The position numbers were made by a program, and so were the translations under genes. Shown here one piece after another: positions 1 through 64,000 of a stretch of 64,000 nt of DNA. The DNA is taken from positions 9,064 through 73,063 of the forward strand of contig JAJRQY010000125.1 in the NCBI GenBank assembly GCA_024280015.1, given 5' to 3'. This DNA comes from Actinomycetes bacterium. GTDB taxonomy: Bacteria > Actinomycetota > Acidimicrobiia > Acidimicrobiales > SZUA-35. Under the pieces are notes generated by a model. The model made no database searches, was not told the origin of the DNA, and saw nothing but the letters and a program-made list of their open reading frames with translations. Numbering within the stretch: the stretch's first letter is position 1; the number at the start of each line of letters is the position of its first letter.

Positions 1-1222
1 CGATGTAGCCGAAGAATGATCCGCCCGAGGCCGACAGTCCGCTAAAGGTCTCCCCAGGAAGTGACTCATCTACCCGACGGCCATAGGAGCCAATCTTGGC
101 CCCATCACTGACCCAGGGAAGGAATACCGAAACAAGAGAAATCAGCGCACCAACCCCGGCAACGATGATCCATTGCCGTTCCGTTGACCCGACCGAAGCA
201 AGGCGGGGGCCGGTGGCCACATGCTTCGCGACCTTTGTCGTGTTACCAACCGGAATAAGAACTTCGGGGTCTTTTCGGTGGGCCCAAGCCATCTTGATCC
301 GGTGACCAAGGCTGCCTGAGTCACCTTCTTCTGGTTGTGACATGCGGTCAAGGACAACGGCAACAAGGAAGAAGGCCAGACCACCAGAAGAGGCCAGAGC
401 AACGTTCTGGCCACTGAGGGCCCGCAAGAGCAAGCGTCCAAGTCCACCAGCACCCATGAGGGCGGCGATGCCAAGCATGGAAATGGCCAGCAGAAGGGTC
501 TGGTTCAGACCGGTCATGATTGCCGGGCGAGCCAGCGGGAGTTGCACGTCCAGCAGGACCCGTGACTCCGGTGCGCCGTAGGCCCGGCTGGCTTCGACCA
601 CATCTTCTGGAACCTGGCGAATACCAAGGTTGGTCAGACGAATAAGGGGTGGCAAGGCGAACACCATTGTCACCATGGTCGCCGAGGTCGGTCCAATGCC
701 GAAGAAGAAAATGAAGGGAAGCATGTAGACAAAGGAGTGCACAACCTGCATGGCATCCAGCATTGGCCGAACAACCTTCCAGACCGAGTCGATCCGTCCA
801 CACAGCACACCAACAGGCACACCAATGATCACCGAAAGCACAACGGCAACAAAGATGTAGCCAATGGTTCGAGCGGTTTCAATCCAATAGGAGTTACCGA
901 GGATCCCACAGGTTGCCAAGGCAATGGCGGCGAATGCTCCGACCTTGACGTTGCGGACCAAAGACCCAAGGACGAAGAAGCCCAGGCAGACGACAAGCCA
1001 GGGCAATTTCTCTAGGAAGCTATCGACTACCAGATTGATGAGGAACGCGAAGGGCCATTCGATGATGGCCAGCAACCAGCCGAGATTGCCGTCGATCCAG
1101 TCGACGGTTTGGTCCATCCAGGCTCCGAAGGGGATCTCAAACTCGTCGAGAACCCGGTTCTCCCAGATCTTGGGTCCGTCGCTTGTTTCTTGTGCCAAGA
1201 TTGCGGTTTGTAGCAGCGTCAT
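1..1222 (-). CDS. proW: Glycine betaine/proline ABC transporter permease (ProW/OpuAB family), 3' end runs off the window
   Basis: Not in the ORF track because it has no stop. Manual translation from ATG 1222, which overlaps the TAA of the ATPase gene, gives MTLLQTAILAQETSDGPKIWENRVLDEFEIPFGAWMDQTVDW...PPLIRLTNLGIRQVPEDVVEASRAYGA...VQLPLARPAIMTGLNQT. This contains the EAA loop and the ProW signature. The frame is open to position 1. Confidence 0.9.
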   Translation of the reverse strand, partial: MTLLQTAILAQETSDGPKIWENRVLDEFEIPFGAWMDQTVDWIDGNLGWLLAIIEWPFAFLINLVVDSFLEKLPWLVVCLGFFVLGSLVRNVKVGAFAAIALATCGILGNSYWIETARTIGYIFVAVVLSVIIGVPVGVLCGRIDSVWKVVRPMLDAMQVVHSFVYMLPFIFFFGIGPTSATMVTMVFALPPLIRLTNLGIRQVPEDVVEASRAYGAPESRVLLDVQLPLARPAIMTGLNQTLLLAISMLGIAALMGAGGLGRLLLRALSGQNVALASSGGLAFFLVAVVLDRMSQPEEGDSGSLGHRIKMAWAHRKDPEVLIPVGNTTKVAKHVATGPRLASVGSTERQWIIVAGVGALISLVSVFLPWVSDGAKIGSYGRRVDESLPGETFSGLSASGGSFFGYI

Positions 1223-2469
1223 TACATGAACACCTCTCGCTCGAAGCCGTCTATCAGTTGCTCGACTCGACCCATCTCTTCCATGATCAGCCGTGGATCG
1301 AGGTTGCCAATCAAGGCACCGTCATCGTCGACCACGGCAATGGGCAATCCCCGACCGGCGGAGGCGTACACCTCGTTCAGGGTGGCAGTTGACGTCGCCC
1401 GGTCAAAGTCGGTTCGAACCGCACTTGACAGGTCGGTAGAACCAATGTTGAGGGCTCGGGCGATGTCGGCGGTGGTAATGAGGCCTGACGGATGACCCTT
1501 GTCGTCGACCACGAACACGCCAGCCCGGTCGCCCAGAGAGTTGAGCGCATCGGCCATCGAAGTATTGAGGGCCAGGGTGATCGGATCTTGCATGACTTCT
1601 TGCACCTCGATGACTCGTCCCTGGTCAACGTCCTGCACAAATTCGGCAACGTAGCCGGTTGCTGGTTGGGTGAGGATTTCTTCGGGGGTGCCGATCTGCA
1701 CCACTCGGCCGTCCTTCATGATGCAAACCCGATCACCAATGCGGAGGGCCTCATTGAGATCGTGGGTGATGAACAAGATGGTCTTGTGGAGTTCGTTCTG
1801 AATCTCCATCATCTCGTCCTGCATCTGGCGCCGAATGAGGGGGTCAAGAGCGCTGAACGCTTCGTCCATGAGCAGGATGTCGGGGTCAGCCGCTAGCGCA
1901 CGGGCCAAACCGACTCGCTGCTGCATGCCGCCGGATAGTTCGCTTGGAGCGTTCTGGGCGTAGGCCTCAAGCCCGGTCAGGGCGAGGGCTCGCATTGAGG
2001 CCTTGTCTCGCTCGGCCTTTGGCACCTTCTGAACCTTGAGGCCATAGCCAACATTGTCAATAATATTGCGGTGGGGGAACAGGGCGAAGTGTTGAAAGAC
2101 CATGCCCATCTTCTCCCGCCGAAAGGCCTGGAGATCTGAACCACTCAAGGTTTGCACGTCGACACCGTCGACCCAGACTTGACCCGAGGTGACCTCATGC
2201 AATTTGTTGACCATGCGGATGGCAGTTGATTTACCGGACCCGGAGAGCCCCATGACTACGAAGATCTCACCCTTGCGCACACTGAAGTTCACGTCGTCCA
2301 ACCCGACAACATGGCCAGACAGTCGCTGAACTTCTTCCTTGCCGAGACCTGAGGTGGCTAGGTCAAAAGCACGGCCATGCGGTTGCGGCCCGAATATCTT
2401 GTAGACGTTCTCCAGTCGAATAATCTCTTCGCCAGCATCAGTCACGTAGGTCCCTTTCTTGGACGGCAT
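1222..2469 (-). CDS. proV: Glycine betaine/proline ABC transporter ATP-binding protein with CBS domains (ProV/OpuAA)
   Basis: Walker A GLSGSGKS, GMVFQHFALFPH, signature LSGGMQQRVGLARAL, Walker B LLMDEAFSALD and a C-terminal CBS pair. The start is ATG 2469 or GTG 2445; the latter has AAAGGGA upstream. Confidence 0.93.
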   Translation of the reverse strand: MPSKKGTYVTDAGEEIIRLENVYKIFGPQPHGRAFDLATSGLGKEEVQRLSGHVVGLDDVNFSVRKGEIFVVMGLSGSGKSTAIRMVNKLHEVTSGQVWVDGVDVQTLSGSDLQAFRREKMGMVFQHFALFPHRNIIDNVGYGLKVQKVPKAERDKASMRALALTGLEAYAQNAPSELSGGMQQRVGLARALAADPDILLMDEAFSALDPLIRRQMQDEMMEIQNELHKTILFITHDLNEALRIGDRVCIMKDGRVVQIGTPEEILTQPATGYVAEFVQDVDQGRVIEVQEVMQDPITLALNTSMADALNSLGDRAGVFVVDDKGHPSGLITTADIARALNIGSTDLSSAVRTDFDRATSTATLNEVYASAGRGLPIAVVDDDGALIGNLDPRLIMEEMGRVEQLIDGFEREVFM

Positions 2470-2677
2470 TGAACGGCGGCCGTCTGCTTGTTGTCCATGC
2501 CTCCGAGCACAAGACAGGAGGTGAGTAGTCGCCGACCGTAGCATTCGGGCCCGGAGTGCACCATTGGAACAATGGGTGAGCGTTCCAAGACTGGTCTGCT
2601 TGCACCCAGCAACATCGGGACTAGAATGGGGCCTGTTGATTCGTGTACGTAGGGCGCTACCTTGGAGGAGCTGACCG

Positions 2678-2965
2678 GTGTCGATTCGAGATTTCCTTCA
2701 AGAGTGGAACTCTCGGCGCCGAGGTCGACGGCACATTCCGCCGATGGCTGGTTCGGCAACACGCGACATCATCGGGCCGACGGGGTTCGCCTTCAGTGCG
2801 GCGTGGAAGGAAGTAGAGAAGGGTGGCGATGCCTACCTCAATTCTTTCGACCGTCGTCTTCCGCCCAGCCTTTTCGTTTCCGAGCGTGATCGCCAACGCG
2901 CTGGTCAACCAATGCCAGTTGTGGAACGATGCATCGAAGACTGGGGATCAGACCCTGAGACCTAG
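2678..2965 (+). CDS. Small hypothetical protein (95 aa)
   Basis: GTG start preceded by GGAGGAG. It fills the gap before the usp gene on the same strand. No recognisable family. Confidence 0.55.
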   Translation: MSIRDFLQEWNSRRRGRRHIPPMAGSATRDIIGPTGFAFSAAWKEVEKGGDAYLNSFDRRLPPSLFVSERDRQRAGQPMPVVERCIEDWGSDPET

Positions 2966-2994
2966 ACACAGACGCTGACTGAGTAGGAACGCTC

Positions 2995-3534
2995 ATGCAC
3001 ATTTTTATTGCCACTGACGGATCGCTGGACATCGACAAGACAGCCACCATGGTTGCTCGTCTGTATGAACCAGGTGATGACGTCAGCATTGTTACCGCAA
3101 TCCAGTTTCCTCGGGAGTTCCTGAGCGGAATAGCCAAAGCCACTGGTGTGAGCGAGGTTGCGAAGTTTGCTCATGAGGCCGGGGCGGGTGTGCTCGGAAT
3201 TGCTGGTGGGGCCAAGGCAGCAGAGAAGATGAGTAGCAGGCTGGCGACACCCCCTCAAGACCAGCACCCTCTCAATACCTACTTTTCCGACACTGCCCGC
3301 CAACGGACCGACGGGCTACGAACTCGGCTCGGCGAGTTGGGGGTTGATGCGGTTGCTGCCTGGGTGAGTACCGAGAACCAGACGGCACGCACGATCTTGT
3401 CCATGGCCTCCAAGAACGGGGCAGATCTTCTAATCATCGGCGCGCACGGGCGGGGACGATTTGAGGGCCCATTGGGATCGACGGTAACCAAGATTGTTCG
3501 ACGGGCGAAGATGCAAGTTCTCATCGTCCGGTAG
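2995..3534 (+). CDS. Universal stress protein (UspA family)
   Basis: N-terminal IFIATDGS and C-terminal ADLLIIGAHGRG...LGSTVTKIVRRAKMQVLIVR, both USP motifs. Confidence 0.85.
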   Translation: MHIFIATDGSLDIDKTATMVARLYEPGDDVSIVTAIQFPREFLSGIAKATGVSEVAKFAHEAGAGVLGIAGGAKAAEKMSSRLATPPQDQHPLNTYFSDTARQRTDGLRTRLGELGVDAVAAWVSTENQTARTILSMASKNGADLLIIGAHGRGRFEGPLGSTVTKIVRRAKMQVLIVR

Positions 3535-3693
3535 GCCAAAACAGCAGGGAATCAGTGGACAACTCGTCAACTTGCCATGACATATACAGATGGGTTGCAC
3601 CGATCTACATATGACGATTTGCCACTCTGAACAGGATCTGGGTAGTCACATGGGTTAAGTTCTGTTGAAACCTTTCGAGGGGAGAACCTGTAT

Positions 3694-4914
3694 ATGAAGA
3701 GTAAAAAGTTCACATTCGCCGCGATCGCAGCCGTGTTTGCCTTGTTGGTAAGCGCCTGTGGAAGTGGCAGTGACGATGCAGCGGAGCCTGCGGCGACTAC
3801 CGAAGCCGCCGGTGACACAACCGCTGAGACCGAGGCACCAGAAGATGGTGCTATGGACGATGAAGATGGTGCTATGGATGGCGAGCATGCCATGCCCGGT
3901 GAGGGCGTTAGCGTCACCATGGGCCGGGCCGACTGGTCCACTGGCTATTTCCAGGCTTACGTCTACCGCCAGATGCTGACCGAGCTTGGCTATGAGGTCT
4001 CTGACCCAGCCGAGCTTGAGCTTGGCCCGTCCTTGGCCTATCTAGCCATGGCCGAAGGCGACATCGACTTCTGGGTCAATAGCTGGTATCCCGGCCACAA
4101 TAGCTGGTGGGCCCCGGAGCTTCCCGACGGAACGACCGTTGGCGACCACCTGGAAATTGTTGGCTCGCAGATGATGGCTGGTGGCCTGCAGGGCTACCTG
4201 ATCACCAAGTCCTTTGCTGATGAGTACGGCATTACTCACCTGGATCAGATCAACGACGATGCCGACATCCTGGCCGCCTTTGATGCTGAGGACACCAACC
4301 CCGGCAACGGCAAGGCTGATATTTATGGTTGCCCCGATAGCTGGACCTGTGACAACATCATCCAAGCCCAGATCGCATTCTCGGGTTGGGACAATATTGA
4401 GCAGACCCTGGCTGGCTATGACGCCATGGTTGCCGAGGCCGTCGACAAGGCTAACTCGGGTGTCCCGATGGTTATCTACACCTGGACCCCGAGTGCATAC
4501 ATCACTCAGTTGATTCCCGGTGACAATGTTGTCTGGATTTCTGTCGAGGAGACTATTGATGATTCCAACCCGAACGGCGAAGAGGGTGGAGAGTCTTATG
4601 ACCAGACACCGGGAACCGCTGCTATTGGCGAGGATCTTTGTCCCGGAGCTGCCATTGATGGCGAGTGCCGCCTTGGCTGGGTAGCCGCTGACATTCAGGT
4701 CACTGGCAATGTCGACTTCTTGGATGCCAACCCGGCAGCCAAGGCCCTGTTTGAGGAAGTGACCTTGTCCGTCATTGATGTCTCGCTGGCCAATGTTCAG
4801 CAAGCTGCTGGAGCTGACACCAGCGACGCTATTCAGGGGCTTGCTGCTGACTGGATTGCTGACAACCGTGAACTGGTTGATGGTTGGTTAGCAACAGCAG
4901 CTGCTGCTGGCTGA
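3694..4914 (+). CDS. proX: Glycine betaine/proline ABC substrate-binding lipoprotein (ProX/OpuAC family)
   Basis: Lipobox LVSAC and an acidic linker. Motifs DWSTGYF, GDIDFWVNSW, IYGCPDSWTC and YTWTP are typical of ProX. RBS GGGGAG. Confidence 0.88.
   Translation: MKSKKFTFAAIAAVFALLVSACGSGSDDAAEPAATTEAAGDTTAETEAPEDGAMDDEDGAMDGEHAMPGEGVSVTMGRADWSTGYFQAYVYRQMLTELGYEVSDPAELELGPSLAYLAMAEGDIDFWVNSWYPGHNSWWAPELPDGTTVGDHLEIVGSQMMAGGLQGYLITKSFADEYGITHLDQINDDADILAAFDAEDTNPGNGKADIYGCPDSWTCDNIIQAQIAFSGWDNIEQTLAGYDAMVAEAVDKANSGVPMVIYTWTPSAYITQLIPGDNVVWISVEETIDDSNPNGEEGGESYDQTPGTAAIGEDLCPGAAIDGECRLGWVAADIQVTGNVDFLDANPAAKALFEEVTLSVIDVSLANVQQAAGADTSDAIQGLAADWIADNRELVDGWLATAAAAG
3841..3882 (+). repeat. 21-bp tandem duplication in the ProX linker (EDGAMDD-EDGAMDG)
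   Basis: gaagatggtgctatggacgat followed by gaagatggtgctatggatggc. Confidence 0.8.
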
Positions 4915-4935
4915 TAGTTCAAGCAAGTAGTTCTG

Positions 4936-4972
4936 CGAATGCCGGGCCTTTGGGCCCGGCATTCGTTTGTTT
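4936..4972 (+). terminator. Rho-independent terminator after proX
   Basis: A 13-bp stem cgaatgccgggcc / ggcccggcattcg followed by tttgttt, about 20 nt after the proX stop. Confidence 0.85.
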
Positions 4973-4998
4973 TGGGCGGGCTATTCCAGCAAGCGACT

Positions 4999-5015
4999 AT
5001 TCCACCATGCGGAAC
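4999..5015. promoter_or_regulatory. Putative IclR operator upstream of the IclR gene
   Basis: ATTCCACCATGCGGAAC, an imperfect palindrome (TTCC...GGAA) about 33 nt before the ATG. Near-identical copies lie at 8519-8535 and 8537-8553. Confidence 0.6.
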
Positions 5016-5047
5016 AGGTGAGATGGCTGGCAGCTACCCTGGTAGTC

Positions 5048-5800
5048 ATGGCAGGAGTGCAATCAATAGAGCGAGCGTTTTGGATCTTGCGTGCTCTCGC
5101 CCAGCAACCGAGCGGGGTCACCGAGCTGGCCAAGCAGGTTGGCTTGCCAAAGAGTACAGTCGCCAGGTTGCTGGGCGCTCTGGAGTCAGAAAGAGCAGTC
5201 GAGCAGCTCGAGTCGGGCGGCGAATACCGGCTAGGTATCGGATTAGAAGAGATTACCGGTGGCTCCCAGCAGGGGCGCAGCCTGGTAGCGGTTGCCCGCC
5301 CATTCTTGATTGGACTCACCGAACAGATCGGCGAAGCCAGCGGATTGAGCAACCTGGATGAACACTGGGTCTACTTCCTTGACCAGGTGGATGGCGACAA
5401 TGATGTGCAAGTCCGGGACTGGACGGGTGAGTACGCCCCCATCCATACGGTGCCATCGGGCCTTGCCATGCTGGCCTTCATGGATGATTCCGAGGTAGAT
5501 GCCGTGATCGCTGGAGGCCTTGCGCCAGTGACGGCATTGACTATTACTGTTGGGGAAGAGTTGCGAGAGCGTCTGAGCCTGATTCGAACCGCAGGCTACG
5601 CCTGGGGGTCGGGCGAGTTCGCCGAAGGGATCTGCTCGGTTGCTGCACCAGTCTTTGGAGCCAATGGGGTCGAAGCAGCGCTCCACGTTCACGGACCAGA
5701 GTACCGTTTCCCCAATCCTGATGACAGCCATGACATTGGTCTGCGCGTTGTCGAGGCCGCCAATGGGCTTGGGGCCCAGTTGTGCGAATACGCCGACTAG
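5048..5800 (+). CDS. IclR family transcriptional regulator
   Basis: VQSIERAFWILRAL...GVTELAKQVGLPKSTVARLL HTH, plus C-terminal GYAWGSGEFAEGICSVAAPV. ATG 5048 chosen as start. Confidence 0.92.
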   Translation: MAGVQSIERAFWILRALAQQPSGVTELAKQVGLPKSTVARLLGALESERAVEQLESGGEYRLGIGLEEITGGSQQGRSLVAVARPFLIGLTEQIGEASGLSNLDEHWVYFLDQVDGDNDVQVRDWTGEYAPIHTVPSGLAMLAFMDDSEVDAVIAGGLAPVTALTITVGEELRERLSLIRTAGYAWGSGEFAEGICSVAAPVFGANGVEAALHVHGPEYRFPNPDDSHDIGLRVVEAANGLGAQLCEYAD

Positions 5801-5834
5801 CTATGTGCTGGGGCAGCCCCATATCCCCCCAGGT

Positions 5835-6731
5835 TTACAGGGTGGCCGGCGTCTGCCCCAGTTCTTGGCGGCGCCAAGCATCGGTGGCCTCTACCTGGTT
5901 GAAGGTGAAGACATGCAGTCCCTCAACACCGAGGTTGAGCATGTCTTCGCTCAAAGGCAAGAGCAGGTCGTTGGGGTCATAGGAGGTTGAGGTCATCATC
6001 TTGATGACTGCACTCCGGTTCTTCTTCAAGAAACCGAGGGACTGACCTATGCCAAGTCGTACACCCATCTTCATGAGTCGGGCCTTGTCGACCACGCCCG
6101 AGATGCCGAGGTGGATGGGCATGGTCAAGCCGTACTCACGTTGGCTATGAATCCACGCGGCAATGACTTCGGGGTCAAAGCACATCTGGGTGCTGCAATA
6201 GCCTTGCACGCCTGCGGCGGCCAAGAGTTGCTGCTTGTGGAAGAGGGCGTCGACCAGTGCCTGATCGGAGATAAAGGAGTGTCCGTCTGGATAAGCGGTG
6301 ACTCCAACGGTCTCCAAACCATGGTCGGTCTGGAGTAGACGGTCGAGGAAGGAGACCGCATCCGGGTAGGCACCGGGCTGTTCGGCATCGCCGCCAACCA
6401 GGAAGACCTTGCGGAGATTGTTGCGGCGAAGCCACTCGGCTAGTTCTTGTGTATGTGCCTGGTCCCGAACCATGCGGGCAGAGATATGAGGGATTGGTCG
6501 GAAGCCGCGGCCTAGTAACTCCATGGTGACTCGCTGGGTCTCCTCAATGCCCTTGACCGGTGAGCATGTGACCGACACCTCGGCTCCGGGCGGCAGGGCA
6601 CCAATGGCTCCATCAAGGCTCTTCATGGGCACAACCTCAAAGATGAGGTTGTCAGTGAGTGCTAACCGATGGGCGCGGGCCTGGCCTGATTCGACCTCGG
6701 AACTGGCTGGCGATTTGGAAAAGAGTGCCAT
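5835..6731 (-). CDS. metF: Methylenetetrahydrofolate reductase
   Basis: FEVVP, PHISAR, FLVGGD, AYPDGH and STQMCFD motifs of the MTHFR barrel. Directly downstream of fhs. Confidence 0.8.
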   Translation of the reverse strand: MALFSKSPASSEVESGQARAHRLALTDNLIFEVVPMKSLDGAIGALPPGAEVSVTCSPVKGIEETQRVTMELLGRGFRPIPHISARMVRDQAHTQELAEWLRRNNLRKVFLVGGDAEQPGAYPDAVSFLDRLLQTDHGLETVGVTAYPDGHSFISDQALVDALFHKQQLLAAAGVQGYCSTQMCFDPEVIAAWIHSQREYGLTMPIHLGISGVVDKARLMKMGVRLGIGQSLGFLKKNRSAVIKMMTSTSYDPNDLLLPLSEDMLNLGVEGLHVFTFNQVEATDAWRRQELGQTPATL

Positions 6732-6739
6732 GGTGGTTC

Positions 6740-8437
6740 TCAGCTCAGTCCGACGATTTCGCCATTGGCATCAATGTCAATGGACATGGCGGCTGGTGTC
6801 TTCCCTAGCCCGGGCATGGTGCGCATGTCACCACAAATGGGATAGATGAAGCCGGCACCAACTGATGCCCGTACTTCGCGCACCGGCAAGGTCCAGCCGG
6901 TTGGGGCGCCCTTCAGTTTTGGATCATGGGACAGGGACAGGTGGGTCTTGGCAATACAGACGGGCAGATCACCAAAACCAGCGGCCTCATAGGTGTCCAG
7001 TTGCTTGGCCGCTTTGGCGGATACGTCAATCCCGTCGGCACCATACACCTTGGTGGCTACCTCGTTGATCTTGTCTCGAAGTGACATTTCTGCTGGGTAC
7101 AGCAGTTTGAAGTCGCTGGGTTCGGCTGTTGCTTCGGCTACTGCTTGGGCCAGTTCGGTTGCGCCCTTGCCGCCGTCTGCGAAGTGGGTGGTGACGGCAA
7201 CGCGAGCCCCGTACTCTTCGGCGATTTCCTTGATGGCATTGATGTCAGCGTCGTGGTCGCCGGGGAAAACATTGATGGCAACGACAGGCGTCACGCCGTG
7301 CACTTGCATGTTCTCCAGCTGCTTGCGGAGGTTGTCGCCACCCTGATGCACCTCGTCGGGGTTCTCAGCCAGGAGGGCCTCGGGCAGGGGCTTGCCTGCC
7401 ACAATCTTGTGTTTGCCAGAATGGGCCTTGAGCCCACGAACGGTGGCGACCAGTACGGCGGCATCGGGAGCAAGTCCGGAGTAGCGGCACTTGATATTGA
7501 AGAATCGCTCGGCTCCCATGTCTGCCCCGAAACCTGCTTCGGTGAGGAGAAAGTCAGCGGTGTGAATGCCGACTCGGTCAGCAACGATGGAGGAGTTGCC
7601 AGTAGCAATGTTGCCGAATGGTCCGGTGTGGACGAGGGCCAGGCTGCCTTCCAGGGTTTGCATGAGGTTGGGCTTGATGGCTTCCATCAAGATGACAGCC
7701 ATGGATCCAGCCACCTTCAGCTCTTCTGCGGTGACCGGGGTGCCAGCCTTGGTATAGCCAACCACGATTCGCCCGAGGCGCTGGCGTAGGTCCTGCAGCG
7801 ATGTGCAGAGCGCCAGAGTGGCCATGACTTCGGACGCTGCGGTGATGTCAAAGCCGGTCTCGCGCGGGACACCATCAAGGCGACCGCCAAGACCAATGGT
7901 GATATTGCGCAGAGCTCGATCGTTCACATCCAGGACACGCCGCCACGTGATGTTGTACATGTCAAGGCCGGACTCGTTGCCATGATAGAGGTGAGCATCC
8001 AACATGGCCGAGCACATATTGTGGGCGGCGGTCACCGCGTGCATATCGCCAGTGAGATGGAGGTTGAATAACTCCATTGGCACAACCTGGGAGTAGCCGC
8101 CGCCAGCAGCGCCACCCTTGATACCAAAGGTTGGTCCCATTGAGGGCTGGCGAATGGCGATGGTGGCCGAAGAACCAATGTGCTGGAAGGCCTGTCCAAG
8201 GCCAACAGCAGTTGTTGTTTTGCCCTCACCCAACGGAGTGGGGGTGATGGCGGTGACGACCACATACTTGGCTTTTGGCCGATCTGACATGGCTTCGATG
8301 GCATCGAGAGAGATCTTGGCCACACCGCGGCCGTATGGTTCCAGGAGATCGGTTGGGATCCCGGCCTCGTCAGCAAGGTCGTTGAGGGGGCGCAGTTTGG
8401 CGCTTTTGGCGATCTCGAGGTCTGTGGGAAAGGCCAT
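6740..8437 (-). CDS. fhs: Formate--tetrahydrofolate ligase
   Basis: TAITPTPLGEGKTTT, FGIKGGAAGGGYSQV, HTGPFGNIA, TEAGFGADMGAERFFNIKCR and MRTMPGL. Start MAFPTDLEIAK at ATG 8437. Confidence 0.97.
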   Translation of the reverse strand: MAFPTDLEIAKSAKLRPLNDLADEAGIPTDLLEPYGRGVAKISLDAIEAMSDRPKAKYVVVTAITPTPLGEGKTTTAVGLGQAFQHIGSSATIAIRQPSMGPTFGIKGGAAGGGYSQVVPMELFNLHLTGDMHAVTAAHNMCSAMLDAHLYHGNESGLDMYNITWRRVLDVNDRALRNITIGLGGRLDGVPRETGFDITAASEVMATLALCTSLQDLRQRLGRIVVGYTKAGTPVTAEELKVAGSMAVILMEAIKPNLMQTLEGSLALVHTGPFGNIATGNSSIVADRVGIHTADFLLTEAGFGADMGAERFFNIKCRYSGLAPDAAVLVATVRGLKAHSGKHKIVAGKPLPEALLAENPDEVHQGGDNLRKQLENMQVHGVTPVVAINVFPGDHDADINAIKEIAEEYGARVAVTTHFADGGKGATELAQAVAEATAEPSDFKLLYPAEMSLRDKINEVATKVYGADGIDVSAKAAKQLDTYEAAGFGDLPVCIAKTHLSLSHDPKLKGAPTGWTLPVREVRASVGAGFIYPICGDMRTMPGLGKTPAAMSIDIDANGEIVGLS

Positions 8438-8518
8438 AGGGTGGCTCCAAGCAAAGGATTGTGGACGATCTCTGCCAAGGGCTCGACAGGGACTCGATTG
8501 TCCGGTAGTTTTCATGCG

Positions 8519-8553
8519 GTTCCGCATTGCAGAACGATTCCACCATACAGAAC
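8519..8553. promoter_or_regulatory. Tandem pair of putative IclR operators in the fhs / GcvT-family divergent promoter
   Basis: GTTCCGCATTGCAGAAC (8519-8535, near-perfect palindrome) and ATTCCACCATACAGAAC (8537-8553). Both match the site at 4999-5015. Confidence 0.62.
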
Positions 8554-8565
8554 AGTGAACTATTA

Positions 8566-8589
8566 GTCCAGCGAACCGTCCAGCGAACC
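8566..8589 (+). repeat. 12-bp perfect tandem duplication in the intergenic region
   Basis: gtccagcgaacc x2. Confidence 0.8.
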
Positions 8590-8674
8590 ATTCAAGCAGT
8601 CGGTTAAGCAAATGGTCTACAAATGACTAACCGTGTGATGAAGCAAATTGGTCCAGAATTACCGAGGAATTTCT

Positions 8675-11194
8675 ATGAGTGACTTCCCGTCAAAAGCGAA
8701 CGTCGTTATTATAGGTGCCGGCATTGTTGGCAACTGCCTTGTTGGCCACCTGGCCCGCCTCGGCTGGACTGACATGGTCCTGCTCGATAAGGGTCCTTTG
8801 CCCAACCCCGGCGGCTCCACTGGGCACGCCTCCAACTTCATCTTCCCGGTTGACCACAACAAGGAAATGGCCCTGTTGGGTGAGCAAAGCGCTAACCAGT
8901 ATCGAGACATGGACCTCTCCACCGACTCGGGCGGCATCGAGGTTGCTCGGACGCAAGCTCGCATGGATGAGTTCAAGCGCCGCATGACCTCAGCCAAATC
9001 CTGGGGCATTGAAGCCCACCTCTTGACCCCAGCCGAAATCAAGGAGCTTGTCCCCTTCATCAATGATGACGTCATCCTTGGCGGTTTCTATTGTCCGACG
9101 GTGTCTGTCGTCGACTCCCTGGAAACCGGAACCGTGATGCGCAAGGAGGCCATCGAGACCTCTGGCCTTCAGGTCTTTGCCAATACCGAAGTGCTGGATC
9201 TGATCACCGAAGAAGGCCCGCATGACCTGAAGACCATCAAGGGTGTCGTCACCGACAAGGGGACAATCGAAGCCGACTATGTGGTCATCGCCTGTGGTGT
9301 TTGGTCCAACCGGATCGCCAACATGGCCGGAGCCCGAATTCCGCTGGTGCCAGCCGTTCACCAGATGGCCGATGTTGGCCCAATGGACATCCTGGCCGAA
9401 ACCAACAATGAGATTGGCTACCCGATTGTCCGAGACATGGACACCTTCTGCTACGAACGCCAGTCCTCTGGCTCGATGGAAGTCGGTTCCTACGCCCACA
9501 AGCCAATCTTCATGCATCCTGATGAGATTCCTTCCAACGATGCTGCCGCCCTCTCACCAACCGAAATGCCCTTCACTCCCGACGACTTCGATCAGCAGAT
9601 GGAAGAAGCCATCGAGTTGATGGACATGCTCGGTGATGCCGAGATCAAGTACGCCATCAACGGCTTGCTTTCACTTACTCCTGACGCCATGCCCTGTCTT
9701 GGCGAGATGCCCGAGGTGGTAAACCTATGGTCAGCCGCCGCGGTCTGGGTCAAGGAAGGACCTGGCATGGCCCAGGTCGTTGCCGAGTGGATGACCCACG
9801 GCTATCCCCGAGTCATCGACGTACATGGCGCCGACATCGCCCGCTTCTATGACTGGGAGAAGAGCGACGAGCACATCTGGGCCCGCTCGGCCGAACACTT
9901 CAACAAGACCTATGGCATTGTTCACCCAAGCGAGCAGTGGGAGAGTCGTCGTGGCCTGGCCAAGAGCCCCTTCTACTCCCGCGAAGAAGCCTTGGGAGCT
10001 GAGTTCTACGACGCTCGCGGTTGGGAACGGCCCCAGTGGTACAACTCCAACGCTGACCTGGTCGAGCGCTACGGGCTGTCCGAACGCGAGGTCGAGTGGG
10101 ACAACCGCTGGTGGTCGCCCATCATTGACGGCGAACTTCTCAACCTGCGGGAGAACGCAGCAATAGTCGACCTCAGCGCCTTCCAGATCTTTGAGCTTTC
10201 CGGACCAGGGGCCGTTGCCTTTGCCGAATACCTGGCGGTCAACAAGGTGGACAAGCCAGTCGGCTCCTCCACCTATACTCCCTTCCTTACCCCTGATGGC
10301 GGCTTCCACTCTGACCTCACCATGATGCGGGTGGCCGAGGACACCATCCGGATTGCCACTGGCGCTTTTGATGGCGGCCGAGACAAGTTCTGGATCAAGA
10401 AGTACATGCCGACCGACGGCTCAGTCACCTTCACTGACCTGACGCAGGACGTCACCACCATTGGTGTCTGGGGCCCGAATGCCCCCGCCATCGTTGGCAA
10501 GTTGACCGACCAAGACCTCTCCCAGGATGGCTCCAAGTACGGCTCCTACATCAACGCCGAGGTTGCCGGTGTTGCCTGCAGCCTGTTCCGTATCTCCTAT
10601 GTCGGTGACACCGGCTGGGAAATCTACACCTCCTGGGAGGACGGCCCCGCCTTGTGGGATGCCCTAACTGAAGCCGGAGCCGATCTTGGAATGCGACCGG
10701 CCGGTATTGGTGTCTATGGCACTGCCGGGCGCCTGGAAAAGGGCTATCGCCTCATGGGCGCCGAGCTCGAGAGTGAGTACAACCCGGTCGAAGCCGGACT
10801 GGCTCGACCCAAGGTCAAGGCCGCCGGCTTCATTGGCAAGGAGGCCTACCTGGCCGCTCGTGAAGCTGGTCCATTGGCCACCATGTGCACCTTCGCCGTG
10901 GAGGATCACACCGATTCTCAGGGCCGGAAACGCTTCATGCAGGGTGGAAACGAACCAATCCTGACCCTTGAGGGTGAACGTATTGTTGACACCCACGGCC
11001 GGGTCAGTCGGGTTACTACCGCGGGCAATGGTGCGGCCTACGGCAAATACCTGCTGCTTGGGTACCTGCCGACGGATCTAGCCGTTGTTGGCAACGAGTT
11101 CCAGGTCATGTACATGAACGAACTGTTCCCAATCACCGTAGTTGCCACTACCGGAGCGGTCTTTGATCCAGACGACACCCGGCTTAAGGGCTAG
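8675..11194 (+). CDS. GcvT-family FAD-dependent oxidoreductase/aminomethyltransferase (dimethylglycine/sarcosine dehydrogenase-like)
   Basis: GAGIVG dinucleotide motif, GGSTGHAS (covalent-FAD His position) and a C-terminal folate-binding GcvT domain (ISYVGDTGWEIY, GRLEKGYRLMG). Adjacent to etfBA, fhs and metF. Confidence 0.9.
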   Translation: MSDFPSKANVVIIGAGIVGNCLVGHLARLGWTDMVLLDKGPLPNPGGSTGHASNFIFPVDHNKEMALLGEQSANQYRDMDLSTDSGGIEVARTQARMDEFKRRMTSAKSWGIEAHLLTPAEIKELVPFINDDVILGGFYCPTVSVVDSLETGTVMRKEAIETSGLQVFANTEVLDLITEEGPHDLKTIKGVVTDKGTIEADYVVIACGVWSNRIANMAGARIPLVPAVHQMADVGPMDILAETNNEIGYPIVRDMDTFCYERQSSGSMEVGSYAHKPIFMHPDEIPSNDAAALSPTEMPFTPDDFDQQMEEAIELMDMLGDAEIKYAINGLLSLTPDAMPCLGEMPEVVNLWSAAAVWVKEGPGMAQVVAEWMTHGYPRVIDVHGADIARFYDWEKSDEHIWARSAEHFNKTYGIVHPSEQWESRRGLAKSPFYSREEALGAEFYDARGWERPQWYNSNADLVERYGLSEREVEWDNRWWSPIIDGELLNLRENAAIVDLSAFQIFELSGPGAVAFAEYLAVNKVDKPVGSSTYTPFLTPDGGFHSDLTMMRVAEDTIRIATGAFDGGRDKFWIKKYMPTDGSVTFTDLTQDVTTIGVWGPNAPAIVGKLTDQDLSQDGSKYGSYINAEVAGVACSLFRISYVGDTGWEIYTSWEDGPALWDALTEAGADLGMRPAGIGVYGTAGRLEKGYRLMGAELESEYNPVEAGLARPKVKAAGFIGKEAYLAAREAGPLATMCTFAVEDHTDSQGRKRFMQGGNEPILTLEGERIVDTHGRVSRVTTAGNGAAYGKYLLLGYLPTDLAVVGNEFQVMYMNELFPITVVATTGAVFDPDDTRLKG

Positions 11195-11218
11195 CGGGAA
11201 TAGCAGAGGACAGCAATC

Positions 11219-11986
11219 ATGAGAATCCTTGTTTGTGTGAAGCGGGTGCCTTCACCAGGTGCCAAGATCAATGTGAGTGAAGATGGCCAATCGGTCGACA
11301 CCACCAACCTTGGTTTCACCACCAGCCCACACGAAGAATGTGCCCTGGAAGAGGCGGTGCAGATCGCCGAACGAGAAGAGGGCGTGGTTGCGGTGCTGAC
11401 CCTGGGACCAGCTGAGGCCGAAGAGCAACTTCGCTATGCCGCCAGCGTTGGAGCAACCGAGATCATCCTGATCCCAACCGATGGTTCGGATTGGGATCCA
11501 CAACGGACTGCTTCAGCAATAGCGGCAGCTATCGAGGACAGTGAGTCCGAGCACGGCACCTATGACCTGATTCTGTTTGGCAACGAAAGCGCCGATGCCG
11601 GTGGCTTCCAGGTTGGCATTCGTGTGGCGAACAAGCTTGGTCGCCCCATGGTGAACGGCATCAAGGGCATCGACCTGGAGGGTGACGAGGTCGTTGCTCG
11701 CCGGGAGGTCGATGGTGGCTTTGAGGTGTATCGAATGCCACGCCCGGCCATGTTGGGAATCAAGGAGGGGATCAACCTGCCCCGTTATCCAACCATGCGG
11801 GGACGCTTAGCTTCCAAGAAGGTCGAACTCAGTCAGAGCGAGGTCGATGGTTCATTGGGTGATCAGGGCTCGGTTCGGCTTCATCAGCCAACCGAGACCG
11901 TCTCGGAGACCGTCATTCTGGGAACCGACGAGTCCGCCGCTGCCGCGGTTGTTGACATGTTGGAAGAAATCGGAGTGCTGTCATGA
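11219..11986 (+). CDS. etfB: Electron transfer flavoprotein beta subunit
   Basis: ILVCVKRVP, ECALEEA, ILFGNESADAGGFQVG and INLPRYPT. Confidence 0.93.
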   Translation: MRILVCVKRVPSPGAKINVSEDGQSVDTTNLGFTTSPHEECALEEAVQIAEREEGVVAVLTLGPAEAEEQLRYAASVGATEIILIPTDGSDWDPQRTASAIAAAIEDSESEHGTYDLILFGNESADAGGFQVGIRVANKLGRPMVNGIKGIDLEGDEVVARREVDGGFEVYRMPRPAMLGIKEGINLPRYPTMRGRLASKKVELSQSEVDGSLGDQGSVRLHQPTETVSETVILGTDESAAAAVVDMLEEIGVLS

Positions 11987-12960
11987 CCTTGCTCGTTGTT
12001 CTTGAACACGATCGTGGAACTTGGAACGATGCCAACGACGAGGCACTCACCGCCGGCCGTCAGTTGGCTTCGGATATGGATGCTGCGCTCCACGTCGCCA
12101 TCATCGGTGATGGCGCCGATGGGCTAGCCGAGCAAGCCGCCGCCGGTGGTGCCGCCATTGTTCATGTGGTGAGTGATCCTCTCCTCACTGACTACGGGCC
12201 TGAGGCCTATGGGCAGTCTGTGGTTGCGTTGATTGAAGACTGTGAACCTGATGCGGTCATGGCCATTGGCACCGATCGTGGCAATGAGGTCATGGCCCAG
12301 GTTGGTGCCCGTGCCGATCTTGGCTTTGTCGCCAACTGTCTATCTGTCGATCCTTCTGATGATGACACCTGGACCATGACTCGAGCCCAGTGGGGTGGCT
12401 CGCTTCTGGAAGATGCCACCCTTACTGGTGACGTAAAGCTGCTCACCTACGGCCACCATGTGGTTGCGGCCCAAGAGTGCACTGAACCCGGTGCCGGTGA
12501 AGTCGAAGAGTTCGAGCCGGACCTTGATGACGAGCTTGGGAGGACCGTTGTTGTTGATCGTCAGGTTCTGACCAGTGGCGTGACGTTGGCTACTGCCCCC
12601 GTCGTTGTTTCTGGTGGTCGCGGCGTCGGTTCCGAAGACGGATTCGGGATCCTAGAAGAGCTGGCTGATCTACTTGGCGGCCGTGTCGGTTGTTCCCGAG
12701 CCGTCACCAACAATGGTTGGCGCAATCACTCCGACCAGGTCGGACAGACCGGCACCAGGATTGCCCCCGAGATCTATATCGCCACCGGCATTTCTGGGGC
12801 TATCCAGCATTGGGTTGGAGCTGCTGCGTCCAAGCGCATCCTGGCCATCAATACCGATCCTGAAGCCAACATGGTGGTCAAGGCCGACTACGCCGTCATC
12901 GGGGACCTCCACAAGGTCGTGCCTGCTATTTCCGCCGAGATTCGTGGGCGCCAGCCCTAA
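11983..12960 (+). CDS. etfA: Electron transfer flavoprotein alpha subunit
   Basis: VVVSGGRGVGS, VGCSRA, QVGQTG, YIATGISGAIQHWVG and AINTDPEA. ATGA overlap with etfB. Confidence 0.95.
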   Translation: MTLLVVLEHDRGTWNDANDEALTAGRQLASDMDAALHVAIIGDGADGLAEQAAAGGAAIVHVVSDPLLTDYGPEAYGQSVVALIEDCEPDAVMAIGTDRGNEVMAQVGARADLGFVANCLSVDPSDDDTWTMTRAQWGGSLLEDATLTGDVKLLTYGHHVVAAQECTEPGAGEVEEFEPDLDDELGRTVVVDRQVLTSGVTLATAPVVVSGGRGVGSEDGFGILEELADLLGGRVGCSRAVTNNGWRNHSDQVGQTGTRIAPEIYIATGISGAIQHWVGAAASKRILAINTDPEANMVVKADYAVIGDLHKVVPAISAEIRGRQP

Positions 12961-12997
12961 CCCCAAAAGCCAAACGTTGCCGCCCCACAGCGTCGCT

Positions 12998-13045
12998 TTC
13001 TGGCACCGGTACAACACGTATATGGAGGCTGTACCGGTGCCAGAA
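12998..13045. terminator. Perfect 16-bp inverted repeat between convergent etfA and lysR (probable bidirectional terminator)
   Basis: ttctggcaccggtaca (12998-13013) pairs with tgtaccggtgccagaa (13030-13045) around a 16-nt loop. Confidence 0.65.
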
Positions 13046-13054
13046 GGTTTCTTG

Positions 13055-13918
13055 CTAGCCCTGGCCGAGCAGCTCTTTGAGTTCAACCACGATCAAATCC
13101 AAGAGTGCACGGGTTCGAATGTCGTTGGCTTGTTCAGGAAGGGACACGGCTTCAATCTGAATGATCGACAGGGGCTCGTTTCCGCTTCGAAGGAGAAGTC
13201 CGTTGACTCTTGGTTGCTCACCAAGAAAGGCCGGAAGGACGCCAACCCCATCTCCTTCTAGGAGCGCATCGCGAACTGAGGTTCGGTCGTCCACTACTAC
13301 TGCGGCGGGAAGCAGCTCAGGCATTGTTGCCTGAAGGAGGGCCTCATCACCAGGAGCGGCGATGAGAGCTCTCGTGTCAGACCCAGAACCAGAGGTTTGG
13401 GTTCCCGCATAGAGCCAGAGAGGAACCTTGGCCAGGTGACGAACGGTGAGAGATGAGTCAGAAGTTGGCCCACGCTGAATGGCGATGTCGATCCGATCGC
13501 GAACCAGATCGACCGCCTCATTCTGGATGAGGATTTCCAGTCGAACGTCGGGGAGTTGGCGCCGGAACTCACTGATCACCGATCCACCGACCAGACGCCG
13601 CATGGGTATTGGAACCGAGACTCGCAAGGTGCCTTGGGGGCGGTGGCTTTGGATGCTTGCTCGCAGGGTGCGGGCCCCGGCCAGGAGAGGCTGGATCTGT
13701 CGAAGGAAGGATTCACCCTTGGTGGTTAGGGTCAGTTGTCGTGAACCTCGGACCATGAGTTGGTGACCAGCCTTGGCTTCCAGGGACGCCAACCAGCGGC
13801 TGGCAGTTGGTTTGGGAACCTGGAGGTCCTCGGCTGCTGCGGTGATGGTTCGCAGTTGAACCAGTCGGTCAAAGAAGATCAGGTCACGTAAGCGGATGTC
13901 ATCGAACTGGTCCAACAA
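13055..13918 (-). CDS. LysR family transcriptional regulator (CrgA/DmlR-like)
   Basis: TITAAAEDLQVPKPTASRWLASLEAKAGHQLMVRGSRQLTLTTKG HTH, plus PQGTLRVSVP and DLVRDRIDIAI. Confidence 0.9.
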   Translation of the reverse strand: MLDQFDDIRLRDLIFFDRLVQLRTITAAAEDLQVPKPTASRWLASLEAKAGHQLMVRGSRQLTLTTKGESFLRQIQPLLAGARTLRASIQSHRPQGTLRVSVPIPMRRLVGGSVISEFRRQLPDVRLEILIQNEAVDLVRDRIDIAIQRGPTSDSSLTVRHLAKVPLWLYAGTQTSGSGSDTRALIAAPGDEALLQATMPELLPAAVVVDDRTSVRDALLEGDGVGVLPAFLGEQPRVNGLLLRSGNEPLSIIQIEAVSLPEQANDIRTRALLDLIVVELKELLGQG

Positions 13919-14030
13919 GACGGTAGCCCCACCCAGGATAAGTCTCGAAAATCGAGCCCTTCGATCTCAATACTAGGCCTTTTTGTCTCAATAAGTTGAT
14001 CGTACACTGGTGATGATCCTGGAGGACCCG

Positions 14031-14942
14031 ATGAATAACACCAAGTTGATGATCACCGAGAACACTCGTGTTTCGGACATCCTGACCGAATATGGCGATA
14101 CTGCCGAGGTGATGGAAGCCTTCGGGGTGAGTCGTGTCGGCGGCATAGCCGTGAGAAAGACGGTGGGCCGATTACTCACGGTCAAGCGTGCGGCGAAGGT
14201 GCATCGTGTGCCGCTTAATGAGTTTCTTCCGATGGTGCAGCGTGCCGTTGGACAAGGCCCAACCGACTCCGAGGCTGACTCCGCAGGCAGCGTGGCGGAA
14301 GCGGCTGATGTTTCCTCAGACAGCGAACTGAGCCACGAGGAGTTCTCGGGCCGGAAGGGTCAAGTCGCTGCCTGGTTCTTGACCAGCCCGCTTCGTCGGG
14401 TTCTTGAATGGAAGATGGGTAAGCCCGAGGAGCGGTTGATGGAGTTCTTGCAGCTTTCTGGGGATGAGACGGTGCTGGATGCTGGCTGCGGCTCAGGGTT
14501 CCATAGCCTGTTGATGGCCGAGCAACTTCCAAAGGGCAAGGTCATCGCCGTCGACGTCTCGACGGAAATGCTGGACCAGCTTCGGAAGAACGCCAAGAAA
14601 GCCGGTGTGTCTGAACGGATCCAAGTTGTTCACGCCGACGGACTGCACTTGGACTTGGAAGACAATTCAGTAGACCGTGCCTTGAGTGCCGCTGTGTGGC
14701 ATCACTTGGATGATCCCCAAGGGGCCTGCAATGAGATGGCTCGAGTCGTTCGACCCGGTGGTCGAATTGTGGTGAGCGATCTCAAGATCGAGCCATCAAC
14801 CAAGGCTGTGGCTGGACTCAAGGGTCACGATCAGGCCTTCCAGGCCGAGGACATGAGCCGCATCATGAGCGAAGCTGGCCTGGACGACGTTCAGGTTGAA
14901 TTAGTCGGTCGTTGGCTGGTTGGTGTCGGCACGAAGCCCTGA
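14031..14942 (+). CDS. Class I SAM-dependent methyltransferase with N-terminal DUF1858-like domain
   Basis: The N-terminal ITENTRVSDILTEYGDTAEVMEAFG...TVKRAAKVHRVPLNEFL is DUF1858-like. Motif I VLDAGCGSG, then AVDVSTEML and RVVRPGGRIV. GGAGG RBS before ATG 14031. Confidence 0.8.
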   Translation: MNNTKLMITENTRVSDILTEYGDTAEVMEAFGVSRVGGIAVRKTVGRLLTVKRAAKVHRVPLNEFLPMVQRAVGQGPTDSEADSAGSVAEAADVSSDSELSHEEFSGRKGQVAAWFLTSPLRRVLEWKMGKPEERLMEFLQLSGDETVLDAGCGSGFHSLLMAEQLPKGKVIAVDVSTEMLDQLRKNAKKAGVSERIQVVHADGLHLDLEDNSVDRALSAAVWHHLDDPQGACNEMARVVRPGGRIVVSDLKIEPSTKAVAGLKGHDQAFQAEDMSRIMSEAGLDDVQVELVGRWLVGVGTKP

Positions 14943-17459
14943 CTGGCCATTGAGGTCGAATTGGGCACCGGTGATTCGTGGAATATCGAATCGGTTCTCG
15001 TACTCCTGAGAATCCAGAATGGCGTCGATGAGGCCAGTGAGTGAGAGACCATTTTCGATGGCATCTACCCAATAGGTGAATCCTGCCGGTTCTGGCGTTC
15101 GTGCCAAAAGGCTGAGGTAGGTAGCAGTTACTTGGGTAGTTGCCAGGGTCCGCTGAAGGTTCTCCGCTGACTCGGAGAAGGCGATCATCATGGACCCTCG
15201 GCCCAGCCCTTGCTCCAGTTGTTGTACCCAGTAGTTCGCCCCTGCTTCATCTGGTGTTCTCCCAAGGACATTCCGATAGACGAGATCAACGAACTGCTCG
15301 TTTTGGGTCGAGCCATAGGTCTGCTCGAACTCCGGAGAGGCGGCGAAGGCTCCAGAGATGTAGTCGAGACTGGCACCGCCTCGCCGTTGCTCAGTCCAGT
15401 ACCGAATGCCCTGTAGGTCTGGCATCCGTTCAAAGTATGCCCAGTAGAGTCGCGACACTGGGGCCACGGCTTGTCCAAATTCTGGGGAGTCGATGAAGAA
15501 CTCAACGAGGGCAGATTGTGGAATCTCGCCCCTCGCCATCTGGTTGCCCCAGTAGGAGATGCCTTCATGGTCCGGTGGGCGGCCCAGGACGTCTCGGTAC
15601 TGCTGGATAACGAACTGATAGACACTGTCGAGCGGGTGGTAGTAGACGTCCCTTACGACGAAGTAGGCAATGTCGTTTCGTAGCGGAACGATGTTGTACT
15701 CGCCGTCAACCTCCGTGGACCATATTCCGGTGTGAAGATCGACCTCGGAAATGCTGGTACCGACGGCATAGGGGGCTCGGGCTGCTCGCAGGACGCAGTC
15801 GCCGGTGACGGCGTTGGTGAACCGATGGAAGCCCCCGAACGGGACCCTGACCTGCTCGGAGCGGCCGGGACAGGCAAGCTCAACCTCACGAGAAGTACCT
15901 TCGTCGGTGGTCTGGAATACACCGACCCAGAGAGGAACCTGGTTCCCGGACGGATTGAGAACTACTCCCCACTGTTCGCCTGCTGGACCAACACCGAACT
16001 CTGGTTGCTCAACAATCCAGACGTCAATAATTCGACCGTCTATGACTGGACCGAAGGTCGTAAGGGGGCTACCTCCCCCACTCGAGCGATCGACCTTGCA
16101 TGAAGAATCGACTACTGGGTGATAGAAAAGGGTGTCCCCGGGGGCGACCGTTGGATAGTCGTCAATGTTCTTGGCCGGATCCTGCGCTCCGGTGCAGGTG
16201 ACGTGGATGATTCGGGAGGTTGCGACCGTGTCGCCGGGGGCCGCTTCGACAACGATACTCAGATCTGCTCGGGCAGGTCCCAAGCCGACAGTAAGTGTGT
16301 GGTCGGCGTGGTCGACTAGTGATGAGCCGTCAGCGAAGTCGATACCGATGTCGTAGGTCCCGAGCGGTAGCGCCGGGGGAGTGAATTGGACACCGCGGTC
16401 CACTCGTTCAAAGGAGACAACTTGGCCATCGATTCTCAAAGCAGTCGGTATCGAGTCGGTCCATAGTTCGAGTGTCGTGAGTTGGGGGAAGTCGATCTCA
16501 GCTTCGGGCGGAGTGATCTTGACGATTGCAGCTTCTCCAGAGATCGACTGCCAGTTCGCCGGGTGGTGGAGATTGAGGAGGGCGGCAAAGGGAGCGGCCC
16601 GAACAGCAATACCGTGTGCTGACGCGGGCAACGAGTAGACGGCGTCGGCCTTTCCGGTCAGGTAGTCAGTGACAAAGACTTCAGAGATTCGCGTCTCCTC
16701 GTTGAACCCGACACCAACAAACCGGTCTCCGGCGAGCAGAACGGTGGATGACGTGGAGTGGATTCTTGTGACCTCTCGAACGACGGATAGATCGCTGGGC
16801 TTGAGCGTGACAATGGAGTTACCGCTGATCGCGTAGAGACGGTCGCCAGTCTCATTGAAGACGACCTTGCGAGGCAAGGTTGATCCAAGTTCGATGGGGG
16901 TTGCACCCGATACGTCAAAGACGCGGAGCAGACCGTTTGCCTCCTCGACGTAGAGATGGCCGGGTTGACCGGAGTGGCTCAGAAGCACTACCGGTGAGAT
17001 GTCAAGAAGCTCGGTTCGAAGCTCACCCGTTGTCAGGTTCAAGGTGCCGAGTGAGCTATGAAAATCGCCGTGCAGAGCGAACCAGAGTTGTCCGTCAACA
17101 ATGGTGCAGTCGTCGGAATGGAGAAGAGGCATACCTGCCACGTTCTGAACTACCGCAAGCGTGGACGCCTGGCGGACCTCCAACCCTCCGCCAGCCGAGC
17201 AGTAGATCAAATAGCCTTGGCTGTATTGCCAATTGCCAACTGGCAGGACTGCAATTTCGGAACCGTCCGCCAGATCTACTATGACGTTCTTGTTGCTGTG
17301 GCCGACGAGGACTCCATCTTGCTCGGGAACGTAGTCGCCGATCTGGGAGTAGGAAATGGAGAGCTCGACCAGGCGCTCAGGTCCTTGGGCTCCCGCTGAT
17401 GTCGTCAGCCAGATGCTGATGACACCAATGACAATTGTGAAGATCGAGCGGCGCCGCAT
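14901..17459 (-). CDS. Secreted cell-surface protein: beta-propeller + Ig-like domains + C-terminal DUF4214 repeats
   Basis: Signal peptide. The C-terminus has repeated QYRDVLGRPPDHEGISYW, RLYWAYFERMPDLQGIRYW, FVDLVYRNVLGRTPDEAGANYW and FSESAE motifs of DUF4214. Confidence 0.8.
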   Translation of the reverse strand: MRRRSIFTIVIGVISIWLTTSAGAQGPERLVELSISYSQIGDYVPEQDGVLVGHSNKNVIVDLADGSEIAVLPVGNWQYSQGYLIYCSAGGGLEVRQASTLAVVQNVAGMPLLHSDDCTIVDGQLWFALHGDFHSSLGTLNLTTGELRTELLDISPVVLLSHSGQPGHLYVEEANGLLRVFDVSGATPIELGSTLPRKVVFNETGDRLYAISGNSIVTLKPSDLSVVREVTRIHSTSSTVLLAGDRFVGVGFNEETRISEVFVTDYLTGKADAVYSLPASAHGIAVRAAPFAALLNLHHPANWQSISGEAAIVKITPPEAEIDFPQLTTLELWTDSIPTALRIDGQVVSFERVDRGVQFTPPALPLGTYDIGIDFADGSSLVDHADHTLTVGLGPARADLSIVVEAAPGDTVATSRIIHVTCTGAQDPAKNIDDYPTVAPGDTLFYHPVVDSSCKVDRSSGGGSPLTTFGPVIDGRIIDVWIVEQPEFGVGPAGEQWGVVLNPSGNQVPLWVGVFQTTDEGTSREVELACPGRSEQVRVPFGGFHRFTNAVTGDCVLRAARAPYAVGTSISEVDLHTGIWSTEVDGEYNIVPLRNDIAYFVVRDVYYHPLDSVYQFVIQQYRDVLGRPPDHEGISYWGNQMARGEIPQSALVEFFIDSPEFGQAVAPVSRLYWAYFERMPDLQGIRYWTEQRRGGASLDYISGAFAASPEFEQTYGSTQNEQFVDLVYRNVLGRTPDEAGANYWVQQLEQGLGRGSMMIAFSESAENLQRTLATTQVTATYLSLLARTPEPAGFTYWVDAIENGLSLTGLIDAILDSQEYENRFDIPRITGAQFDLNGQSGLRADTNQPTTD

Positions 17460-17503
17460 CGGTTAAGCGTGCCACGTCCAGTTCTAGGGAACAGGCATGG
17501 GGA

Positions 17504-18268
17504 CTAGAGGGTTTCGTCGAACCACTCAACGATTGTTGCCAGTGCGTCCTCAGCCGCTGGCCTTGGACCGAGCAGGTGACCACCAGTTTCGGGGGTATGG
17601 AACTTCTTTGGCTCGCTGGCAGCGGCATACATCTGCTCGCCCTGAGCGAACTCGACGACCTCATCATCTTGCACATGGAAGATCAGGTAGGGCCGGTCGA
17701 GTTCGGCTGCCCGTGCCAGCACATCATGGTTGTCGAGATCATCGACAAAGCCCCGGTCGAGGGCAAAAACGCGACCGCCAAGACTGACCTCGCTGGTCCC
17801 ATCCCCGCCAGGGCAGGTCGTGATCAGGTGACGAATGTGGTTCACATTGCTGGGTGCTCCAATGGTGACCAATGAGCGAACGGTCTTGAGTTTGTGAGCG
17901 GCGAGCACCGCGGCCGCTCCGCCGAGACTGTGGCCGATCAGGCCGCAGGGTCCGTAGCCTCGCTCAATCAAGATGGTGGCGGCTCGCACCAGGTCAGACA
18001 CATTGCCGCTCACGGTCTTTTGGGAAAAGTCGCCACCGGACTCACCCAGACCAGTGAAGTCGAAACGCAGGGCGGCATATCCTGCCTCGGCCAGGCCTTT
18101 GGCTAGCCGCGTCATTGTGTGCAGGTCTTTCGAGCAGGTGAAACAGTGAGCCATGAGCACACTGCCCTTGGCCTGCCCGACCGGAGTGTGCAAGACACCA
18201 GCCAGTTCATGGCCGCGGCTTCCAACAAATCGAAGCGTCTCGGGCTTGGGCGGTCGTGGTGTGCTCAT
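17504..18268 (-). CDS. Alpha/beta hydrolase (family of the hydrolase/OsmC N-terminal domain)
   Basis: AHCFTCSKD, LRFDFTGLGESGGDF and nucleophile GHSLGG. AGGAA RBS before ATG 18268. Confidence 0.85.
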   Translation of the reverse strand: MSTPRPPKPETLRFVGSRGHELAGVLHTPVGQAKGSVLMAHCFTCSKDLHTMTRLAKGLAEAGYAALRFDFTGLGESGGDFSQKTVSGNVSDLVRAATILIERGYGPCGLIGHSLGGAAAVLAAHKLKTVRSLVTIGAPSNVNHIRHLITTCPGGDGTSEVSLGGRVFALDRGFVDDLDNHDVLARAAELDRPYLIFHVQDDEVVEFAQGEQMYAAASEPKKFHTPETGGHLLGPRPAAEDALATIVEWFDETL

Positions 18269-18443
18269 GGTGATTCCTGCCTGGTCTGTTGGGCAATGGT
18301 AGAACAACGAGGTGACCCGAATGTCAACCCACTGGGGTGGCGCGTTCTTCCGTGTCGATTCAGAGAACCAGGGAACCAGCTGGTCTGCGTATCGAAAATG
18401 ATTGAGCCGGGTTGTGATGGGCCGATCGAGGTCAGATCCGAAC

Positions 18444-20071
18444 CTACGGTTGTGAAGGTGTTGGGGTGCGGTTGGTGGTGAGATTGACGAATTCTGGAGA
18501 CTGGCTGAAAGCAATCATGAGTTCGCCGCGGGATAGCCCGCCATCCAGTTGTTGTTGCCAGTAAGAGGATCCGTCGAGATCGGGATAGCGGCCAACCACG
18601 TTGAGGTAGGCCATGAGGATGAAACGGTCGTTTTCGAGCGAGCCGTAGTTGTTGGCAAATTCGGGGCTCGCAGCGAATGCTTCGCTGATCTGTTCGATTG
18701 TCACTACCGTGCGGTGTTGTGCGAGCCAGTAGGCGAGGCCGTCGGGGTCGGCGTCGCGTAGGAAGTAGGCGGCGTAGAGGCGTTGAAGTGCTGCCTCGTC
18801 AGGGTCGCGCTGTGCGAGGGTGTTGGTTTGGGTGATGTGTTCGGGTGATTCGCTGATAGCCGCAACAACGGCACCTCGGCTGGTGCCGGTAGCGAGGAGG
18901 TCTTGCCAGTAGATGGAGCCCGCTGGGTCCACGGGTCGGCCAAATACGTTCTGGTAGAGGAGTTCGATGAATTGTTGCTCGGACAGGTTTCCGTAGTTTT
19001 CTTGGAATTCGGTGCTTGACGCGAACTCTTGGGCGACGGAAGCCAGATCAGCCGGACCAAGCAGCACGGTGATCCAGTGGTCGAGGCCGACCAGATCGGC
19101 CTTGCGTTGGAAAAAGGCTTGGTAGAGGCGTTCGACGCTGTTGGTGAGGGTTGGGTCTGAGCCGGGGTATGGGGGTGGGGTGAGCGTGGCATCCCACAAG
19201 TACTGGCGGGTAGCGAGCCGTTGCCGCTGGATGACTTCGGGTGATGCGGGCTCGTAGCCAACGGGTCCCATGGTGGAGATGACGGCTTGGTGTCCATCGC
19301 CAGAGATTGCATCCACGGTCATCCATGGTCCACCGTTCGGCCGTTCATCAACGAGGGTGGTGAGGGTGCTGGTAGCGACATCCAAAGACCAGAAGAAGTA
19401 CCCGGCCGAGCCACGGATGGCTGGAGTCTTTGCAAACGTCTTACTGGTCCCAAAGACGGTTGCACCGTCATCACTCAAGTGGATTGGTTGAGACTGCACC
19501 GGGCTGCTGGACACCGGGTGGACCTCAGTCGTGACCATGTCCCACGTCGTGACAAAGGGAGAGAAGAGGTCAGTGTCTGCTGGGGGTGGCCCAACCCAAG
19601 CGGCTATAGATCCATCAAAGGAGACCGCGAGTTGTACTAGGCCACAACCAGAACGGCGTCACGTAGCCCTCCGTCGGCGTCACCGTCTTCGAGGCCCTCC
19701 CATGAAGGACTGATGAGGGCTGAACCATCATCGGCGACGGCATGGACGAATGTCGCATAGGGCGGGGGATCGGGCTCTGTATCGCCGCGACCTTCGCAGG
19801 GTCCCTCCGGTGACCCGGTGACCTGCGTTGAAGTGGCAGTAGCGAGATCAACGAAGGTCAAACCACTGTCGCCCTGACAGCTATTGACTACCGCGGTTTT
19901 CAGATCGCCGGAGACGCGGTAGCTGATAAGAGCATTGGTCACGTCACTTTGGGGAAAGGGAACAACCCAGCCTTGCTCGACGCCTCGTTCACTAGCGGAG
20001 GCGGGTGAAATCGGGACGACAAGGAGGGTCGAACAGGCCATCATCATGACCACCAAGCGCCGCAAGTTCAT
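18444..20071 (-). pseudogene. Secreted beta-propeller + DUF4214 protein interrupted by a single frameshift near 19640-19660
   Basis: The 5' ORF 19637-20071 has a signal peptide and stops at TAG. The shifted frame immediately reads RRSGCGLVQLAVSFDGSIAAWVG..., a propeller repeat, and continues without a stop into the DUF4214 ORF 18444-19538. One added base would give a protein of about 542 aa. Confidence 0.72.
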
Positions 20072-20157
20072 GGCCAGACACTAACACGGGCCCTAGGGCC
20101 AACCCTGTCAAGGAGTACCGCAACCAAGGCTGCGGTGAGCCTCCTACTTGGATCGAT

Positions 20158-20613
20158 CTAGTGGCGAGTCCGCCAATCCTCGGTCCAAGCGTCGGTGCCG
20201 AAATGCCAGTTGTTGGTCCGGAACGTCGTGCCAGTGGCGTTGGCGTAGAGTTTCCTTTGGCCACGAGCCTCTAGGACATAGGTCGCCATATTGCGCCCAC
20301 GGCTCACCTCGGTAGCGGTGAACGTGAGCTCGTCACCAGCCGAAGAAGCAGCCAGGTAGTGGATGTCGACCGAGGTCGCCACGGCCATCCGGCCCCACGA
20401 ATTCGAGGCGACAGAAAGGGCAACGTCAAGGCCAGAAAACAGGAAACCGCCGTGAACCCCGCCAGCGAAGTTGTGGTGCTCGGGGCCTGCGGTTGCCCGT
20501 ACCTCTGCTGCACCCCCGCTCCAGTCAACAATCTCGACACCGACGAGCTTGGCAAATGCATCGCCTCGAAACAGATTGTTCAGCCGGTCGTAGTTCTCGT
20601 GATTGGTAGGCAT
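20158..20613 (-). CDS. PaaI family (hotdog-fold) thioesterase
   Basis: HNFAGGVHGGFLFSGLD, followed by VDIHYLAA...GRNMATY. Confidence 0.85.
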   Translation of the reverse strand: MPTNHENYDRLNNLFRGDAFAKLVGVEIVDWSGGAAEVRATAGPEHHNFAGGVHGGFLFSGLDVALSVASNSWGRMAVATSVDIHYLAASSAGDELTFTATEVSRGRNMATYVLEARGQRKLYANATGTTFRTNNWHFGTDAWTEDWRTRH

Positions 20614-20689
20614 GCCAAGCGCTCCATACTGTCAGGACACCCGTCTGGACGACGCCTGAGCGTGTCCCACAATTGCGAGATATGTGAAG

Positions 20690-20773
<84 letters not shown>

Positions 20774-20898
20774 TGAGTGGAACTCCAGAGGGTAGCGGCA
20801 GTCATTCGCGAGCGCGCGGTGTTTCTGAGAGCGCGGTGTTTCTGACCACATCCTTTCTGCCAACATCGGACTCCAGGAGAGAGGTAGTCTGTGAGGTC

Positions 20899-21558
20899 AT
20901 GGCTCTGCGAGAATTCGAGGATCGATTGGAACGCATGGTTGAAGGCATCTTCTCCCGCGCCTTCAAGTCCGGTCTGCAGCCTGTTGAGGTTGGACGCAAG
21001 CTGATTCGCGAGGTTGACGCCAACCGCAGCATCGACGTCCGAGGTCGACGCACTGCCCCAAACAAGTTCTCGATTCGTCTCGCACTTGAAGACCACGAAC
21101 GCTTCTACAGCATTCAAGAGTCGCTGATTCGAGAACTCGCCGGATCCCTTCGAGAGCACGCCCAAGAGCAAGACTTGTTCTTTCTTGGACATGTCAGCAT
21201 CACCTTTCAAGCCGATCCAGAGCTACGCGAGGGCACCTTTCGAGTGATGCCAAGCTTTGATGAATCCACTGAGTCGTCGAGCCCCGTCTTTCTTGAGTTG
21301 CCAGACGGGTCCGAGCTGACTCTCGGTCGAGAAGCGGCAACCATTGGACGGCTTACCGAGAGCACCATTGTTCTGAATGACCCGAACGCGTCGCGACGTC
21401 ACGCGGAGCTGCAACCAGACGGTGATTCCTACGCCCTTGTCGACCTCGGTTCGACCAACGGCAGCCGGGTCAATGGCATCAAGATCGAGCGACAAGTCCT
21501 CCGAGACGGTGACGAACTCACCTTCGGCACCCTAAACATGACCTTCCGCTTACTGTGA
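20899..21558 (+). CDS. fhaA: FhaA (DUF3662 + FHA domain protein)
   Basis: LREFEDRLERMVEGIFSRAFKSGLQPVEVGRKLIRE (DUF3662) and IGR...DPNASRRHA...DLGSTNGS (FHA). Confidence 0.92.
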   Translation: MALREFEDRLERMVEGIFSRAFKSGLQPVEVGRKLIREVDANRSIDVRGRRTAPNKFSIRLALEDHERFYSIQESLIRELAGSLREHAQEQDLFFLGHVSITFQADPELREGTFRVMPSFDESTESSSPVFLELPDGSELTLGREAATIGRLTESTIVLNDPNASRRHAELQPDGDSYALVDLGSTNGSRVNGIKIERQVLRDGDELTFGTLNMTFRLL

Positions 21559-21603
21559 TGATCACACCGACACCGACCAGATTCTTTGTACTGTGTCCTA
21601 CGC

Positions 21604-22128
21604 GTGCCTGATGCTCTCCTCACCCTTCTTCGCTGGTGCCTGTTGGCCCTTCTCTACCTCTTCTTCTTGCGCGTACTACAGGCAACCTGGCATGGGGCCA
21701 ATGCCCCAGCCAAGCGAGACGTTGTTAGCACTCGATCAGGGAAAGCAGATTCCTCGCGGAAGCAAGCCTCAGCCGCGGTCGAGAAAAAGTCATCACGAAA
21801 GCAAGCCATTCGAAAACAGCCTGAACGGACGCGGAACAAGGCCATGCCCTCGCTGGTCTTCGTTGAACCAGCCGAGACGGCAGGATCGAGCTTCCCAGTG
21901 AACGGCACACTAACCATCGGTCGAGCAGCGGGTTGTGAGATAACCCTGGATGACACCTACATCTCTCAACTGCACGCCCGAGTGTCTCTAGCCGATCACG
22001 GCATCATCGTCGAAGACCTAGGGTCGACAAATGGGACCTACCTCAATCGTCAACGGGTTACGGGGCCAGTCGTTGTGAACAACGGCGACCGAATCCAGGT
22101 TGGTGGAACCGTCATGGAGCTCCAGTGA
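21604..22128 (+). CDS. fhaB: FhaB/FipA (membrane-anchored FHA domain protein)
   Basis: N-terminal TM LLRWCLLALLYLFF and FHA IGRAAGC...DTYISQLHARV...DLGSTNGTYLN. Confidence 0.88.
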   Translation: MPDALLTLLRWCLLALLYLFFLRVLQATWHGANAPAKRDVVSTRSGKADSSRKQASAAVEKKSSRKQAIRKQPERTRNKAMPSLVFVEPAETAGSSFPVNGTLTIGRAAGCEITLDDTYISQLHARVSLADHGIIVEDLGSTNGTYLNRQRVTGPVVVNNGDRIQVGGTVMELQ

Positions 22129-23471
22129 CCCGCATCGACTCCGCAGCAGCCACTCACGTTGGCCGAATCCGAGAGACCAACCAGGACCGTGCTCTTGTTT
22201 CGGGTCAACTCTCCGCAGTAGCCGATGGCATGGGAGGTCATGCCGGAGGTGATCGAGCCGCCGCGCTGGCGATCGCCGAGCTTGGCGGAATTCGAGGCAC
22301 GATCTCCGCTGAACGGCTCATCAAGGTTGTGCAGGCCGCAAACAAGCGAATCTTCACCGTTGCCCTTGCTCCGGAACTCCGCGGCATGGGAACCACCATC
22401 GTTGCTGCGGTTGTCGATGATGAGACCGGGGTTCTGAGTCTCATCAATGTTGGAGACTCCCGTGGCTACCAGCTGCGTAACGGGGTCCTTCGTCAGGTCA
22501 CCAACGATCATTCGCTGGTCGAGGACCTGCTCCGCTCGGGCCGTCTCACCGAAGACGAAGCCAAGGTTCACCCGCAACGCAATATTGTCACCCGGGTCCT
22601 CGGTATTGGCGAAGACGTTGACGTTGATCTCTTCCAGATCGATGTTCAGCCTGGTGATCGCTACGTCCTGTGTTCAGATGGCTTGACCAATGAGGTCGAT
22701 GACGCTGGAATCGCCAGCATTCTTCAGTCGCACCCCACCTGCGGCTCAGCAGCAGACCAACTGGTCAGAGTCGCGGTCGACGCTGGTGGCCGGGACAATG
22801 TGACGGTGGCGGTTATCGACGTCTTAGAAGGTCCTGACGGTTCGCCGACCAAGACCCAAGAGATCGCTGCGGTGCCCTCCGACGTCGGTGTCCGGACCGG
22901 TGGAGAGCCGGCTTCAGCCGATGCAGAGCCAGCCTCAACCGAGCTCAATGCCTTGATGACGGCCATCGGGGCAAGCGGTGATCCCGACACTTCGGCCGAT
23001 CCAGAGAAGGAGTCACCGAACGCTGCGGATGACTCCGCTGAGCAAGATGCTGGGGACACTCCTCCTCCTCCGACCGATTCGCCAACTGCCTCTTCAGCGA
23101 CACCAGCTGCTGAGGATCAGAACAAGAAGTCGTCGAAGCGGCGCTGGTTCTTGCCACTTCGCTCGCTCTTACTTGGGGCAAGTCTGCTTGGGGCGACCCT
23201 GGTCGCCACCATGAGTAGCTCGTGGTATGCCAGTTCGGCTTGGTACGCAGCTGACGTTGACGGAGAAGTCGTCATCTTGCAGGGGCGGCCCGGTGGGTTC
23301 TTGTGGTATGACCCATCACCGGTTGAAACTACCGGTGTTCAGGTTGACGAACTCCATGGCACCGCACAAGAACTCTTGACCAGCCAACCATCGTGGTCTT
23401 CCCTATCTGAGGCAAAAGGGTTCGTCGACAATCTTCAAGCCGAGGATGGCATACAGATAACTGGCGGCTGA
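22125..23471 (+). CDS. pstP: PP2C-family Ser/Thr phosphatase PstP with C-terminal membrane anchor
   Basis: VADGMGG, GMGTT, NVGDSRGY, LCSDGL and GGRDNVT, with a TM helix near residue 345. Confidence 0.93.
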   Translation: MTRIDSAAATHVGRIRETNQDRALVSGQLSAVADGMGGHAGGDRAAALAIAELGGIRGTISAERLIKVVQAANKRIFTVALAPELRGMGTTIVAAVVDDETGVLSLINVGDSRGYQLRNGVLRQVTNDHSLVEDLLRSGRLTEDEAKVHPQRNIVTRVLGIGEDVDVDLFQIDVQPGDRYVLCSDGLTNEVDDAGIASILQSHPTCGSAADQLVRVAVDAGGRDNVTVAVIDVLEGPDGSPTKTQEIAAVPSDVGVRTGGEPASADAEPASTELNALMTAIGASGDPDTSADPEKESPNAADDSAEQDAGDTPPPPTDSPTASSATPAAEDQNKKSSKRRWFLPLRSLLLGASLLGATLVATMSSSWYASSAWYAADVDGEVVILQGRPGGFLWYDPSPVETTGVQVDELHGTAQELLTSQPSWSSLSEAKGFVDNLQAEDGIQITGG

Positions 23472-23473
23472 TT

Positions 23474-24835
23474 GTGCGACCTCGCACGGTGGAACTCGGC
23501 TTGTTGGTTCTCGGATCGCTTATCACGGTTGCCGCCTATGGGCTCACCAGTCTCGGCCGAAACGCCAGCCTGCCTGCCAACATCATCCCCTTCTTGGCCA
23601 TGATCGTTGGCATGTTGTTGGCCACCCATCTGATTGTCCGTCGCTTCGCTCCCAACGCCGATGGTCTTCTGCTGCCCCTAGCGGCCCTGCTGAATGGGCT
23701 GGGCTACGTCATCATCGCTCGGCTGGATCCCGCTCTGGCCGATAGCCAAGCCGCCTGGACCTTCATTGGCTTGGCTGGTTTCTCCGCCACCCTGATCCTG
23801 CTCCCTGACGTGCGCAAGTTGGAGCCGTACCGCTACACGCTGGCACTTGTCGGTGTTGTCATGCTTCTTCTTCCTCTCACCCCAATTGGGGTCAACATCA
23901 ATGGGGCACGAATCTGGCTTCGAGTCGGTTCGTTCAGCATCCAGCCCGGTGAGTTCGCCAAGGTTGTGCTCGCCGCCTTCCTAGCCGGGTTCCTGGTCGA
24001 CAAGCGCGAACTGCTCACTATCAGCACGCGACGGATCGGACCGCTCCACCTGCCAGACATCAAACACTTAGGGCCCCTTCTGTTGGCCTGGGGTGTTGCC
24101 CTGATCGTGATGGTCGCCGAACGTGATCTTGGTTCATCACTCCTGTTCTTCACCCTTTTCATCGTCATGATCTATTCAGCTACTGGTCGCTCGGCCTATG
24201 TGGTTGTTGGCTTCTTCTTGTTCTCGATTGGGGCCGTTGGTGCCCACCGCTACTTCTCCCATGTGCAGCGACGAGTCGATATCTGGCTTGATCCCTTCGC
24301 TGATCCAAAGGGGGCTGGCTACCAGATTGTCGAAGCCTCTTTCGCCATGGCCGACGGAGGCCTCACGGGCACTGGACTTGGGCTCGGATCACCGGGCAAG
24401 ATTCCCTTTGCTGCCACCGACATGATCTTTGCCGCCATTGGTGAGGAGCTAGGACTGTTGGGCACCACGGCTGTACTGGTGACCTTCCTCTTGTTCATGA
24501 GCGCCGGTTTTCGGGTTGCTCACCAGGCCCGCAGCAACTTTGAGAAGCTTCTTGCCGGCGGTCTCACTGCTTTGCTCGGGTTTCAGACCTTCGTCATCAT
24601 TGGCGGCATCCTTCGAGTGATGCCACTGACTGGTGTGACCTTGCCCTTTGTGAGCTATGGCGGATCATCACTCATCTCCAACTACCTGATCCTTGGCCTC
24701 CTGGTTCAGATCTCACATCGCGCCAATGCGCCCGATAGTCGCAGCAGTGCTAGTCGAGCTGTGCCTGGCGCTGGAGGACGGGCCGAGGCAGGAATGACTG
24801 GGGGCCAACGAGTGAGGTGCGGACCTCATGATTGA
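23474..24835 (+). CDS. rodA: SEDS family peptidoglycan glycosyltransferase RodA/FtsW
   Basis: GARIW, IQPGEFAK, RDLGS, TDMIF and TGVTLPFVSYGGSS. Confidence 0.94.
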   Translation: MRPRTVELGLLVLGSLITVAAYGLTSLGRNASLPANIIPFLAMIVGMLLATHLIVRRFAPNADGLLLPLAALLNGLGYVIIARLDPALADSQAAWTFIGLAGFSATLILLPDVRKLEPYRYTLALVGVVMLLLPLTPIGVNINGARIWLRVGSFSIQPGEFAKVVLAAFLAGFLVDKRELLTISTRRIGPLHLPDIKHLGPLLLAWGVALIVMVAERDLGSSLLFFTLFIVMIYSATGRSAYVVVGFFLFSIGAVGAHRYFSHVQRRVDIWLDPFADPKGAGYQIVEASFAMADGGLTGTGLGLGSPGKIPFAATDMIFAAIGEELGLLGTTAVLVTFLLFMSAGFRVAHQARSNFEKLLAGGLTALLGFQTFVIIGGILRVMPLTGVTLPFVSYGGSSLISNYLILGLLVQISHRANAPDSRSSASRAVPGAGGRAEAGMTGGQRVRCGPHD

Positions 24836-26339
24836 TCGTTCGCTTCGTCACGTCCTGATGGTCTTACTTGCCTGCTTTGGCGTCTTGTTTGTGCAACTCA
24901 ATCGAATCCAGGTATTCAGCAACACGGAGCTACGGGAGAACCCGGCCAACACCCGGACCGTGCAACGAGACTTTGCTCGACCACGAGGCCTCATCTCCAC
25001 CGCCGATCATGAAGTCGTCGCTCGGTCCGTGCCCAGTGATGGGTCATTCGAATTCCAGCGGGAATACCCCGAAGGTGAGCTGTTCGCCCACATCACTGGC
25101 CATCTTTCATTCAATGTCGGGGCCACCGGTGTTGAGCGAAGCTACAACGATGAGCTGGTGGGTCGAACGCCGGGCTTGCAACTGGATGGCCTGACGAATC
25201 TGCTGAGCGATTCAGACTCCACCGGCCAGATCACCCTGTCTGTGCGTCATGACCTGCAAACTGCGGCCAGAGATGCACTGGGTAACAAGAAGGGCTCCGT
25301 GGTCGCCCTAGACCCCAATACCGGTGAAATCTTGGCCATGTGGTCCAACCCATCTTACGATCCGAACATCTTGGCCAGCCAAGATGGCGCCGCCGTCAAT
25401 CAGGCCTACGCCGATCTACTGGCTGATGAAGCGAATCCCTTGCGGGCATCGGCCTACCGTGATGTTTACTTCCCAGGCTCGACCTTCAAGCTGGTAACGG
25501 CATCGGCGGGCTTGGAAGCAAAGGTCGTGACGTTGACCAGCCCAGTGTTTGATGTTGCGTCTGAGTATGTTGCGCCGGGGACCACCCATGCCATTTCTAA
25601 CTTTGGGGGCCTGAATTGCGGCGGTGATTTGTTGGCCTTGCTGACCTCATCCTGCAATGTGGGATTTGCCAGACTGGGGGCTGAGTTGCTTGGACCGACC
25701 CGCATGATCGACCAAGCCCAAGCCTATGGATTCAATACGGTTCCCCCGATTGACCTTCCGGCCGCAGCAGCGAGCCAGTTTCCAACCGACTATGGCGTCG
25801 AGATTCGCTCACCATCTCTGGAGATCCCAGCCGGTGTCTTTGAGAACACCCCTGGTCTGGCCCAAGCGTCGATTGGCCAGTTTGATGTTGCGGCAACACC
25901 TCTGCAGATGGCACTAGTGGCGGCTGCTATTGCCAATGATGGTGAGATCATGATTCCGCATGTTGTTTCCGAAGTCCGGAATAAGAAGGGGGACATCGTT
26001 GATGAATACTCACCATCGGTCTGGCAGCAACCCATTTCGGTTCAGGTGGCCGCCGATCTGCGAACGGCCATGATCAATGTGGTCGAGAACGGGACGGGAC
26101 AAGTTGTTGGCTTTCCTGAGCTTGCGGTTGGCGCAAAGACCGGAACAGCGCAACTTGGAACCGTGCCAGCGAAGTCTCATGCCTGGATGGTTTCCTTCGC
26201 CGGGCCGGTTGGCGCTAAGCCTGAGGTGGTCATCGCTGTCCTGGTTGAAGCCAATGATGCTGACCCTGAGCAGACTGGTGGTCGGGTGGCTGGCCCGGTG
26301 GTTCGTCGCATGCTTGAGGTCTTTTTTGCCGCTCCTTAG
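24828..26339 (+). CDS. pbpA: Class B penicillin-binding protein PbpA
   Basis: SxxK (PGSTFK), SxN (SCN) and KTG (AKTGTAQ). Follows rodA. Confidence 0.93.
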   Translation: MIDRSLRHVLMVLLACFGVLFVQLNRIQVFSNTELRENPANTRTVQRDFARPRGLISTADHEVVARSVPSDGSFEFQREYPEGELFAHITGHLSFNVGATGVERSYNDELVGRTPGLQLDGLTNLLSDSDSTGQITLSVRHDLQTAARDALGNKKGSVVALDPNTGEILAMWSNPSYDPNILASQDGAAVNQAYADLLADEANPLRASAYRDVYFPGSTFKLVTASAGLEAKVVTLTSPVFDVASEYVAPGTTHAISNFGGLNCGGDLLALLTSSCNVGFARLGAELLGPTRMIDQAQAYGFNTVPPIDLPAAAASQFPTDYGVEIRSPSLEIPAGVFENTPGLAQASIGQFDVAATPLQMALVAAAIANDGEIMIPHVVSEVRNKKGDIVDEYSPSVWQQPISVQVAADLRTAMINVVENGTGQVVGFPELAVGAKTGTAQLGTVPAKSHAWMVSFAGPVGAKPEVVIAVLVEANDADPEQTGGRVAGPVVRRMLEVFFAAP

Positions 26340-26476
26340 AGAGCAGGGTTGGGGTGCGACGTTCGCCGACAGGGATTGGATTCCGGTCTCGATCTGAAAT
26401 TCGTATGAGTGGACTTCCTTAGCAAACTGGCAGGGCGCGCCCTTTCTTCCTGGGTTCTCACTAACCTCTTCATGCT

Positions 26477-28510
26477 GTGTCCGATTCACCCCCTGCCCGC
26501 CCCGTCCTCAATGGTCGATACGAACTCCACCGCCGTCTGGCCCGTGGAGGCATGGCTGACGTGTTTCTGGCGCGGGATCAGCTACTGGATAGGCCGGTAG
26601 CCGTCAAGGTTCTATTCCCACAGTTTGCGGCCGAACCGACCTTTGTTGAACGCTTCCGACGCGAGGCTCAGGCTGCGGCCAATCTGAACCATCCCAGCAT
26701 TGTCGCGGTGTATGACTGGGGTGAACACGACAACACGTACTTCATCGTCATGGAGTATGTGGAAGGCCGAAGTCTGGCCGAGATCATTCGGGCAGAAGGA
26801 ACCCTTCACCCGGACCGGTCAGCAGAGATCTCAACCGATGTTGCCGCGGCACTTGGGTTTGCCCACCGCAATGGGACTGTTCATCGTGACGTGAAGCCCG
26901 GCAATATCCTCATCACGCCAGCAGGCCAGGTCAAGGTCACCGACTTTGGCATCGCCCGAGCATTTGGTGGAGGAGATGACCTCACTCAGACCGGTTCGGT
27001 CATGGGCACCGCAACCTACTTCTCTCCGGAACAGGCCCAAGGCAAGAACGTCGACCCGCGAAGCGACCTGTATTCCCTGGGTGTTGTCCTGTTCGAGATG
27101 CTCACCGGAACCCCGCCCTTCCTCGGTGACTCACCGGTTGCCATTGCCTACAAGCATGTGCAGGAAGCTCCGCCGCGGCCGACCTCAATCAATCCAGCGA
27201 TCCCCAAGTCCCTGGAAGGAATCATTTCCAGGTTGCTGGCCAAAAATCCCGATCAGCGTTACGCCTCGGCCGAAGACGTACGCGCTGACCTTCGCCGCTT
27301 TCGCAAGGGTGAGCCCTTGACGGGTGTTCCTTCCACCGGCTCGACTGTGCCAACTGAAGCTCCCCAGGTTGCTGCTCAGGTGCAACAACAACGCCAAGAG
27401 GACAGTGGTCGAGCTGTTATTGACTCCACGAGGGCCATGCCGGCAACGGTGGCGGCGCAGCAGGAAATTCCGGTGGAGGAGTATTACGAACCACCGCGAC
27501 GCAATGGGGCCTTTCTGGCCCTGCTGGCACTCCTGCTAGTCGCACTGGCTGGCATCATCTTGTACGCCATCAGTGCCCTTGGTGGTGGCCCAACTGAGGT
27601 TGAGCCAGGGGCTGAGGTTGTTGAGACGCCAGGCGTGTTGGGGTCCAGCCAAGCGGATGCCGAACGGGTGTTGATTGCTGCAGGACTGCAACCCAATACG
27701 GTCTTTGAAGAGAACGCCGATACCGAACCAGGGTTGGTTTTTGCCCAAGACCCGGGTGAGGGCACCGAACTGGCAGAAGGAAGCCCCGTCACCATCAAGG
27801 TCAGCAAGACCTTGGAGACGGTCCCGCTGCCAAATGTGACTGGCCTGACTGAAGCGGACGCGCAACAGCAGCTCAACGCTCTCGGCCTACGCGTTGACCG
27901 CATCCGTGAAGCCAGCGATGAGTACGACGAGGGAATTGTCATTGGGATGACACCCCAACCCAATCAAGAGGTGAACGACGACGCCCTCATCACCCTGACG
28001 ATCTCTACTGGGCCAGCCCAGATCGAGGTTCCAGATCTTTCGGGCAAGACCAATGGTGAAGCCAGCAATCTTCTTGGTCTAGCCGGCTTGCCCAACCCGA
28101 GCATCATCCTCGAGCCGTCCTCGGACGTGGAGAAGGGCTTGGTCATCCGGACCGATCCGGTTGCTGGAACCCCAGTCTCCAAAGACCGTGTTGTCTTGTT
28201 GTATGTGTCGGATGGTCCGGAGACTGATCTGGTGCCGATCGTGGTTGGGCTGACTCAGCAGGCAGCCGAGCAAGCAATCCAGAGCAAGGGATTTGAAGTT
28301 GTTGTCGTCTTTGTTGAGGTGGTGGCCGATGCCCCACAAGTTGGCAAGGTGATCTCTCAGGACCAGTTGCCAAACAACAACCTTGAGGTCGGCTCGACGG
28401 TGACCATCAATGTTGGTCGGGCCGCTGACCCACCATCAACAACCGAAGCGACAACAACAACGACTGAAGCGACAACAACAACGACCGAGGCTGCAGCCGA
28501 CGGTGGCTAG
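26477..28510 (+). CDS. pknB: PASTA-domain Ser/Thr protein kinase PknB
   Basis: GGMADV, VAVK, HRDVKPGN, DFG and GTATYFSPEQ, then a TM, four PASTA repeats and a Thr-rich tail encoded by a 21-bp duplication (28445-28486). Confidence 0.96.
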   Translation: MSDSPPARPVLNGRYELHRRLARGGMADVFLARDQLLDRPVAVKVLFPQFAAEPTFVERFRREAQAAANLNHPSIVAVYDWGEHDNTYFIVMEYVEGRSLAEIIRAEGTLHPDRSAEISTDVAAALGFAHRNGTVHRDVKPGNILITPAGQVKVTDFGIARAFGGGDDLTQTGSVMGTATYFSPEQAQGKNVDPRSDLYSLGVVLFEMLTGTPPFLGDSPVAIAYKHVQEAPPRPTSINPAIPKSLEGIISRLLAKNPDQRYASAEDVRADLRRFRKGEPLTGVPSTGSTVPTEAPQVAAQVQQQRQEDSGRAVIDSTRAMPATVAAQQEIPVEEYYEPPRRNGAFLALLALLLVALAGIILYAISALGGGPTEVEPGAEVVETPGVLGSSQADAERVLIAAGLQPNTVFEENADTEPGLVFAQDPGEGTELAEGSPVTIKVSKTLETVPLPNVTGLTEADAQQQLNALGLRVDRIREASDEYDEGIVIGMTPQPNQEVNDDALITLTISTGPAQIEVPDLSGKTNGEASNLLGLAGLPNPSIILEPSSDVEKGLVIRTDPVAGTPVSKDRVVLLYVSDGPETDLVPIVVGLTQQAAEQAIQSKGFEVVVVFVEVVADAPQVGKVISQDQLPNNNLEVGSTVTINVGRAADPPSTTEATTTTTEATTTTTEAAADGG

Positions 28511-28522
28511 TAGTGGCTGCGG

Positions 28523-29125
28523 CTAGCGGCGGCTGTGTCTAGTGGCGGGTTCGCAGCGTTGAAGGAAATTGCTCACCAGGTCCTTGCCTGCAGCAGTGAG
28601 AATTGACTCCGGATGAAACTGCACTCCTTCGATGTCGAGGGTCTGGTGTCGGATCCCCATGATCAGCCCGTCCGGTGTCTCGGCGGTGACTTGGAGAGTC
28701 TCAGGAAGCGTCTCTCGTTCGACGATCAGTGAGTGGTAGCGCGTGGCCTCCAGTGGATTTGGTAGGCCAGTAAAGACGCCTTGTTGTTGGTGGAGAACCG
28801 ACGATGTCTTGCCATGCACTAACTGGGGGGCACGAATTACTTGCCCGCCGTAGAGCTGGCCGATGCTTTGATGGCCAAGACATACCCCAAGCACGGGGAC
28901 GCGAGTGCCGAAGAATGCGATGGCGTCGAGGGAGATTCCTGCATCCTCGGGTCGGCCTGGACCGGGTGAGATGAGCACGCCGTCGGGATCAAGTTTGGCA
29001 AGCTCGCTGATGGTCTTCTGGTCGTTGCGAACAACAACCGGGTCGGCCCCAAGTTCACCAAGATACTGCACCAGGTTGTAGACAAAGGAGTCGTAGTTGT
29101 CGATGACAAGGATCCGGGGGGACAC
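28523..29125 (-). CDS. trpG: Aminodeoxychorismate/anthranilate synthase component II (class I glutamine amidotransferase)
   Basis: IDNYDSF, ISPGPG, GVCLGHQ, RYHSL and QFHPES. Syntenic position after pknB. Confidence 0.93.
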
Positions 29126-29225
29126 GTTGGGGAGCGTACTGTCCAACGGCTTGGAATGGCTCCGGAGTGAACGGCCTGTTGCTTGAACGGCGCGGTGGGT
29201 TGCCGTGCGGCTAGGCTTGCGCTCG

Positions 29226-29510
29226 ATGGTACGACAGGACAAGCACAAGAGCCGTGTTACTGCGAAGGGTACGCGCCCCGAAGGAGCCGAAGCGAGCGAA
29301 ATATCGCCGCGCAACACTCCGGCGCAAGATGCCTATCAACCCTCTCCCAGTTGGGTACCCATATTGATGGGTCTTCTGCTGGTACTCGGGGTCTTGATGA
29401 TCCTTCTCAATTATGTAGATCTGCTTCCTAGCGCTCCATCGAATTGGTACCTGCTTGGCGGCTTAGGATTGGTTCTGGGCGGTATTGTTACCGCTACTCA
29501 GTACCGATAG
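29226..29510 (+). CDS. crgA: Cell division protein CrgA
   Basis: [25 protein letters not shown]...[23 protein letters not shown], the two-TM CrgA signature. Confidence 0.92.
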
Positions 29511-29587
29511 GTCGACCTCATTAGGTAATTGTGACTAGCCGATCCAAATGTTACGGTTTGATTGCGGACTGATTACTTGTCACAGTA

Positions 29588-29640
29588 TTGTCCACATCCT
29601 GTGTATTTGGGATTTAACCCCTCAAATTGCCTGTGGATAA
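29588..29640. promoter_or_regulatory. Pair of DnaA boxes downstream of crgA
   Basis: TTGTCCACA at 29588-29596 (+) and TTATCCACA at 29632-29640 (-, read as tgtggataa on +), within an AT-rich intergenic region. Confidence 0.7.
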
Positions 29641-29671
29641 GTGATCCGTGAGGCGGGCTGCGCCCAGCAGT

Positions 29672-30094
29672 TTAGATCTCGCTCAAGTCGGTGGTGAGCT
29701 CCATCTCGTCGGCGCAATGCCGTGGTGGCTCTGGTACCTGATCGTTGGCCAAACTCATGCGAAGTTCTGCGCCACATGATGAGCATCGATAGGTGAGTTT
29801 TACCCGCCGTAGCTCGCCGGGCGGAGGAGGCTCAGGAACTGGCCGAGCGAAGGAGCCAATGATGGTCATTCCAAGGTTTAGCAAGACGTAGGTGCTGACT
29901 ACAGCCACCAAGACTCGCCATGGAGTGAAGCCCATGGCAATCAGGACTAGAGCAGCACCAACAGCAAGCCATCGCAGTGCCCGTTTTCGCCGCTTTTGGA
30001 TGGCTAGATCGCGCGACTTTGCCATTGATTCGACCGGCATGTCGTCAGAATCGACGAGATCTGGCTGATCGGTTGTTGGCTTGAAGTCAGACAT
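29672..30094 (-). CDS. Hypothetical membrane protein with C-terminal putative Zn-ribbon (CxxC...HC)
   Basis: Two TM helices followed by YRCSSCGAELR...PRHCADEMEL. Start ATG 30094 is assumed. Confidence 0.7.
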   Translation of the reverse strand: MSDFKPTTDQPDLVDSDDMPVESMAKSRDLAIQKRRKRALRWLAVGAALVLIAMGFTPWRVLVAVVSTYVLLNLGMTIIGSFARPVPEPPPPGELRRVKLTYRCSSCGAELRMSLANDQVPEPPRHCADEMELTTDLSEI

Positions 30095-30177
30095 CCGCGG
30101 TGACTCTACTACGGTGTTGCTCCTACAGCCGTGGCGGGCCGTCGGGCCAAGCGCGGCAAACTGTCGAGGGAGAATCT

Positions 30178-31971
30178 GTGCCAACATCCGCTGAACTCAC
30201 CGAACGTACCGAGAGCACCACCATTCCGAAGGCCTTCCTTCGTACGGTCGAGGAACACGGTGACCTGGTCGCCTTGCGGTGGAAGAATGATGATGACAGT
30301 TGGGGGGAGACAACCTATTGCGAGCTTGCCGATCAGGTGGCTCGGGCTGCGGCTGGACTGGCCGCTCGTGGCATCGGTCATGGGGATCGGGTCATGTTGA
30401 TGATCCGCAATATGCCGTCCTTTCATGTCCTGGACACGGCCTTGTTGTTCCTGGGCGCAACGCCCGTTTCGATCTATAACTCGTCGTCATCTGAGCAGAT
30501 CGCCTACCTCTGCAATGATGCTGGGGCGACGATGGCCATTGTCGAGCACCAGGCCTTCTTTGATGCCTTTAGCAAGGCCCGAAGTGAGATTGGCGGGCTG
30601 AAGAGTCTGGGTTCGGTGGATCAGATTGAAGGCTCGGAGTTTTCGCTTGCTGATCTTCTAAGCACGGACCCGTTGGACCTTCAGGTAGCGGCGCAAACTG
30701 CTCAACCAAGTGATCTAGCCACCCTAATTTACACTTCGGGCACAACTGGTCCGTCAAAGGGAGTCATGCTGGATCACGCCAATGTCTCCTGGACCATCGA
30801 ATGCTTGCGTCTTGCCATCGACATGGATGAGATTGCCGGTAGTCGCATCATCAGTTACCTCCCGATGGCTCATATTGCCGAGCGGGCCACTGGCCACTAT
30901 CAGCCACTCTTTCTTGGCCTTGAGGTCACCTGTTGTCCTGACCCCAAGGAACTCGCCGCTTATGCCGGACATGTCCGACCCAACATCATGTTTGGGGTGC
31001 CCCGGGTGTGGGAGAAAATCTACGGAGGCGTGAAGGCTGCTCTTTCGGCTGACCCGGAAAAAGAAAAGGCGGTCAATGAGGCCGTCGAGGCAGCCGCACC
31101 AATTGCGGAAAAGATGACCTTCGGAACTGCTTCGGAGGAAGAGCTGGAAACCTATGCCTTCCTCGACGCTGTTGCCTTCACGCCGATTCGCGAACTGGTC
31201 GGGCTTGATCAACTGGTCGTTGCCATCACCGGAGCCGCGCCGATTCCTGCCGAAATCCTGTCCTGGTTCCGGACCATTGGTGTTCCCCTGTCTGAAATCT
31301 ATGGACTATCGGAAACGACGGGTCCGACGACGTGGGATCCCTATCGGGTGAAGCCTGGCTTTGTTGGGCGTGCTGCGCCCGGTATCGAAGTTGCGCTAGC
31401 TGAAGATGGTGAAGTGATCTGTCGTGGTGGCAATATTTTCCGCGGCTACCTGAACCTTCCTGACAAAACCGCCGAGGCCATGAGTGAGGGCGGTTGGTTC
31501 CACACCGGAGACATTGGTGAGTTTGACGATGAGGGTTACCTCAAGATTGTTGACCGGAAGAAAGAACTGATCATCACCGCTGGTGGTAAGAACCTCTCAC
31601 CGGCCAATCTTGAAGCAGCACTCAAAATGATTCCCCTGGTTGGCCAAGCATGCGCCGTTGGTGATGGCCGGCCGTTCGTGTCTGCTCTTGTTGTGCTCGA
31701 TCCTGATATTGCCCCCCAATGGGCCAGCGCCCAAGGCATCGACTATGACTCGATTGAAGAACTTGGCAAGAACCCAATCGTGATTGCCGAGATCGAGTCA
31801 GGCCTCAAGGCCTCAATGGCCAACTTCAATCACGCCGAAGCAGTCAAGCGGGTTACTGTCCTTGGTGCGGAATGGATGCCAGATACTGAACTGTTGACTC
31901 CAACTTCCAAGCTCAAGCGTCGTGGCATACACAGCATGTTCGCCACAGAAATCGAAGCGATGTACTCGTGA
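30178..31971 (+). CDS. Long-chain fatty-acid--CoA ligase (AMP-dependent synthetase)
   Basis: IYTSGTTGPSKG, SYLPMAH, EIYGLSET, FHTGDIG, IVDRKKELI and TPTSKLKR. Confidence 0.92.
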   Translation: MPTSAELTERTESTTIPKAFLRTVEEHGDLVALRWKNDDDSWGETTYCELADQVARAAAGLAARGIGHGDRVMLMIRNMPSFHVLDTALLFLGATPVSIYNSSSSEQIAYLCNDAGATMAIVEHQAFFDAFSKARSEIGGLKSLGSVDQIEGSEFSLADLLSTDPLDLQVAAQTAQPSDLATLIYTSGTTGPSKGVMLDHANVSWTIECLRLAIDMDEIAGSRIISYLPMAHIAERATGHYQPLFLGLEVTCCPDPKELAAYAGHVRPNIMFGVPRVWEKIYGGVKAALSADPEKEKAVNEAVEAAAPIAEKMTFGTASEEELETYAFLDAVAFTPIRELVGLDQLVVAITGAAPIPAEILSWFRTIGVPLSEIYGLSETTGPTTWDPYRVKPGFVGRAAPGIEVALAEDGEVICRGGNIFRGYLNLPDKTAEAMSEGGWFHTGDIGEFDDEGYLKIVDRKKELIITAGGKNLSPANLEAALKMIPLVGQACAVGDGRPFVSALVVLDPDIAPQWASAQGIDYDSIEELGKNPIVIAEIESGLKASMANFNHAEAVKRVTVLGAEWMPDTELLTPTSKLKRRGIHSMFATEIEAMYS

Positions 31972-31983
31972 GCGACGTGAGCA

Positions 31984-32523
31984 GTGTTAGCTAAGAGGCT
32001 GGCAGGTCGAGGCCTCACAAGCATGGTCGTACTCGCTTTTGCTGTTGCCTTGTCCAGTTGTTCGAGCGGACCAGACCTGGACCAGTCCGATCTCGCCCGA
32101 TTGCAAGAGGCAGTCCAGGTCAGCGCGAGTTCAGCCGGCATTGCGCTTACGGACTCTGATCGAGACTGTGTCATCGAGAAAACTTCAACCAGTGAGGCTC
32201 AGGAGGTTCTCGCCGCCTTTTCCAATTCGGCCGATGGACTTGTCTTGAGCGATGAAGTGAGTGATTCGATGGCTGGGGCCGTGGTTGATTGTGTGGGGTC
32301 TGGCGTCCTGGTGCAGTCCGGTTTGTTGTTCTTCGCTGGTGACATTTCACCAGAGTCACAGGCCTGCACCGGGGACACGTTCGATCAGGATCTCTTGAGC
32401 CAACTCATCGCCTCATTCATGTCGGGAACCGAACGCAAGTCGACAGAGATCGAGATCGAAATAGGACTTGTCCTCGGTCAATGTCTTACACCGACCGAAC
32501 TACTCCGGCTGCATGAGGGCTAG
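31984..32523 (+). CDS. Hypothetical Cys-containing lipoprotein
   Basis: Lipobox ALSSC and two similar Cys-containing helical repeats (DCV..., DCV/QCL). The exact start is uncertain. Confidence 0.65.
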   Translation: MLAKRLAGRGLTSMVVLAFAVALSSCSSGPDLDQSDLARLQEAVQVSASSAGIALTDSDRDCVIEKTSTSEAQEVLAAFSNSADGLVLSDEVSDSMAGAVVDCVGSGVLVQSGLLFFAGDISPESQACTGDTFDQDLLSQLIASFMSGTERKSTEIEIEIGLVLGQCLTPTELLRLHEG

Positions 32524-32527
32524 TTAC

Positions 32528-32579
32528 GTAATGCTGACTCAAGTAATGCTGACTCAAGTAATGCTGACTCAAGTAATGC
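32528..32579. repeat. 15-bp tandem repeat x3.5 spanning the response-regulator stop codon
   Basis: (gtaatgctgactcaa)x3 followed by gtaatgc. Confidence 0.9.
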
Positions 32580-33198
32580 CATGGTCAACGGCGTAGCGGA
32601 TCAGCTCGTTCTTCCGATTCAGTCTGAGCTTCTTGAGAATGTTCCGGACATGGTTCTCCACCGTCTTGGGTGAGATGAATAGGTCCTCACCGATCTCGCC
32701 GTAGGTATGACCACGGGCAACGAGTTGCAGAACCTCGCGTTCCCGATCACTCAGGCCTTGTCCGTCGGGTGCCTGGTTTCGCATGCGGCGAAAGTCGGTC
32801 AAGACCAAGGCTGCCAACGAGGCAGAGAACACTGGTTCGCCCTGGGCCGCTTTCCAGAGCTGATTGCGAAGCTCGGTGGCGTCGATGGACTTGAGAAGGT
32901 AGCCAACGGCACCAGCAGCAACGGCTTCTAACAGGTCGGCTTCGGCTTCAGAGACACTGAGTATGACAACAGGAATTGCGTCCGCCACCGCCTTGGCGAC
33001 CGCTACTCCACCACCGTTTGGCATGTGCAGATCAGTTAGGACCAGGTCGGGCTTGGTTTTCTCAATGAGGGCAATTGCTTCGGTCGCGTCCGCGGCCTCG
33101 CCAACTATATGGAAGTTCTCGCCCAGGTCTTCCTTGATACCGGATCGCCAGATGGAATGATCATCAGCAACAACGACTCGGATTGCACTCACACCCAT
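32569..33198 (-). CDS. NarL/LuxR family response regulator
   Basis: VVADDH, LTDLHMP, GYLLK and LSDREREVLQLVARGHTYGEIG...ISPKTVENHV. An alternative GTG start at 33192 overlaps the kinase stop. Confidence 0.95.
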   Translation of the reverse strand: MGVSAIRVVVADDHSIWRSGIKEDLGENFHIVGEAADATEAIALIEKTKPDLVLTDLHMPNGGGVAVAKAVADAIPVVILSVSEAEADLLEAVAAGAVGYLLKSIDATELRNQLWKAAQGEPVFSASLAALVLTDFRRMRNQAPDGQGLSDREREVLQLVARGHTYGEIGEDLFISPKTVENHVRNILKKLRLNRKNELIRYAVDHGIT

Positions 33199-34340
33199 AG
33201 TTGCACCTCGGTGCCTCGTCCAGGGCGGCTCTTGAGTTCGACCGTTCCGCCTTGTTCTGTTATTCGGCCTCGAATGGACCGACCTAAACCAATGCCTTCA
33301 ACAACTTCATCGATATTGAAGCCGGACCCGTCATCCTTGATGGACACAAAGAGGCCATACCTGTCGTGTTTTCGCTCCGATGGTTCAGCGAAGACGGTCA
33401 CCTTGTTGGCATCGCCGTGTTTGGCCGAGTTGGTGATCGATTCTTTTACCGCACCGGCAAGGGCCTGAATGAGTGGGGCAGGCAGGTCGGGACGATCTGG
33501 ACAGTCTGGCGTGACGATCACCTGGACCGTCAGATCATAAAGGCGCTCTGAGGCCGCTGCTGCCTCTCGCAGGGTTGTTTCCAGGCTCGCAGGCTCGCTG
33601 GCCGTCATGGCAACGGCTCTGCTGTCAGCCAGGTAGAGACGCAAGGAGTTCTCCTGGTCCTTGGCCATGTCGGACAGTGCCGGGTCATCGGATCGGCGTT
33701 GGATGACGGCCAGGGTTTGTAGAACGCCGTCGTGGAGCTCTCGGGCGACTTCTTCCCGAGTCCGTGCCAAGGAGATCTCGCGCTCGGCCAGACGAAGGCG
33801 TTGGGTAAGGGCGCCGGCGATAGACCCCACCAGAAGCCAGAGGCCAATCTTGGAGAAGGCTGAAACGAGAACTGAGCGGTCCAGTACCGTCGATTCGACA
33901 AAGAGGCTGGTGCCTCCGACCAGGAGTGCGGAGAGGATTCCCGCCCGCTGACCGAGGCAGATCCCAACCGCGATGACCCCAGCGGCTGGCCAGGCCCAAG
34001 GAAGGGACTGCGCCCTGGTTTGTTGATAGACCAACCCATCGCCGAGGAGGAGGGTCACACCAATTCCAAGTTCGAGAAAGAGGAACCAATAGCTGGACAA
34101 TAATGAGGCGTTGGTTGTGGCCAACAGGCCCGTGATTGCGGTAAAGATGGTGGCGATGGCCAGAAGGGCGATGGCCAACCAGGGGCGAGTGAGTTCATCC
34201 CGGGAAAGAACGACCCCAATGATGGCCCAAATCAGGGTGGCCCAGCGGAAAATCGAAACCGATCGCAAGAGTTGCTCGGTCAAAACGTCTTCACCAGCAC
34301 CAACGCCGTGACGATTCTGTCGCGCTGTGAGGGTCGTCAT
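33189..34340 (-). CDS. Membrane sensor histidine kinase (HisKA_3-like + HATPase)
   Basis: Multiple TMs, H-box ARELHDGVLQTLA, N-box ESITNSAKHG, G1 IKDDGSGF and G2 GIGLGRSI. Confidence 0.9.
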   Translation of the reverse strand: MTTLTARQNRHGVGAGEDVLTEQLLRSVSIFRWATLIWAIIGVVLSRDELTRPWLAIALLAIATIFTAITGLLATTNASLLSSYWFLFLELGIGVTLLLGDGLVYQQTRAQSLPWAWPAAGVIAVGICLGQRAGILSALLVGGTSLFVESTVLDRSVLVSAFSKIGLWLLVGSIAGALTQRLRLAEREISLARTREEVARELHDGVLQTLAVIQRRSDDPALSDMAKDQENSLRLYLADSRAVAMTASEPASLETTLREAAAASERLYDLTVQVIVTPDCPDRPDLPAPLIQALAGAVKESITNSAKHGDANKVTVFAEPSERKHDRYGLFVSIKDDGSGFNIDEVVEGIGLGRSIRGRITEQGGTVELKSRPGRGTEVQLWV

Positions 34341-34370
34341 CCCCCTAGTTTCGACGCCCCCCAGCAGGTT

Positions 34371-34387
34371 TTGGGGGATTCCCCCAA
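34371..34387. promoter_or_regulatory. Perfect 17-bp palindrome between the divergent kinase and acyltransferase genes
   Basis: TTGGGGGA-T-TCCCCCAA. Confidence 0.5.
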
Positions 34388-34422
34388 TTCCTCCGATAGC
34401 TCTTTCTTGCTTTTATGGTGGA

Positions 34423-35790
34423 ATGCAACGCACACACGACCTCAGACCCACTAGTGATCAGAGCATTCCTCGCCCTTCAACCAAGCCAGATCTGGACGAA
34501 ATGGCCGCCGGAGCCAAGGCCGGCCGCAACCGGGCCGTCGACCTGTATCGAGCGGTGGCCATGTTGGCCGTCGCTGTTGGTCACTGGGTAGCCGTGGTGG
34601 CCTTTCGCCAGAACGACGGCGAACTGATCACCGGCAATGCGTTGGAGTTTGTGCCCAGCTTCTCTGCCATCACGTGGGTCCTACAGGTGATGCCGCTGTT
34701 CTTCATGGTCGGAGGGTTTGCCTCGGCCGCCTCACTGGACTCGAAGAACCGAGCAGGTCAAGCTTCCACCTCCAGCTTTGCTGAGCGTTCAAGCTGGACG
34801 GCTTCTCGCTTGGCTCGGCTTCTTCCGCCCGTTAAGGCTCTGGCCACGACCTGGCTGGTCATCATTGGACTTGGGTACCTCACCGGCATGAGTGGCCTCA
34901 CCAATGCTGGTGCCATTGCTGCGGCCATCCCGCTGTGGTTCTTGGCCAACTACACCGCCGACGTCGTGATTGCGCCTCACGTACTGCCCCTGTTCCGTCG
35001 CTCACCTGGCCTGGTTGCCGTCGGTGCTGTTGGCCTGTTCCTTGTCTTAGAAGCTGCCCGTCTGGCCGGTGACCATGTGTTCTCCCAGATCAACTGGATT
35101 CTTGGCTGGTTTCTCTTCCAGATGGCCGGATTCGCCTGGCGAGATGGCTTGCTCCCAACCGGGCGCTCCCTGGCCGGGCTAGCTCTTGGACTGTGGGCCA
35201 CGGTCCTAGCGCTGGTGAGCTTCGGCCCATGGCCAGTCACCATGGTTGGATTCGATGGCATTGCTCACAACCCGACCCATCCGCCAACCCTGGCCCTGCT
35301 GGTCTTCGGTGCGGCCCAGAGCGCGACCGCCATCTACTTTGCCCCCCGGGTGACCGCCTGGCTTGAGCGCACCCCGGTGGCCTGGAAGTCCGTAGTTGTC
35401 GCCAATAGCTTCGCCATGACTGTGTACCTGTGGCACATGACCGCAGCCGTCGTTGTTCTCGGAGCCTTTGATGCCGCTGGTCTGTTGTCCGGAGCCCAAC
35501 CAGGAACCGCTGGTTGGTGGTTGGCCAAGATTCCCTTCATTGCTGCTTGCATTGGAGTTCTAGCCATGATTGTTCCCAAGTTGGCCAAGATCGAGCGAGC
35601 CGCCTTATTGTCGCCCAAAGCGGACTGGCCCTTCAGCCCTGTCTCACTCCTGGCCGGTGCTGTCCTGGTGTCGATTGCTCTCAAGGCTTGGACTGCGGGT
35701 TCAATCGCCCTGATCATCCCGTCCTTGATGGTGGTTATCGGAGCATCCCAGTTCGTGACGCTTGCTGTCAGATCGAACCGGTACTCCTAG
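34423..35790 (+). CDS. Acyltransferase-3 family integral membrane acyltransferase
   Basis: RNRAVDLYRAVAMLAVAVGHW, QVMPLFFMVGG, LWFLANY and MTVYLWHM, with about 11 TMs. Confidence 0.87.
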   Translation: MQRTHDLRPTSDQSIPRPSTKPDLDEMAAGAKAGRNRAVDLYRAVAMLAVAVGHWVAVVAFRQNDGELITGNALEFVPSFSAITWVLQVMPLFFMVGGFASAASLDSKNRAGQASTSSFAERSSWTASRLARLLPPVKALATTWLVIIGLGYLTGMSGLTNAGAIAAAIPLWFLANYTADVVIAPHVLPLFRRSPGLVAVGAVGLFLVLEAARLAGDHVFSQINWILGWFLFQMAGFAWRDGLLPTGRSLAGLALGLWATVLALVSFGPWPVTMVGFDGIAHNPTHPPTLALLVFGAAQSATAIYFAPRVTAWLERTPVAWKSVVVANSFAMTVYLWHMTAAVVVLGAFDAAGLLSGAQPGTAGWWLAKIPFIAACIGVLAMIVPKLAKIERAALLSPKADWPFSPVSLLAGAVLVSIALKAWTAGSIALIIPSLMVVIGASQFVTLAVRSNRYS

Positions 35791-35934
35791 TCCTCTCAAC
35801 GGTTGGTGCCAGGGTTCGTGGCCCTCGGCCCTGGATGCTCCTGTCCACTCTTGAGCAAAGCTCGGCTTTTCGTGGTCGAAGGAGGTGAGATAGGTTGCGC
35901 TGGGGGTCACCTCCTCCACCAAGGAGTAACAGAC

Positions 35935-37115
35935 ATGACGTATGCACCATCAGAGCGACCGTTCTACGACGCAGATAGTCACATCATGGAGTTGCCAAAC
36001 TTCCTGATTGACTACGCCGATCCGAACGTTCGAGATCGGTTGCGGCCAGTGAGCTATGAGGCATCGCTGGTGACCGACGAAGAAGTCGATGTCATTGTTG
36101 CCAACAATTCCAAGCATTCGGTGGAACATGTTGCAGCTCAGATCGCAATGGGGGACCAGTTGATCGCCCAATCAAAAGAGATTCAGGCCCTCGGTGCCTT
36201 TGACCGCGATGACCGGTCGGTAGCCCTGGACATGCTGGGGTTCAAGAAACAGTTGGTGTTCGCCACCCATAGCGTGGCCACCCCGTTCTCGGCCAGCGAG
36301 AAGCTGCCTGCTGATCTGCGCTATGGAGCAACTCGGGCTCACAATCGAGCCCTCCGAGACTTCTGCGAAACGATGATCGCCTGATGGCGGTTGGCGTGGT
36401 TCCGCTCAACGATCCAGCACTGGCCATGATCGAGTTGGACTTTGCCCTCGAAGCCGGGATGGAGGCGATTTGGGTTCCCCATCAAGCGACCAGTGGCCGC
36501 TCGCCGGGGCATGTTGACTTGTACCCGTTTTGGGATCGGCTGGCCCAATCCGAGACACCCTTTGTGCTGCACATTGGTGGCGCCCCGTTGCAGCTGGACG
36601 AGGCGTGGACCAATACTGGACGTCCGCCAGCCAGAGACTGGATGGGTGGCGGCGAGAACGTGCGTAGCAAGGACATGGCGGTAACCCACCAGGGCCCGGA
36701 AACGTTCTTGTCGGTGATGCTCATGGACGGAATCTTTGAGAAGTTCCCGAAGTTGCGGGGGGCCAGTGTTGAATTGGGGGCCGGTTGGGTGCCTTCGATG
36801 TTGGAACGGTTGGACTGGGTTGTTCGTGGCTGGAGCAAGGTTGATCAGTACCTGGCCGAACTCAAGAGGACGCCGTCTGAAACCCTGCGGGAGCAGATGG
36901 CTTTCACCCCCTTCGTCTTTGAAGACGTCGGCAAGCTGATTGACGCATCATCTGACGACCTGTACCTCTTCTCCAGCGATTACCCCCATGTTGAGGGAGG
37001 AAGTGACCCCATCGGGCGATTTGAGAAATGCTTAGCTGGGCGCGCTTCGCCTGCTCGCAACAACTTCTATGCTGAGAACTTCCTTCGAATCTTCCCAGGC
37101 TCCCGAGTTCACTAG
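35935..37115 (+). pseudogene. Amidohydrolase_2 family protein split by a 1-bp frameshift at about 36369
   Basis: ORF1 has DADSHIME (metal-binding HxH-like motif). ORF2 has VLHIG and LFSSDYPHVEG. At the junction gaaacgatgatcgcctgatggcg, one extra A gives ...CENDDRLMAVG..., the usual continuous sequence. Confidence 0.78.
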
Positions 37116-37147
37116 CTGAAAAGGCAATCTCACCCTGGCTGCCAGCC

Positions 37148-38116
37148 CTAGTAGCCCGTCCGGTGATTGACCGCAGTCGTCGGGATTTCACCCTTGTTGA
37201 GGGCGGCGACGCTGGCAATGAGCACGTCAATCAGGCGATCCAGATAGTCACTGCTGAGCCCGGCCGTGTGGGGTGAAACGGTCAGGTTGGGCACATGCCA
37301 CAGCGGTGAGTCCTCCGGAAGTGGCTCCGTCTCGAAGACGTCCATGCAGGCTCCACCGAGCTGACCGACTTCTAACGCGGAAACGACGGCATCAATGTTG
37401 GTGACTGTGCCCCGCGAGACGTCAACCAAGAGTGCGCCCGGTGCCAGCGCCGCCAATTCATTGGCTCCAATCAGGCCCCGTGTCTCGTCGGTGAGTGGCG
37501 TCACGACCACCACGACGTCGGCCCCGGCAAGGGCCTGCATCCGCTCAGTTGGAGTAACCACCAGATCGACCCCGTCAACTGGCTCGCCGCTCCGTCGGAC
37601 CCCGGTCACGCGCATGTCAAAGGCACCGGCCCGCCGAGCAATGCTCTGACCAATCACCCCCAAACCGACAACACACATGGTGCGACCAGCCAAGGACATT
37701 ATTGGCAACGAAACCCGCCACTGGTTGTTGTCTTGGCGCCGAACGATCTGCGGGATTTGATACGCCAACGCCAGTACTTGAGCCATCACGAATTCGGGCA
37801 TGTGGGGCTCATGGACTCCGCTGGCATTGCTGACAATGACATCCTTTGCCAGTCCGATGGCCGGGAGTAGTGAGTCAGCACCAGCACCGGGAAGCTGGAT
37901 CAACTTCAGTTTGGTGGCGCTGGCCCAGTGTTCTCCCGTCATCTTGAAACCGAACAGGATCTCGATGTCGGGAAGAGCAGCGATGAACTCGGCATCGTCT
38001 TTCAGCATGACGAGATCAAATTGTTCAAGTTCGGTCATTTTCTCTGGGCCGACATGAGCGAGAAGCTTGTCTCCAAAGACATGAATGGTTCGGTATCTGG
38101 GGTGGTCTTGTGCCAT
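37148..38116 (-). CDS. D-isomer specific 2-hydroxyacid dehydrogenase family protein
   Basis: VVGLGVIG, DVSRG, DVFETEPL and SPHTAG. Confidence 0.9.
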   Translation of the reverse strand: MAQDHPRYRTIHVFGDKLLAHVGPEKMTELEQFDLVMLKDDAEFIAALPDIEILFGFKMTGEHWASATKLKLIQLPGAGADSLLPAIGLAKDVIVSNASGVHEPHMPEFVMAQVLALAYQIPQIVRRQDNNQWRVSLPIMSLAGRTMCVVGLGVIGQSIARRAGAFDMRVTGVRRSGEPVDGVDLVVTPTERMQALAGADVVVVVTPLTDETRGLIGANELAALAPGALLVDVSRGTVTNIDAVVSALEVGQLGGACMDVFETEPLPEDSPLWHVPNLTVSPHTAGLSSDYLDRLIDVLIASVAALNKGEIPTTAVNHRTGY

Positions 38117-39024
38117 TATTTGGCCTGGAATCTCTCTGGCTCGATCTCGGTCACTTCGCCACGATCAACCATCCGTTGCAGATGAAGCTCCGCCGTTCGC
38201 CTCTCAACATTGTCGATGAAGTACCCCTCCACGTGTGAGCGGTAAACAAAGCGGTTGTTGACCATGTCGGACAAGGTTCGCGGTTCGACCAAAAATTCGA
38301 GCATGTCCTGATGGCGTCGTCCAATGACGGCATGGAAAGCATCAACCATCTTCAACATGGTCGCCCGACCTTCGATAATGCCCTTGTGGTGGAACGTCAC
38401 GTAGTGGCTGGCTTCTTCGAGCCGAACCTTGTCCAAGCTTTCCTCGAAGTCGTCCAGGCTGCTGAAGACGTCGCCGTAGTAGGGGCCAAAACCTGACAGG
38501 TCGATATCGGACATGAAGAAAATCCCGGTTGAGGTCCGAAAGCCGCTGTGACCTTGGGTGTGGCCGGGCAGGTGAACGGCCTGGACGGTGACACCACCAC
38601 CCAGATCGAACACATCACCATCGGCAAAGCCGGTGGCATCGGGTCGGCCAACATAGTTGAATTCCTTGATGATGTCGTTGGCAAACCCGGCGCGCGCCTC
38701 ACCAACCAGGCCGTAGTCATCCAACATTCTGTCTATGGAATGAATCCCACCGAGGTCGCGGTTGTGGGCCTGTACCCGCGCATCCCGAAACAGTCCGTTC
38801 CCGGGAACATGATCCTCGTGAGAATGGCTGTTGAGGACAAGATCAATAGCAACCGGCGCGCCGCCTCGTTCGACCACGGTGACTGATGGGTCGATGATGA
38901 GTGACTCAGACTTGCCCTTCACCACCATTGAGTTTCCCGATGGATAGGCCCCCAACTTCGCTCCGGCTAGCACGCTGACCGAGTCAGTCAGCACAATCTC
39001 ATCAGGTCCCCAGTCGACAATCAT
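38116..39024 (-). CDS. Metallo-beta-lactamase fold hydrolase
   Basis: SHSHEDH, PGHTQGH and FHHKG, with a C-terminal winged-helix-like tail. Confidence 0.85.
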   Translation of the reverse strand: MIVDWGPDEIVLTDSVSVLAGAKLGAYPSGNSMVVKGKSESLIIDPSVTVVERGGAPVAIDLVLNSHSHEDHVPGNGLFRDARVQAHNRDLGGIHSIDRMLDDYGLVGEARAGFANDIIKEFNYVGRPDATGFADGDVFDLGGGVTVQAVHLPGHTQGHSGFRTSTGIFFMSDIDLSGFGPYYGDVFSSLDDFEESLDKVRLEEASHYVTFHHKGIIEGRATMLKMVDAFHAVIGRRHQDMLEFLVEPRTLSDMVNNRFVYRSHVEGYFIDNVERRTAELHLQRMVDRGEVTEIEPERFQAK

Positions 39025-39063
39025 TGGCTGAGACTACCGGTCGGCGCAATCCTGCGCGAATCT

Positions 39064-39975
39064 GTGTCGGTGTCTGATCTTGATTGGCTGAGCCAACCTC
39101 CCCTTCGTCGACCTCTCCTGCTCTTGGCCTTCAAAGGGCTTTTTGACGCGGCCGAGGCAGCAACAGACTCCCTGGCCTGGATCCGAGACCGGACCGAGTC
39201 GAGCGAGATTGCACAAATCGATCCCGAGGAGTACTTCAACTTCCAAGAAGCCCGACCCATTGTTCGCAAGAATTCCGACGGTGATCGAACCTTGACCTGG
39301 CCGACAACCGTGGTTCACGCTTGCCAGACCGATGACATCCGAGACCTGGTCATTCTGACCGGGATGGAGCCACACTTGAGGTGGCGAACCTACGCCGATC
39401 AGATTGTTGAAGTTGCGAGGGGGAGTGGGGCAGAGATGGTGATCACCGTCGGGGCCATGGTTTCGATGGTGCCCCACAGTCGGCCTTTAGGTGTGACTGG
39501 TTCTGCTGCTGATGCGGAACTGGCGGAACGCCTGTCGCTGGACAAGCCCAGCTATCAGGGTCCAACCGGCGTGGTGGGTGTCATCAATCAGCGGTTGCAT
39601 GAGGTTGGAATCCCTGTCATCTCCCTGCGGGTGGCTGTGCCTCACTATGTGCCGTCGGCACCAAACCCGAAGGCCACTCGGGCGTTGCTTCGTCGAATCC
39701 AACAAACGACCCGAGTGCAAACCCACTATGAGGAGTTGGACGCGGCGGTATCGGAATGGGTGCAGCGCATGGATTCTGCCGTAGCTTCAGACTCCGAGAG
39801 CGCCGACTATGTGCGCCGACTGGAGAATCAGGTTGATTCAACCGAAGAGCTTCTGCCATCCGGTGATGACCTTGCTGCGGAATTGGAAGCCTTTCTGCGA
39901 GATCGCCCGGGAGCACAGGATGAAGGTCCCAGTCCAGACCCGGGTGAGGACGCTGATCCTAACCCACCTAGCTGA
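39064..39975 (+). CDS. PAC2 family (proteasome assembly chaperone-like) protein
   Basis: AFKGLFDAAEAA, IDPEEYFNFQEARP, GMEPHLRW, YQGPTGVVG and VPHYV. Confidence 0.88.
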   Translation: MSVSDLDWLSQPPLRRPLLLLAFKGLFDAAEAATDSLAWIRDRTESSEIAQIDPEEYFNFQEARPIVRKNSDGDRTLTWPTTVVHACQTDDIRDLVILTGMEPHLRWRTYADQIVEVARGSGAEMVITVGAMVSMVPHSRPLGVTGSAADAELAERLSLDKPSYQGPTGVVGVINQRLHEVGIPVISLRVAVPHYVPSAPNPKATRALLRRIQQTTRVQTHYEELDAAVSEWVQRMDSAVASDSESADYVRRLENQVDSTEELLPSGDDLAAELEAFLRDRPGAQDEGPSPDPGEDADPNPPS

Positions 39976-40074
39976 TCAACGGTTGCCAGCACTCGGTAGC
40001 TGTCGGTGATGATGATCACGAGTCCACTATCCTGGAAATGGCCTCCGATGTCCGCAACCTCCAGGGATCCAATC

Positions 40075-40800
40075 ATGAATCAGAACTCCAGTGTTCCCGC
40101 TATCACCCGACGCCGAGCTCTCTACTTCGCCGCAGTCGCGCCGGCTGGTGTCGCGCTCGCGGCTTGTGGCAGCAGTGGCGGGGATGACCCGTCAGCCGCG
40201 CTCGCCACAACTTCGACGGCAAGTCAGACACCGGACTGTGTCTTCACGCCCGAGGAGATCGAAGGACCGTTCTACGCCAACGTTAATCTGATGCGCCGAG
40301 ACATAACCGATAACAAGGCCGGGGCTCCTCTTGAGCTGCAACTCAGAGTTGTTGATGCTGACACGTGTTCGCCAATCGTTGATGCCACTGTTGACATCTG
40401 GCACGCCGATGCAGATGGGGTCTACTCGGCGTTTCCCGGTCAAGGCGATAGTGCAAGCATTGACACCAGCGGCGAGTCATTCCTTCGGGGAGTTCAAGCG
40501 ACCGACGTTGACGGCCTCACAACATTCGCCTCAATCTATCCCGGGTGGTACCGGGGCCGAACAACCCACGTGCACGTCAAGGTCCACTTCGACGACAATA
40601 CCCGGGTCACGAGTCAGCTCTACTTCCCCGACCAGGTCACTGCCGTCGCATACGCAACAGCTTCATACAGTGCTCGAGGGCCCAAAGATACTTCCAACGA
40701 GAACGACGATTTCAGCGCTGCTAACCCTGCGTTGCGAATGACCGTTACCGAATCGGGCGGCTCCTTTGTGGCTGTTCACACGCTCGGTATCCGCCGCTAA
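40075..40800 (+). CDS. Intradiol ring-cleavage dioxygenase-like protein, predicted Tat lipoprotein (copy 1)
   Basis: TRRRAL twin-Arg and LAAC lipobox. EGPFY, WHAD..GVYS and YPGWYRGRTTHVH carry the Tyr/Tyr/His/His Fe ligand pattern. Confidence 0.85.
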   Translation: MNQNSSVPAITRRRALYFAAVAPAGVALAACGSSGGDDPSAALATTSTASQTPDCVFTPEEIEGPFYANVNLMRRDITDNKAGAPLELQLRVVDADTCSPIVDATVDIWHADADGVYSAFPGQGDSASIDTSGESFLRGVQATDVDGLTTFASIYPGWYRGRTTHVHVKVHFDDNTRVTSQLYFPDQVTAVAYATASYSARGPKDTSNENDDFSAANPALRMTVTESGGSFVAVHTLGIRR

Positions 40801-40879
40801 CTGTTGACGACACCGACTTGTTGATGAATCCTTCTCTGAGGGTTGCCGGACCCTGGAGCACGGCTTGTAGTGTCGCCCC

Positions 40880-43768
40880 ATGATCAGCAGCAATGAGGTG
40901 GAGTCAATTCTGCAGTCTGACTTCGGTGTCGAAGCGACCTCGGTCCGACAGCTTGAGGGGGAATATGACGAGAACTTTCTCGTCACGTCGGCCACAGGCG
41001 AACAGAACCTGTTCAAGCGGTGCCGCCTGGTGAGCGATCCGTCGTACCTGGACATGCAAGACGCCGTACTCCTTCACCTTGAGGCTTGTGGCGTTGACGC
41101 CCCGCGGCATGTGCAGACCCGCGTCGTCAATGACCGGACGATCCGCCTACTTTCATGGGTCGAAGGCGACGTTTGGGCTGAGGCTGGCGGGGCTGGACCT
41201 CCAACGAGTGAGCAACTGCAATCACTGGGACAGACCGTGGCGGTGACCGACAAGGCGCTGGCCAGCTTCACCCACCCCGCACTGGGTCGTCACGAGCCAT
41301 GGAACCTACTCCAAGCAGGCCAGCTGCTTCCCGTCACCAACAGGTGGGCAGCGCAAGTGCTCGATGGTGCTAGCACTCTGATCAGGGCCCTGGGAGATCT
41401 GCCCCAACAAGCGATCCACAACGATGCAAACGAGAACAACATCGTGCTCGGGTCCAATGGCTCCCTCACCCTGATCGACTACGGCGATCTCGTCAGTGGG
41501 CCTCGAATTGTCGGCCTCGGCGTGGCTGTGGCTTATTCCATGTTCGGCCACCTCGACCCTCTCCGAGCCGCCTGCGAGGTCGTGGCCGGGTATCACCATG
41601 AGGTTCCCTTGACCCCCGACGAGTTGAGTCTTCTGGATGGAGTCGTTCGACTGCGTCTGGCCTTGAGCATGGCCAATGCCGAACATTCATTGACGGCGAA
41701 CCCGGACAACGCTGCCTACCTCGCCACAAGCCAGCCCGCCGTCTCGGCCTTGGTCAACTTGCTGGATGAGATCGAGCCTGACCTCGCCACTGCTTCGTAT
41801 CGTCAATGCTGTGGCTACCTGCCAATTGCCACACAGCGAAACATCGACTCCTACTTCGCCTCCGCCGAATTTCGACCGGCCCCGATCGTTGAATTGGATC
41901 TGGCGGCCGCCCCAATTCTTGACTGGAGTAGCGATGCTGGTGACAGTACTCCGCTCCCCGCCGATGGGATAGCCATTGGTCGTTGGCGTGAACATCGGTC
42001 GGTGTATACCAGCAATGACTTTCTTACGCCCTTTGGCGATCGTCGCACCCTCCACATGGGGATTGACGTATTCGCCCCCGCAGGGACTGTGGTGGCCTCA
42101 CCTCTGGACGGCATCGTTGTTGCCACCGAAGTCCGGAATAGCCCCGGTGATTATGGCGGCGTCATTCTCCTGGAGTTTGCTGCTTCAGACGGCACACCGT
42201 TCTGGCTCTTGCTCGGACACCTCAGTCACCGAAGCGCTGACGCAGTATCACCTGGCCTCCGGGTCAAGGCTGGCAAATCAATTGCCGTGATCGGCGCTCG
42301 CGAGGAGAATGGGGGTTGGGATCCCCACGTGCATGTCCAGCTCTTCACCAGTCTTCTTGGCAAGCAGACTGATCTTGATGGCGTCGCCAGGGCCAGCCAG
42401 GCTGCTGTTTGGTCCTCAATTTCACCCAACCCTGCCCCCTTGCTGGTTGGGGTTCTCCATGACGCGGTCGCCGCCCCAGCTTCACTGGACGACGCGGCCA
42501 TCATTGCGCTCCGTCGCAGCAAGCTCTCCTCCGCTCTGTCCACCAGTTACCAACGGCCACTTCATATGGTCCGCGGCGACGGATCTCACCTGGTTGATGC
42601 CGACGGGAAGCGTTGGCTTGACCTGGTCAACAATGTGGCCCACGTCGGTCATGAACACCCCCATGTTGTTGGAGCGTTGGCGACTCAGTCCCAGCTACTC
42701 AATACCAACACTCGGTACCTGCATTCCAATATCGTGGAATATGCCGAGCGGCTTTCTGCGCGGTTCCCCGACCCCTTATCGGTGGTGATGCTCACCAATT
42801 CGGGTAGTGAGGCCCTCGACCTTGCGCTCCGCTTGGCTCGTACCGCCACCGGTCGTTCCGGGACCTTGGTCATGGACTGGGCTTACCATGGCAATCTCAC
42901 CTCGCTAATTGCGTTGAGTCCGTACAAGTTCAACCGCCCCGGCGGCTCGGGTCGCGATGAGTTGGTCCGGATCTGCGAACTGCCAGACCCCTACCGGGGC
43001 AGCCACGGAGCGAATGGTGGCGTCTACGCCGCTGATGTTGCCGTCCAAGCTACCTCACTGGCCGCCACCTCGAATCCGGCGGCGGCCTTTTTGCACGAAT
43101 CGATTTCGGGCTGCGGGGGCCAGATCGAACTCGCTCCCGGATACCTCGCTGCGGCCTACCAACACGCCCGCTCTGCGGGGGCGCTCTGCATTGCGGATGA
43201 GGTTCAATGCGGAATGGGCCGGGTTGGCGGAGCTTGGTCGGCCTTTGAGGATCATGGTGTAGTGCCTGACATTGTCACCATTGGCAAACCAATCGGCAAT
43301 GGGCATCCCATGGGAGCGGTCATCACAACACCCCAAGTCGCCAGAGCCTTCCGAAATGGGATGGAGTACTTCAACACCTTTGGTGGCAACCCAGTTTCGT
43401 GTGCTGTTGGACTCTCGGTATTGGACGTCATTCGAGACGAGCGACTACAGGCAAACGCCGATCTGGTTGGCCAGCACTTGGTAGCCGGACTTGGTGAGTT
43501 GGCGCGTCGATATGAGGCCATTGGAGATGTGCGTGGCCGCGGCCTGTTCCTTGGGGTTGATCTCATCAGTGATCAGGAGTTGAGAACCCCTGATCCTGGC
43601 CTTGCGGCCCTGGTGGTCGAGGGCCTTCTTCAGCATGGGATTTTGATCTCCAGCGATGGTCCAGCGAACAATGTGCTCAAAATCAAGCCTCCGCTCGTAT
43701 TTACCGCGAGCGAGGCCGACCGGGTACTTGAGGCTCTTGATGTCGTGCTCAACTCTGTCGCTGCTTAG
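40880..43768 (+). CDS. APH-like phosphotransferase + M23-like domain + class III aminotransferase fusion (hydroxylysine kinase / phospho-lyase type)
   Basis: Kinase: AIHNDANENN..IDYGD. M23: HMGID...GHLS...PHVH. PLP domain: DLVNNVAHVGH, IADEVQCG, TIGKPIGNG, FNTFGGNP. Confidence 0.88.
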   Translation: MISSNEVESILQSDFGVEATSVRQLEGEYDENFLVTSATGEQNLFKRCRLVSDPSYLDMQDAVLLHLEACGVDAPRHVQTRVVNDRTIRLLSWVEGDVWAEAGGAGPPTSEQLQSLGQTVAVTDKALASFTHPALGRHEPWNLLQAGQLLPVTNRWAAQVLDGASTLIRALGDLPQQAIHNDANENNIVLGSNGSLTLIDYGDLVSGPRIVGLGVAVAYSMFGHLDPLRAACEVVAGYHHEVPLTPDELSLLDGVVRLRLALSMANAEHSLTANPDNAAYLATSQPAVSALVNLLDEIEPDLATASYRQCCGYLPIATQRNIDSYFASAEFRPAPIVELDLAAAPILDWSSDAGDSTPLPADGIAIGRWREHRSVYTSNDFLTPFGDRRTLHMGIDVFAPAGTVVASPLDGIVVATEVRNSPGDYGGVILLEFAASDGTPFWLLLGHLSHRSADAVSPGLRVKAGKSIAVIGAREENGGWDPHVHVQLFTSLLGKQTDLDGVARASQAAVWSSISPNPAPLLVGVLHDAVAAPASLDDAAIIALRRSKLSSALSTSYQRPLHMVRGDGSHLVDADGKRWLDLVNNVAHVGHEHPHVVGALATQSQLLNTNTRYLHSNIVEYAERLSARFPDPLSVVMLTNSGSEALDLALRLARTATGRSGTLVMDWAYHGNLTSLIALSPYKFNRPGGSGRDELVRICELPDPYRGSHGANGGVYAADVAVQATSLAATSNPAAAFLHESISGCGGQIELAPGYLAAAYQHARSAGALCIADEVQCGMGRVGGAWSAFEDHGVVPDIVTIGKPIGNGHPMGAVITTPQVARAFRNGMEYFNTFGGNPVSCAVGLSVLDVIRDERLQANADLVGQHLVAGLGELARRYEAIGDVRGRGLFLGVDLISDQELRTPDPGLAALVVEGLLQHGILISSDGPANNVLKIKPPLVFTASEADRVLEALDVVLNSVAA

Positions 43769-43865
43769 GAGCAGACGAACCCGCTGATTGAAAACTCCAT
43801 CGGTCCACCAGTGTGATCGGGAACCACCATTGCCAAGGACCCGTCCGGCGCCGTCGGTTGGCAGA

Positions 43866-45596
43866 TCAGTTCGGCAGATGAGCGGCCCCGCGTAGTTGGT
43901 CAATAACCGCCGCCGGGTCGGCTGGCACCGAATCGCTTCGCCAACCCACCATGAGATCGGGGCGAACGAGGACAAGGTCGGCCCCATAGATCTCTCGTGC
44001 TGCCGGCTCGGTCACTCGCAAGACCTCTAATGGCAATCCCGCAGCGCTGGCTGCCGCGACAATCTGGGATGGGTCTGGTGGCGACTCACCGAGTACGACG
44101 AGGTTGAAGCACGGCCCGAAGCGATCGTATATCGCAGCTCCGTCATCGAGCCATAGGTGTGGTGCGCGATGTCCCGGCCGTGCTACCGGCACATAGGTTC
44201 GGGCGTCGTCGGGCGGTGCCGGTGTCCCGTCGGGTACCACGATGGGCGAGCCTTCGTAGCGGTACCCGAGCAGTGTTCCTGAAGATGAGATCAGCTTCTC
44301 CTGGTCCTTCAAATCGACGCCAAGCTCGGCACGGAAGGCATCAGCGTCCGGGCCGGTGGCATCGAGTTCGTCGCCATATTGCATCACCGCGTAGAGACGG
44401 TCAAAGCAATCGGCAGCTTCTTCGGTATTGCGAATTCCGATGGGGCGTCGTTCAAGCTGGTAGCTGTCCAGCAGATCGGGGCCGGCCCAACCCTGCAGTG
44501 CAGCTTGGAGTTTCCAGCCGAGGTCGATTGCGTCCGACACGCCAGTGTTCATTCCGAACCCTCCGGTTGGGCTAAACAGATGGGCTGCGTCGCCAGCGAG
44601 GAAGACGCGGCCGACGCGATACTTCTCGGCCACGAGAGCGTGGGCCGTCCACGGCTGAACTGAGTGGACTTCGATATCCACCGGTTCACCGAGCACGTCG
44701 GCGACGGCCTTGGCCGGATCGATGGACTCCCAATCCTGACCTTCTTCCAGGATGAGGTGGTAGGTGTAGGTGGCGTCGTCATCCCAGGTCAAGATGAAAC
44801 CCCTGTTGTCCCGGTGAAGTGGAAAGAAGATGTTGCCGTGGCCGAAGGAATGCTTGTTGATCAAGTCGGGCGCCCGGAAGTACAGCGATACGAATGATGC
44901 CAGTGCGGCCCGTCCGTCGAGATCGATGCCGAGTTGTCTTCGAACCGTTGACCGACCGCCATCGCAACCCACCAGGTAGCTGGCACTGACCGTCTCAACT
45001 CGGCCTGACCCGAGGTGCTCAATCCGACACGTGACCGTCTCGTTAGCGCCACCGGTGCCATCATCCGCACTCTCGCCATCCGCACTCTCGCCATCCGCAC
45101 TCTCGCCATCGCTGAAATCCAGTAGACGCCACCCGAAGCGATAGTCGACCGGGGCGAGTCCGCCCACATAGTTCAGGACTACGGCCTCGACCTCGTTCTG
45201 GCCGGTAATGGTCTTGAGGTAGGGCGACCAGGCATGCTCGTCTTCTGCATAGTCTCCGGCTATCCGGCTGGCAACGAGCTCATCAAAAGGAGGTAGAGAG
45301 ATGCGGTGCAGTTCGCGACCATGAAGAGTCGAGACCCACAGATAGTCCGCGGGAGCGTCTGGCGGGATGCCGGCCTTCGTGATGGCACTGTCGATTCCCC
45401 AACGCCGGTAGTACTCCATAGTTCGGCTGGCAACGGCATTGGCACGTGGATGCTGATTAAGTCCGGTGCGTTCCTCGACGACCAGGCATTCGATACCGCG
45501 CCACCCAAGCTCGGCGGCGAGTGAGAGCCCAACGGACCCGCCTCCAGCGATAACAACGGGATAGTGAGTCCGTAGGGGTCCCTCGATATTGATCAT
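43866..45596 (-). CDS. FAD-dependent monooxygenase (PheA/TfdB/RdmE-like group A)
   Basis: IAGGGSVG, LVGCDGGRSTVR, FLAGDAAH, GGFGMNTG, PGHRAPHLW and LVRPD. Confidence 0.92.
   Translation of the reverse strand: MINIEGPLRTHYPVVIAGGGSVGLSLAAELGWRGIECLVVEERTGLNQHPRANAVASRTMEYYRRWGIDSAITKAGIPPDAPADYLWVSTLHGRELHRISLPPFDELVASRIAGDYAEDEHAWSPYLKTITGQNEVEAVVLNYVGGLAPVDYRFGWRLLDFSDGESADGESADGESADDGTGGANETVTCRIEHLGSGRVETVSASYLVGCDGGRSTVRRQLGIDLDGRAALASFVSLYFRAPDLINKHSFGHGNIFFPLHRDNRGFILTWDDDATYTYHLILEEGQDWESIDPAKAVADVLGEPVDIEVHSVQPWTAHALVAEKYRVGRVFLAGDAAHLFSPTGGFGMNTGVSDAIDLGWKLQAALQGWAGPDLLDSYQLERRPIGIRNTEEAADCFDRLYAVMQYGDELDATGPDADAFRAELGVDLKDQEKLISSSGTLLGYRYEGSPIVVPDGTPAPPDDARTYVPVARPGHRAPHLWLDDGAAIYDRFGPCFNLVVLGESPPDPSQIVAAASAAGLPLEVLRVTEPAAREIYGADLVLVRPDLMVGWRSDSVPADPAAVIDQLRGAAHLPN
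45062..45110. repeat. 15-bp tandem repeat x3 inside the monooxygenase gene (DGESA x3)
   Basis: (catccgcactctcgc)x3 followed by catc. Confidence 0.9.
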
Positions 45597-45913
45597 TATT
45601 TCACCTGGTTAGGGATAAATGGTGATGCTGGTTTACCGCGCTCGATCCGGGCGTCGAGACGATGTATCGTGACCGATTCGAACAGGCCAGCTCGGTTGTA
45701 CGGTTCGCCGTTGATGAACTCGGTTGCGGTTGTTCGATCGGTGAATTCCCCGATGATTATGGACCCGATGATGCTGTCGTCGTCGGCCAAGAATGGCCCG
45801 CCTACATACATGAGGTGAGCGTTGTCTTTGATCCAGGATTGGTGTGCAGCGGCCGTTGCTACCCGGATGCTGTTGCTGTCTGGTCGATCGTGCATAAAAA
45901 TGGTGAAGAGCAT
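45596..45913 (-). CDS. YciI family protein
   Basis: RVATAAAHQSWI, GGPFL..D, GSIII and EPYNRAGLF. Confidence 0.85.
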   Translation of the reverse strand: MLFTIFMHDRPDSNSIRVATAAAHQSWIKDNAHLMYVGGPFLADDDSIIGSIIIGEFTDRTTATEFINGEPYNRAGLFESVTIHRLDARIERGKPASPFIPNQVK

Positions 45914-45919
45914 GTGGTC

Positions 45920-46762
45920 CTAGCGGTAGCTGGAGAGGTTGGCGTAGGCGTCGAGGAATGAGCGGAGGATGATGTTGAACCGGGTGGGCTGTTCCATATT
46001 GCTGAGGTGCCCAGCCTTGGGGACAACGGACAGGCGTGACTCAGAGATCAGTGCCAGCATGCTCTCCCCGATGGAGGGGGGTGTGAGTCGGTCGTGCTCT
46101 CCAAAGATCAGCTGTACGGGAACGTCGATCTCGGCCAAGTTGGCGGATGCATCAAAAGCGGTAGTCGCCCTCAGTGTTTTCAGGTAGCTCTCTGGTCGGA
46201 GGGCGACGATGCTCTCGAACAGTTCGGCCGCGACCTCTGGTGAGCATTCTGGCGCCACCAACGACTTGACCAGGGCGGGAGCAAGATCGACGAACGTCTT
46301 TCCCTCCAGCAACGGCTTCTCCCGCAGGTCCAGAAACTCCCGTTGTGTCTCGGCATTCATTGCTTGAAACTCATAGAAACAATCACACAACGTGAGGGTG
46401 GCGACTCGGTCTTTGTGGAGCGGGAAAAACGTTAGAAGTATTCGTGCACCCATAGAAAGACCGACCAGGTGTGCGCGCTCGACGTTCAACTGGTCCAGCA
46501 AGCGGCGGAGGTCATCGGCGAAGTGAGTGAAGCGACGTTCGCCGGGGACGTCCCCCGAAGCGCCGTAGCCCCGGGCGTCCCAGGCAATGGCCGTGAAGTC
46601 TTCGGCCAGGGCGGTGAGCTGTCGAGTCCAGCTGGTGCGGCTTCCCCCGATTCCGTGCAGGAATATCACCGGTGGTCCACCGCCAATAGTGTCACAGGTG
46701 AGTTCTGGCGACCCCTCGATCTGGAATGTCCTGATTAGTAGTTCTGACTCTGGGCTCACCAT
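45920..46762 (-). CDS. Alpha/beta fold hydrolase (NicD/PcaD-like)
   Basis: FLHGIGG, WDARGYGAS, GLSMG nucleophile, GEHDRLTP and AGHLSNMEQP. ATG 46762 lies 1 nt after the upstream stop. Confidence 0.88.
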   Translation of the reverse strand: MVSPESELLIRTFQIEGSPELTCDTIGGGPPVIFLHGIGGSRTSWTRQLTALAEDFTAIAWDARGYGASGDVPGERRFTHFADDLRRLLDQLNVERAHLVGLSMGARILLTFFPLHKDRVATLTLCDCFYEFQAMNAETQREFLDLREKPLLEGKTFVDLAPALVKSLVAPECSPEVAAELFESIVALRPESYLKTLRATTAFDASANLAEIDVPVQLIFGEHDRLTPPSIGESMLALISESRLSVVPKAGHLSNMEQPTRFNIILRSFLDAYANLSSYR

Positions 46763-46763
46763 G

Positions 46764-47801
46764 TCAGTTGCACAGCTCGCCTTGGGCCACCACCTGTTTG
46801 TCGTCAACGAAAACGTCGCAGTTTCGCATCGGTAGATCGAAGTGGCAGTCGGTGAACCGCTCGGCGAACTCGTTGGCCCCGGTGGAAATAAGGAAGCTTC
46901 CGGCGATTGCTCGCAGCTCGGTGCCGTTGATGTCGTTGCGGTCATACATCGTGAGAGCTTCCCATCGCGCCCCTGGATTGATGCCCCAACCCACATGGGA
47001 GATGGCGTAGGCATTGGGGTCATCCCAAGCCTGGTAGTAAGAGCGCATCAGTTCAGCATCCAGGCCATCCCCGGCGATATTGACCACTCGGTCGTGTTCA
47101 ATCGTCAGAGTTACTGGTGTATCGAAGTAGCGCTTGAAGGTGAGGTTGACGTCGCCGACATCGAGCACCACAGTTCCGTTGACGGTGTCGGCGAGCGGAA
47201 AGCAAAGACACAGCCCAGCTGGCCAGTAGGCGATCTTGTCATCTGGACCAAGAATCCCGCCCCCACCGCGGCTGGGGGCTCCCGTGAGATCAACCACGAG
47301 GTCGGTACCTGCAACGGAATGAACACGCATGGTTGAACCGGCATCAAGGGTTGCCAGGGCGGCCAGCGAGGCTTGGTGAATGGCTGGATCGGGCATGCAT
47401 CGTTCGAGTACTTCTGGGTGCTCGTTGGAGATCATCAACACTCTGCCGCCAGCGCCGAGCAGTTCTTGTCGGGCTCGGCTGTGCAGGAGGCCTTCGACAG
47501 TGCAGTCGACAACGAGTGAGCATTGCCCGAGAGCGCGCATGATTTCGGGGTAGTCGTCATAGGCGTAGGTGGTGCCAGTCGACCGGACGGGCACGTTGTG
47601 TCGGAGCGGGGGCGTCGGCACGACTATCCGCACTGGCCTGGCCCCGATTCGGTGGAGTGCGTGCTCACATAGCGCTACGAGGATGTCACGGCTTGTTGTC
47701 TCGGCGAGCACACCGATCAGGTCGCCGCTGGTGACCTCGGATAGGCGAAACGATCTTTCGAAACAATCGATCCACTTGGGTTCGAGCGATTCCTTCATCA
47801 T
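46764..47801 (-). CDS. nicX: NicX-like 2,5-dihydroxypyridine 5,6-dioxygenase (M29 aminopeptidase-like fold)
   Basis: LLHS, EHPEVLERC, GTVVLDVGD, YAISHVGWG, FLISTGAN and CHFDLPMRNCDVFVD align by eye with P. putida NicX. The His/His/Asp Fe(II) ligands (SHxGWG, CHxD) are retained. Confidence 0.75.
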   Translation of the reverse strand: MMKESLEPKWIDCFERSFRLSEVTSGDLIGVLAETTSRDILVALCEHALHRIGARPVRIVVPTPPLRHNVPVRSTGTTYAYDDYPEIMRALGQCSLVVDCTVEGLLHSRARQELLGAGGRVLMISNEHPEVLERCMPDPAIHQASLAALATLDAGSTMRVHSVAGTDLVVDLTGAPSRGGGGILGPDDKIAYWPAGLCLCFPLADTVNGTVVLDVGDVNLTFKRYFDTPVTLTIEHDRVVNIAGDGLDAELMRSYYQAWDDPNAYAISHVGWGINPGARWEALTMYDRNDINGTELRAIAGSFLISTGANEFAERFTDCHFDLPMRNCDVFVDDKQVVAQGELCN

Positions 47802-48126
47802 TGCAGTGCCTCCCGCCTCACCGGCCAATCCCGGTTCGTACACCCCAGAACTTAGGTTCTCGCTGCTCCTGCTGTCATATCGGGACCAGCCGAATTGACA
47901 ACGATATAAGCCCTTGGTACCCGTGGCCCTAGATGCGCGACGGCATAGGCTTCGTGCTCAACTGATTGAGCGTGGCCCGACGGTTGTCGTGATGATTGAA
48001 CTTTGAGGTGCCGGACCGACGGAACGGTCGGGTTCTTCGAGCCATACCGCTATATCGTCGTCGGGTGTACGATCGCCAACTCCGCGCTGGAGATCCCATG
48101 ACCTCGAAAACGGTACGGAACTGATC

Positions 48127-48873
48127 ATGAAGCAGGTCCCCAGAGACTCCACTATCTCGCGCCGGCGAGTGCTGTACCTTGCTGCGGTCGGACCGATCGG
48201 CGTCGCCCTCGGTGCTTGTGGAAATGACAACGAAGTCGGGTTGACGGGCTCACCAAGTACATCGGTCCGATCGACTACAACGGTGGGCGATGGACTCACG
48301 ATTCCCGATTGTGTGCTTACTCCCGAAGAAATTGAGGGGCCGTTCTACACCGATGTTGACCTGATGCGCTGTGATATCAGCGAGAACAAGCCTGGAGTTC
48401 CCCTCGATTTGCAACTGAGTATTGTCGATGCTGATACCTGCGCTCCAATTGCTGACGCAACAATCGACGTTTGGCATGCCGATGCTAACGGGCTCTACTC
48501 CGCATTTCCTGGACAAGGAGATGACGCAAATATTGACAACACCGGCCAATCATTCCTTCGCGGAACTCAGAGGACTGACACCAGCGGCATCATAATGTTC
48601 AGCACGATCTACCCCGGCTGGTATCGGGGGCGAACAACCCATGTCCACATCAAGGTGCATTTCGACAACAACACCCGGGTCACTACTCAGCTGTACTTTC
48701 CTGACGAGGTCACCATGATCGCCTATACAACTGACGCCTACCGCGACCGGGGCCCCAAGGACACTCCAAATGAGAGTGACGATTTCAGTGCGGCAAATCC
48801 AGACCTGAGAATGTCTGTCACTGAGACGGGTGGCTCTTACCTGGCCGTTCACACCATCGGGATCCGCCGCTAG
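48127..48873 (+). CDS. Intradiol ring-cleavage dioxygenase-like protein, predicted Tat lipoprotein (copy 2)
   Basis: SRRRVL twin-Arg and LGAC lipobox, with the same Fe ligand motifs. Collinear paralog of 40075-40800. Confidence 0.85.
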   Translation: MKQVPRDSTISRRRVLYLAAVGPIGVALGACGNDNEVGLTGSPSTSVRSTTTVGDGLTIPDCVLTPEEIEGPFYTDVDLMRCDISENKPGVPLDLQLSIVDADTCAPIADATIDVWHADANGLYSAFPGQGDDANIDNTGQSFLRGTQRTDTSGIIMFSTIYPGWYRGRTTHVHIKVHFDNNTRVTTQLYFPDEVTMIAYTTDAYRDRGPKDTPNESDDFSAANPDLRMSVTETGGSYLAVHTIGIRR

Positions 48874-49046
48874 CCCTCAGCGGCCAGCTCAGTTCCACGT
48901 TTGGCCTCCGCGGCCCTTCTGCCTCGTTCGACGGGAGCGGATTCGGTATCTAAGAACCGACTTATCTGTTCTTAGTGCTCTCTCATATTCAGTTGTGATG
49001 CTTGAGGAAACTCAAAGATACCAACTTGAAAGACACGGAGCAGAGC

Positions 49047-49736
49047 ATGTTCTTAACCCCCAATAACCGTAAGCGTTCGGCCGCCCTTGTCGGAGGCCTG
49101 ATGCTCTTCCTTTCAGCCTGTGGCGCTTCGGATGCCGCGCAAGAAGACGCCGCAACTAGCGGCGAAGTCGCTTCCCTCTCGAATAACTCGGTGACGTCGA
49201 CGACCGCCGGTGCCAGCGACGTAGAAGCACCGACGAACCCTGATGATGCATTCGCACTGTTTGAAAAGTGTATGGCTGACGCCGGGATCGAGATGCAAGT
49301 ATTCGGTGATGGAGGCAATGACAACGAGATCACGGTTGACGGAGGCGACGCATCTGACTCGACCGATCCGCAAGCCGGTGGAAGCAACGCCGACAACGCT
49401 GACCCAGAGGCATTCAATGAGGCGAATAAGACCTGTTCCAAACACCTCGAGGGTATTGACAACGGCTTTGAGCTAAGCCCGGAGCAAGAGGTTGCCTACG
49501 AAGAGGCCGACCGAGAGTTTCGTGCTTGCATGAAGGAAGAAGGAGTTGAGGTTCCCGAGGTCGATGGTGGAGGCCTGATCTCCATCGGTGAGTCCGCTGG
49601 TGGTGCGGACCCACAGTCTGATGACCCTTCATTCAATGATTCCGACTTCAATTTCGAAGAGTTCGAAGCAGCGGCTGGAAAGTGCAACAGTGCCTACGAT
49701 GAGCTTGACGCTGAGATCAAAGGCGAAGATTCATGA
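49047..49736 (+). CDS. Hypothetical lipoprotein with paired-Cys repeats, first gene of the exporter operon
   Basis: Lipobox LSAC and two F..CM..xG...C repeats. ATGA overlap with the next gene. Confidence 0.8.
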   Translation: MFLTPNNRKRSAALVGGLMLFLSACGASDAAQEDAATSGEVASLSNNSVTSTTAGASDVEAPTNPDDAFALFEKCMADAGIEMQVFGDGGNDNEITVDGGDASDSTDPQAGGSNADNADPEAFNEANKTCSKHLEGIDNGFELSPEQEVAYEEADREFRACMKEEGVEVPEVDGGGLISIGESAGGADPQSDDPSFNDSDFNFEEFEAAAGKCNSAYDELDAEIKGEDS

Positions 49737-50815
49737 AGCGGAGGAGCGCAATCATCGCGATCGTTGCTGCGGCACTCTTCGGTGCTGGCGTTCTTGTCGC
49801 TGCCAACAGCCAGAGCGACAGTAACCGCACCCAATCAGAGTCCAAAGACTCCAGTGAGGCCATCGCGGCCCAACAACTCAGCACCGCGGAAGTACGTAAG
49901 GGAGACCTCAGCGAAGAGCGTGACTTCACCTCAAAGGTAACTTTCGGTGATGCATTCGACGCTCCGGTCGCACTCACGGGCACGATCACATCCCAGCACA
50001 GTGTTGGAAGTGTCGTCGGGTTTGGCGAATCGCTGATCAGTGTGAACAACAAACCGGTCTTCTTGGCAGAAGGGGCAACCCCGCTCTACCGCGATCTGTT
50101 TAGGACGAACACCAAGACAAAAGATGAGTTCGGTGTGAAGGTCCAGCACATGGAAGGCGATGACGTACGACAACTGCAGGCCTTTCTGAACACCACGCGT
50201 GCCGCGGATAAGCAGCTTGAGATTGATGGTGTGTATGGCACGACCACTGAGAAGGCGGTGAAGGCTTGGCAAAAGTCGGTGGGATTCGGGCCATCCGGGA
50301 GGATCGACTCCTCACAGTTGGTCTTCTCTCCGGGGCCGGTGCGGATTGCGTCAGAGTCCAGGGTTGGCGCAACATTTTCTAAGCTGCAGATCAGTGCGGC
50401 GGAGGCCGTTGCCACGATCGATACCAATAATCGGGACCGTAGTGCTCTGCCCGTTGACTCTAACGTTGTTATCGAATTGCCTGATGGCGCTCGGCTCGTT
50501 GGGCTGGTTACCAAACAAAAGCAGGTGGTTAAGGAGGACGGATCGACGGTTTGGCGAACCACCGTGACTGCTGATGGAACCTTCCCAGGTAACGTCACCT
50601 CGACCAAGGTGATCGCCACCATCGTTGTGGCCAAGGATGTCATTCATGCTCCGGTCGGCGCCCTGATAGCGCTTGCAGAAGGAGGCTTCGCCGTTGAAGT
50701 ATCCAACAGTGGAACAACATCGCTTGTGCCGGTTGAGGTCGGTGAGGTGCTTGATGGTCGGGCCGAAGTGCGTGGCGAAGTTAAGCCCGGCGACATGGTT
50801 GTGGTGCCGGTATGA
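49733..50815 (+). CDS. Membrane-fusion/adaptor protein with peptidoglycan-binding domain (MacA-like)
   Basis: N-terminal TM and a PG_binding_1 segment GDDVRQLQAFL...DGVYGTTTEKAVKAWQKSVG. C-terminal APVGAL..GGFAVEV..VPVEVG. Confidence 0.82.
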   Translation: MKRRSAIIAIVAAALFGAGVLVAANSQSDSNRTQSESKDSSEAIAAQQLSTAEVRKGDLSEERDFTSKVTFGDAFDAPVALTGTITSQHSVGSVVGFGESLISVNNKPVFLAEGATPLYRDLFRTNTKTKDEFGVKVQHMEGDDVRQLQAFLNTTRAADKQLEIDGVYGTTTEKAVKAWQKSVGFGPSGRIDSSQLVFSPGPVRIASESRVGATFSKLQISAAEAVATIDTNNRDRSALPVDSNVVIELPDGARLVGLVTKQKQVVKEDGSTVWRTTVTADGTFPGNVTSTKVIATIVVAKDVIHAPVGALIALAEGGFAVEVSNSGTTSLVPVEVGEVLDGRAEVRGEVKPGDMVVVPV

Positions 50816-51588
50816 GCCCGGTCCTCGAACTGGTAGCTGTAAGCAAGGAGTACCCCGGCACACCGCCAATTCGCGCGCTGGACGATGTGTCCTTGGCTGT
50901 TGATGCAGGCGAGCTGATTGCGATCGTTGGTCCCTCCGGGTCGGGAAAGTCAACGTTGATGAATGTCATCGGGACACTGGACCGGCCGAGTTCTGGGCAG
51001 GTACTGATCGAGGGCAACCGATTGTCGACATTGACTGACACGGGACTAGCGGGCCTTCGTTCGGCCCGCATCGGGTTTGTATTCCAACAGTTTCATCTGA
51101 TGGAGGGCAGCTCGGCGCTCGACAATGTTGCAACTGGACTTGTTTACAAGGGTGTTCGACGACAGCTACGGCTTCAGATGGCTGCTGAGGCCCTGTCTCG
51201 AGTTGGCCTTGGTCACAGACTTGATCAGAAACCACCAAAGATGTCTGGTGGAGAACGACAGCGTGTCGCGATAGCTCGAGCAATCGTCGGCGACCCAGCG
51301 ATCGTGCTGGCGGATGAACCAACCGGCAACCTCGATAGCCACACTTCGACAGAGATCATCAGCTTGATGCAGCGGTTGAATGACGAGGGTTCCACCATCA
51401 TCGTCATCACCCACGACCGTGATCTGGCTGACGGACTTCCGCGGCAGGTAGCGATGCGAGACGGTGCGATTGTGGCCGACACCGCAGACGTTTCCATCGA
51501 GACTGTTGCTGCCAGGCCGTTGGTCGGTGTTGGCAGCTCAAACGACATGACGAAGAGAACAAATCGGGAAGGCGGCAAGCAAGCATGA
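50812..51588 (+). CDS. ABC transporter ATP-binding protein (MacB/LolD family)
   Basis: GPSGSGKST, GFVFQQFHL, MSGGERQRVAIARA, ADEPTGNLD and ITHD. Confidence 0.95.
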   Translation: MSPVLELVAVSKEYPGTPPIRALDDVSLAVDAGELIAIVGPSGSGKSTLMNVIGTLDRPSSGQVLIEGNRLSTLTDTGLAGLRSARIGFVFQQFHLMEGSSALDNVATGLVYKGVRRQLRLQMAAEALSRVGLGHRLDQKPPKMSGGERQRVAIARAIVGDPAIVLADEPTGNLDSHTSTEIISLMQRLNDEGSTIIVITHDRDLADGLPRQVAMRDGAIVADTADVSIETVAARPLVGVGSSNDMTKRTNREGGKQA

Positions 51589-52811
51589 GCGCAGACAAGG
51601 ACAGCCCGGTGGTCAAGAACGCCCCCCTTCGATGGAGGTCGAAAATTCGCCCGAGCGATGCGATTCGCAATGGAACCCATGGCCTCCGCAGTCGTAAAGG
51701 TCGTACCTTCCTCACCGCTATTGGTATCGCCATTGGTATCGCTTCGATGGTTGCCGTCCTGGGGATCTCGGCTTCGAGCAAGGCTGACCTAATCGCCCAA
51801 ATCGATCGACTCGGAACCAATTTGCTCAAGGTCGAACCAGGGTCGGACATCTTTGGGGATAGCGCCGCGCTGCCTAAAGCGTCGCCCGCAATGGTTCGCC
51901 GAATTGGGCCGGTCGAGTCGGCTGCCTCAGTTTCCAAACTGGGGACATCGGTGCAACGCAACGAATTTCTGAAGGATGACAATGGGATCGCCGTCCTCGC
52001 TACCGAACCGCAGTTGATCGACACGATCGAGGGCTCCCTGAGCCACGGCCGGTTTCTCGATCAGGAAACGTCTAGTCTCCCGGTTGTTGTATTGGGATCA
52101 GTGGCCGCTGAGCGATTGGGTTTCAACTCACTGGATTCGACGCCAACGGTGAAGATTGCCGGCGTTACCTTTGCTGTGATTGGGATTCTGGATCAGTCGG
52201 AACTGAATCCTGACCTCGACCGAGCCGTGTTTATAGGCAACGACGCGGCCGGGAAGTATCTCGGGGCCAAAGTAGTTCCGACCGGCATTTACCTTCGGGC
52301 CAACCCCGACCATGTTGAGACAGTTCGAAGCGTGCTCCCGCAGACCGTGAATCCTGCTGATCCAAATGAGGTGAAAGTATCACGTCCCTCCGATGCGCTT
52401 GAAGCACGAGCCGAGGTGGACAAGAATCTTCAGAACCTCTTGTTGGGTCTTGGCGGTGTATCGCTCATCGTTGGTGGGGTAGGGATTGCCAACGTGATGG
52501 TGATTTCGGTACTCGAACGGCGTGGTGAGATCGGGTTGAGGCGAGCGCTTGGAGCTACAAGGCGTCATATCGCTGGTCAGTTCGTTGTCGAATCGGCCAG
52601 CTTGTCGCTGCTGGGAGGAGTCATAGGCGTCGCCCTGGGAACAGCCGTGACCTACTTTTACGCTCATCGCCAAGGCTGGATCGTTGCTGTCCCGTTGGCG
52701 GGCTTGGCTGCTGGTGTTGCCATTGCCTTGGTGCTTGGCGCGATAGCCGGTTTGTATCCGTCAGTCCGTGCTGCCCGGCTTGATCCGGCAGAGGCAGTGC
52801 GCCCCAGCTGA
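51585..52811 (+). CDS. ABC transporter permease (MacB/FtsX family)
   Basis: RTFLTAIGIAIG, GGVGIANVMVISVLERRGEIGLRRALGA and YPSVRAARLDP. Confidence 0.93.
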   Translation: MSADKDSPVVKNAPLRWRSKIRPSDAIRNGTHGLRSRKGRTFLTAIGIAIGIASMVAVLGISASSKADLIAQIDRLGTNLLKVEPGSDIFGDSAALPKASPAMVRRIGPVESAASVSKLGTSVQRNEFLKDDNGIAVLATEPQLIDTIEGSLSHGRFLDQETSSLPVVVLGSVAAERLGFNSLDSTPTVKIAGVTFAVIGILDQSELNPDLDRAVFIGNDAAGKYLGAKVVPTGIYLRANPDHVETVRSVLPQTVNPADPNEVKVSRPSDALEARAEVDKNLQNLLLGLGGVSLIVGGVGIANVMVISVLERRGEIGLRRALGATRRHIAGQFVVESASLSLLGGVIGVALGTAVTYFYAHRQGWIVAVPLAGLAAGVAIALVLGAIAGLYPSVRAARLDPAEAVRPS

Positions 52812-52817
52812 GGGCGC

Positions 52818-53516
52818 TCAGGATTGGGGTCCAATGATCTGAGCGCTGATCGTGGCTGAGCTGAGCTGTAGTTGCTCGACTATTGTCCCTCGTTCCTCCT
52901 GTGGCTCATCAGCAAAGAGCACCGCGACTGCGGCGATTGTCGAGCCATCTTCGCCGACCACACCCGTAGCGATCGAACCAAGGCCAGCAATCACTTCACC
53001 GGTCGATTCGGCCCACCCATGTTGCCGGGCGGCGGTGACCTCGCTTCGTTCGTTTGGCCTGGGCGCCCCACCGGCCAGGATCGACAGGCCGGGTGCGCCA
53101 CGGTCCAGTTTATGGCGGGCGCCCGGCCGGTAGGACACGACAGAGTCGGTGTGAAGGGGCTCAGCACTATCAAGCGTCAAGGCGTCCCCATTACTAGGAA
53201 CGGTGAGGAAGGCCGTCATTCGTAGGCATTCTGCTAGGCGTTCAAGTTCGGGCCGCGCGATATCGCGAATCGTTCGCTCGACTCCACGACCTAGCTCGGC
53301 CAGTTGGTGGCCGGGAATGCAGCGACCGCGACCATCCCGATGCACCAAGCCGTGAGCCTCAAGCGTCCGCACTAGTCGATAGGCCATGGAGCGGTGCACG
53401 CCTAACGCTGAGGCGATCTCGGCGACGGTTGGTGACTCAGTTGACGTTGCTATCAGCTTGAGCGCGACCAAGCCGCGATCGAGGGTTTGGCTCGTGACGC
53501 TGGACACGGTCGTCAT
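52818..53516 (-). CDS. IclR family transcriptional regulator
   Basis: SQTLDRGLVAL...VAEIASALGVHRSMAYRLVRTL HTH and GWAESTGEVIAGLGSIA. Divergent from hpaD. Confidence 0.9.
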   Translation of the reverse strand: MTTVSSVTSQTLDRGLVALKLIATSTESPTVAEIASALGVHRSMAYRLVRTLEAHGLVHRDGRGRCIPGHQLAELGRGVERTIRDIARPELERLAECLRMTAFLTVPSNGDALTLDSAEPLHTDSVVSYRPGARHKLDRGAPGLSILAGGAPRPNERSEVTAARQHGWAESTGEVIAGLGSIATGVVGEDGSTIAAVAVLFADEPQEERGTIVEQLQLSSATISAQIIGPQS

Positions 53517-53552
53517 GTTATGGCAGTGTATAGATAAATAGTGAGTTCGCAA

Positions 53553-53565
53553 CTCGATTATCGAG
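53553..53565. promoter_or_regulatory. PcaR/PobR-type IclR operator between iclR and hpaD
   Basis: Perfect palindrome CTCGAT-T-ATCGAG. Its core CGATAATCG matches the PcaR/PcaU box (GTTCGATAATCGCAC) as recalled. Confidence 0.62.
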
Positions 53566-53597
53566 CATCTCTCGAACGTCAATTGACCGGAGGGGTC

Positions 53598-54458
53598 ATG
53601 GGACAACTCGTCACCGCCGCAAAGATCACACATGTGCCGTCGATGTTCATCTCAGAGATGGACGGGCCGCACCAAGGTTGTCGTCAACCGGCCATCGACG
53701 GCTTGCGTGAGATCGGGCGCAGGGCTCGCGAGGATGGAGCCGACACCTTCGTGGTGCTCGACACCCACTGGTTGGTGAACAGCGGCTATCACATCAACGC
53801 CAATCCGGTCCACGCCGGGTGCTACACGTCCAACGAGTTCCCTCAATTCATACGCGAGATCGAATTCTCTCATCAGGGTGCAACCGAACTTGGCCACGCC
53901 ATAGCAGCGGAAGCAACCGAACATGGTGTGCTCACGCGGGCCCATGACGACGTCCCGTCACTGGGGCTCGAATACGGAACACTCGTCCCGATGAAGTACC
54001 TGAACGGAAATGACTGGCCACAACAACTACCGGTGCTTCCAATTGCTGGTTGGCTCCACGACGCCACGATGGAGGAGTCTCGCACCGTGGGTGAGGCAAT
54101 CCGTTCTGCCATTGACGCCAGTGACCGCAATGTGTGCTTGCTGGCATCGGGATCAATGTCGCATCGGATCTGGAGCAATGACAGCGTGGCTGATGGCCTC
54201 TTCGAAATCTCCCGACCGTTCAACGAACTGGTCGATCACCTCATGATCGATCTTCTCATCGAAGGCAGAACTTCGGAGTTTGTTGCCGCCTTACCCGACT
54301 ATGCCCAACACTGCAGTGGAGAGGGCGGGATGCACGACACCGCCATGTTGCTCGGTGCCCTTGGATGGGACAGCTACGGCCAAGGTGTAGAGGTTGTGAC
54401 TGATTGGTTCCCCTCCTCCGGTACCGGGCAATGCAACCTGCTGTTTCCCGTTCACTAA
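53598..54458 (+). CDS. hpaD: 3,4-dihydroxyphenylacetate (homoprotocatechuate) 2,3-dioxygenase, LigB-fold
   Basis: AAKITHVPSM, DTHWLVNS.YH, YTSNE.P.FI, LEYGTLVPM, ASGSMSHR, GEGGMHDT.MLLG and FPSSGTGQ closely follow E. coli HpaD/HpcB. GGAGGGG RBS. Confidence 0.9.
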   Translation: MGQLVTAAKITHVPSMFISEMDGPHQGCRQPAIDGLREIGRRAREDGADTFVVLDTHWLVNSGYHINANPVHAGCYTSNEFPQFIREIEFSHQGATELGHAIAAEATEHGVLTRAHDDVPSLGLEYGTLVPMKYLNGNDWPQQLPVLPIAGWLHDATMEESRTVGEAIRSAIDASDRNVCLLASGSMSHRIWSNDSVADGLFEISRPFNELVDHLMIDLLIEGRTSEFVAALPDYAQHCSGEGGMHDTAMLLGALGWDSYGQGVEVVTDWFPSSGTGQCNLLFPVH

Positions 54459-54496
54459 CTCACGACCTGCTCGCGCACCAACGAAGGATTAAACCG

Positions 54497-55786
54497 ATGG
54501 CAACCCGCTCCTATCACGCACTCGAACGAGAGACTCCACCACCTCCGCAGCGCTGCCCGATGGACCAATCGTTCACACCCTTCAGTGATGCTTATGTCAA
54601 AGATCCTTATGCCGAGCTCGCCTCTCGACGAGATGCGACACCGGTGTTCTACAGCGAGGAACTGAGCATGCTGGTCGTCACCCGCATGGAAGACATCAGT
54701 AGCGTCTTCTTGAATCCGGAGATGTTCAGCTCCGAGAACGTTCAAGACCCGGTATTCCCGCTGAGCCATCAAACCGTCGAAGCGTTGTCCGCTCCTGATT
54801 TCGACCCTGTCGCGGTGATGTCGAATCGTCAGGAACCCGACCACGGTCGGATCCGTAAGTACACCAAGACTGGTTTCTCAAACCGGCGCCTCCAGACCCT
54901 GGAGCCCTACATCCGTCGTCGGAGCCATGAACTGATCGATCAGATGCTCGCCAACGGTGATGCTGCTGACTTCTTCTCCAGCTTTGCCGTCCCGCTGCCT
55001 GGCGACACCGTCTTCCGGTTCATTGGATTCCCCGAGAGTGATGACGATCAACTCCGATCCTGGTGCGGAGACCGACTCGCCTTTTCGTGGGGGCAGCCGA
55101 GCGCGGAGGAACAGCTGGATATTGCCAACAAGATGCTCGCCTATTGGCGCTATTGCCGAGAGTTCACCGCCGACAAGAAGGCTAACTTGGGCGACGATTT
55201 TGCTTCAGAGCTGTTGGCAGATCATCTTGCGGACCCCGATGACCTGACATACCGGGAAGTTGAGTCGATCATTTATGGATTGTCGTTTGCCGGGCATGAA
55301 CCGGTCACCTTGCTTCTTTGCAACATCTTGCTCACCCTGCTTCCAAGGCGCGAGGCCTGGGAAGAAGTGTGTGCTGACCCTGCCCTGATCCCGGCTGCTA
55401 TAGACGAGGTAATCCGATTTGAGTCACCCCAGATTGGCTGGCGTCGTGTGGCTAATGAAGACACGACTATTGGTGGAGTCGACGTCCCCAAGGGGACTCG
55501 CATCCTGCTGAGCCTCGGAGCTGCAAACCACCAGCCTGACGTATTTGAAGACCCGACAACCTTTGACCTGCATCGACCGAATGCTCGGGCCAACATCTCC
55601 TTTGGTAAGGGCATCCATCACTGTCTTGGAGCTAAGTTCGCACGCTTTGAGGCTCGGGTGGCGATGGAAGTCATTATTGAACGACTTCCAACACTGAGAC
55701 TGGCATCATCCCAGGATCTGAATCGGACCCCGAACATCAGCTTCCGTGGTCCAACCTCACTGGCTGTGGAATGGGATGAAGGTTGA
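54497..55786 (+). CDS. Cytochrome P450 (CYP116-like heme domain, no fused reductase)
   Basis: I-helix AGHEPVT, ExxR EVIR and heme motif FGKGIHHCLG. DPY...PVFYSEEL..VVTR and PNISFRGP..L.VEWD resemble CYP116 heme domains. The start could also be ATG 54557. Confidence 0.92.
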   Translation: MATRSYHALERETPPPPQRCPMDQSFTPFSDAYVKDPYAELASRRDATPVFYSEELSMLVVTRMEDISSVFLNPEMFSSENVQDPVFPLSHQTVEALSAPDFDPVAVMSNRQEPDHGRIRKYTKTGFSNRRLQTLEPYIRRRSHELIDQMLANGDAADFFSSFAVPLPGDTVFRFIGFPESDDDQLRSWCGDRLAFSWGQPSAEEQLDIANKMLAYWRYCREFTADKKANLGDDFASELLADHLADPDDLTYREVESIIYGLSFAGHEPVTLLLCNILLTLLPRREAWEEVCADPALIPAAIDEVIRFESPQIGWRRVANEDTTIGGVDVPKGTRILLSLGAANHQPDVFEDPTTFDLHRPNARANISFGKGIHHCLGAKFARFEARVAMEVIIERLPTLRLASSQDLNRTPNISFRGPTSLAVEWDEG

Positions 55787-55831
55787 CCGAAAGGTCGCTG
55801 TCATGACCATGGTTGAGTTAGCGACGTTTCC

Positions 55832-56386
55832 ATGATTGTTCTTGTTGGCGGCCTCATCGGTGCTGGCAAGTCCAGCGTCGCTCAACGCATTGCTGAGCGT
55901 TTGGACTATGTCTACTTTGATCTCGACGAAATAAAGAAAGAGGTTTACGGCCGCGATCCAGCGAATGCACGCAAGCTAGTTGAGGGCGTACCTCCGGACA
56001 TCACGACACGAGCCGAGCTTTACCGAGTAGCGGTAGCGCAAGTAACAACACTGCTCAAGGCTTCTCCAAATATCGTGTTTGATGACACCCTTCATTTCCG
56101 ACGGTTTCGCCAGTACCTCTATGAGGAGATGACCAAGCTCGGCCAAGACTTTGTCCCAATCTGGGTACGGGCCGACGAGGAGATCATTCTGGAACGGCTG
56201 CGGGCGAAGCCTCGTGAGAATCACATCCTGTCTGATCCGATTCCGCTGCACGAACAGATGCTGAAGGACTTTGAGGAGTTTCAGGTGCCGCTGCTGATGT
56301 GCCCGAACAACGGCTTACTGGAGGAGACTGTCGATGCCTTGTTCGTGCTCATCGGGCGGGTCAAATCAATGCATTGGGAATCATGA
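55832..56386 (+). CDS. P-loop kinase (AAA_33 / gluconokinase / PNK-kinase-like)
   Basis: GLIGAGKSS Walker A, DLDEIK, VFDDT and lid ERLRAKPR. Confidence 0.8.
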   Translation: MIVLVGGLIGAGKSSVAQRIAERLDYVYFDLDEIKKEVYGRDPANARKLVEGVPPDITTRAELYRVAVAQVTTLLKASPNIVFDDTLHFRRFRQYLYEEMTKLGQDFVPIWVRADEEIILERLRAKPRENHILSDPIPLHEQMLKDFEEFQVPLLMCPNNGLLEETVDALFVLIGRVKSMHWES

Positions 56387-56438
56387 GTAAACCCGTCTCC
56401 CGTTTTGCTGGCTTGACCGTTGCTGTTAGACGAGCCGT

Positions 56439-58754
56439 ATGAAGCCAAGTCCGGATGACGACAACTACCTCGAGTATTGGGCCAGACAGGCTAAGGATCG
56501 CATTGATTGGCGGCGTGAATTTCTACAGGTTCTCGATTGGCAGCCCCCGTACAACGAGTGGTTTGTTGGTGGCAAACTAAACGTCAGCGAGAACTGCCTC
56601 GATCGCCACATTGTTGCCGGTGCCGGTGACCGACTGGCAATACATTGGGTGGGGGCGAACGGCGAGAGCAGGCAGATCACCTATCGCCAACTATCCGAGG
56701 AAGTGAACCGACTGGCCAACGCGCTACGGGCTCGTGGCATCGAACGTGGTGATCGTGTTGCCATCTTTTTGCCGCGTGTTCCGGAACGAACCGCGGCAAT
56801 GTTGGCCTGCGCTCGCGTTGGTGCGGTCCACAGTGTTGTCTTTGCCGGTCTATCGTCTGACGCCCTGGCTGACCGGCTTAACGATGCCACCGCCACCGCG
56901 CTCATCACTGCAAATGGCGGCTGGCTCGATGGAAGCCATGTGGCGTTCAAGCGGCGATGTGACGAGGCGCTGGAGGCCGGCACCTCCGTGCAGACGGTGA
57001 TTGTCGTTGATCGTGACGGCAGCGCTGTTGACATGTGTGCGGACCGAGATGTCTGGTACCACGACTGCATTTCTGACGCATCTCCTGTTTGTCCAGCTGA
57101 TGAGATCGACTCCGAGGAGGTTCTGTACCTGCTCTACACCTCCGGTGTTACCGATCGGCCGAAGGGAATCATGCATACCACCGGCGGCTACATCACCCAG
57201 GTCGCCACCACGATGAGCGAGATCTTCGCCATGAATCCGGAGTGCGACCTGTTCTGGTGTGGTATCGATACTGCATGGGCGGCCGGACACTCCTACGGTG
57301 TCTACGGACCGCTCCTTTGTGGGGTCTCGTCCTTGCTCTACGAAGGACCTGCCGCTGGGCCAGGCGACGACTCGATACTCAGACTGCTGGCCGAACACTC
57401 CGTAAGTCATGCCTATGTCTCACCGGCGGTTGTACGCATGTGGATGTCGGTGGGCACGAGGGACACCTCCACTTGGGATTTGTCGGCTCTGAGGAACATC
57501 GTTACCTTCGGCGACACACTCCATCTGGATGAGCGAGTATGGCTTGCACGGAACATGGGTGGAGGTTCCCTGTCGGTTAAGAACACGTGGTGGCAATGCG
57601 AAAGCGGTGCGATCATGGCGGCCAGCGCTCCTGGCCAGGAGTCAGGCGTAACCATGCAACCGATCTCTGGTGTAGCACTGGATGTCCTTGACATCGCTGG
57701 TCATCCCGTCCACGGCGTGGCCGGTGCTCTGGCATCGCCCCGGCCGTGGCCTGCAATGCTCCGCGGAGTATGGGACCAGCCCCAGCGTTACCGGTCCGAT
57801 TACTGGACCAGCAGTTGCGATCACTTCATCACGGGAGACTATGCACGGTCGAGTCCTGAAGGTGAGATCACCTTGCTTGGCCGGATGGGGGATCTTGTGC
57901 CAATGGCCGCCGGTCCGCTCTCACCGGTGGAGATCGAGGATGCGCTTGACCTGCTTCCTACCGTTTCAGAATCGGTGGTCGTCTCGGTGCCACGAGAAGG
58001 GCAAGCTGACCAGGCGCTCATGGCGTTCGTTGTGGTCGCAGATGACACTGAAGCGTCTGATGAGCTCGGTGGCCGACTGGCCGACCAGATCGAGCGTGAG
58101 ATCGGGGCCCGTGCCAGGCCAGCCTCGATAGCATTCGCCCCACAACTGCCTCGTAGCGGAGACGGCAAGCTGATGCGACGCCTTCTTCGCGATGTGGCTC
58201 TTGGTCGCGAGCTTGGCGACACAACGACGCTGCCGGAGTCGTCATTGATGGATGAGATACGAGAGCGGGCGGCCTACCCCGAGAACTGGTGTTGGAATGG
58301 AGCCCCGATCCAGCCGGGGCCGGTCGTGCTCGTCGACCTGGACGGCACGATCGCTGACGCCGAGGAACGCATGCGCGGCATCGAGAAGGACCGTGAGAAC
58401 TGGCTGGACTACATGGTGGGCGCTGGCGAAGACGGACTGATCGTCGAGGTCGCTCGCTTGGTCCAACTGCTGACCAGCGATGTCGCTGTTGTCATGCTGA
58501 GTGCTCGCCCAATCAGCATCCTGGAGGAGACTCGCGAATGGCTAACGCTGCACTCGGTGCGGTGGGACTTGATGATCCTGCGGGGCACGACCAGTATCGA
58601 TCGGCCGCGCCACTTCAAGAAGCACCGAACGCGAGAGCTGAAGGAACGCAACTTTGAACCAGTGCTGGCATTGGACGATGACCGCCGCAATGTTGAAATG
58701 TACCATTCAGAGGGTGTTCCCTGTCTCTACGTACACTCCGGTATTCATTCTTGA
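56439..58754 (+). CDS. Degenerate acetyl-CoA-synthetase-like adenylating enzyme fused to a C-terminal PNKP-type HAD phosphatase
   Basis: ACS N-terminus (WFVGGKLNVSENCLDRH), YTSGVTDRPKG, GHSY.VYGPL, TWWQCESG and GKLMRRLLR. In frame after that come VLVDLDGTIAD (HAD I), LSARP (II), FKK (III) and ALDDD (IV). Confidence 0.85.
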   Translation: MKPSPDDDNYLEYWARQAKDRIDWRREFLQVLDWQPPYNEWFVGGKLNVSENCLDRHIVAGAGDRLAIHWVGANGESRQITYRQLSEEVNRLANALRARGIERGDRVAIFLPRVPERTAAMLACARVGAVHSVVFAGLSSDALADRLNDATATALITANGGWLDGSHVAFKRRCDEALEAGTSVQTVIVVDRDGSAVDMCADRDVWYHDCISDASPVCPADEIDSEEVLYLLYTSGVTDRPKGIMHTTGGYITQVATTMSEIFAMNPECDLFWCGIDTAWAAGHSYGVYGPLLCGVSSLLYEGPAAGPGDDSILRLLAEHSVSHAYVSPAVVRMWMSVGTRDTSTWDLSALRNIVTFGDTLHLDERVWLARNMGGGSLSVKNTWWQCESGAIMAASAPGQESGVTMQPISGVALDVLDIAGHPVHGVAGALASPRPWPAMLRGVWDQPQRYRSDYWTSSCDHFITGDYARSSPEGEITLLGRMGDLVPMAAGPLSPVEIEDALDLLPTVSESVVVSVPREGQADQALMAFVVVADDTEASDELGGRLADQIEREIGARARPASIAFAPQLPRSGDGKLMRRLLRDVALGRELGDTTTLPESSLMDEIRERAAYPENWCWNGAPIQPGPVVLVDLDGTIADAEERMRGIEKDRENWLDYMVGAGEDGLIVEVARLVQLLTSDVAVVMLSARPISILEETREWLTLHSVRWDLMILRGTTSIDRPRHFKKHRTRELKERNFEPVLALDDDRRNVEMYHSEGVPCLYVHSGIHS

Positions 58755-59215
58755 GGACGAGCCCGAGTGAGTCGAAAGGCATTGGTTTGTTCGGCGACCA
58801 GGGTGATGAAATCGCTTCGATCTTCAGCGCCAAGCTTGACACCAGCCAGTTCGACTGGCATCTCTGTGGTTCGGATCCATTGGTCAAACAGAGTTGTTAG
58901 CTCCTGGCCGGAGACTTCTTCTGACAGGGACTCAAAGTCTGCCGTTGTCACTGACTGTCCCGAGAAGCGTTGTACCCAGGTCTGCAGAATCTCGAAGAAC
59001 AAATCATCGCCTACCTCGACCCGCAGAGCGTGGAGCATCAGGGCACCGCGTTGGTACACGTGTATACCAAACAGGTCATTGGTTTCTGGCTTATGGACCT
59101 CGGCTTCCAGCGCTGGGCCGTAGGTAACGGTTGACCGGATCAGCCGGTTGCTGAGTCGATCATGGGCCTGGTTTCGCACCCGTTCGGTAGATTGACCGAG
59201 GTCAGAATCTAAGGC
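58745..59215 (-). pseudogene. C-terminal remnant of an M1 family aminopeptidase
   Basis: DLFGIHVYQRGALMLHALRVEVGDDLFFEILQTW...TTADF...LFDQW is the M1 C-terminal segment containing the catalytic Tyr. GAMEN and HExxH are absent, and the frame is closed upstream by the stop of the previous gene at 59216-59218. Confidence 0.75.
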
Positions 59216-61480
59216 CTACGGCGAGGTCGTGACTGTTGCCAAACGTGATGCTCCAGGGTTGCCATTGCCATCTATGGCTCGCACCTCGATCTGATACGTG
59301 GTGCCTGGCTCTAGATTGCGAACTACGTACCAGGAATCGTTGTCCGTGGCCTGTAACTGGCCATTCACAAGAATCTCGTGGTTTGCGGCACCAGCGACCT
59401 TGGCGTAGTTGATGACCACCTTGCGTCGCTCGGTCCGGGTGACATTCACGAAGGCTGGTGCCGGCAACTGGCCGACACCGCCACCATCTTCGATGGTCAC
59501 GCTCCGGTAACCGGTCCTCCAGGACTTATTTCCGGCCGCATCTCGCGCCCGGAAGTAGTAGCGGTATCCAGTGTTGGGTTGCAGGTCGGTGTCTGAGTAG
59601 TTGATCGACTGAGTTTCAGCCAGGAAGCTAAACGCCCCGCCGTTAGTGGAGCGATAGATCTCGTAGGCAACCACTCCGACATTGTCGGTTGAAGCGTTCC
59701 AACTGAGCTGCACCGTGGTCTGGTTGACAGTGGCCTGGTGCTGGGTGGGAACAGTCGGTCGTTCGGTGTCAGGAACGGGAGGTTGCTGCCCGTCTGCCCC
59801 GAGGACAACCACCTCGGCCATTGTCAAGAAAGAGACCCCAGATTGGGCAATTCTTACGTAGCGACCGCTGGTGTTCGGATTGACGAAGGACACTCTCGCG
59901 CGGGCACCGGGGAGCATGTAGGTCGATACACCGGGTTGATTCTTCACCACGTTTGGATCTGATGAAGTAAATGGAGAATCGGAGACAAAGACAAATACGT
60001 TGCGCAGTCGTTCCGGGCAGCAATCGGATCGGTTGTAGATAGCAATCTCGGAGATGTTCTGAGAGCTTCCGAGATCTGCTTGCCACCACGGGTTGTTCTG
60101 TTGAAGGGTCGAAGACACCGAGAGGTTGGTGAATGTTCCTTCGATCGAGCCGTCAACTGCCTTCGATGCCCCCACCGTTGGCCAGTAGTTTGAGCTCTGA
60201 CTCACGACGCCTTCCCGAGCCAGGTTTGTGGACTCTCGTTCACACAGCCTGGTGAATCGTCCGACCTTTCTTCCTCCGGATGCGGTGATGTCGCCTCCAA
60301 TCCAAAGACAACCATTGGAGTCTGCTTTCAGCGCCCAAACTCCAGCGGCACCGCTGGTTTGGGTCACGAAGCTGTCAATTCGTTGCCCGGTATTGGCGTT
60401 GTAAGCGGCTACGTGACTGATGCCGTCGAGGTTGCCCTGGCCGATAGTTCGGTGCTCGACTCGGCAGTGGCATGACGCGTAGATGACGTCACCTGACCGC
60501 TCGAGTGCTTGATAGTCGCCGCCGTTGATATTGCTCCCGGTCGTGTGCTGGAGTAGTAGACGCTGAGTCGATCGTTCAAGAACCTGGAGCGAGTGGTTCG
60601 AGCCAGCAACGAAGATCTTGTTGCTGGTGACAATGACGTCGTGTTGGTAGCTCACAACGTGGTTGGCGACAAACGGTTGGACCCCAGTACGGACTGCCCC
60701 GTTTGAGGTATTGATAGCGGCGAGATTGGCTGTGCCCGGGGAGCCGTTCACCGAGGTGAAGTATCCTGTTAGATAGAGAAATCCTTCGTCGGGGTCCAGG
60801 CCAGCGCCCCAAACAGCCCCACCCGTGACATCGGCGACAAACTGGGAGTCGGGAATGCCGCTGCCCAACGCGAACTTCCCGATCGATGCTGTGCGAGTTC
60901 GACTGGAGTTGTCAGAGCGACTCACATGGCTGAACTTTCCAACAGCGTAGAGGTGATTGGCCCCAAGTTCTAGGTCATAGACAACGGCGGGACGTTGCGT
61001 CCACGGGCGTTCGACGAATCCCTTCCAGCTCGTGTCAACGCGACCCGTCGCCGGATCGAGTGCGACAAGCCCACTCGTGTTCGGGAGCCCATCAGCATTG
61101 GTGAATTCTCCACCGACTAGAAGTCTTGTTCCGTCTGGTGATGCTTGCAGGGCGTAGACGGACCCCTCAAGATTCGGCCGAAATGAGCTATCCCAGACGC
61201 CGGTGTCTACATCGAATGCCGCCAAGAACCGTTGGGATACGGTCTGTGCACCATTGTCGACGGTCAGGAATTTGCCGCCAACATAGATCTTGTTGCCGAT
61301 CTGCTCAATGTCCCAAACATGGTTGCGAACTTGTGGGGTGACTGAGGCCGGATCAAGACCGTCGACGCCCCAAGCCATTGGCAGCGGCGCCGCCGCTTCA
61401 GCAGGGCTTGACGAAAGCAGCGCGGCGATGACGGCAACGACGACGAGGATCAGACCTCGTCGATTCTTTGGGTGACTCAT
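59216..61480 (-). CDS. Secreted protein: beta-propeller + F-type lectin (fucolectin/F5/8C-like) + two FN3 domains
   Basis: Signal peptide, propeller repeats (KIYVGGKF, RLLVGGEFT), NLAREG..SQSS...AVDG...NPWWQADLG...YNRSDCCPERL, and FN3 LSWNASTDNVGV..YEIYR...L.PNTGYRY. AGAGGA RBS before ATG 61480. Confidence 0.85.
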   Translation of the reverse strand: MSHPKNRRGLILVVVAVIAALLSSSPAEAAAPLPMAWGVDGLDPASVTPQVRNHVWDIEQIGNKIYVGGKFLTVDNGAQTVSQRFLAAFDVDTGVWDSSFRPNLEGSVYALQASPDGTRLLVGGEFTNADGLPNTSGLVALDPATGRVDTSWKGFVERPWTQRPAVVYDLELGANHLYAVGKFSHVSRSDNSSRTRTASIGKFALGSGIPDSQFVADVTGGAVWGAGLDPDEGFLYLTGYFTSVNGSPGTANLAAINTSNGAVRTGVQPFVANHVVSYQHDVIVTSNKIFVAGSNHSLQVLERSTQRLLLQHTTGSNINGGDYQALERSGDVIYASCHCRVEHRTIGQGNLDGISHVAAYNANTGQRIDSFVTQTSGAAGVWALKADSNGCLWIGGDITASGGRKVGRFTRLCERESTNLAREGVVSQSSNYWPTVGASKAVDGSIEGTFTNLSVSSTLQQNNPWWQADLGSSQNISEIAIYNRSDCCPERLRNVFVFVSDSPFTSSDPNVVKNQPGVSTYMLPGARARVSFVNPNTSGRYVRIAQSGVSFLTMAEVVVLGADGQQPPVPDTERPTVPTQHQATVNQTTVQLSWNASTDNVGVVAYEIYRSTNGGAFSFLAETQSINYSDTDLQPNTGYRYYFRARDAAGNKSWRTGYRSVTIEDGGGVGQLPAPAFVNVTRTERRKVVINYAKVAGAANHEILVNGQLQATDNDSWYVVRNLEPGTTYQIEVRAIDGNGNPGASRLATVTTSP

Positions 61481-61608
61481 GTAAACATCCTCTGAGAAAC
61501 AACTAGTCACGTAGAGTGACATACAACTACTGTGGGTGCAAGAGGACATCTATCCCGGTTTGCCGGGTTTGGTCATGCCTTGCCGGCGACCAGATTTTCC
61601 GCCCCAGT

Positions 61609-62397
61609 TCAAGTCGTGATGTGCTGAGCGAATGCGGAACCCGTTTGGAAATCGTCCTCTGTGAATAGGTCGATACCGCACTCAAGCCGCTCAAACCAGG
61701 TCAAGAACTCGTCGATTACCTCTGGTCCTTTGAACGGTGCTCCGTGCTGTGGAACAATCCACTCAGGCTCAAGTTGCCGGATCATCTGGGCCCAGAAACG
61801 ACACGCCCGGTTCGATGTCATGTACCGCCGATGAAAGTCGATCATTGATCCCACGTGGGCACCAAAATTCGTCACGGGCATCGAGACATTGCCTGGATCA
61901 ACAGAGGAGCCAATATCACCGGAGAACAGAACGTTCGCGACCGGGTCGTAGATGTTCATGTTTCCCACGGAGTGCAAGAAGTGGGCCGGCAGGGCAACGA
62001 GTGACGATCGACCGAATGCAATAGTGCCACCGGAGTCGGGAACGACCATGATGCGTTCTGGCGAGTAGCTCCCTGGGGCAAAGAAGTGTGGCAGGAATCT
62101 GGCCCACATCGAAGGAATGACGACCCGACACGATGTACCAACAAGCCACTTACTCACCGACGCGACGATGTCCGGATCTTGATGTGAGGCAATCACGAAG
62201 TCGAGATCTTTCACCGTCGTGTGTCTGCCAGCGTGGACGTAGAGCCGAGAGTACGTCAGATTGCCACCGGGATCTATAATCGCCGAACTGTCGCCGTCGA
62301 GGATGAGAAATTGGTTGCTCTGGATCCCTTCGCCCTCAACAAGATCTCCGAAACTGAGGCACTTGTGGCCCTCATTCTCATAGATGACTGTAGACAT
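61609..62397 (-). CDS. Oxygen-binding di-iron protein (ODP)-like MBL-fold protein, stand-alone flavodiiron N-terminal domain
   Basis: IQSNQFLI, IIDPGG, ASHQDPD, PAHFLHS.GN, LFSGDIG, FHRRYM and IVPQHG. There is no flavodoxin domain. Confidence 0.8.
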   Translation of the reverse strand: MSTVIYENEGHKCLSFGDLVEGEGIQSNQFLILDGDSSAIIDPGGNLTYSRLYVHAGRHTTVKDLDFVIASHQDPDIVASVSKWLVGTSCRVVIPSMWARFLPHFFAPGSYSPERIMVVPDSGGTIAFGRSSLVALPAHFLHSVGNMNIYDPVANVLFSGDIGSSVDPGNVSMPVTNFGAHVGSMIDFHRRYMTSNRACRFWAQMIRQLEPEWIVPQHGAPFKGPEVIDEFLTWFERLECGIDLFTEDDFQTGSAFAQHITT

Positions 62398-62471
62398 TGA
62401 AACTCACTCTCAATTCTTGCTGTCGCTGTGCGGCGATGACCGTAGGCTCTGAGCCTTTTTGATGGCAACAA

Positions 62472-63893
62472 CTACCACGACGCCGCGATGTATTGGGTCT
62501 CACAGAACTCATAGATCCCTTCATTGGCGCCCTCGCGCCCAAGACCTGACTGCTTCATGCCTCCGAAGGGGGCAGCGGGGTCAGACATAGTGCCGCGGTT
62601 GAGGCCGACCATGCCTGACTCGAGTTGTTCACACACTCGCAGGCCTCGACCAAGATCTTGGGTGTAGACGTAGGCAGCAAGCCCCAACTCCGTGTCGTTG
62701 GCCGATGCGATCATTGTTTCGGCATCGGAAAAGGGGATGATGGGGGCGACCGGGCCGAATATTTCGGCTCTGGTGATGTCAGAATCCATCGCTACGTCGG
62801 TCAACACAGTGGGATGGTAGAAGGATCCGGGGCGGTCAATTGGTGTGCCGCCCAGTGCGGCGGAAGCACCGGCGTGGGTGGCCGCTCTCACGAGTCCGTC
62901 GATCTTTTGGACGGCTGCGGCGTTGATGACGGGACCGCAGTTGACGCCTTGAGTGAATCCGTTTCCAACCGTGAGCGCGCCCATGGCGGCCGCCAGTTTC
63001 TCCGCGAACTCCACCGCAACCTCAGCCTCGACAAAGAACCGGTTGGCCGCAGTGCATGCTTGCGCGGAGTGGCGCATTTTGGCAATCATCGCCCCCTGGA
63101 CAGCAGAGTCGATATCTGCGTCCTTGAACACAATAAATGGGGCATTGCCACCCAACTCCATGCCGACCTTCAGGATCCGGTCCGACGCTTGACGAAGCAA
63201 TATGCGGCCAGTTTCGGTTGACCCTGTGAAGGTCACCATCCGCACCGCAGGATGCTGGACTGCGGCATCGAACCAGGCGGCTGGGTCTGTTGACGGCACG
63301 ACATTGATAACACCGGCCGGTATTCCGGCATGGTGGAATAGTTCGGCCATTCGAAGAGCGGTCAGTGGCGTGTCTTCTGCGGGCTTGACCACGACCGAGT
63401 TACCGGCGGCCAATGCCGGGGCGATCTTGCGTGTGATCATCGCGGCGGGGAAGTTCCAGGGGGTGATGACGATGACAACACCAACGGGTGGGTGGCGAAT
63501 GATGATCTTGTTTCCTCCGCCGGGCGCGGTACCTATTGATCCGTGGATGCGTACCGCCTCCTCGGAGTTCCAACGGAAGAACTCTGCGGCGTAGGCGACC
63601 TCGTCCTTGGCGTCGTCCAGGGGCTTGCCGTGTTCCTTGGTGATCAACTCTGCCAACTCATCTGAGTGCAGGACCATCGTCTTCCAACATGATCGCAGTA
63701 CTTCAGCCCGTGAGCGCGGCGCCATCGCGGCCCAGCTCTTCTGGGCTATTGCGGCCGCGTCGCAGGCGGTGGATGCTTCGGCGGCTGTTCCTGCAGATAC
63801 TTGGGCGATGCGGTGGCCGTTGGAAGGGTCATGCACCGCTAGTGACTCGGAGCCCTCCAGCCATTCACCTCCGATGAGAAGCTTTGTTTGCAT
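62472..63893 (-). CDS. gabD: NAD(P)-dependent succinate-semialdehyde dehydrogenase
   Basis: ITPWNFP, VKPAEDTP, FTGSTETG, MELGGNAPF, AQACTA, EIFGP and PFGGMKQSGLGREG. AAGGA RBS before ATG 63893. Confidence 0.9.
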   Translation of the reverse strand: MQTKLLIGGEWLEGSESLAVHDPSNGHRIAQVSAGTAAEASTACDAAAIAQKSWAAMAPRSRAEVLRSCWKTMVLHSDELAELITKEHGKPLDDAKDEVAYAAEFFRWNSEEAVRIHGSIGTAPGGGNKIIIRHPPVGVVIVITPWNFPAAMITRKIAPALAAGNSVVVKPAEDTPLTALRMAELFHHAGIPAGVINVVPSTDPAAWFDAAVQHPAVRMVTFTGSTETGRILLRQASDRILKVGMELGGNAPFIVFKDADIDSAVQGAMIAKMRHSAQACTAANRFFVEAEVAVEFAEKLAAAMGALTVGNGFTQGVNCGPVINAAAVQKIDGLVRAATHAGASAALGGTPIDRPGSFYHPTVLTDVAMDSDITRAEIFGPVAPIIPFSDAETMIASANDTELGLAAYVYTQDLGRGLRVCEQLESGMVGLNRGTMSDPAAPFGGMKQSGLGREGANEGIYEFCETQYIAASW

Positions 63894-63947
63894 GGTTGTT
63901 CCTTGGGTTGGTTGGTAGTTCATCGACTGTTGGCGTCGAGGGGGGTG

Positions 63948-64000
63948 TCAGATGGGAACGCGGCTGGTGGTGTAATCGGAGGTCGCCAGGTACCGATACT
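63948..64000 (-). CDS. 3' end of an unidentified gene entering from the right edge
   Basis: The frame reads ...YRYLATSDYTTSRVPI* and stops 55 nt before gabD on the same strand. Too short to assign. Confidence 0.45.
   Translation of the reverse strand, partial: YRYLATSDYTTSRVPI

Follow-up and report, generated by a model that had tools for sequence, protein, structure and literature searches.

The window, by which we mean the whole analysed stretch of 64,000 nucleotides, contains on its forward strand a gene for an AAA_33 P-loop kinase of 184 amino acids (55832..56386; Pfam AAA_33, E 3.9e-15), whose P-loop GLIGAGKSS lies at 55850-55876. The kinase gene starts 45 bp after a P450 gene. After a further 52 bp comes one uninterrupted open reading frame of 771 amino acids (56439-58754, forward strand), which joins a diverged paralogue of acetyl-CoA synthetase (Acs) to a HAD phosphatase of PNKP type. 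Its Pfam domains are ACAS_N (residues 9-53), AMP-binding (59-436), AMP-binding_C (498-577) and HAD_PNKP (629-768). These genes lie on one strand, and no terminator-like site was found across the 45- and 52-bp gaps. The preliminary description of this DNA had pointed to a kinase followed by a single ACS-HAD frame, and the reading frames and gaps are exactly as it gave them. Further downstream, on the reverse strand (61609..62397), lies a gene for an ODP-family di-iron protein with a metallo-beta-lactamase fold.

A genuine and selected gene fusion

Eight relatives of 778-792 aa, with 45-58% identity, show the same order of ACS and HAD domains, and all nine fusion proteins keep an open frame of about 770-790 aa. 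The ACS-HAD protein is a genuine, selected gene fusion. It is not an assembly artefact: contigs from four runs in two studies pass without indels through the boundary between kinase and fusion and through the junction of ACS and HAD. Among the closest fusion pairs for which dS could be estimated, omega was 0.08-0.19 in the ACS half and 0.04-0.14 in the HAD half, and both halves are still subject to purifying selection. The stop codon or frameshift that might have separated ACS from HAD is found neither in the independent assemblies nor in the eight relatives, and omega values well below 1 counter the idea of a neutrally decaying ACS part.

As acs and HAD are separate genes in most relatives, the loss of a single stop codon would join them. 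The frame could then have been an artefact, a fusion by chance, or an Acs pseudogene in decay that reads through into a HAD gene. The chance of this is negligible, and for practical purposes the idea is refuted: diverged proteins retain the same long frame, independent assemblies concur, omega is low in the ACS half, the adenylation motifs are retained and linkage to the ODP gene is conserved (see below).

Conserved motifs in the HAD half, altered sites in the ACS half

The HAD half (residues 611-771; 58269..58751, forward strand) scored 39.6 bits against HAD_PNKP (PF25109), above the cut-off of 27.6. It contains an N-terminal segment YPENWCW and four motifs: VDLDGT (motif I, 58332-58349), LSARP (motif II, 58497-58511), the lysine in HFKKHRT (motif III, 58611-58631) and DDD (motif IV, 58671-58691). 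Residues D23, D25, G26, R34, R80, K117 and D137 (domain numbering) are invariant in 22 family members. The equivalents of D165, D167 and R176 of T4 Pnkp are present, LSAR/LSGR matches Pnkp1, and a one-gap realignment suggests that R80, the Arg after motif II, is the equivalent of T4 R213. Searches of the PDB by sequence matched Pnkp1 (4xrp, E 6.5e-5) and T4 Pnkp (1ltq), while Foldseek with the AF2 model (pLDDT 90.4) gave Pnkp1 (4xrp, E 2e-8) and the T4 Pnkp phosphatase (5uj0, TM 0.79) as best matches. The preliminary description had named four motifs, DLDGT, SAR, K and DDD; all of them occur here and are family-conserved, and its assignment to the PNKP type is supported by sequence and fold. 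The HAD half is best matched by the 3'-phosphatase domain of T4 Pnkp and by Pnkp1, a member of the Pnkp1-Rnl-Hen1 RNA repair complex, and has in common with them DxDGT, S-[AG]-R, K, DD and the T4 R176 equivalent. This is a likeness of sequence and fold, and the HAD of the window is attached to an ANL enzyme instead of a polynucleotide kinase. Neither Hen1 nor an RNA ligase appears in the Pfam family listings of the fetched loci. From these features, the HAD half would be an active phosphomonoesterase, dependent on Mg and of the same type as the 3'-phosphatase of T4 Pnkp.

The ACS-like (ANL) half (residues 1-610; 56439..58268, forward strand) matches Acs of the PDB with E 1e-126 (HMMER), and Foldseek also matches Acs. 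It shares with Acs of Salmonella enterica (1PG4/2P2F; ANL superfamily) three Pfam domains, the fold, the adenylation residues and W414, but differs from it in carrying the C-terminal HAD phosphatase and in scoring below both NCBIfam cut-offs for acetate-CoA ligases (NF001208, 632.6 against 657; TIGR02188, 604.4 against 724.95). When sites invariant in a reference set of 69 canonical enzymes were compared, 142 of 272 were retained and 130 were changed. All residue numbers below are those of Salmonella Acs, taken from a HMMER alignment and a separate alignment.

The residues of adenylation are kept. The A3/P-loop reads YTSGVTDRPKG (57135..57167; positions 263-273), and its core T-S-G..P-K-G is found in all nine fusion proteins; positions 267, 269 and 270 vary among them and partly also in canonical enzymes. 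WWQCESG (57588..57608) keeps W413, W414 and E417, and the A10 motif SGDGKLMRR (58155..58181) contains the catalytic, acetylatable lysine (K577, equivalent to K609). Across the fusion proteins, T264, S265, G266, P271, K272, G273, W414, E417, D500 and K609 are kept in 9/9 and R515 in 8/9. The window has the P-loop core together with E417, D500, R515 and K609, the last four as earlier proposed. In the full-length AF2 model the conformation is adenylation-like, which is no more than a weak hint.

Other sites have changed, some of them in a uniform manner. One wall of the acyl pocket reads WAAGH (57276..57290; W309-H313): V310 and T311 are invariant in the canonical set and replaced by A/S and A/P, respectively, in 9/9 fusion proteins. 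A second pocket segment reads TFGDT (57504..57518; S385-P389), where V386, present in all canonical enzymes, is F in 7/9. The acetate pocket V-T-V-W (V310, T311, V386, W414) has therefore become A-A-F-W in the window. Next to K609, R606 and S607 are uniformly switched to D/G/S and D. The uniform switches of the clade include G164S, F166L, G308A, V310A, T311A, V386F, G501Y, T529P and S607D. The A8 loop reads MAAGP in the window (57903..57917; V522-R526). In canonical enzymes S523-G524-H525 is invariant and R526 nearly so, whereas the nine fusion proteins read AAGP, PGGP, AGGP, VDGL, SGEL, VAGV, PGGP, GRRI and ATGR. None of them keeps SGHR, although G524 is still present in four. In Acs this loop makes up the pantetheine tunnel and holds the thioester conformation stable.

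The ACS half had been called CoA-blind on the grounds of such losses. All of the underlying residue calls hold (R191L, R194S, SGHR to AAGP, R584E, V310A/T311A, V386F and the P-loop TSGVTDRPKG), and the A8 loop and acyl pocket do differ from all canonical relatives. Three of the five claimed CoA losses are nevertheless not diagnostic: canonical Acidimicrobiia Acs likewise lacks R194 and R584, and 5/9 fusion proteins retain R191. As for the A8 loop, its loss would be no proof of lost CoA ligation: G524 persists in part of the clade, and the R526A variant of Salmonella Acs lowers kcat only about 2-fold, a result of Reger et al. that is cited in PMC10455477, where the roles of R191, of R526 in the A8 loop and of R584 are also treated.

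It is possible, although on balance unlikely, that the protein is a still working acyl-CoA synthetase retuned to a different short-chain acid such as propionate, glycolate, lactate or 3-hydroxypropionate, with the HAD as an inherited accessory that dephosphorylates, for example, a precursor, PPi or a nucleotide product, and with the kinase and ODP as bystanders. The full-length Acs fold with its adenylation residues and W414 fits this, as do the many tunnel and pocket changes that are uniform switches and not decay, the partial retention of G524 and R191, and the mild effects that PMC10455477 describes for single mutations in the A8 loop or the CoA site of Salmonella Acs. Some relatives also have genes for acetate, propionate or glyoxylate in their vicinity, namely ack-pta (L007), methylcitrate genes (L005/L006), and ICL with acyl-CoA dehydrogenases (L001). 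However, S523, G524, H525, R526 and T529, invariant or nearly so in the canonical set, are unconstrained across the fusion clade; both NCBIfam Acs scores are under cut-off; and position 584, E in 7/9 fusion proteins, puts a negative charge at the site of the CoA 3'-phosphate (PMC10455477). The ACS half is moreover the less conserved one in every fused pair compared (see below).

In the reading we prefer, ATP binding persists in the ACS half, which would also form, or at any rate bind, the acyl-adenylate of a small carboxylate, probably one other than acetate (the pocket is A-A-F-W and not V-T-V-W). The second half-reaction, CoA thioester formation, may be weakened or redirected, because the A8 loop of the pantetheine tunnel is no longer constrained. 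CoA-independent ANL enzymes include the fatty acyl-AMP ligases (FAALs) and stand-alone adenylating enzymes; in FAALs an insertion blocks domain rotation, and the acyl group is handed to a carrier protein. The concept of adenylation being kept while the second half-reaction is disabled or redirected would be shared. In the window, unlike in FAALs, the change concerns the A8 loop and the pocket, and none of the ten loci has a carrier-protein gene (neither the genes called in L001-L008 and L122 nor the scanned window ORFs include a PP-binding family).

Origin of the fusion and its constant neighbour

The direct evolutionary source of the fusion is an unfused gene pair of Acidimicrobiia. The acs gene ends at the start of a HAD gene in 45 of 76 Acidimicrobiia loci, about ten more have one gene between the two, and 13 of 41 pairs overlap by 4 bp. 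The separate HAD gene encodes a PNKP-type protein of about 165 aa. This protein is of the same family as the HAD half (about 41% identity) and shares its N-terminal PENW-W segment, while the neighbouring Acs belongs to the same clade as the ACS half. The pair differs from the fusion in consisting of two genes with a canonical Acs and no ODP or kinase gene nearby; the window gene is fused, diverged and ODP-linked. That acs and HAD are adjacent may in part reflect synteny inherited with the block nuoN - methyltransferase - acs - HAD - YajQ-like gene, and in some genomes HAD is found without acs in a nuoN - methyltransferase - YajQ-like block.

In the Acs tree of Acidimicrobiia the fusion clade is monophyletic (SH-aLRT 100) on a stem of 0.64, and its tips measure 0.25-1.02, compared with a median of 0.16; since the fusion the ACS half has evolved 2-6x faster than canonical Acs. 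The fusion arose once, in one lineage, from a canonical acs and the HAD gene downstream of it. An ordinary canonical Acs paralogue is also present in this genome, on C39, beside which the fusion is an extra copy. In fused pairs the HAD identity exceeds the ACS identity in 36/36 comparisons (69.3 vs 56.5%), while in unfused pairs this is so in only 25/200 (65.5 vs 72.1%). The HAD is now the better-conserved half and probably determines the role of the fusion protein.

The reverse-strand neighbour matches the full length of the Pfam ODP model (PF19583, 222 bits) and is a close homologue of the crystallised oxygen-binding di-iron proteins of Treponema denticola / Thermotoga maritima (6QRQ and 6QNM; E 1.3e-58 for 6qrq). 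Its orthologues (59-68% identity) adjoin the fusion gene in L001-L008 and L122, i.e. ODP lies near the fusion in the window and in 9/9 relative loci, and it is the constant neighbour of the fusion clade. Co-location is no evidence of physical interaction. ODP has a sensor role, and a chemoreceptor is the partner known for it (PMC7666581); here the putative partner is an ACS-HAD enzyme instead. Several relatives add a split PEP-synthase-like kinase: in L002, L005/L006 and L008 a PEP-utilizers and PPDK_N pair shares an operon with ODP, and this operon diverges from the fusion gene.

These neighbours bear on another reading, in which the ACS half is a non-catalytic or slow sensor of ligand and ATP that gates the HAD, forming a regulatory unit with the O2/iron sensor ODP; in several relatives the unit would act on, or be opposed by, the split PEP-synthase-type phosphohistidine kinase. 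We consider this improbable. A documented sensor protein at every fusion locus (PMC7666581), its operon with PEP-utilizers and PPDK_N, the stronger constraint on the HAD and the release of half of the canonical-invariant ACS sites all speak for it. On the other hand, a pure sensor would have no need of K609, E417, D500 and the P-loop core, all of which are kept; uniform pocket switches are what is expected of a new substrate; and omega in the ACS half is well below 1. We prefer to assume that the fusion protein works with the adjacent ODP, which would probably supply an O2 or iron input.

The kinase, its phosphatase slot and the proposed role

Orthologues of the kinase occur in Acidimicrobiales at 51-81% identity, and the next gene after those at 57-81% (L113-L121) is a Metallophos gene in every context examined. 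The best match of this Metallophos partner is the phosphatase region of bacterial Pnkp (TIGR04075, E 5e-25; PDB 4j6o, E 3e-16). The kinase itself has no specific polynucleotide-kinase similarity: its best PDB match is gluconokinase (E 1e-3), TIGR04075 gave no match at E <= 0.01, and there is a faint CoaE-like similarity. None of the 40 nearest genomes has the kinase, which was found beside the fusion in 0/9 relative loci and was not seen with the unfused acs and HAD pair in 80 loci. Its adjacency to the fusion is confined to this genome. The proposal of a conserved module including the kinase is thus not supported, ODP being the constant partner. Nor is the suggested link to hpaD-P450, which only the loci of the closest kinases have in common with the window and which does not accompany the fusion.

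Nucleotide synteny of 70% between L113 and the window ends about 25 nt before the kinase stop codon, and neither a remnant nor an orthologue of the Metallophos gene was found in this genome. Because Metallophos is missing here and a HAD-bearing fusion sits in its place, the arrangement suggests that one phosphatase type replaced the other. The earlier pairing of kinase and HAD, although absent from the relative loci, is therefore plausible within this genome, where the fusion gene would have taken the slot of the metallophosphoesterase. Since it sits in that slot, the HAD is probably the phosphatase partner of the kinase here, of T4 type in place of the Clostridium thermocellum-Pnkp type. The pairing comes from one genome, and the site could be the breakpoint of a rearrangement.

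The row of genes recalls bacterial Pnkp of the C. thermocellum type (kinase - calcineurin-type metallophosphoesterase - ligase-like adenylyltransferase; TIGR04075), as three similar kinds of activity follow one another and the usual neighbour of the kinase orthologues matches the Pnkp phosphatase domain best. The preliminary description had proposed that kinase, ACS-like adenylase and HAD act on one substrate, e.g. in RNA/nucleotide end processing or metabolite repair. As a conserved module working in sequence, they would be analogous to bacterial Pnkp. We regard this as very unlikely. The genes are indeed closely spaced on one strand, the HAD is T4-Pnkp-like, the normal partner of the kinase resembles that of C. 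thermocellum Pnkp, and the latter also carries an adenylyltransferase domain. But the window has no metallophosphoesterase gene and no ligase-type nucleotidyltransferase; its adenylating domain belongs to the ANL superfamily, whose members adenylate carboxylates and not 5'-phosphates. The kinase is without a specific polynucleotide-kinase signal, is missing from the relative fusion loci, and is likewise missing from the ancestral pairs.

The explanation that we favour, at nearly but not quite an even chance, is that of a fused, selected and diverged ACS-HAD protein with an active HAD, a redirected ACS, ODP as partner and the kinase as a local partner. Its substrates would probably be nucleotides or nucleic-acid ends that bear a 3'-phosphate, or else nucleotides resembling CoA. 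A more far-reaching version, which we think quite unlikely, is that the acs-HAD pairs across Acidimicrobiia and their fused, diverged derivative betray an overlooked link between ANL adenylating enzymes and 3'-phosphonucleotide phosphatases. The phosphatase might, for instance, attack the 3'-phosphate in CoA or acyl-CoA, or else pAp. The fused form would be an O2-gated (ODP) adenylase that adenylates a new small acid and passes it to a non-CoA or dephospho-CoA-type acceptor, and in this genome the kinase would re-phosphorylate the acceptor or product. If true, this would be a kinase/adenylase/phosphatase cycle on a nucleotide cofactor or nucleic-acid end.

The replacement of a C. thermocellum-Pnkp-type metallophosphoesterase by a T4-Pnkp-type HAD beside the same kinase would be a testable case of replacement by an unrelated enzyme, and offers a route to the substrate of the kinase. 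The strict linkage of ODP to the fusion suggests an ODP partner outside chemotaxis. The fused clade itself would be a clean natural example of neofunctionalisation after fusion, in which constraint moved from ACS to HAD and the thioester loop was released while adenylation chemistry was kept. Acidimicrobiia are abundant in soil, water and wastewater. We found no description of their acs-HAD pair in the searchable literature, although Acs is among the best-studied metabolic enzymes. This class-wide, often translationally coupled partnership of Acs with a Pnkp-type phosphatase would imply that acetate activation or the handling of CoA in these bacteria includes an accessory step so far unrecognised.

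Organization of the fusion locus

According to the ORF map and translations, four consecutive plus-strand genes were present: a LigB-type extradiol dioxygenase (53541-54458; HpaD equivalog, 397 bits), a P450 (54404-55786), a 184-aa AAA_33 kinase (55832-56386) and the fusion gene (56439-58754), which forms one unbroken ORF of 771 aa. The P450 and kinase genes are separated by 45 bp, and the kinase and fusion genes by 52 bp. Pfam domains of the fusion ORF are, in order, ACAS_N, AMP-binding, AMP-binding_C and HAD_PNKP, the last at residues 629-768. The single ORF joining an acetyl-CoA synthetase (ACS) half to a HAD half, as well as both gaps, are thus as reported in the preliminary description. 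A frame break between ACS and HAD was looked for and none was found; the boundary between kinase and fusion and the junction of ACS and HAD were both free of indels in the contigs covering them, which came from four sequencing runs in two studies. A scan of the short intergenic gaps for promoters and terminators found none, which is compatible with, and weakly suggestive of, co-transcription.

Just past the fusion stop codon, at 58797/58798, related strains vary: one run has an additional 244 bases at this point, and in another run the contigs break. On the minus strand, a 144-aa ORF (58745-59179) matches Peptidase_M1 only in the last ~80 positions of the catalytic domain and is probably a gene fragment. 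It is followed by a gene for a 777-aa protein (59216-61549, minus strand) with F5/8-type-C (NedA-like) and fibronectin-III domain matches. Elsewhere in the window, a 962-aa protein (40880-43768, plus strand) unusually combines an APH-type phosphotransferase, Peptidase_M23 and a class-III aminotransferase, an arrangement presumably akin to kinase plus phospho-lyase pairs.

Age and origin of the fusion clade

When 5.8 billion proteins were searched, eight full-length relatives of the fusion protein were retrieved, all 778-792 aa long and of identical four-domain architecture. Their identity to the window protein was 48-58% by BLAST and 45-56% across the ACS half, and all remaining matches were ordinary 650-aa Acs of Acidimicrobiales (44-48%). 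In a 79-sequence Acs tree, the nine ACS halves were monophyletic (SH-aLRT 100) and fell within the Acidimicrobiia Acs radiation. Their stem measured 0.64 and their tips 0.25-1.02, compared with a median tip of 0.16. Omega was usable for the closest pairs only, as dS was saturated in most pairs. In these it was 0.08-0.19 when calculated on ACS and 0.04-0.14 when calculated on HAD; therefore, neither half is decaying. The dN/dS check proposed for the ACS half accordingly indicated purifying selection and not a decaying pseudogene. The ACS-HAD fusion is a small, old and selected clade, and a literature search for such a fusion found nothing relevant.

A canonical Acs is encoded on another contig of the same genome (69% identity to an Acidimicrobiales Acs), which makes the fusion protein an additional paralogue. 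Neither of the two genomes from the same genus had the fusion or any HAD, and the AAA_33 kinase was absent from the 40 nearest genomes. Kinase and fusion are both accessory genes.

When the HAD half was used as query, a large family of standalone proteins of ~160-170 aa was retrieved (2165 cluster representatives at E<1e-3), among which the fused form was a rare exception. Of 401 genomes belonging to this class, 145 had the HAD, and the fused diverged form was confined to the window's genome. A 652-680-aa Acs gene ended at the HAD start in eight of the ten class genomes inspected closely. Among 80 named HAD loci, nearly all of them from Acidimicrobiia MAGs, 76 had enough flanking sequence; the Acs C-terminus was directly upstream of HAD in 45 of these, and about ten more had one gene between acs and HAD, in two cases a GNAT. 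In 13 of the 41 pairs that could be measured, the Acs stop and HAD start share a 4-bp overlap. The unfused Acs are canonical, with the V310, T311, V386 and W414 pocket (Salmonella Acs numbering) intact and the SGHR loop kept in 6/8.

The pair is embedded in a wider conserved block, in which nuoN and a Methyltransf_28 gene precede acs and HAD, and an oppositely oriented YajQ-like gene (identified by eye) comes after them. As acs is missing from this block in some genomes, the acs-HAD adjacency may be partly inherited synteny. Clustering of neighbours around the 80 unfused loci revealed conserved synteny only (nuoN, Methyltransf_28, YajQ-like, GNAT), without functional clue. Class genomes also contained long open frames resembling independent Acs-HAD fusions, but these were artefacts of high-GC DNA, either out of frame or separated by stops. 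From this, a single origin follows: the fusion of the class-wide acs-HAD gene pair arose once.

In some Acidimicrobiia, a GNAT acetyltransferase gene lies between unfused acs and HAD genes (L034:3078-3890, L055:3543-3992). Enzymes of this kind inactivate Acs via acetylation of the catalytic lysine, and the placement tentatively suggests that the HAD may take part in regulating Acs.

Altered constraint in the two halves

As a reference, we took 69 canonical Acidimicrobiia Acs, in which 272 alignment columns are invariant at the 97% level or above. Of these columns, only 142 were kept in at least eight of the nine fusion proteins. T264, S265, G266, P271, K272, G273, W413, W414, E417, D500 and K609 were kept in all nine, and R515 in eight. 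Uniform switches, which point to new constraint, included M141R, G164S, F166L, A305I, G308A, V310A, T311A and G384V/A, and further V386F, D480Q, Y496F, G501Y, T529P, V537D/N, S607D and others. Scrambled stretches (391-398, 423-437, the A8 loop at 523-526, and 580-582) point to released constraint. All residue calls previously made by eye were reproduced in a HMMER alignment to Salmonella Acs. The top-scoring PDB chain for the ACS half was the R584E mutant of Salmonella Acs, because the query has E at 584. Judging from these alignments, it can be regarded as established that adenylation residues were kept, the acetate pocket was remodelled and the thioester loop was released.

The preliminary description had called the ACS half CoA-blind, and this holds only in part. 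The roles assigned in PMC10455477 are binding of the CoA 5'-diphosphate and 3'-phosphate for R191, binding of the 3'-phosphate for R584, and stabilisation of the thioester-forming conformation for R526. The loss of R194 and R584 was rejected as evidence for CoA blindness: both are also missing from canonical Acidimicrobiia Acs, where position 194 is E, S, A, T, G or Q and position 584 is A, S or G. Since, in addition, R191 is retained in five of the nine fusion proteins, none of the three arginines is diagnostic. What stands as genuine CoA-step signals, as far as can be read from residues, are the scrambled A8 loop, uniform changes near F163-F166 and A357-A360, and the A-to-E change at 584 in 7/9. 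Residual CoA ligation by the fusion protein is possible, because single R526 or R584 mutations are mild in Salmonella Acs, as cited in PMC10455477. The full-length AF2 model (pLDDT 79) was ~3 A from acyl-AMP-analogue-bound Cryptococcus Acs chains and ~12 A from CoA-bound Salmonella Acs, a weak hint that the resting state may be adenylation-type. The ACS half would be an adenylate-forming enzyme, impaired or redirected for CoA.

As for the HAD half, it clears the Pfam HAD_PNKP cut-off, and its only PDB sequence matches at E <0.1 were Pnkp1 of the Pnkp1-Rnl-Hen1 complex and T4 Pnkp. The same phosphatases, Pnkp1 and T4 Pnkp 3'-phosphatase, were the top structural neighbours of its model (pLDDT 90.4; TM 0.79 to 5uj0), followed by class B acid phosphatases and lipins. 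The phosphatase domain of T4 Pnkp/Pnkp1 is thus its closest match by both sequence and predicted fold, in agreement with the earlier PNKP-type assignment. Invariant in 22 HAD family members were the nucleophile and acid Asp, motif II Ser and the next Arg, motif III Lys, motif IV Asp and the T4 R176 equivalent; the natural reading is that the HAD half would be an active phosphomonoesterase. Within fusion pairs, HAD halves were more alike than ACS halves in 36/36 comparisons (69.3 vs 56.5%), whereas in unfused pairs Acs was more conserved than HAD (72.1 vs 65.5%), with HAD exceeding Acs in 25/200 only. At the level of sequence conservation, a move of constraint from the ACS half to the HAD half after fusion can be considered established.

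Kinase and ODP as neighbours of the fusion gene

The kinase, adenylase and phosphatase had been proposed to form a three-activity module. As a conserved unit, such a module is not supported, as the AAA_33 kinase was found in none of the nine relative fusion loci. Kinase orthologues (51-81% identity) occur in Acidimicrobiales, and their context was examined in nine loci representing four groups. In all nine, the next gene, overlapping or nearly abutting, was a Metallophos gene of ~360-380 aa; this two-gene unit is found for example at L113:6011-7668, L115:6330-7984, L117:8001-9714 and L118:514-2144. The best match of the partner was the phosphatase region of TIGR04075 bacterial polynucleotide kinase-phosphatase (E 5e-25), then ApaH and PrpE. 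Its best PDB match was 4j6o (E 3e-16), deposited as 'Metallophosphoesterase', which we take to be the C. thermocellum Pnkp phosphatase domain. The AAA_33 kinase and calcineurin-type phosphoesterase of Acidimicrobiales would therefore look like a bacterial Pnkp split in two and without the ligase domain.

In two of these loci, L113 and L114, the genes follow the window's IclR-LigB-P450-kinase order, with 64-80% identity between the proteins. At the nucleotide level, similarity with the window is 70% over 3.4 kb and ends ~25 nt short of the kinase stop; possibly, the kinase-fusion adjacency is a plain rearrangement breakpoint. Neither a remnant nor an orthologue of the Metallophos gene was found in the window's genome. 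The fusion gene, the single gene of this genome with a T4-Pnkp-type phosphatase domain, occupies the slot of the kinase's Cth-Pnkp-type phosphoesterase. Replacement of this metallophosphoesterase by the HAD-bearing fusion is probable, and the kinase and HAD would therefore be a working pair in this organism, acting together in this genome only.

In the intervening sequence (56383-56442), an ATGA contains the kinase stop codon, the same overlap signal as at the Metallophos start in orthologous loci. After the kinase, there is only a 19-codon ORF, whose terminal ATGA contains the start codon of the fusion gene.

An ODP-family metallo-beta-lactamase-fold gene adjoins the fusion gene in 9/9 relative loci (59-68% identity to window 61609-62397); in the window, the gene for the 777-aa F5/8-type-C/fibronectin-III protein and the Peptidase_M1 fragment lie between the two. 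The fusion gene is strictly linked to ODP. The ODP encoded in the window is closely related to the crystallised oxygen-binding di-iron protein (E 1e-58), a documented O2 sensor (PMC7666581).

The relative loci L002, L005/L006 and L008 carry a split PEP-synthase-like pair in an operon that runs divergently from the fusion gene and ends with ODP. This operon (PEP-utilizers/Rph_4th, ~576 aa; PPDK_N, ~357 aa; ODP), located at L002:6252-9868, L005:3218-6865 and L008:2572-6235, ties a phosphohistidine-type dikinase to an O2-sensor homologue; a literature search for a dikinase, MBL and Acs system found nothing relevant. Beside the fusion gene of relative P0006, L004:1-9829 carries a phenylphosphate-synthase/carboxylase-like set (PEP-utilizers, PPDK_N, CBS, two UbiD genes, small HAD) with two XylR-type sigma-54 activators, and a UPF0261 gene is present in L003 and L007. 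Similarly sized ORFs at 43.8-47.8 kb of the window proved to be a FAD monooxygenase and a hydrolase, not a PPDK_N/PEP-utilizers pair. The genome's only such pair lies on contig C12, within an aromatic meta-cleavage cluster, and is nearer to the phenylphosphate-synthase type of L004. A second ODP paralogue (~43-45% identity) is located on another contig (C49:8833-9675) among small ORFs of regulatory look.

Taken as a mechanism, the fusion protein would join an active 3'-phosphatase-type HAD to an adenylate-forming half, and would act together with ODP.
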